Assembly: GCF_056746865.1 (NCBI RefSeq)
Contig: NZ_CM163382.1
Direction: 5' to 3' (one strand)
Length of the DNA stretch: 64,000 bases
Shown: piece after piece, positions 1 to 64,000 of the stretch
Numbering within the stretch: the first letter of the stretch is position 1
How the letters are laid out: each line of letters begins with the position of its first letter
Made by a program: the position numbers and the translations under genes
Notes under the pieces: generated by a model
Databases searched by the model: none
What the model was told of the DNA's origin: nothing
Seen by the model: only the letters and a program-made list of their open reading frames with translations

Positions 1-2
1 GC

Positions 3-266
3 GCGCTGAGAAATACTGTGGCTAAGATTGGGGCGACAAGAAGTGGTAGGTATGCGATAGAGAAAGCCGTTCAGGAAGCTACAAAAGCAGTGCGCGCAGG
101 GGCATCACCAGCAGCGATCGCCGCAGCAGAGAAACGATTTTCGGCCAATAAAATTGCCATGAAAGCAATTCGTGATGCCGTTGGGGCTGAAGAATTCGTG
201 AAACTGACAAGGGCCGGGATTGTAGCTACCCTCAGTGGCATGAAAGATGTTAGCGAATGGGAATAG
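3..266 (+). CDS. 3' end of an unidentified protein-coding gene (frame open to the left window edge)
   Basis: Frame 3 is open from nt 3 to the TAG at 264-266. The product is Ala/Lys-rich and no family is recognised. The GTG at 18 used in the ORF track is probably internal. Confidence 0.3.
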   Translation, partial: ALRNTVAKIGATRSGRYAIEKAVQEATKAVRAGASPAAIAAAEKRFSANKIAMKAIRDAVGAEEFVKLTRAGIVATLSGMKDVSEWE

Positions 267-416
267 ACGCTCTAACTAACAAAACCATAATAGCCAAGGA
301 CGGCATACTGATATTGAGCCAACTATCAAAATTCCATATCACATTACGGGCCTGTGGCTTACATTCGCTTACAGTGATGATAATTTATAACCACGCAATT
401 CTTAGGTGAGATTATC

Positions 417-1115
417 ATGATTAAAAATCTTCTTTTAATATTATCCCTGTCATTATTGGCTGGATGCGTACAAAAACCGTTAGTAACGGTCAATGCTTTA
501 TCTTCCGGGCAATCTGTCGGTAAGAAGTTCTTGATCATCCCCGCAAGCCAAGAACTTTGGAACACCAAACAGATTGAATACACTCAAATAGCTACGGTAG
601 TAGCCGCCAGTTTATCAAGCCAAGGATATACACAAGTTAAAGATGAAAAATTGGCTGACCAGGTAATTCTCTTGAACTTTTTGAGAAGCGGGGCCATTTC
701 AAATACTCGTAATGTAACCATCCCAATATACGGGCAAACTGGTGTGAGCTCAGCAACAACGTACGGAAACTCGAACACCACGTTCAATAGTTATGGTGGT
801 GGCTACGGTACAGCTAATACCACTGGAACGGCAACAACAGTTTATACGCCTACTTATGGAATTACTGGCGCGTATAACACAACTGTGACGGACACGTTCT
901 ACGGCGCAGGGGTGATACTCCAGTCGTTTGATGCCAAGGCTTATCTCAATAATAGGCAGATTAATATGTTATGGAAAGTTGGTAGCTCAGTCGTCTCGCA
1001 ACAGTCTGATGGAATTGCTGATTACAAGGGGTTGGCGAGAATAGCCGCTAGCTATGCCGGGAAAAATACAGAAGGTGATATAACTTTTAATGTTGACCCT
1101 AAAGCACCAAATTAA
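417..1115 (+). CDS. putative lipoprotein of an accessory island
   Basis: The N-terminus MIKNLLLILSLSLLAGC has a hydrophobic signal plus an L-L-A-G-C lipobox. The central region is rich in Gly/Thr/Tyr/Asn. A hairpin terminator follows directly. Not a K-12 core gene that I recognise. Confidence 0.65.
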   Translation: MIKNLLLILSLSLLAGCVQKPLVTVNALSSGQSVGKKFLIIPASQELWNTKQIEYTQIATVVAASLSSQGYTQVKDEKLADQVILLNFLRSGAISNTRNVTIPIYGQTGVSSATTYGNSNTTFNSYGGGYGTANTTGTATTVYTPTYGITGAYNTTVTDTFYGAGVILQSFDAKAYLNNRQINMLWKVGSSVVSQQSDGIADYKGLARIAASYAGKNTEGDITFNVDPKAPN

Positions 1116-1122
1116 CTAATAA

Positions 1123-1144
1123 GCCCGGTACGCCGGGCATTTAT
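1123..1144 (+). terminator. hairpin terminator after the lipoprotein gene
   Basis: GCCCGG-tacg-CCGGGC stem-loop followed by ATTTAT, 8 nt after the stop codon. Confidence 0.5.
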
Positions 1145-1180
1145 GCCCCTATTATTCATGAATCGCTTTTTCTAGAAGGT

Positions 1181-1441
1181 ATGCGACAAACGTTAAGTGA
1201 CATTGCCTACACATTCGGGGCGGGATTTCAAATCCGCTCCCAGTTGATGGGGGGCGTTACAGTACGCGCATATCCGCTTTATGTGAAACAGGAAGATTTT
1301 TCTGATATCACTGCCACAGCAAAACACCAATTTCGTGACCAGTACGCGCGCGAGGGGCATCAGTTGCAAAAAGTTTTGCAACTGCGTCCGACCAGTACAC
1401 ACACGATGGCGGTGGATACCATAAAACTGTTCTCTACATGA
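1181..1441 (+). CDS. hypothetical protein (possibly a gene fragment)
   Basis: Only an 86-aa ORF supports this call. No family is recognised and no clear RBS is seen. Confidence 0.25.
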   Translation: MRQTLSDIAYTFGAGFQIRSQLMGGVTVRAYPLYVKQEDFSDITATAKHQFRDQYAREGHQLQKVLQLRPTSTHTMAVDTIKLFST

Positions 1442-1665
1442 GACAGAGTGGTGGTGATGTGTTGATTATCGGCGTATATGCGCACAGGTCGCGCTATGAC
1501 GATGTTTTATGCGGGTACACCAATCACATGTATCTGATGTGATAAATCGCGTTACATGACCTCTCTGTTGTGCTGGTGGTTATCACGACGTTCTGAATCT
1601 GGCTTTTGTCTGATATTTTGCGACAAGTACGCGCGCGTAGCATCGACAGCATACACATTGGATAT

Positions 1666-1887
1666 TCATTTTGTGACCAATGCGATAAGTAGCGGGATAA
1701 GCATTGATAAAATCAACAGGCCGATGATCCACTTTTGATTTTCACTGGCCTTATCTCTATTTTCATCAATCTTATCCATAATTCGACGCTCCAAGCCGTG
1801 CATATCACCGCGAATGGCAATTATCTCATTGCGAACATCCGAGAAGTGGTTGGCTTGATGTTCAATGTGTGGCGTTCTGCCTTTCAT
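1666..1887 (-). CDS. small tail-anchored membrane protein (charged helical N-terminus, single C-terminal TM)
   Basis: The 73-aa product ends in WIIGLLILSMLIPLLIALVTK, preceded by a charged helical segment. This architecture resembles small phage or island membrane proteins. The family assignment is not secure. Confidence 0.4.
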   Translation of the reverse strand: MKGRTPHIEHQANHFSDVRNEIIAIRGDMHGLERRIMDKIDENRDKASENQKWIIGLLILSMLIPLLIALVTK

Positions 1888-1966
1888 GCCTGATCCTCAC
1901 CCATCGTCACCACCTGCTGGTGTATAAAGGTATTGGCCCAAGCAGCTTTCCAATGGGCACTCATGT

Positions 1967-2422
1967 TTATACGCTGACCTTACAATCAATCACCGCTTTT
2001 AACTTTTCAGCATTGCTTCCCTGACGCTTCCACGCGCTGTAAATATCTTTATCCCACGCTTTACCAGCTTTTGTTTGATAGCCTGCTTCATTGATCCGTT
2101 CAGCTATCACACGCCCATTATCAAATCCCTGTTGGATGGTATCGGCAATGATCTTTATAACTGCCGTTTCGTTATATGGCTTTGGTGGGATGTTCGACTT
2201 TCCGGCAATAAGCGACGCAGCGGCTTTTTCCATGCGCTCCACCAGCCCAAGCATTCGTGAATCAATAGACTTTTCCGGCTGTCCCAGCTTCATGCGAATC
2301 GCATCAACAAGCCAGGAGGTTTTATCCCCTCCAGAAGCGAGAACAGACCGATTAAACTCATCCTGCAATTCAGATGGGATGCGGAACGCGACCAGATTAG
2401 ATTTGCTCATTGCAAAGACCAT
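1967..2422 (-). CDS. hypothetical protein, possible ribbon-helix-helix-type N-terminus
   Basis: The 151-aa ORF has an N-terminal SKSNLVAFRIPSELQDEFNRSV segment that looks like a beta-strand plus helix of RHH regulators. It is divergent from the PerC-like gene across the iteron array. An alternative ATG lies at 2410. Confidence 0.4.
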   Translation of the reverse strand: MVFAMSKSNLVAFRIPSELQDEFNRSVLASGGDKTSWLVDAIRMKLGQPEKSIDSRMLGLVERMEKAAASLIAGKSNIPPKPYNETAVIKIIADTIQQGFDNGRVIAERINEAGYQTKAGKAWDKDIYSAWKRQGSNAEKLKAVIDCKVSV

Positions 2423-2523
2423 ATCAGTGAGTAATATCCATACAGTATACCACTGTATAACACTGTTATACGCTCAAATATCAGCCAGAAAATAACGAAC
2501 CAATCACAAATCTATCGCTGTGT

Positions 2524-2645
2524 TGTTGGTTCAGAGCTGGGCTGTGTTGGTTCAAAATGAGTTGATGTTGGTTCAATATTTTAGAAAAAACGCAATAAAA
2601 ACAACGATCTTTACAAATTGAACCAACTGAACCAACTGAACCAAC
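2524..2645. repeat. iteron-like array: 3x TGTTGGTTCA at exact 21-bp spacing, an AT-rich spacer, then 3x inverted TGAACCAAC in head-to-tail tandem
   Basis: Direct copies lie at 2524-2533, 2545-2554 and 2566-2575. Inverted copies lie at 2619-2627, 2628-2636 and 2637-2645. All six copies are perfect. Confidence 0.9.
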
Positions 2646-2681
2646 ACCTTTTTGCTTATCTATATAATCTGAGAGGCAGAA

Positions 2682-2969
2682 ATGATAAGGGACAGGAAAG
2701 CTGAAGAGCTGGAGTCAAAAGGGCTATACCGGAGAGCTGCCGCACGATGGGCAGAAGTCATGATGCTGGCAGATGGCGATAAAGAACGTGAACATGCAGC
2801 AAACAGACGCTCTGAATGTATCCGTAAGGCGGCACGCCCACCAGCAACTACAGACAAATTCGGAGATTTAAGACAGGCAGTTAAGCGGACTCATTCGGCT
2901 CTTGGTATGGATGAGGAAGCGAGAGGGTACTTCAGGCGTTATCGCGATAAAGATTGCCAGAGACAGTAA
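2682..2969 (+). CDS. PerC/Pch-family transcriptional activator-like protein
   Basis: The 95-aa product contains KAEELESKGLYRRAAARWAEVMMLADGDKEREHAANRRSECIRKA, the LExxGLxRRAAxRWxxVM...RR..C signature I associate with PerC/Pch proteins. A TATAAT lies at 2663-2668 and GAGAGG is the RBS. Confidence 0.65.
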   Translation: MIRDRKAEELESKGLYRRAAARWAEVMMLADGDKEREHAANRRSECIRKAARPPATTDKFGDLRQAVKRTHSALGMDEEARGYFRRYRDKDCQRQ

Positions 2970-3456
2970 TGCTCTATCTGTTTTGGCAAATTACCCCTCA
3001 CTTTGAAGGGATCGGAGCTATAAAAATGGTGTTATCCGGCTTCCTGCATTGCAGGTTTTCGAAAAAATCAATGGGTTAGGTCATCGTGCAAATTTGCACT
3101 CTGCCAGCCAACGCAATTTCTCGTTGGCGAAAATATCAGGTATTTACTGATTCTGCCGCCTCACAAGGATGCGAGAACCTTATAAAACCTAATATCGCAG
3201 AGCTTAATTGTGTACAGCAATTTCACGAGCAATACGCGCGCGCAGGACAACAAGCCTGAACATGGTTACACACCTCGATCGTGAGGGATGTAGGCAATGG
3301 CTTCTGACCAAAGCACCCGAAAAAACCGTGTACATAAGGGTGTACATAATCAAAAATCGCATTAGGAAGAAACCAGATACAATGCGGCATTGAAGCCAAT
3401 ACTCTACAAACAGATCCAAACTCGTAACGCCAATTCTTCCTTTTCAGCCTTCACAA

Positions 3457-3488
3457 ATGCCGCCCACTCAAACAGAGCGGCATTTTTC
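3457..3488 (+). terminator. orphan rho-independent terminator upstream of dinD
   Basis: ATGCCGC-13 nt loop-GCGGCAT followed by TTTTT. No convincing gene ends just upstream of it. Confidence 0.5.
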
Positions 3489-3578
3489 CTCCCCGCAACA
3501 TTCAATTCTGTTTTGCGTGCCTGCTCCAGATTTTGCGATGTTTTTTTGCCCAGCGCAGTGAGAACGTGAGATACTTAC

Positions 3579-3598
3579 AACTGTATATAAACACAGTT
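3579..3598 (+). promoter_or_regulatory. LexA (SOS) box of dinD
   Basis: AACTGTATATAAACACAGTT fits CTG-N10-CAG with a TA-rich centre and ends 44 nt before the dinD ATG. dinD is a known SOS gene. Confidence 0.85.
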
Positions 3599-3641
3599 GT
3601 AGACTTACTTTCCTTGCAATCGATATCACATGGAGTGGGCA

Positions 3642-4466
3642 ATGAACGAACATCATCAACCTTTTGAAGAGATAAAGCTGATTAATGCAAACGGAGCAGA
3701 ACAATGGTCAGCAAGACAACTTGGAAAACTACTGGGTTATTCAGAGTATCGTCACTTTATACCTGTATTAACGCGCGCCAAAGAAGCTTGTCTGAATAGT
3801 GGTCACACAATTGATGACCATTTCGAGGAGATCCTCGATATGGTCAAAATTGGCTCAAATGCCAAAAGAGCATTAAAAGACATCGTACTCTCCCGCTATG
3901 CCTGTTACCTGGTAGTACAAAACGGCGACCCTGCGAAACCGGTTATTGCGGCAGGGCAAACTTATTTTGCTATCCAGACCCGACGGCAGGAGCTGGCTGA
4001 CGATGAAGCTTTCAGGCAACTTCGTGAAGACGAAAAGCGTCTTTTTCTGAGAAATGAGTTGAAAGAACATAACAAACAATTAGTTGAGGCAGCGCAGCAA
4101 GCTGGGGTAGCGACAGCTATCGATTTCGCCATATTTCAGAATCATGGTTACCGGGGACTGTATGGTGGATTAGATCAGAAAGCTATCCATCAGCGGAAGG
4201 GGCTGAAAAAGAGTCAGAAGATCCTGGATCATATGGGTTCAACAGAACTGGCGGCTAATCTCTTTCGAGCTACCCAAACAGAAGAAAAACTCAAGCGGGA
4301 TGGCGTGAATTCAAAACAGCAAGCTAACACCACACACTTTGACGTGGGTAGCAAGGTGAGGCAAACCATTCAGGAACTTGGCGGAACCATGCCTGAGGAG
4401 TTGCCGACCTCGCAGGTCAGCATCAAGCAGTTGGAAAACAGTGTAAAAATTACAGAGAAGAAATAG
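3642..4466 (+). CDS. dinD: DNA damage-inducible protein D
   Basis: The product MNEHHQPFEEIKLINANGAEQWSARQLGKLLGYSEYRHF... is recognised as E. coli DinD. The ATG at 3642 was chosen over 3630 to match the DinD N-terminus. Confidence 0.93.
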   Translation: MNEHHQPFEEIKLINANGAEQWSARQLGKLLGYSEYRHFIPVLTRAKEACLNSGHTIDDHFEEILDMVKIGSNAKRALKDIVLSRYACYLVVQNGDPAKPVIAAGQTYFAIQTRRQELADDEAFRQLREDEKRLFLRNELKEHNKQLVEAAQQAGVATAIDFAIFQNHGYRGLYGGLDQKAIHQRKGLKKSQKILDHMGSTELAANLFRATQTEEKLKRDGVNSKQQANTTHFDVGSKVRQTIQELGGTMPEELPTSQVSIKQLENSVKITEKK

Positions 4467-4756
4467 CAGAAACTAAAAACTCTTTTTGTTGATTGAGATA
4501 CCCGATGCGTAAGCCAAAGTCCAGGTGCGGTGAACACAATGGCTAACATTGCACCTTTCTTTTCCACCCCTCAGTTTTAACCTACTTTTTCTTATGTATT
4601 TTCTCAGACAAGAAGTCAGAAGAATGCATCTACGCTACAGAAAACAACGATTTCACATAACTAAAAATTATCAATTTCCTCTCACCTTAAAAAATCTCAA
4701 TCGTGACAATGCGTACAAATCGCTACCCTGCCAGACAGATTTTTAGGGAGATAACC

Positions 4757-7145
<2,389 letters not shown>

Positions 7146-7146
7146 G

Positions 7147-7934
<788 letters not shown>

Positions 7935-7988
7935 ACCTGATTTCAGTATCATGCCCAGTCATTTCTTCACCTGTGGAGCTTTTTAAGT

Positions 7989-8264
7989 ATGGCACGCGTA
8001 ACTGTTCAGGACGCTGTAGAGAAAATTGGTAACCGTTTTGACCTGGTACTGGTCGCCGCGCGTCGCGCTCGTCAGATGCAGGTAGGCGGAAAGGATCCGC
8101 TGGTACCGGAAGAAAACGATAAAACCACTGTAATCGCGCTGCGCGAAATCGAAGAAGGTCTGATCAACAACCAGATCCTCGACGTTCGCGAACGCCAGGA
8201 ACAGCAAGAGCAGGAAGCCGCTGAATTACAAGCCGTTACCGCTATTGCTGAAGGTCGTCGTTAA
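7989..8264 (+). CDS. rpoZ: RNA polymerase omega subunit
   Basis: The 91-aa product [31 protein letters not shown]... matches RpoZ. Confidence 0.97.
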
Positions 8265-8282
8265 TCACAAAGCGGGTCGCCC

Positions 8283-10391
8283 TTGTATCTGTTTGAAAGC
8301 CTGAATCAACTGATTCAAACCTACCTGCCGGAAGACCAAATCAAGCGTCTGCGGCAGGCGTATCTCGTTGCACGTGATGCTCACGAGGGGCAAACACGTT
8401 CAAGCGGTGAACCCTATATCACGCACCCGGTGGCGGTTGCCTGCATTCTGGCCGAGATGAAACTCGACTATGAAACGCTGATGGCGGCGCTGCTGCATGA
8501 CGTGATTGAAGACACACCCGCCACCTACCAGGACATGGAACAGCTTTTTGGTAAAAGCGTCGCCGAGCTGGTAGAGGGGGTGTCGAAACTTGATAAGCTC
8601 AAGTTCCGCGATAAGAAAGAGGCGCAGGCCGAAAACTTTCGCAAGATGATTATGGCGATGGTGCAGGATATCCGCGTCATTCTCATCAAACTTGCCGACC
8701 GTACCCACAACATGCGCACGCTGGGCTCACTTCGCCCGGACAAACGTCGCCGCATCGCCCGTGAAACACTCGAAATTTACAGCCCGCTGGCGCACCGTTT
8801 AGGTATCCACCACATTAAAACCGAACTCGAAGAGCTGGGTTTTGAGGCGCTGTATCCCAACCGTTATCGCGTAATCAAAGAAGTGGTGAAAGCCGCGCGC
8901 GGCAACCGTAAAGAGATGATCCAGAAGATTCTTTCTGAAATCGAAGGGCGTTTGCAGGAAGCGGGAATACCGTGCCGCGTCAGTGGTCGCGAAAAGCATC
9001 TTTATTCGATCTACTGCAAAATGGTGCTCAAAGAGCAGCGTTTTCACTCAATCATGGACATCTACGCTTTCCGCGTGATCGTCAATGATTCCGACACCTG
9101 TTATCGCGTGCTCGGGCAAATGCATAGCCTGTACAAGCCGCGTCCGGGTCGCGTGAAAGACTACATCGCCATTCCAAAAGCGAACGGCTATCAGTCTTTG
9201 CACACCTCGATGATTGGCCCGCACGGCGTGCCGGTTGAGGTCCAGATCCGTACCGAAGATATGGATCAGATGGCAGAGATGGGTGTTGCCGCGCACTGGG
9301 CTTATAAAGAGCACGGCGAAACCAGCACCACCGCACAAATCCGCGCCCAGCGCTGGATGCAAAGCCTGCTGGAGCTGCAACAGAGTGCCGGTAGCTCGTT
9401 TGAATTTATCGAGAGCGTTAAATCCGATCTCTTCCCGGATGAGATTTACGTTTTCACACCGGAAGGGCGCATTGTAGAGCTGCCTGCCGGTGCAACGCCC
9501 GTCGACTTCGCTTATGCGGTGCATACCGATATCGGTCATGCCTGCGTGGGCGCGCGTGTCGACCGTCAGCCTTACCCGCTGTCGCAGCCGCTTACCAGCG
9601 GTCAAACCGTTGAAATCATTACCGCACCGGGCGCTCGCCCGAATGCCGCGTGGCTGAACTTTGTCGTCAGCTCGAAAGCGCGCGCAAAAATTCGTCAGTT
9701 GCTGAAAAACCTCAAGCGTGATGATTCTGTTAGTCTGGGCCGTCGTCTGCTCAACCATGCGTTGGGGGGTAGCCGTAAGCTCAATGAAATCCCGCAGGAA
9801 AATATTCAGCGCGAGCTGGATCGCATGAAGCTGGCTACGCTTGACGATCTGCTGGCTGAAATCGGCCTTGGTAACGCAATGAGCGTGGTGGTCGCGAAAA
9901 ATCTGCAACATGGGGACGCCTCCATTCCACCGGCAACCCAAAGTCACGGACATCTGCCCATTAAAGGTGCCGATGGCGTGCTGATCACCTTTGCGAAATG
10001 CTGCCGCCCTATTCCTGGCGACCCGATTATCGCCCACGTCAGCCCCGGTAAAGGTCTGGTGATCCACCATGAATCCTGCCGTAACATCCGTGGCTACCAG
10101 AAAGAGCCAGAGAAGTTTATGGCTGTGGAATGGGATAAAGAGACGGCGCAGGAGTTCATCACCGAAATCAAGGTGGAGATGTTCAATCATCAGGGCGCGC
10201 TGGCAAACCTGACAGCGGCAATTAACACCACCACCTCGAATATTCAAAGTTTGAATACGGAAGAGAAAGATGGTCGCGTCTACAGCGCCTTTATTCGTCT
10301 GACCGCCCGTGACCGTGTGCATCTGGCGAATATCATGCGCAAAATCCGCGTGATGCCAGACGTGATTAAAGTCACCCGAAACCGAAATTAA
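8283..10391 (+). CDS. spoT: bifunctional (p)ppGpp synthetase/hydrolase SpoT
   Basis: The 702-aa product MYLFESLNQLIQTYLPEDQIKRLRQAY... has HD, RelA/SpoT, TGS and ACT regions. It uses the TTG start, as SpoT does in K-12. Confidence 0.97.
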   Translation: MYLFESLNQLIQTYLPEDQIKRLRQAYLVARDAHEGQTRSSGEPYITHPVAVACILAEMKLDYETLMAALLHDVIEDTPATYQDMEQLFGKSVAELVEGVSKLDKLKFRDKKEAQAENFRKMIMAMVQDIRVILIKLADRTHNMRTLGSLRPDKRRRIARETLEIYSPLAHRLGIHHIKTELEELGFEALYPNRYRVIKEVVKAARGNRKEMIQKILSEIEGRLQEAGIPCRVSGREKHLYSIYCKMVLKEQRFHSIMDIYAFRVIVNDSDTCYRVLGQMHSLYKPRPGRVKDYIAIPKANGYQSLHTSMIGPHGVPVEVQIRTEDMDQMAEMGVAAHWAYKEHGETSTTAQIRAQRWMQSLLELQQSAGSSFEFIESVKSDLFPDEIYVFTPEGRIVELPAGATPVDFAYAVHTDIGHACVGARVDRQPYPLSQPLTSGQTVEIITAPGARPNAAWLNFVVSSKARAKIRQLLKNLKRDDSVSLGRRLLNHALGGSRKLNEIPQENIQRELDRMKLATLDDLLAEIGLGNAMSVVVAKNLQHGDASIPPATQSHGHLPIKGADGVLITFAKCCRPIPGDPIIAHVSPGKGLVIHHESCRNIRGYQKEPEKFMAVEWDKETAQEFITEIKVEMFNHQGALANLTAAINTTTSNIQSLNTEEKDGRVYSAFIRLTARDRVHLANIMRKIRVMPDVIKVTRNRN

Positions 10392-10397
10392 TGTTTT

Positions 10398-11087
10398 ATG
10401 AACCCAACACGTTATGCACGCATCTGCGAAATGCTCGCCAGGCGGCAGCCTGATCTGACCGTCTGCATGGAGCAGGTCCACAAACCTCATAACGTTTCTG
10501 CGATTATTCGTACTGCAGATGCCGTTGGCGTACATGAAGTTCATGCTGTCTGGCCTGGCAGTCGGATGCGCACCATGGCTTCGGCAGCTGCGGGTAGTAA
10601 CAGCTGGGTACAGGTGAAAACGCACCGCACCATTGGCGATGCCGTCGCTCATCTGAAAGGCCAGGGCATGCAGATTCTGGCAACCCATCTTTCTGATAAC
10701 GCTGTCGATTTCCGCGAAATTGATTACACTCGCCCGACCTGTATTTTGATGGGACAGGAGAAAACAGGCATCACGCAGGAAGCGTTGGCCCTGGCGGATC
10801 GGGACATCATCATTCCGATGATTGGCATGGTGCAATCGCTGAATGTTTCCGTTGCCTCAGCCCTCATTCTTTACGAAGCCCAGCGCCAGCGGCAAAATGC
10901 GGGCATGTACCTGCGTGAAAACAGCATGTTGCCGGAAGCAGAGCAACAACGCCTGCTGTTTGAAGGCGGCTATCCGGTGCTGGCGAAAGTCGCAAAACGC
11001 AAAGGCCTGCCTTACCCCCACGTCAATCAGCAGGGCGAAATTGAAGCCGATGCCGACTGGTGGGCCACTATGCAAGCTGCAGGGTAA
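10398..11087 (+). CDS. trmH: tRNA (Gm18) 2'-O-methyltransferase
   Basis: The 229-aa product MNPTRYARICEMLARRQPDLTVCMEQVHKPHNVSAIIRTADAVGV... matches TrmH (SpoU). Confidence 0.95.
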   Translation: MNPTRYARICEMLARRQPDLTVCMEQVHKPHNVSAIIRTADAVGVHEVHAVWPGSRMRTMASAAAGSNSWVQVKTHRTIGDAVAHLKGQGMQILATHLSDNAVDFREIDYTRPTCILMGQEKTGITQEALALADRDIIIPMIGMVQSLNVSVASALILYEAQRQRQNAGMYLRENSMLPEAEQQRLLFEGGYPVLAKVAKRKGLPYPHVNQQGEIEADADWWATMQAAG

Positions 11088-11092
11088 GTACC

Positions 11093-13174
11093 ATGAAAGG
11101 TCGCCTGTTAGATGCTGTCCCGCTCAGTTCCCTAACGGGCGTTGGTGCAGCGCTTAGTAACAAGCTGGCGAAAATCAACCTGCATACCGTGCAGGATCTA
11201 CTCTTACACCTTCCCCTGCGCTACGAAGATCGCACCCATCTCTACCCCATCGGAGAACTACTACCGGGCGTTTATGCCACGGTAGAAGGCGAAGTACTGA
11301 ATTGCAATATCTCCTTCGGCGGTCGGCGGATGATGACCTGCCAGATCAGCGACGGTTCCGGCATTCTCACCATGCGCTTTTTCAACTTCAACGCGGCAAT
11401 GAAAAATAGCCTGGCGACGGGCCGCCGTGTACTGGCTTATGGCGAAGCAAAGCGCGGTAAATATGGTGCGGAGATGATCCACCCGGAATACCGCGTGCAG
11501 GGCGATCTCAGCACGCCAGAATTACAGGAAACGCTCACGCCGGTTTACCCAACTACGGAAGGCGTAAAGCAGGCCACGCTGCGTAAATTAACCGATCAGG
11601 CGCTGGATCTGCTCGACACCTGCGCCATTGAAGAACTCCTGCCGCCGGAACTGTCACAAGGAATGATGACGCTACCGGAAGCGTTGCGCACTTTGCACCG
11701 CCCGCCGCCGACGCTACAGCTTAGCGATCTCGAAACCGGGCAGCATCCAGCACAACGCCGTCTGATTCTGGAAGAACTGCTTGCGCACAACCTCAGCATG
11801 TTGGCGTTACGCGCTGGTGCACAACGTTTCCATGCCCAGCCGCTTAGCGCCAATGACGCGCTGAAAAATAAACTCCTCGCAGCCTTACCGTTCAAGCCAA
11901 CGGGCGCACAGGCACGCGTGGTGGCGGAGATCGAGCGCGATATGGCGCTGGATGCGCCGATGATGCGCCTGGTACAGGGCGATGTAGGTTCCGGTAAAAC
12001 GCTGGTCGCTGCCCTCGCCGCGCTGCGTGCGATTGCCCACGGCAAACAGGTGGCATTGATGGCACCAACCGAATTACTCGCCGAACAGCACGCCAATAAC
12101 TTCCGCAACTGGTTTGCACCGCTCGGTATCGAAGTGGGCTGGCTCGCCGGTAAACAGAAAGGTAAAGCACGGCTGGCACAGCAGGAAGCCATCGCCAGCG
12201 GTCAGGTGCAGATGATTGTCGGAACACACGCCATCTTCCAGGAACAGGTGCAGTTTAACGGCCTGGCGCTGGTGATTATCGACGAACAGCATCGTTTTGG
12301 CGTGCATCAGCGTCTGGCGTTATGGGAGAAAGGCCAGCAGCAGGGCTTCCATCCGCATCAGTTGATCATGACCGCGACGCCGATCCCCCGCACGCTGGCG
12401 ATGACCGCGTATGCCGATCTCGATACCTCGGTGATAGATGAGCTGCCGCCAGGCCGCACGCCAGTGACGACAGTGGCAATCCCGGATACGCGTCGTAACG
12501 ACATTATCGACCGCGTGCGCCACGCCTGTATGACTGAAGGGCGTCAGGCGTACTGGGTGTGCACACTCATTGAAGAGTCAGAGTTACTGGAAGCGCAGGC
12601 GGCGGAAGCTACCTGGGAAGAGTTGAAACTGGCGCTACCAGAGTTGAATGTTGGTCTGGTACACGGACGGATGAAACCAGCCGAGAAGCAGGCCGTCATG
12701 GCATCATTTAAACAAGGCGAGTTACACCTGCTGGTTGCCACTACCGTTATTGAAGTCGGCGTTGATGTGCCTAACGCCAGCCTGATGATTATCGAAAACC
12801 CGGAGCGTCTGGGTCTGGCGCAGTTGCACCAGCTTCGCGGGCGTGTAGGTCGTGGTGCGGTGGCTTCTCACTGCGTGTTGCTCTACAAAACACCGCTCTC
12901 TAAAACGGCGCAAATTCGCCTGCAGGTACTGCGCGACAGCAACGACGGTTTTGTGATTGCACAGAAAGACTTAGAGATTCGCGGACCGGGTGAACTGTTA
13001 GGTACGCGTCAGACGGGTAATGCTGAGTTTAAAGTGGCGGATTTACTGCGCGATCAGGCGATGATCCCGGAAGTTCAGCGCCTGGCGCGACATATTCACG
13101 AACGTTACCCACAACAGGCAAAAGCCCTGATAGAACGCTGGATGCCGGAGACGGAACGTTACTCGAATGCGTAA
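11093..13174 (+). CDS. recG: ATP-dependent DNA helicase RecG
   Basis: The product MKGRLLDAVPLSSLTGVGAALSNKLAKINLHTVQDLL... contains GSGKT and DEQHRFG helicase motifs. The ATG at 11093 was chosen to match RecG (693 aa). Confidence 0.97.
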   Translation: MKGRLLDAVPLSSLTGVGAALSNKLAKINLHTVQDLLLHLPLRYEDRTHLYPIGELLPGVYATVEGEVLNCNISFGGRRMMTCQISDGSGILTMRFFNFNAAMKNSLATGRRVLAYGEAKRGKYGAEMIHPEYRVQGDLSTPELQETLTPVYPTTEGVKQATLRKLTDQALDLLDTCAIEELLPPELSQGMMTLPEALRTLHRPPPTLQLSDLETGQHPAQRRLILEELLAHNLSMLALRAGAQRFHAQPLSANDALKNKLLAALPFKPTGAQARVVAEIERDMALDAPMMRLVQGDVGSGKTLVAALAALRAIAHGKQVALMAPTELLAEQHANNFRNWFAPLGIEVGWLAGKQKGKARLAQQEAIASGQVQMIVGTHAIFQEQVQFNGLALVIIDEQHRFGVHQRLALWEKGQQQGFHPHQLIMTATPIPRTLAMTAYADLDTSVIDELPPGRTPVTTVAIPDTRRNDIIDRVRHACMTEGRQAYWVCTLIEESELLEAQAAEATWEELKLALPELNVGLVHGRMKPAEKQAVMASFKQGELHLLVATTVIEVGVDVPNASLMIIENPERLGLAQLHQLRGRVGRGAVASHCVLLYKTPLSKTAQIRLQVLRDSNDGFVIAQKDLEIRGPGELLGTRQTGNAEFKVADLLRDQAMIPEVQRLARHIHERYPQQAKALIERWMPETERYSNA

Positions 13175-13177
13175 AAG

Positions 13178-13199
13178 GCGGCGGTGAGAAGACCGCCGC
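13178..13199. terminator. bidirectional hairpin between convergent recG and gltS
   Basis: GCGGCGGT-gagaag-ACCGCCGC stem-loop flanked by an A-run and a T-containing tail. Confidence 0.55.
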
Positions 13200-13207
13200 T
13201 TCATCGG

Positions 13208-14413
13208 TTAACCGGCAAAAATCGGCAACATTAAATACAGCTTAATCACCAGCGCGTTAACGATATCAATAAAGAACGCACCGACCATCGGCACTACCAG
13301 GAACGCCATGTGCGACGGGCCAAAACGTTCAGTGATCGCCTGCATGTTGGCGATTGCCGTTGGCGTTGCACCGAGGCCAAAACCACAATGACCCGCAGCC
13401 AGCACTGCCGCATCGTAGTTTTTGCCCATCATGCGCCAGGTAACGAAGATGGCATACAACGCCATGAAGATGGTCTGTACCACCAGAATCGCCAGCATCG
13501 GCAGCGCCAGCGAAGCCAGCTCCCATAGTTTCAGCCCCATCAGCGCCATCGCCAGGAACAACGACAGGCTTACGTTACCAAGCACGGATACCGCACGCTC
13601 AAAGACGCGGTAAAAGCCCATCATTGACAGACCGTTGCTCAGAATCACGCCAACAAACAGTACACAGACGAAGGTCGGCAGTTCAAAAGCAGTGCCAGCC
13701 AAAAGTTGCGCAACAATTTTCCCCACCGTCAGGCAGATAGCAATCAGCGCGATAGTTTCAATCAGCACCAGCGAGGTGATCATGCGGCCCACATCCGGCT
13801 TTTCGAACGCCGTCGGGACTTCCTGGTCATCCGGAATACCGTTCGGCGTGGTGGAGTGTTTCACCAGATAGCGCGCTACCGGACCGCCAATCAAGCCGCC
13901 CAGCACCAGACCAAACGTCGCACAGGCCATCGCCACTTCCGTCGCATTGGTGAAGCCATAACGTTCAATGAACAATTTACTCCATGCTGCTCCCGTACCG
14001 TGACCGCCGGAAAGCGTAATAGAACCGGCCAGCAGCCCCATCAGCGGATCAAGCCCTAACAGGCTAGCCATACCAATGCCAATGGCATTTTGCATCACCA
14101 ACAGACCAACAACCACAATCAAGAAGATGCCAACCACACGCCCACCGGCACGCAAACTGGCAATGTTGGCGTTCAGGCCAATGGTGGCGAAGAATGCCAG
14201 CATTAACGGATCGCGCAGGGACATATCAAAGTTGACTTCCCAGCCCATGCTTTTTTTCAGTACCAGTAGCGCCAGCGCCACCAACAAACCACCCGCAACT
14301 GGTTCCGGTATGGTGTATTTCTTCAAAAAGGAGACGGAATGGACCAACTTACGCCCGAGCAGCAACGTCAGCGTTGCGGCAACAAGCGTTGCTAAAGTAT
14401 CGAGATGAAACAT
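13208..14413 (-). CDS. gltS: sodium/glutamate symporter
   Basis: The 401-aa polytopic product MFHLDTLATLVAATLTLLLGRKLVHSVSFLKKYTIPEPVAGG... matches GltS. Confidence 0.95.
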   Translation of the reverse strand: MFHLDTLATLVAATLTLLLGRKLVHSVSFLKKYTIPEPVAGGLLVALALLVLKKSMGWEVNFDMSLRDPLMLAFFATIGLNANIASLRAGGRVVGIFLIVVVGLLVMQNAIGIGMASLLGLDPLMGLLAGSITLSGGHGTGAAWSKLFIERYGFTNATEVAMACATFGLVLGGLIGGPVARYLVKHSTTPNGIPDDQEVPTAFEKPDVGRMITSLVLIETIALIAICLTVGKIVAQLLAGTAFELPTFVCVLFVGVILSNGLSMMGFYRVFERAVSVLGNVSLSLFLAMALMGLKLWELASLALPMLAILVVQTIFMALYAIFVTWRMMGKNYDAAVLAAGHCGFGLGATPTAIANMQAITERFGPSHMAFLVVPMVGAFFIDIVNALVIKLYLMLPIFAG

Positions 14414-14623
14414 AGTTACTCCTTTGTATCCGCATCACTCTTTCATACTCGTCATACTTCATCGCGCAGTGGCAACTTATGAACTATGACGGGTATCGAG
14501 TTATGCTTTCCTGGGTCAAATTCTCAGCTGTTAATGAACAAATGGCATGGATTTTAAGCAGAAAAATACCAAAAGTTATATAAAAAAGTGCATTTATCTC
14601 ATTTAAATATTTAGATGAGGATG

Positions 14624-14639
14624 TGGCAAACGTTTGCTT
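14624..14639 (+). promoter_or_regulatory. PurR-operator-like palindrome upstream of xanP
   Basis: TGGCAAACGTTTGCTT has a perfect GCAAACGTTTGC core resembling the PurR box consensus (aCGCAAACGTTTtCgT). It lies about 55 bp upstream of the xanthine permease start. Confidence 0.5.
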
Positions 14640-14691
14640 TTATCTTTCGGTCAGCTAAAATGCCCGCTTTGCTACCACGGGATTGTTTTCG

Positions 14692-16083
14692 ATGTCTGTT
14701 TCCACCCTCGAGTCAGAAAATGCGCAACCGGTTGCGCAGACTCAAAACAGCGAACTGATTTACCGTCTTGAAGATCGTCCGCCGCTTCCTCAAACTCTGT
14801 TTGCCGCCTGTCAGCATCTGCTGGCGATGTTCGTTGCGGTGATCACGCCAGCGCTATTAATCTGCCAGGCGCTGGGTTTACCGGCACAAGACACGCAACA
14901 CATTATTAGTATGTCGCTGTTTGCCTCCGGTGTGGCATCGATTATTCAAATTAAGGCCTGGGGTCCGGTTGGCTCCGGGCTGTTGTCTATTCAGGGCACC
15001 AGCTTCAACTTTGTTGCCCCGCTGATTATGGGCGGTACCGCGCTGAAAACCGGTGGTGCTGATGTTCCTACCATGATGGCGGCTTTGTTCGGCACGTTGA
15101 TGCTGGCAAGTTGCACCGAGATGGTGATCTCCCGTGTTCTGCATCTGGCGCGCCGCATTATTACGCCGCTGGTTTCTGGCGTTGTGGTGATGATTATCGG
15201 CCTGTCGCTAATTCAGGTGGGGCTAACATCCATTGGCGGCGGTTACGCAGCCATGAGCGATAACACCTTCGGCGCACCGAAAAATCTGTTGCTGGCAGGC
15301 GTGGTCTTAGCCTTAATTATCCTGCTTAACCGTCAACGTAACCCATATTTGCGCGTGGCCTCACTGGTGATTGCGATGGCGGCCGGATATGCGCTGGCGT
15401 GGTTTATGGGCATGTTGCCAGAAAGCAACGAACCGATGACGCAAGAACTGATTATGGTACCAACGCCGCTCTATTACGGCCTTGGCATTGAATGGAGTCT
15501 GCTGCTGCCGCTGATGCTGGTCTTTATGATCACTTCGCTGGAAACCATTGGCGATATCACGGCGACCTCTGACGTTTCCGAACAGCCAGTGTCCGGTCCG
15601 CTGTACATGAAACGCCTGAAAGGCGGCGTGCTGGCAAACGGCCTGAACTCGTTTGTTTCGGCGGTATTTAACACCTTCCCGAACTCCTGCTTCGGGCAGA
15701 ACAACGGTGTGATCCAGTTGACCGGTGTTGCCAGCCGCTATGTCGGTTTTGTCGTCGCGCTGATGTTGATCGTGCTGGGTCTCTTCCCGGCGGTGAGCGG
15801 TTTTGTACAACATATTCCAGAACCGGTTCTGGGCGGCGCAACGCTTGTAATGTTTGGCACCATCGCCGCCTCCGGTGTGCGCATTGTGTCTCGTGAGCCG
15901 CTGAACCGTCGGGCGATTCTGATTATCGCGCTGTCGCTGGCGGTCGGTCTGGGCGTGTCTCAGCAGCCGCTGATTTTGCAGTTTGCCCCTGAATGGCTGA
16001 AAAACCTGCTCTCCTCCGGGATCGCCGCGGGCGGTATTACTGCCATCGTGCTGAATCTGATTTTCCCACCAGAAAAACAGTAA
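14692..16083 (+). CDS. xanP: xanthine:H+ symporter (NCS2 family)
   Basis: The product [47 protein letters not shown]... matches XanP/YicE (463 aa). Confidence 0.95.
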
Positions 16084-16203
16084 TTCACTGGCGGCGGTAA
16101 GATAATTACCGCCGCAGTCTCACCTCTTTCACCATTCCCGCCTTGAGGATTGCGCGTAAATCGTGCATAACTCCCTTATGTGCATTTCACGGGATGGAAG
16201 ACC

Positions 16204-17913
16204 ATGAAATTTATTGGGAAGCTGCTTCTCTACATTCTCATCGCTCTGTTAGTGGTGATCGCTGGCCTCTATTTTCTTCTGCAAACCCGCTGGGGAGCAG
16301 AACATATCAGCGCATGGGTTTCCGAAAATAGTGACTATCATCTGGCCTTCGGGGCGATGGATCACCGTTTTTCCGCGCCATCTCATATCGTGCTGGAGAA
16401 CGTCACGTTTGGTCGTGATGGTCAGCCCGCGACCCTGGTGGCCAAAAGTGTCGACATTGCGCTAAGCAGTCGCCAACTGACCGAATCACGCCATGTCGAT
16501 ACCATCCTGCTGGAAAACGGGACGCTGAATCTCACCGACCAGACCGCGCCGCTACCGTTCAAAGCCGATCGTCTGCAACTGCGTGATATGGCGTTTAATA
16601 GCCCGAATAGCGAATGGAAACTGAGCGCGCAGCGGGTAAATGGCGGCGTGGTTCCGTGGTCACCAGAAGCCGGTAAAGTGCTGGGTACGAAGGCGCAGAT
16701 TCAGTTTAGTGCCGGATCGCTTTCGCTCAATGATGTTCCTGCCACCAATGTACTGATTGAAGGCAGTATTGATAACGATCGCGTTACGCTGACTAACCTG
16801 GGTGCCGACATCGCCCGCGGGACATTAACCGGAAACGCGCAGCGTAACGCCGACGGCAGCTGGCAAGTGGAAAATCTGCGCATGGCGGATATCCGTCTAC
16901 AAAGCGAAAAATCGCTAACCGACTTCTTTGCGCCATTACTCTCTGTCCCGTCGTTGCAGATTGGTCGCCTGGAAGTCATCGACGCTCGCCTGCAAGGTCC
17001 GGACTGGGCGGTGACCGACCTCGATCTCAGCTTGCGCAACATGACCTTCAGTAAAGATGACTGGCAGACACAGGAAGGCAAACTGTCGATGAACGCTAGC
17101 GAGTTCATTTATGGTTCGCTGCATTTATTTGACCCGATTATAAACGCGGAATTTTCCCCGCAGGGCGTAGCGCTGCGCCAGTTCACCAGCCGCTGGGAAG
17201 GGGGCATGGTCAGAACGTCCGGAAACTGGCTGCGCAACGGGAAAACGTTGATCCTTGATGATGCGGCAATTGCCGGACTGGAATATACCTTGCCAAAAAA
17301 CTGGCAACAGTTGTGGATGGAAACGACACCGGGTTGGTTAAACAGCCTGCAACTGAAGAGATTTAGCGCCAGCCGCAATCTGATCATTGATATCGACCCT
17401 GACTTCCCGTGGCAGCTCACCGCGCTCGATGGTTACGGTGCCAACCTGACGCTGGTTACCGATCATAAATGGGGCGTCTGGAGTGGTTCGGCGAATCTGA
17501 ATGCCGCCGCCGCGACATTCAATCGTGTTGATGTTCGTCGCCCATCGCTGGCGCTGACCGCCAACAGCAGCACGGTGAATATCAGCGAACTGAGTGCATT
17601 TACTGAAAAAGGCATTCTGGAAGCCACCGCCAGTGTTTCACAAACGCCACAACGTCAGACCCATATCAGCCTGAATGGACGCGGTGTGCCGGTGAATATT
17701 TTGCAACAGTGGGGATGGCCTGAATTACCGTTGACTGGCGACGGCAATATTCAGCTTACCGCCAGCGGCGATATTCAGGCCAATATCCCGCTGAAACCTA
17801 CGGTTAGCGGGCAACTCCATGCCGTGAACGCCGCAAAGCAGCAAGTGACTCAAACCATGAATGCGGGCGTCGTTTCCAGTGGTGAAGTTACGTCGACGGA
17901 GCCGGTGCAGTAA
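16204..17913 (+). CDS. yicH: AsmA-family protein YicH
   Basis: The product MKFIGKLLLYILIALLVVIAGLYFLLQTRWGAEHISAWV... matches YicH (569 aa). Confidence 0.9.
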   Translation: MKFIGKLLLYILIALLVVIAGLYFLLQTRWGAEHISAWVSENSDYHLAFGAMDHRFSAPSHIVLENVTFGRDGQPATLVAKSVDIALSSRQLTESRHVDTILLENGTLNLTDQTAPLPFKADRLQLRDMAFNSPNSEWKLSAQRVNGGVVPWSPEAGKVLGTKAQIQFSAGSLSLNDVPATNVLIEGSIDNDRVTLTNLGADIARGTLTGNAQRNADGSWQVENLRMADIRLQSEKSLTDFFAPLLSVPSLQIGRLEVIDARLQGPDWAVTDLDLSLRNMTFSKDDWQTQEGKLSMNASEFIYGSLHLFDPIINAEFSPQGVALRQFTSRWEGGMVRTSGNWLRNGKTLILDDAAIAGLEYTLPKNWQQLWMETTPGWLNSLQLKRFSASRNLIIDIDPDFPWQLTALDGYGANLTLVTDHKWGVWSGSANLNAAAATFNRVDVRRPSLALTANSSTVNISELSAFTEKGILEATASVSQTPQRQTHISLNGRGVPVNILQQWGWPELPLTGDGNIQLTASGDIQANIPLKPTVSGQLHAVNAAKQQVTQTMNAGVVSSGEVTSTEPVQ

Positions 17914-17965
17914 AAATCAATCTCGCCGGGTACGACTCAGACGTACCCGGCATTCCGTCAATAGA

Positions 17966-19144
17966 TTACAACGTAATTGTCAGCGCATTCCCTTGAGGCG
18001 TCACCACCAGCCCCTGCTCACTTTCAGCCTGCGAACCGCCTTGCAGACCATTTACTTTCACAACATTGCGCAAGCACAGTGTCCAGTTCTTCGCCTCGCC
18101 CGCACCAGTCACAGTAATCGTGTTACCAGTACGTGTTGCTTTTAGAGTAAAGATCACCGAACCGTCAGCAGCGGGCACTTCACAAAGAGCTTCATGCCCG
18201 TCTTGCAGATTAAAGAGATGGAATGCCGTGCCTTCGTGCCACGCGTAATCGGGACGTTGCTCGTTGTTGCCCAGCGCCAGTAGGGTGTTATCACGCACAT
18301 AAACGGGCAGACTCAGGAAGCTGTGCTGCTGTTTATGCCAGCGACTACCATCGAGTTCATCGTTGTGCCACAGATGTGTCCAGCGACCTTCCGGCAAGTA
18401 GAACTGCACATCGCCCGCTTCAGTGAACACCGGAGCAACCATCACGTTGTCGCCTAACATGTATTGACGGTCAAGGTAATCACAAGCCGGATCGTCCGGG
18501 AACTCCATCATCATGGCCCGCATCATCGGCGTACCCCGCGCGTTCGCACGAGCAGCTTCACGATACAGATACGGCATCATGCGGCATTTCAGTTGCGTGA
18601 AGAAGCGCACCACATCACAGGACTCATCATCATAGGCCCACGGCACACGATAAGATTTGCTGCCATGTAAACGGCTATGGCTGGAGAGCAAACCAAACGC
18701 GCACCAGCGTTTGTAAACGTGCGCCGGAGCGGTATTCTCAAAGCCGCCGATATCGTGGCTCCAGAAGCCAAAACCTGAAAGGCCAATAGACAAACCACCG
18801 CGCAGGCTTTCCGCCATTGATTCGTAGTTAGCGTAACAGTCGCCACCCCAGTGTACCGGGAATTTCTGCGCACCAACGGAGGCCGAGCGAGCAAACAAGA
18901 CGGCTTCTTCCTGGCCAACGGTTTCCTTGAGCACGTTCCACACCAGTTCGTTGTAGATGTACGCATAATGGTTATGCATTTTCTGCGGATCGGAACCGTC
19001 AAACCATTGAACATCGGTTGGAATACGTTCGCCAAAGTCAGTCTTAAAGCAATCAACGCCCATCGCGACCAGACCTTTCAGTTTGTCGGCGTACCATTTG
19101 CAGGCATCCGGATTGGTAAAGTCATAAATCGCCAGACCTGGCTG
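17966..19144 (-). pseudogene. yicI: alpha-xylosidase YicI, C-terminal portion (gene split by IS4)
   Basis: The frame reads QPGLAIYDFTNPDACKWYADKLKGLVAMGVDCFKTDFGERIP... directly from the IS4 junction (392 codons). Together with the N-terminal part, minus the duplicated QPGL, this gives 772 aa, the length I recall for YicI. Confidence 0.92.
19133..19144. repeat. IS4 target-site duplication, left copy (CAGACCTGGCTG)
   Basis: An identical 12-mer occurs at 20571-20582, immediately flanking the IS4 inverted repeats. Confidence 0.95.
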
Positions 19145-20570
19145 TAATGCCGATCAGTTAAGGATCAGTTGACCGATCCAGTGGCTGTGTAAGAATCCGG
19201 AAACGCTCACTTGTTTCCGGATTTTTTTATGCACATTGGACAGGCTCTTGATCTGGTATCCCGTTACGATTCTCTGCGTAACCCACTGACTTCTCTGGGG
19301 GATTACCTCGACCCCGAACTCATCTCTCGTTGCCTTGCCGAATCAGGTACTGTAACGCTACGCAAGCGCCGTCTTCCCCTCGAAATGATGGTCTGGTGTA
19401 TTGTTGGCATGGCGCTTGAGCGTAAAGAACCTCTTCACCAGATTGTGAATCGCCTGGACATCATGCTGCCGGGCAATCGCCCCTTCGTTGCCCCCAGTGC
19501 CGTTATTCAGGCCCGCCAGCGCCTGGGAAGTGAGGCTGTCCGCCGCGTGTTCACGAAAACAGCGCAGCTCTGGCATAACGCCACGCCGCATCCGCACTGG
19601 TGCGGCCTGACCCTGCTGGCCATCGATGGTGTGTTCTGGCGCACACCGGATACACCAGAGAACGATGCAGCCTTCCCCCGCCAGACACATGCCGGGAACC
19701 CGGCGCTCTACCCGCAGGTCAAAATGGTCTGCCAGATGGAACTGACCAGCCATCTGCTGACGGCTGCAGCCTTCGGCACGATGAAGAACAGCGAAAATGA
19801 GCTTGCTGAGCAACTTATAGAACAAACCGGCGATAACACTCTGACGTTAATGGATAAAGGTTATTACTCACTGGGACTGTTAAATGCCTGGAGCCTGGCG
19901 GGAGAACACCGCCACTGGATGATACCTCTCAGAAAGGGAGCGCAATATGAAGAGATCAGAAAACTGGGTAAAGGCGATCATCTGGTGAAGCTGAAAACCA
20001 GCCCGCAGGCACGAAAAAAGTGGCCGGGACTGGGAAATGAAGTGACTGCCCGCCTGCTGACCGTGACGCGCAAAGGAAAAGTCTGCCATCTGCTGACGTC
20101 GATGACGGACGCCATGCGCTTCCCCGGAGGAGAAATGGGGGATCTGTACAGTCATCGCTGGGAAATCGAACTGGGATACAGGGAGATAAAACAGACGATG
20201 CAACGGAGCAGGCTGACGCTGAGAAGTAAAAAGCCGGAGCTTGTGGAGCAAGAGCTGTGGGGTGTCTTACTGGCTTATAATCTGGTGAGATATCAGATGA
20301 TTAAAATGGCGGAACATCTGAAAGGTTACTGGCCGAATCAACTGAGTTTCTCAGAATCATGCGGAATGGTGATGAGAATGCTGATGACATTGCAGGGCGC
20401 TTCACCGGGACGTATACCGGAGCTGATGCGCGATCTTGCAAGTATGGGACAACTTGTGAAATTACCGACAAGAAGGGAAAGGGCCTTCCCGAGAGTGGTA
20501 AAGGAGAGGCCCTGGAAATACCCCACAGCCCCGAAAAAGAGCCAGTCAGTTGCTTAACTGACTGGCATTA
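19145..20570 (+). mobile_element. IS4, complete copy (1426 bp)
   Basis: The terminal inverted repeats are TAATGCCGATCAGTTAAG (19145-19162) and CTTAACTGACTGGCATTA (20553-20570), matching at 16 of 18 positions. The 1426-bp length equals canonical IS4, a single DDE transposase ORF is present, and a 12-bp TSD flanks the element. Confidence 0.95.
19229..20557 (+). CDS. insG: IS4 transposase
   Basis: The 442-aa product [50 protein letters not shown]... is recognised as IS4 InsG. Confidence 0.93.
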
Positions 20571-20582
20571 CAGACCTGGCTG
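20571..20582. repeat. IS4 target-site duplication, right copy (CAGACCTGGCTG)
   Basis: Identical to 19133-19144. Confidence 0.95.
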
Positions 20583-21722
20583 CCATTTATCCCACTGCCA
20601 CAGCGAACCGTCCGGGCGTTTGAGTAAATAGCCTTTCTCTTGTAACTCTTTAAAGACAGGGGATTTTTGCCCGATATAGGGGTTAATCCAGACGCAGATT
20701 TTCAGCCCTTTCGCTTTCAGGCGGCGGATCATCCCTTCCGGGTCCGGGAAAGTCAGCGGGTCCCACTCAAAATCGCACCACTGGAAGGCTTTCATCCAGA
20801 AACAGTCAAAGTGGAAAACATGCAGTGGCAGATTGCGTTCCGCCATACCATCGATAAAGCTGTTTACCGTCGCTTCGTCGTAGTTGGTGGTAAATGAAGT
20901 GGTTAGCCACAGACCGAAGGACCACGCGGGCGGCAGCGCCGGACGACCAGTAAAACGGGTATAACGATCAAGTACCGCTTTCGGCGTCGGGCCGTCGATA
21001 ACAAAGTATTCGAGATATTCACTCTCAACGCTGAACTGCACTTTGGAGACTTTCTCCGCTCCCACTTCAAAAGAGACGCATTGAGGATGATTGACCAGTA
21101 CCCCATAACCACGGTTAGTCATATAGAACGGGATATTTTTATACGCCTGTTCAGTACTTGTGCCGCCGTCCCGGTTCCAGGTCTCTACCGTCTGGCCATT
21201 GCGCACCAGGGCAGTAAAGCGCTCACCCAGACCGTAAACTGTTTCGCCAACGCCAAGATCCAGCCGCTCAAACATATAATTTCGTTGATTATTCGTGTCC
21301 TGCACGTAGCCATTATTTTTCACCTGACTACCGGTAATACGTTCGCCGTTGCGCAGAAAATCCAGTGACCAGAACTCACCTTTGCTGACACGCGCGCTTA
21401 AGTTGCCACTTTTAAACTCAGCGTAACGTTCTGTGTTTTCGATTGTGACCTTCACGTCCTGCAAAATATTGAGCGGATAATGAGGACCGTTATTCAGCGC
21501 CCCCTGAAAATGCTCAATCCGTACACCGACAATACCTTCCTGTGGGGAGAAAAAGCGCAGCGTAAATAAAGGCGTATCAAGCTGCCAGGTTCGTTCACGC
21601 ACATCACGGGGGGCAGCATAGACCACCATTTCATTACCCTGCTGTTCAACCTCGAACACCTGAAGCGGGTGAATCAAATTGAGGCCAGGTTGAATCAACC
21701 AGTTTCCATCGCTAATTTTCAT
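20571..21722 (-). pseudogene. yicI: alpha-xylosidase YicI, N-terminal portion (gene split by IS4)
   Basis: The 384 codons [40 protein letters not shown]...WDKWQPGL run into a stop codon supplied by the IS4 end (20568-20570). Confidence 0.92.
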
Positions 21723-21731
21723 TGCCGTTCC

Positions 21732-64000: not shown

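What the first reader, a model, noticed from the sequence alone, without database searches (positions are those of the whole stretch)
1..3560. Unrecognised accessory island abuts dinD where K-12 has yicC
From dinD rightward the window is K-12-like. The 3.5 kb to its left is not: K-12 has yicC directly upstream of dinD. This stretch instead carries an open-ended ORF, a lipoprotein gene, a tail-anchored 73-aa membrane protein, a possible RHH protein, an iteron array and a PerC-like regulator. It ends in about 600 bp of non-coding DNA with palindromes (GTGCAAATTTGCAC at about 3087-3100; GCCAACG-N8-CGTTGGC at 3106-3127), a tandem GTGTACATAA repeat at about 3329-3352, and an orphan terminator at 3457-3488. 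Most products match no family I know. The island's left end and its integration machinery lie outside the window.
Basis: partly seen in the sequence, partly recalled or inferred. Interest (0 to 1): 0.5.

Follow-up and report, generated by a model that had tools for sequence, protein, structure and literature searches.

The report
Right end of an EcCIMP1-like phage satellite
The 3.4 kb left of dinD is the right-hand end of a roughly 19-kb phage satellite (a PICI of the EcCIMP1 family, described in 2025) inserted into the end of yicC, so it is a real accessory island of a known kind, here at a second integration site.

Summary
The non-K-12 DNA is real, but it ends at window 3418, not 3560. From 3419 on the sequence is the K-12 yicC-dinD spacer, and the 'orphan' terminator is yicC's own. 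Close relatives (97-99% identical) show a ~19-kb element inserted in the last codons of yicC. Its order is integrase, AlpA, AntA/B, Ash, primase-helicase, P22-type genes 14-7-20-16, a variable slot, a PerC-like gene, attR. Window 1-1646 is 98.2% identical to EcCIMP1, and the lipoprotein is 100% identical. EcCIMP1 is a PICI at thrW, shown experimentally to be mobilised by the P22-like phage Kapi1 (PMC11773190). The open-ended ORF is the C-terminus of a gp16-type ejection protein. The lipoprotein has a DUF4136/TraT/PelC-like fold and sits where relatives carry a SieA-like gene. The iteron array is a mirror-image second copy of the array just after the primase gene. The GTGTACATAA pair matches repeats beside attL, as integrase arm sites would. 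The attR core has lost about 11 bp. The junction is empty in 77% of complete E. coli genomes. Verdict: a new member of a known kind. The yicC site, the twin iteron arrays and the exclusion-slot lipoprotein are not discussed in the EcCIMP1 paper.

The parts
1..266 (+). C-terminal 87 codons of a P22 gp16-type DNA-ejection protein. In relatives it is a 906-aa protein with an N-terminal SLT lytic-transglycosylase domain fused to gp16.
   Evidence: phrog_770 'DNA transfer protein', E 8.8e-9. DNA is 70-75% identical to the gp16 genes of CUS-3, epsilon34 and SEN22. The full protein in L001 is 51% identical to CUS-3 gp16 over residues 175-899. Pfam SLT and Phage_P22_gp16.
417..1115 (+). Lipoprotein, 232 aa, occupying the slot just after gene 16. 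Candidate superinfection-exclusion protein (inferred).
1123..1148 (.). Two overlapping terminator-like G+C hairpins, one on each strand, after the lipoprotein gene.
   Evidence: Terminator scan.
1217..1646 (.). Conserved non-coding block with two copies of the motif TTYRYGASMARTACGCGCGCG (1332-1352 and 1617-1637). The 86-aa ORF at 1181-1441 is probably spurious.
   Evidence: The block is 95-98% identical in relatives, including those without the lipoprotein gene. The ORF is frameshifted or stopped in L001, L006-L012, L014 and MP1. The motif occurs 3 times against 0.02 expected.
1666..1887 (-). 73-aa protein with a C-terminal membrane anchor, lying in the variable cargo slot.
   Evidence: phrog_6324, E 7.3e-11; weak holin phrog_689, E 0.01. 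Hydrophobic tail WIIGLLILSMLIPLLIALV. Relatives hold Abi_2, ImmA/IrrE, Doc toxin or alpA_1 here instead.
1967..2410 (-). 147-aa putative DNA-binding protein. The N-terminus looks RHH-like (pattern only). The C-terminus resembles a recombinase-type HTH. It is transcribed divergently from the PerC gene.
   Evidence: More than 355 homologues at 64% identity or higher across Enterobacterales, about 143 aa, starting MSKS. Pfam HTH_62 matched in 24 of 28 members (best E 0.0094) and Recombinase in 14 of 28, all below threshold. One source names a homologue 'Arc-like DNA binding domain protein'. Only the C-terminal domain is modelled confidently. No PDB match. Absent from EcCIMP1 itself.
2440..2469 (.). 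Inverted repeat ATACAGT-N5-ACTGTAT with a partial third copy, in the promoter region of the 147-aa gene. Possible operator.
   Evidence: Read from the sequence. Conserved in relatives.
2497..2645 (.). Iteron array B. It consists of one degenerate inverted copy (2497-2505), GTTGGTTCA x3 at 21-nt spacing, a 43-nt spacer with an A/T-rich core, then TGAACCAAC x3 head to tail. The last copy reaches the -35 position of the PerC promoter (-10 TATAAT at 2663-2668).
   Evidence: It is a mirror-image homologue of the array 25 nt after the primase gene in L001, L003 and MP1. The same iterons follow a 69%-identical DUF927 helicase gene in Klebsiella phage P12620-1. Iterons and spacing are invariant while the spacers diverge.
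2682..2969 (+). PerC-family small regulator, 95 aa. It is a different allele from EcCIMP1_025.
   Evidence: Pfam PerC, E 1.3e-33. 54% identical to EcCIMP1_025, which repressed LEE1 in C. rodentium (PMC11773190). Sub-threshold NCBIfam ANR_neg_reg hit, E 1.9e-5.
3021..3080 (+). 60-nt fragment of a phage antirepressor (Roi/KilAC) gene.
   Evidence: 83% identical to roi/antirepressor genes of HK620, H-19B and Stx phages and to Kapi1_032.
3035..3139 (.). Palindrome-bearing non-coding block shared by several kinds of E. coli satellites (GTGCAAATTTGCAC at 3086-3099; GCCAACG-N8-CGTTGGC at 3107-3128). Function unknown.
   Evidence: Found in 531 of 5426 genomes and never annotated. It lies at the integrase-distal end of cfPICI-like islands (L015, L092) and of another PICI at dinD (L091).
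3149..3199 (+). 51-nt fragment of a small-terminase gene, part of a rare 58-nt allele that replaces the usual 83-nt segment.
   Evidence: 49 of 51 nt identical to codons 39-55 of a prophage terS gene. This allele is in 17 genomes and the common allele in at least 174. The donor prophage is myovirus-type.
3207..3418 (.). attR arm of the element. It holds the third TACGCGCGCG motif (3222-3242) and the tandem GTGTACATAA pair (3328-3337 and 3340-3349), read here as arm-type integrase binding sites.
   Evidence: Conserved in all yicC-type relatives, including those in another Escherichia-like background. GTGTACATAG/GTGTACATAA/TTATGTACAC repeats lie between attL and the int gene in L001.
3411..3424 (.). 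attR core remnant and junction with core DNA. About 11 bp of the 21-bp core CAGATTCAGAAYATYGAATAA are missing.
   Evidence: attL, attR and attB were compared. Intact cores occur in L001 and L013. The same deletion occurs in L006 and L012.
3419..3641 (+). Core K-12-type DNA, not part of the island. It holds the yicC terminator (3456-3488) and the dinD promoter with its LexA box CTGTATATAAACACAG (3581-3596). dinD itself is 3642-4466.
   Evidence: 95.9% identical to the K-12 spacer. The LexA-box reading rests on the established consensus CTG-N10-CAG.

Best explanation
Window 1-3418 is the attR-proximal 3.4 kb of an EcCIMP1-like phage-inducible chromosomal island (PICI), about 19 kb long. The island is integrated by a tyrosine recombinase into the last seven codons of yicC. 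The insertion rebuilds the yicC end at attL and leaves yicC's terminator next to dinD.

In complete relatives the order is: int, alpA, antA/B, ash, primase-helicase with an iteron origin, P22-type genes 14-7-20-16 (ejection proteins), an exclusion slot, a cargo slot, a second iteron array, a perC-like gene, attR.

For the near-identical backbone of EcCIMP1 it has been shown that induction of a P22-like helper (Kapi1) triggers AlpA- and integrase-dependent excision and circularisation, followed by transfer in helper particles.

Inferred roles of the parts in the window:
- The gp16-type protein is a virion ejection protein supplied by the satellite.
- The DUF4136/TraT-like lipoprotein in the sieA position is the likeliest agent of the superinfection immunity reported for EcCIMP1.
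- The 73-aa and 147-aa genes are exchangeable cargo.
- Iteron array B is a second binding site for the DUF927 primase-helicase, analogous to P4 ori plus crr. It overlaps the promoter of the PerC-like regulator.
- The GTGTACATAA pair are integrase arm sites.
- The partly deleted core suggests this copy may excise poorly.
For: Boundary and att site:
- fix the junction at 3418/3419.
- A 21-bp direct repeat equal to the yicC 3' end lies at attL and attR of L001.

Architecture:
- Searches show the same gene order in more than 10 relatives at yicC.
- Searches show it at thrW with an integrase only 28.6% identical.
- Pfam hits: Phage_AlpA, Phage_ASH, Zn_Ribbon_Prim+Toprim_3+DUF927, DUF2824, P22_gp7, Inj_translocase, SLT.
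- The order and gene sizes match CUS-3 and Kapi1 genes 14-7-20-16. gp14 is 83.6% identical to Kapi1_055.

Identity to EcCIMP1:
- Window 1-1646 is 98.2% identical.
- The L001 element is 98.8% identical over 14.5 kb.
- The lipoprotein is 100% identical.

Experimental behaviour of EcCIMP1:
- PMC11773190.

Iterons:
-.

Arm sites:
-.

Lipoprotein fold and slot:
-.

Accessory status:
-.
Against: - The window itself holds no integrase, alpA or primase gene. The left 15-16 kb is inferred from relatives that are 97-99% identical.
- The closest relative (L013, 99.4%) has a different primase module (DUF5906) with different iterons and no array A. Array B may therefore have no cognate protein in this strain.
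- The attR core lacks about 11 bp.
- EcCIMP1 lacks window 1647-2523, and its PerC is only 54% identical.
- No exclusion function of the lipoprotein has been tested.
- Transduction of EcCIMP1 by Kapi1 was reported as very inefficient.
Confidence: 0.88

Rival explanations
1. The element is of the EcCIMP1 type but is an immobilised relic in this strain. The half-deleted attR core prevents excision, so the DNA now behaves as a fixed accessory island. Only its cargo (lipoprotein, PerC-like regulator) still matters.
For: The window's attR reads CAGATCCAAACTCG, where L001 and L013 have CAGATTCAGAACATTGAATAACTCG. L006 and L012 carry the same 11-bp loss, and L007-L009 carry shorter ones. This suggests repeated decay of the core.
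Against: The crossover region of this integrase is unknown, and the retained CAGATYCA may be enough. The arm sites and all ORFs in the window are intact. attL cannot be seen.
Confidence: 0.3
2. Iteron array B is not a replication site. It is an operator array for a transcription factor that controls the divergent 147-aa and perC-like genes.
For: The head-to-tail triplet ends at the -35 position of the PerC promoter. Array B keeps 6 of 6 perfect iterons in elements whose primase module is the unrelated DUF5906 type.
Against: The same iterons, in mirror image, lie directly after the DUF927 primase gene in every DUF927-type element. They also follow a homologous helicase gene in an unrelated Klebsiella phage. 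EcCIMP1 keeps array B although it lacks the 147-aa gene. The two roles do not exclude each other.
Confidence: 0.3
3. The region is the stump of a decayed P22-like prophage (genes 16, sieA slot, mnt-like, ant), not part of a satellite.
For: The synteny matches P22-like phages: gene 16, then small exported proteins, then a divergent regulator pair, then an antirepressor fragment. The authors of the EcCIMP1 paper themselves first classed the region as an incomplete prophage.
Against: The ejection module is always joined to the same int-alpA-primase backbone, at two different att sites, with intact ORFs in all the complete relatives examined. No capsid, portal, terminase, tail or lysis genes are present. 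EcCIMP1 excises and transfers only with a helper.
Confidence: 0.04
4. It is a P4-like satellite.
For: It has an integrase, an AlpA-type HTH, an Ash-family protein, a zinc-ribbon/Toprim primase-helicase and two separated iteron clusters. The last feature recalls P4 ori and crr (own knowledge of P4).
Against: No Psu, Delta or Sid homologues are annotated or detected in L001. The helper shown for EcCIMP1 is a P22-like podovirus, not a P2-like myovirus. The virion-related genes are P22 ejection genes.
Confidence: 0.03

Closest known systems
EcCIMP1, the PICI of E. coli MP1 (Pick, Stadel & Raivio, ISME J 2025, PMC11773190)
   Same: Same backbone in relatives of the window's element (98.8% over 14.5 kb). 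Same SLT-gp16 gene and an identical lipoprotein. Same block 1217-1646. Both iteron arrays are present. A PerC-family gene follows array B. Size is about 19-20 kb.
   Different: It integrates at the yicC 3' end through a 419-aa integrase that is 28.6% identical to the thrW-type one. The cargo slot holds the 73-aa and 147-aa genes instead of alpA_1. The PerC allele is 54% identical. The right end (2970-3418) differs. The attR core is partly deleted.
Gram-negative PICIs such as EcCICFT073 and EcCIEDL933 (Fillol-Salom et al. 2018, PMC6092414)
   Same: int, alpA and primase organisation. No lysis or capsid genes. Site-specific integration. Helper-dependent life cycle. The 116-nt palindromic block is shared with cfPICI-like islands.
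   Different: The module downstream of the primase holds P22 ejection-protein genes instead of capsid-redirecting or packaging genes. By the EcCIMP1 authors' account it would be a 'Type C' PICI in the SatelliteFinder scheme.
P22-like phages (Lederbergvirus: P22, CUS-3, Kapi1), region from gene 14 to ant
   Same: Order and sizes of genes 14, 7, 20 and 16. An exclusion slot after gene 16. A divergently transcribed small regulator. An antirepressor remnant.
   Different: No head, tail, terminase or lysis genes. gp16 is fused to an SLT domain. PerC replaces arc/ant. The 147-aa protein shows no sequence similarity to Kapi1's Arc/Mnt-type protein.
Phage P4 bipartite origin (ori plus crr bound by the alpha primase-helicase; own knowledge)
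   Same: Two separated clusters of the same short iteron. Here one lies next to the primase-helicase gene.
   Different: The iteron sequence differs and the helicase domain is DUF927. The arrays are inverted and about 8 kb apart. No binding or replication data exist.
TraT surface-exclusion lipoprotein (PDB 9e2v; PMC11733297)
   Different: Pfam TraT hit only at E 0.09. The hairpin is much longer and rich in Gly/Thr/Asn/Tyr. No counterpart of the TraT membrane helices was identified. PelC and DUF4136 score as well or better.

Membership tests
EcCIMP1-like PICI | Nucleotide identity to EcCIMP1 over shared modules | tested here: met
   Window 1-1646 is 98.2% identical and 2524-2765 is 87.7% identical to MP1. 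The lipoprotein is 100% identical.
EcCIMP1-like PICI | Backbone of integrase, AlpA, antirepressor, Ash and DNA primase | not testable with these tools
   The backbone lies outside the window. It is present in every close relative examined (L001, L006, L013 in part), but this strain's own left part is unseen.
EcCIMP1-like PICI | DNA-transfer (ejection) gene module downstream of the primase | tested here: met
   The window opens inside the gp16-type gene. The full 14-7-20-16 module is present in relatives.
EcCIMP1-like PICI | PerC-family regulator at the integrase-distal end | tested here: met
   Pfam PerC at 115.5 bits against a cut-off of 22.6.
PICI (Gram-negative) | No phage structural (capsid, tail), terminase or lysis genes | tested here: met
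   None are present in the window part or in the full relatives, apart from the ejection proteins and gp14.
PICI (Gram-negative) | Specific att site flanked by direct repeats | tested here: met
   A 21-bp repeat flanks the L001 element. The window's attR is at the same position but has an 11-bp deletion.
PICI (Gram-negative) | Helper-induced excision, replication and packaging | not testable with these tools
   Shown experimentally only for EcCIMP1 with Kapi1 (PMC11773190).
P4-like satellite | psu, delta and sid genes | tested here: not met
   None are annotated in L001. None were detected in the ORFs scanned with Pfam and PHROGs. Not every small ORF was scanned.
P22-like prophage | Portal, coat, terminase, tailspike and lysis genes | tested here: not met
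   Absent from all full relatives.
TraT family | Match to Pfam TraT above its gathering score | tested here: not met
DUF4136 lipoproteins | Match to Pfam PF13590 | tested here: inconclusive
RHH (Arc/MetJ) repressors | Detectable RHH domain | tested here: inconclusive
   No Pfam RHH hit and no PDB hit. The N-terminus is modelled poorly, as expected for an obligate dimer. The only support is the sequence pattern and one database name.

The most novel reading that the evidence does not exclude
The satellite carries its own entry-and-exclusion kit. It supplies P22-type ejection proteins that ride in helper virions. Its TraT/PelC-like ring lipoprotein, in the sieA slot, blocks DNA entry by P22-like phages at the outer membrane. 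This would be a new kind of superinfection exclusion and the agent of the immunity reported for EcCIMP1. In addition, the twin inverted iteron arrays would form a P4-like two-site origin whose second site ties PerC-type regulator expression to satellite replication.
Probability: 0.25. Interest if true: 0.55.

Novelty: new member of a known kind. Interest (0 to 1): 0.3.

Why it matters
The finding turns an 'unknown island' into a defined object: an EcCIMP1-type satellite of P22-like phages at a second chromosomal site.

- The yicC 3' end is interrupted in about 23% of complete E. coli genomes, and other satellites use it too.
- The EcCIMP1 paper left the replication origin and the packaging mechanism open, and did not identify the cause of superinfection immunity. 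The paired iteron arrays, the arm sites and the exclusion-slot lipoprotein give concrete targets for those experiments.
- The PerC-type regulator of this family can silence LEE virulence genes, so its distribution and alleles matter for pathogen biology.
- For genome annotation, such islands should not be scored as defective prophages.

Tried and rejected
- Rfam scan of 1-3700 gave only a chance miRNA hit on the iterons. There are no tRNAs.
- PADLOC gave no hit for any of the five ORFs. NCBIfam gave only sub-threshold hits.
- The 147-aa protein has no meaningful Foldseek hit in the PDB and no profile hit to PDB sequences. It shows no similarity to Kapi1's Arc-family protein.
- The 73-aa protein is not similar to Kapi1's XhlA-like protein.
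- I tested whether the terS fragment at 3149-3199 is a pac-site mimic. The alternative, common allele matches no gene at all. The fragment is absent from the phage collection. Its source is a myovirus-type prophage. I therefore rate it a probable recombination scar.
- None of the three repeated motifs occurs in the helper phage Kapi1.
- The RNA fold of block 1217-1366 is not unusual.
- Literature searches for yicC/dinD integration found only a passing mention of 'partial phage' DNA there.
- Searches for satellites with ejection proteins found nothing until the EcCIMP1 paper turned up.

Full report
**1. What is in the sequence**

- An ORF runs in from the left edge and ends at 266.
- A lipoprotein gene lies at 417-1115.
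- A 73-aa ORF with a hydrophobic C-terminus lies at 1666-1887 on the minus strand.
- A 147/151-aa ORF lies at 1967-2410/2422 on the minus strand.
- An iteron array lies at 2497-2645.
- A PerC-family gene lies at 2682-2969 (Pfam PerC, E 1.3e-33).
- About 450 bp of non-coding DNA follow, holding the palindromes at 3086-3099 and 3107-3128 and the tandem GTGTACATAA at 3328 and 3340.

K-12 does have yicC directly upstream of dinD. yicC is nowhere in the window.

**2. Where the island ends**

The K-12 yicC-dinD spacer aligns with window 3419 onward at 95.9%. The hairpin and T-run at 3456-3488 is yicC's own terminator in K-12. It is therefore core DNA, not an orphan terminator of the island. The dinD LexA box (3581-3596) is also core. 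The foreign DNA is 1-3418.

**3. The whole element, seen in relatives**

No complete E. coli genome matches exactly. The best matches are 97.3-98.5% identical, and one draft chromosome (L013) is 99.4% identical over window 1-3674.

In E. coli 4750 (L001) the same right end closes a 19-kb insert between yicC and dinD. The gene order is:
- a tyrosine integrase and a 72-aa AlpA-type HTH;
- AntA/AntB, DUF4222 and an Ash-family protein;
- seven small ORFs;
- a 918-aa primase-helicase (Zn_Ribbon_Prim, Toprim_3, DUF927);
- DUF2824, P22_gp7, Inj_translocase and a 906-aa SLT-plus-gp16 protein;
- the lipoprotein, the 73-aa gene, the 147-aa gene and PerC.

A 21-bp direct repeat, CAGATTCAGAAYATYGAATAA, flanks the insert. 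It equals the last seven codons of yicC including the stop codon. Insertion therefore leaves yicC intact.

The module after the primase matches genes 14, 7, 20 and 16 of P22-like phages in order and size (CUS-3; Kapi1). Protein identities are 84% (gp14 against Kapi1), 57-58% (gp7), 26-29% (gp20) and 24-51% (gp16).

The window's open-ended ORF is the C-terminus of this gp16-type protein (phrog_770).

**4. It is an EcCIMP1-like PICI**

The same element sits at thrW (tRNA-Thr beside proA) in other strains (L003). There it has an integrase only 28.6% identical to the yicC-type one.

A literature search led to Pick, Stadel and Raivio (ISME J 2025, PMC11773190). They describe EcCIMP1 as follows:
- It is a 19,963-bp PICI at thrW in E. 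coli MP1.
- It excises and circularises only when the P22-like phage Kapi1 is present, and more so when Kapi1 is induced.
- Excision needs its alpA and integrase genes.
- It is transferred by Kapi1, at low frequency.
- It adds to superinfection immunity against Kapi1.
- Its PerC-family protein silences LEE1 in Citrobacter rodentium.

I fetched the MP1 locus (L020).
- Window 1-1646 is 98.2% identical to it.
- Window 2524-2765 is 87.7% identical.
- The L001 element is 98.8% identical over 14.5 kb.
- The lipoprotein is 100% identical.
- The PerC protein is a different allele, 54% identical.
- Window 1647-2523 (the 73-aa and 147-aa genes) has no counterpart in EcCIMP1, which carries alpA_1 there.

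The paper does not mention the yicC site, the iterons or an origin. It calls the P22-type genes 'DNA transfer' genes.

**5. How common it is**

- The yicC-dinD junction is uninterrupted in 4192 of 5426 complete genomes.
- Some part of window 1-3410 is found in 733 genomes, and 80% or more of it in 33.
- The family is a mosaic. Relatives differ in the primase module (DUF927 or DUF5906), in the gp20 and gp16 alleles, and in the gene after gp16. That gene is the lipoprotein, a SieA-like 204-aa protein (PF26849, weak) or other small proteins.
- The next slot also varies: the 73-aa gene, Abi_2, ImmA/IrrE, a Doc toxin or alpA_1.
- An unrelated PICI also uses the dinD-proximal site (L091).
- One earlier paper mentions 'partial phage' DNA between yicC and dinD in passing.

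**6. The iteron array**

The window array has GTTGGTTCA three times at 21-nt spacing, a 43-nt spacer with an A/T-rich core, and TGAACCAAC three times head to tail.

In L001, L003 and MP1 a second array lies 25 nt after the primase stop codon. It has the same 9-mer and the same spacer core in mirror image, about 8 kb away.

In Klebsiella phage P12620-1, a protein 69% identical to primase residues 338-907 is followed at once by the same iterons.

Across diverged relatives, all six iterons and their spacing are invariant, while the spacers between them are replaced. These are therefore protein-binding sites under selection. The natural candidate is the DUF927 primase-helicase. The arrangement recalls P4 ori and crr (own knowledge of P4; an inference).

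The last iteron reaches the -35 position of the PerC promoter (-10 TATAAT at 2663-2668).

One fact argues against a purely replicative role. Relatives with the DUF5906 primase have different iterons (CCTGTACCACC and related) and no array A, yet keep array B perfect. This group includes L013, the closest relative of the window.

**7. The right arm**

GTGTACATAG, GTGTACATAA and TTATGTACAC lie between attL and the integrase gene in L001. The same tandem pair lies about 70 nt inside attR. This is the pattern expected of arm-type integrase sites.

The attR core in the window reads CAGATCCAAACTCG. About 11 bp are missing relative to L001 and L013. Other relatives show the same or smaller losses. This copy may be impaired for excision.

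**8. The proteins**

*147-aa protein.* It belongs to a very conserved family across Enterobacterales (more than 355 members). It has weak similarity to recombinase-type HTH domains. Its N-terminus looks like an RHH motif but gives no family hit. In Serratia, homologues lie at the end of elements that carry Abi_2, AlpA and large SLT-containing proteins.

*73-aa protein.* It matches phrog_6324.

*PerC homologue.* It has a sub-threshold match to ANR negative regulators. This would fit the repressor behaviour reported for EcCIMP1_025.

**9. Other non-coding features**

- Window 3021-3080 is a fragment of a Roi/KilAC antirepressor gene.
- Window 3149-3199 is a 51-nt fragment of a terS gene from a myovirus-type prophage, present as a rare allele. 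I read it as a recombination scar.
- The palindromic block 3030-3145 occurs in 531 genomes, at the integrase-distal ends of several satellite types.
- The motif TTYRYGASMARTACGCGCGCG occurs three times, at slot edges.
- The functions of the last two are unknown.

**10. Verdict**

It is not an unknown kind of element. It is a new member of the EcCIMP1 family of PICIs, at a second att site and with different cargo. The main limit is that the integrase, alpA and primase of this strain lie outside the window.

Noticed in passing
window 1332-1352, 1617-1637, 3222-3242: A 21-nt motif, TTYRYGASMARTACGCGCGCG, occurs exactly three times in the 64-kb window, all on the + strand (0.02 expected). Relatives and EcCIMP1 carry it at the same three places, at the edges of the variable cargo slots. 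It is absent from the helper phage Kapi1. Function unknown.
   Followed up: partly
window 3030-3145: A 116-nt palindrome-bearing block is present in 531 of 5426 E. coli genomes, with up to 4 copies, and is never annotated. It lies at the integrase-distal end of unrelated satellites: cfPICI-like islands at yejO and clpS, and another PICI at dinD. The minus-strand fold has z = -3.1.
   Followed up: partly
window 3149-3199: A 51-nt stretch is 96% identical to codons 39-55 of a small-terminase gene from a myovirus-type lambdoid prophage. This rare allele (17 genomes) replaces the usual 83-nt segment (at least 174 genomes). It is probably a recombination scar. A pac-site role was considered and rated unlikely.
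   Followed up: yes
window 1181-1441: The 86-aa ORF is intact here and in L003 and L013. It is frameshifted or stopped in most relatives, including EcCIMP1, while the surrounding DNA (1217-1646) stays 95-98% identical. This is conserved non-coding DNA of unknown role.
   Followed up: partly
L013 480-700 and 1630-1760; also L009, L011: Relatives with a DUF5906-type primase carry different iterons (CCTGTACCACC and related) in two clusters flanking 76-aa and 245-aa genes. They lack array A but keep the GTTGGTTCA array B intact. This is a replication-module swap.
   Followed up: partly
L005 3820-4100 (Klebsiella phage P12620-1, 106 kb): A protein 69% identical to the DUF927-helicase part of the PICI primase is followed by at least 11 copies of the same GTTGGTTCA iteron. 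This is probably the origin of a large phage or phage-plasmid.
   Followed up: no
L017-L019 (Serratia marcescens): Homologues of the 147-aa protein lie at the end of integrated elements that carry Abi_2, AlpA and large SLT-containing proteins (898, 562 and 850 aa). This suggests related satellites with another type of ejection or internal-virion module.
   Followed up: no
L091 (E. coli OkiPb01712), beside dinD: A different PICI occupies the same dinD-proximal site. It carries a primase-family protein, SSB, ProQ/FinO, three PerC-family genes and a Q antiterminator. It shares the last ~105 nt of the attR arm (89% over window 3314-3674).
   Followed up: no
window 2682-2969: The PerC homologue has a sub-threshold match to NCBIfam ANR_neg_reg, the AraC negative regulators (E 1.9e-5; 24.4 bits against a cut-off of 32). 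This could explain why EcCIMP1's PerC-family protein represses rather than activates LEE1.
   Followed up: no
L011 and L014, right of attR: In two draft genomes whose core DNA is only about 87% identical to the window, the same island abuts a LysR regulator and a metallo-beta-lactamase-fold gene instead of dinD. The element therefore also occurs in another Escherichia-like species with a different neighbourhood.
   Followed up: no

What the first reader, a model, noticed from the sequence alone, without database searches (positions are those of the whole stretch)
2524..2645. Six perfect copies of a 9-10-bp iteron in a 3-direct / 3-inverted arrangement around an AT-rich spacer
TGTTGGTTCA occurs three times with an exact 21-bp period (2524, 2545, 2566), which is two helical turns. 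A 43-bp AT-rich spacer follows. The reverse complement TGAACCAAC then occurs three times head-to-tail with a 9-bp period (2619-2645). The array fills the divergent intergenic region between the possible RHH gene (minus strand) and the PerC-like gene (plus strand, -10 TATAAT at 2663). This geometry is typical of either a replication origin of a satellite or plasmid-like element (iterons plus an AT-rich DNA-unwinding element) or a multi-site operator controlling both divergent promoters. No Rep or primase gene is visible in the window.
Basis: seen in the sequence. Interest (0 to 1): 0.55.

Follow-up and report, generated by a model that had tools for sequence, protein, structure and literature searches.

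The report
Second replication-origin module of a PICI
The repeat array is real and is best read as a second, distal copy of the replication-origin module of an EcCIMP1-type phage satellite island (PICI), most likely bound by the island's primase-helicase and not by the neighbouring 151-aa protein; the module type is known, but placing it 8 kb from the initiator gene has not been described in the papers checked here.

Summary
Observation confirmed. GTTGGTTCA occurs six times in the 64-kb window, all within 2525-2645: three at a 21-bp period, a 43-nt 79%-AT spacer, then three tandem inverted copies. Shuffles give 0.5 copies.

The window holds only the right end (about 1-3350) of a ~19-kb island between yicC and dinD. 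The island is an EcCIMP1-type PICI, a phage satellite mobilised by the P22-like phage Kapi1. In homologous islands the same module lies 26 bp after the stop codon of a 918-aa primase-helicase. The flagged array is its inverted copy about 8.2 kb away.

Across 58 homologues in many genera, nearly every gene is followed by such an array. The iteron sequence changes with lineage and tracks only the last ~38 residues of the protein.

Islands carry either about 12 iterons next to the gene, or 6 there plus 6 at a site 6-9 kb away.

The neighbouring 151-aa RHH-like protein has its own separate operator repeats, so it is unlikely to bind the iterons.

Verdict: a PICI/SaPI-type origin module in an unusual split, P4 ori/crr-like layout. 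Whether it fires, enhances or throttles replication is untested. Moderate interest; new variant of a known kind.

The parts
2524..2575 (+). Three iterons (core GTTGGTTCA at 2525, 2546, 2567) at an exact 21-bp period. This is the 'spaced' arm of the origin module, on the side of the 151-aa gene.
   Evidence: The phasing is conserved in other island variants although the inter-iteron sequence is completely different.
2576..2618 (.). 43-nt AT-rich spacer (79% AT, with A5-A6 tracts). It is the candidate melting site.
   Evidence: The distal spacer is exactly 43 nt with AT 0.72-0.88 in all 9 split-origin loci.
2619..2645 (-). Three head-to-tail iterons (TGAACCAAC x3, 9-bp period), convergent with the spaced arm. 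They lie on the side of perC.
2440..2471 (-). Operator-like repeats (ATACAGTATA / CACTGTATAA / CACTGTTATA) at the promoter of the 151-aa gene. They are distinct from the iterons.
   Evidence: Two repeat classes co-vary with the protein's N-terminal strand (SNLVAFR vs SLSVTFR) and not with iteron type.
1967..2422 (-). 151-aa ORF (probable real start 2410, MSKSN...) with an RHH-like N-terminus. It is a conserved island gene that always abuts the spaced arm of the distal module.
2682..2969 (+). PerC-family regulator gene, 37 bp downstream of the tandem iterons.
   Evidence: Pfam PF06069, E=1.3e-33. The EcCIMP1 homologue represses LEE1 (PMC11773190).
2482..2488 (-). CAGCCAG (= CTGGCTG). The motif is also found on the inner flank of module 1 and at the centre of adjacent double origins. 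Its meaning is unknown.
3328..3350 (+). attR-like GTGTACATAAGGGTGTACATAAT. It marks the right boundary of the island.
   Evidence: matches the attL copy next to yicC in L001
18..266 (+). Last 82 codons of the island's P22 gp16-like ejection / lytic transglycosylase protein. It shows that the window begins inside the island.

Best explanation
The array is one complete PICI/SaPI-type origin module: three plus three convergent 9-bp iterons around a 43-nt AT-rich spacer. It belongs to an EcCIMP1-type phage-inducible chromosomal island. Its inferred ligand is the island's 918-aa Pri-Rep protein (zinc-ribbon/Toprim primase + DUF927 SaPI-Rep-like self-loading helicase + C-terminal DNA-binding tail), encoded about 8 kb upstream and outside the window. 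The island has two such modules in inverted orientation: module 1 sits 26 bp after the pri-rep stop codon, and module 2 is the flagged array at the other end of the island.

Inferred mechanism, by analogy with SaPI Rep and P4 alpha: after helper-phage induction and excision, Pri-Rep binds the iterons through its C-terminal tail. Two assemblies face each other across the AT-rich spacer and melt it. The helicase self-loads, and the N-terminal primase primes synthesis. The distal module either fires as a second origin or acts in cis with module 1 through protein-mediated looping, as P4 ori and crr do. Because the tandem arm abuts perC and the spaced arm lies upstream of the 151-aa gene's promoter, Pri-Rep occupancy may also influence those promoters.

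Shown here: the repeats, their conservation, the paired arrangement, and the protein/iteron co-variation. Inferred: binding, melting, firing and looping.
For: 1. In L001 the identical 9-mer forms a second array 26-136 bp after the pri-rep stop codon. The two arrays are inverted copies sharing [GTTGGTTCA]x3-ATTTGTAAAGA.... The 9-mer occurs nowhere else in those loci.
2. Of 58 pri-rep homologues (27-100% identity, many genera), nearly all have a de novo detected iteron array 27-130 bp after the stop codon. The iteron sequence differs by lineage.
3. Only residues 881-918 of the protein track iteron type: the different/same-iteron identity ratio is 0.67 there and 0.90-1.14 in the other 22 windows, falling gradually over the last ~240 residues. 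GTTGGTTCA pairs with YQRKSPRIxGRQ, and TGTTGTCTC pairs with YQGRV-REdGRQ.
4. The helicase part matches PDB 8TCH 'Pathogenicity island protein' (E=1.4e-11) and 5DGK. The primase part is 33% identical to P4 alpha (E=9e-42).
5. The architecture matches published origins. SaPI origins have 6-12 iterons 3' of rep, an AT-rich centre and opposed iterons bound by a C-terminal winged helix (PMC9371898). [quoted passage not shown]
6. Selection: island variants keep the iterons, the 21-bp phase and a 43-nt AT-rich spacer while the intervening sequence is unrelated.
7. Loci carry either ~12 adjacent iterons or 6+6 split by 5.9-9 kb, in E. coli, Lonsdalea, Chimaeribacter, Pantoea, Leclercia and Cedecea. 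All 9 split loci have a full 43-nt AT-rich distal spacer.
8. The experimentally mobilised PICI EcCIMP1 carries both arrays. The array-2/perC junction is present in 505 of 5,426 complete E. coli genomes.
Against: No binding or replication experiment exists for this island's repeats; the EcCIMP1 paper does not mention iterons or an origin. The flagged module is not immediately 3' of pri-rep, which is the canonical PICI origin position. At least one E. coli island (L005) has module 1 only, and L017/L020 have four-iteron arrays without a distal copy, so module 2 may not be essential. Decayed islands lacking pri-rep still keep the array, so it can persist without function. The window cannot show whether its own island still has pri-rep. 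The C-terminal domain could not be modelled (pLDDT 44-48), so its winged-helix nature is only inferred.
Confidence: 0.75

Rival explanations
1. The array is a Pri-Rep-bound control locus and not a firing origin. The distal iterons would titrate the initiator or 'handcuff' module 1 to limit replication, as P1 incA and F incC do. Alternatively they would serve mainly as an operator through which Pri-Rep regulates perC and the 151-aa gene.
For: The iterons are the same as at the pri-rep-proximal origin. The tandem arm ends 37 bp before the perC ATG, and perC lies directly downstream of an iteron module wherever a perC homologue was detected near one. No complete sigma-70 promoter was found there, which is compatible with factor-dependent transcription. 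In most adjacent double origins the module-2 spacer is short and GC-rich, so it is not an obvious melting site.
Against: In all 9 split loci the distal spacer is exactly 43 nt with AT 0.72-0.88, i.e. a complete origin-like module and not just binding sites. In P4, the closest two-site precedent, the second site is annotated as required in cis for replication.
Confidence: 0.17
2. The array is a multi-site operator bound by the adjacent 151-aa RHH-like protein (or by PerC) to control the divergent promoters.
For: The array lies in a divergent intergenic region. The 151-aa protein has an RHH-like N-terminus, and in every split-origin locus where a homologue was detected it abuts the distal array.
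Against: The protein's homologues have their own repeats at their promoter (CTGTATAAC-type or TGTCTTAC-type). These co-vary with its N-terminal strand and are independent of iteron type: the same protein class occurs with GTTGGTTCA, AGTGTGTCA and GTTATCCCA iterons. Iteron arrays occur without any 151-aa homologue within 10 kb downstream (L012-L015). The identical module follows pri-rep, where neither the 151-aa gene nor perC is present.
Confidence: 0.04
3. The array is a functionless relic: an inverted duplication of the real origin that is simply carried along.
For: It survives in decayed islands that lack pri-rep. One E. coli island lacks it. Modules 1 and 2 share a 38-nt identical stretch, which is compatible with duplication.
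Against: Iterons, phase and spacer length/AT-richness are kept while the intervening sequence has been replaced. The split layout recurs in six genera. The total of ~12 iterons is preserved in both adjacent and split layouts.
Confidence: 0.04

Closest known systems
PICI / SaPI replication origin (Rep-iteron ori; Ubeda/Novick/Penades work as summarised in PMC9371898 and PMC6092414)
   Same: Two sets of short iterons point toward each other across an AT-rich centre, with 6-12 iterons in total. The cognate initiator is a self-loading helicase homologous to SaPI Rep (8TCH), fused to a primase as in SaPI5 PriRep5. Specificity maps to the extreme C-terminus. The host element is an integrase/AlpA/Pri-Rep island mobilised by a helper phage.
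   Different: [quoted passage not shown] The island therefore has two origin-like modules in inverted orientation. The iterons are 9 bp, not 5-6 bp. A second or split origin was not mentioned in the PICI papers read here.
Satellite phage P4 bipartite origin (ori + crr) with alpha primase-helicase
   Same: There are two iteron clusters. One lies directly 3' of the primase-helicase gene (P4 crr), and the other lies kilobases away in a divergent intergenic region between a small DNA-binding protein gene and a regulator gene (P4 ori, between vis and sid). Each cluster has closely spaced repeats plus opposed repeats around an AT-rich stretch. The N-terminal primase domains are homologous.
   Different: The helicase and origin-binding parts are unrelated. 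The iteron sequence differs (P4 TGTTCACC). No P4 sid/psu/delta genes are annotated in the island. The helper is P22-like, not P2-like.
Iteron-plasmid control loci (P1 incA, F incC) - comparison from general knowledge, not tested
   Same: Extra arrays of the initiator's own iterons lie outside the minimal origin.
   Different: Those arrays lack an AT-rich unwinding spacer and act negatively. Here the distal array is a full origin-like module.

Membership tests
PICI/SaPI-type origin | [quoted passage not shown] | tested here: met
   3 (+) and 3 (-) exact 9-mers flank a 43-nt 79%-AT spacer.
PICI/SaPI-type origin | Located immediately 3' of the rep / pri-rep gene | tested here: not met
   The flagged array is ~8.2 kb from the pri-rep stop codon in L001. 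Its sister module (L001 14361-14471) does meet this criterion.
PICI/SaPI-type origin | Cognate initiator is a SaPI-Rep-like self-loading helicase | tested here: met
   Residues 402-813 match PDB 8TCH at E=1.4e-11 and 5DGK at E=0.012. Pfam finds DUF927 + Toprim_3 + Zn_Ribbon_Prim. The gene is outside the window and was seen only in homologous islands.
PICI/SaPI-type origin | Iteron specificity resides in the initiator's C-terminal (winged-helix) domain | tested here: inconclusive
   Co-variation is localised to residues 881-918, which supports C-terminal specificity. The fold could not be confirmed (pLDDT 44-48).
PICI/SaPI-type origin | rep + ori fragment drives autonomous replication | not testable with these tools
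   This needs a ts-plasmid rescue assay as in PMC6092414.
EcCIMP1-type PICI (host element) | int, alpA, ash, pri-rep, DUF2824/ejection-protein module and perC, flanked by att repeats; helper-dependent excision and transfer | tested here: met
   The gene content of L001 and of EcCIMP1 (L086) matches, and both carry both arrays. Mobilisation by Kapi1 was shown for EcCIMP1 only (PMC11773190). The window itself contains only the right-hand ~3.3 kb.
P4 ori/crr system | Two separated iteron clusters, one adjacent to the primase-helicase gene | tested here: met
P4 ori/crr system | Alpha-type protein including its helicase and C-terminal origin-binding domain | tested here: not met
   Only the N-terminal 359 aa align (33% identity). 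hhalign of the C-terminal domain against the P4 alpha C-terminus gives probability 0.2%.
P4 ori/crr system | Second site required in cis for replication | not testable with these tools
   This requires deletion analysis.

The most novel reading that the evidence does not exclude
EcCIMP1-type PICIs use a genuinely bipartite origin whose two 6-iteron modules must cooperate, through Pri-Rep-mediated looping as in P4 ori/crr. The modules can sit side by side or be separated by 6-9 kb of packaging and accessory genes. In the split form, the distal module couples island replication to transcription of the PerC-family virulence regulator and the RHH-like gene beside it.
Probability: 0.3. Interest if true: 0.55.

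Novelty: new variant of a known kind. Interest (0 to 1): 0.42.

Why it matters
PICIs are abundant drivers of gene transfer, phage interference and virulence regulation in Enterobacterales. About 9% of complete E. coli genomes carry this array.

The published rule is that a PICI origin lies immediately 3' of rep. This family shows a conserved two-module origin that can be split across the island. That affects how origins are annotated, which minimal replicon should be cloned, and how replication might be wired to the perC regulator.

The localised co-variation (YQRKSPRI vs YQGRV-RE, GTTGGTTCA vs TGTTGTCTC) gives a directly testable specificity code for this class of self-loading helicase.

It is not a new principle, because both iteron origins and the P4 two-site precedent are known.

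Tried and rejected
- **Structure of the Pri-Rep C-terminal domain.** Prediction from a single sequence and from an 11-sequence alignment gave pLDDT 48 and 44. That is too poor for a fold search, so none was run.
- **Similarity to P4 alpha.** Profile comparison of that domain with the P4 alpha C-terminus found none.
- **RNA families.** The Rfam scan of 1-5000 gave only a chance hairpin hit (MIR5998, 19.5 bits vs a gathering score of 180). The ssDNA fold z-score of -3.6 simply reflects the inverted iterons. An RNA-gene or terminator reading was rejected.
- **P4 literature.** One search failed on term length and another returned only CRISPR papers. P4 facts therefore rest on the GenBank annotation and on PMC6092414.
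- **Simple insertion model.** I considered that module 2 is just the second half of an adjacent double origin separated by an insertion. Spacing and flank support this. In E. coli, however, the inner flank (CTGGCTG orientation) looks more like an inverted duplicate of module 1, so the evolutionary route is left open.
- **Unresolved loci.** L028 and L029 have one module and no distal copy within the 10-kb flank. By gene positions a distal copy would probably lie beyond the fetched DNA, so they are scored as undetermined.

Full report
**1. Observation**

Reading the window confirms the description.
- TGTTGGTTCA starts at 2524, 2545 and 2566, an exact 21-bp period.
- TGAACCAAC is repeated three times head-to-tail at 2619-2645.
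- Between them lie 43 nt (2576-2618) that are 79% AT. Only 1% of all 43-nt windows in the 64 kb are as AT-rich.
- The perfectly repeated unit is the 9-mer GTTGGTTCA. The tenth base is shared by four of the six copies.
- The exact 9-mer occurs six times in the window, all inside the array. Dinucleotide-preserving shuffles give a mean of 0.52 and never reach six.
- The array lies in the 259-bp divergent intergenic region between a 151-aa ORF (minus strand) and a PerC-family gene (Pfam PerC, E=1.3e-33).

**2. Context**

The window begins inside a mobile island. Genes to the right of about 3350 are the E. coli chromosomal run dinD, yicG, ligB, gmk, rpoZ, spoT.

In the closest annotated genome (NZ_CP103589, L001; 97.7% identity over 94% of window 1-4700) a ~19-kb island lies between yicC and dinD. 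Its genes, in order, are:
- integrase
- AlpA-type HTH
- antirepressor
- Ash
- a 918-aa 'TOPRIM and DUF927' protein
- DUF2824 and P22-type DNA-ejection proteins
- a lipoprotein
- the 151-aa gene
- perC

An att-like repeat (GTGTACATA..GGTGTACATAAT) is found next to yicC and at window 3328-3350.

This island type has been characterised experimentally as EcCIMP1. EcCIMP1 is a PICI of E. coli MP1 that is excised and transduced only with the P22-like helper phage Kapi1, and its PerC-like protein represses LEE1 (PMC11773190). That paper does not mention iterons or an origin. EcCIMP1 itself (L086) carries the arrays described below.

**3. The key result: a twin array next to the initiator gene**

In L001 the 9-mer occurs 12 times, in two clusters only. 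One corresponds to the flagged array. The other starts 26 bp after the stop codon of the 918-aa gene.

The two clusters are inverted copies of one module: [GTTGGTTCA]x3 in tandem, a 43-nt AT-rich spacer beginning ATTTGTAAAGA, then three opposed copies. These opposed copies are spaced 11 and 21 nt apart in the proximal module, and 21 and 21 nt in the flagged one.

The protein has a primase zinc ribbon, a Toprim domain and DUF927.
- Its N-terminal 359 residues are 33% identical to the phage P4 alpha primase (E=9e-42).
- Residues 402-813 match the solved 'Pathogenicity island protein' 8TCH (E=1.4e-11) and the helicase 5DGK.
- It therefore appears to belong with the self-loading initiator-helicases of the kind described for SaPI Reps in PMC9371898; the identity of the two PDB entries was inferred from their deposited names, not checked.

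**4. Comparative test of the ligand**

Loci encoding 80 homologues (27-100% identity, one genome per species) were fetched. A de novo search was then made for the most repeated 9-mer in the 350 bp after each of the 58 full-length genes.
- Nearly every gene is followed by an iteron array 27-130 bp after its stop codon. The iteron differs by lineage: GTTGGTTCA, TGTTGTCTC, GTCGGTTCA, GTTGTACCA, AGTGTGTCA, GTTATCCCA, GGTGTAACA, ACTGGTAAC, TGTACTACA and others.
- Protein pairs of 60-90% overall identity were compared in 40-residue windows. Pairs with the same iteron and pairs with different iterons are about equally similar over most of the protein (different/same ratios 0.90-1.14, drifting down over the last ~240 residues) and differ sharply only in residues 881-918, where the ratio is 0.67.
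- All GTTGGTTCA loci carry YQRKSPRIxGRQ. The TGTTGTCTC loci carry YQGRV-RE(D/G)GRQ in an otherwise nearly identical tail.

This is the signature expected if the extreme C-terminus reads the iterons, as the C-terminal winged-helix domain does in SaPI Reps (PMC9371898). The fold itself could not be verified: two AlphaFold runs gave pLDDT 44-48, and there is no profile similarity to the P4 alpha C-terminus.

**5. Selection on the flagged array**

Other E. coli island variants (L003, L004, EcCIMP1) have a different left-hand neighbour gene. Their inter-iteron sequences and half of the spacer are unrelated. Even so, they keep the six 9-mers, the 21-bp phase and a 43-nt AT-rich spacer.

The array-2/perC junction is present in 505 of 5,426 complete E. 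coli genomes. The pri-rep-end/array-1 junction is present in 366. The excess is explained at least partly by decayed islands that lost the integrase-to-primase half but kept the 151-aa gene, array 2 and perC (L087).

The array can therefore persist as a relic. The window cannot show whether its own island is intact.

**6. One origin in two layouts**

Across genera there are two arrangements.

*Adjacent layout.*
- About 12 iterons over 260-300 bp follow the gene, made of two inverted modules around a central CTGGCTGG.
- There is no distal array.
- Examples are Enterobacter, Klebsiella, Kosakonia, Erwinia, Morganella and Pseudomonas loci.

*Split layout.*
- Six iterons follow the gene and six more lie 5.9-9 kb downstream.
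- It occurs in E. coli, Lonsdalea, Chimaeribacter, Pantoea, Leclercia and Cedecea.

*Spacers.*
- The spacer of module 1 is AT-rich everywhere (0.70-0.84).
- In most adjacent origins the module-2 spacer is 34-36 nt and GC-rich.
- In all nine split origins the distal spacer is exactly 43 nt and 72-88% AT, i.e. a complete origin-like module.

*Exceptions.*
- L005 has module 1 only.
- L017 and L020 have four iterons.
- L028 and L029 are undetermined, because a distal site would lie beyond the fetched flank.

*Gene order.*
- perC follows module 2 in E. coli and in L007, and follows module 1 in Lonsdalea, Chimaeribacter, Pantoea and Erwinia.
- In every split locus where a homologue of the 151-aa gene was detected, it abuts the spaced arm of the distal module.

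**7. The rival binder**

Homologues of the 151-aa protein have an RHH-like N-terminus. They also have their own direct repeats at their promoter, in two classes:
- CTGTATAAC/ACTGTTATAC (window 2440-2471), found with the strand SNL[VI]AFR.
- TGTCTTACAC/TGTCTTACAG, found with the strand SLSVTFR.

The first class occurs with three different iteron types. Iteron arrays also occur in loci with no detectable homologue of the 151-aa protein within 10 kb downstream. The 151-aa protein is therefore most likely an autoregulator with a separate operator, not the iteron binder.

**8. Mechanism**

*Best-supported reading.* The flagged array is a Pri-Rep binding array built as a complete PICI-type origin module. 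By analogy with SaPI Rep and with the EcCICFT073 pri-rep-ori replicon (PMC9371898, PMC6092414), the initiator would:
1. bind the convergent iterons;
2. melt the AT-rich spacer;
3. self-load as a helicase;
4. prime synthesis with its own primase domain.

*Role of the distal copy.* What the distal copy adds is not known. The closest precedent is P4. Its crr lies directly 3' of the alpha gene and its ori lies 4.5 kb away, in the divergent vis/sid intergenic region (GenBank annotation; sequences). The crr is annotated as required in cis.

*Alternatives.* The main alternative is a control role: titration or handcuffing of the initiator, or regulation of perC. No complete sigma-70 promoter is detectable in front of perC. 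A known RNA family and a terminator reading were excluded.

**9. Verdict**

The option of an operator bound by the 151-aa protein is not.

The module type is already known as the PICI/SaPI origin. Three things are not described in the PICI papers checked here:
- the second, distal, inverted module upstream of perC;
- the conserved 12-versus-6+6 organisation;
- the localised specificity segment of the initiator.

I rate it a new variant of a known kind, of moderate interest.

Noticed in passing
window 2440-2471: Operator-like repeats (ATACAGTATA / CACTGTATAA / CACTGTTATA) lie upstream of the 151-aa gene. Across genera, two repeat classes co-vary with the protein's N-terminal strand (SNLVAFR vs SLSVTFR). 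This suggests RHH-type autoregulation independent of the iterons.
   Followed up: partly
window 3328-3350 (and L001 ~4465-4487): An att-like imperfect direct repeat GTGTACATA(A/G)(G/A)GGTGTACATAAT marks the island ends. The island's right boundary in the window is about 3350.
   Followed up: partly
window 18-266; L001 15098-20266: This PICI carries homologues of P22-type ejection proteins (DUF2824, 'phage DNA ejection protein', and a 906-aa lytic-transglycosylase protein). That fits its P22-like helper Kapi1. Their role in satellite biology is uncharacterised.
   Followed up: no
window 417-1115: A 232-aa predicted lipoprotein (signal/lipobox-like N-terminus) has no Pfam or PHROG match. It is conserved in the E. 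coli islands.
   Followed up: no
window 2482-2488; L001 ~14500; centre of the 12-iteron origins in L007/L024/L032/L047: The motif CTGGCTG(G) sits at the centre of adjacent double origins and on the inner flank of both split modules in E. coli, but not in split origins of other genera. Its meaning is unknown.
   Followed up: partly
L087 (E. coli I2, NZ_CP063068): A decayed island with a truncated integrase, an IS3 insertion and no alpA-to-primase region still keeps the 151-aa gene, array 2 and perC. Such remnants help explain why array 2 is found in more genomes (505) than array 1 (366).
   Followed up: partly
window 3581-3596: A LexA-box-like CTGTATATAAACACAG lies upstream of dinD (3630-4466), consistent with dinD being annotated as DNA damage-inducible.
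   Followed up: no
L038/L040 (Providencia), after the pri-rep homologue: The lineage-specific iteron GTTATCCCA resembles a DnaA box (TTATCCACA). This may be coincidental.
   Followed up: no
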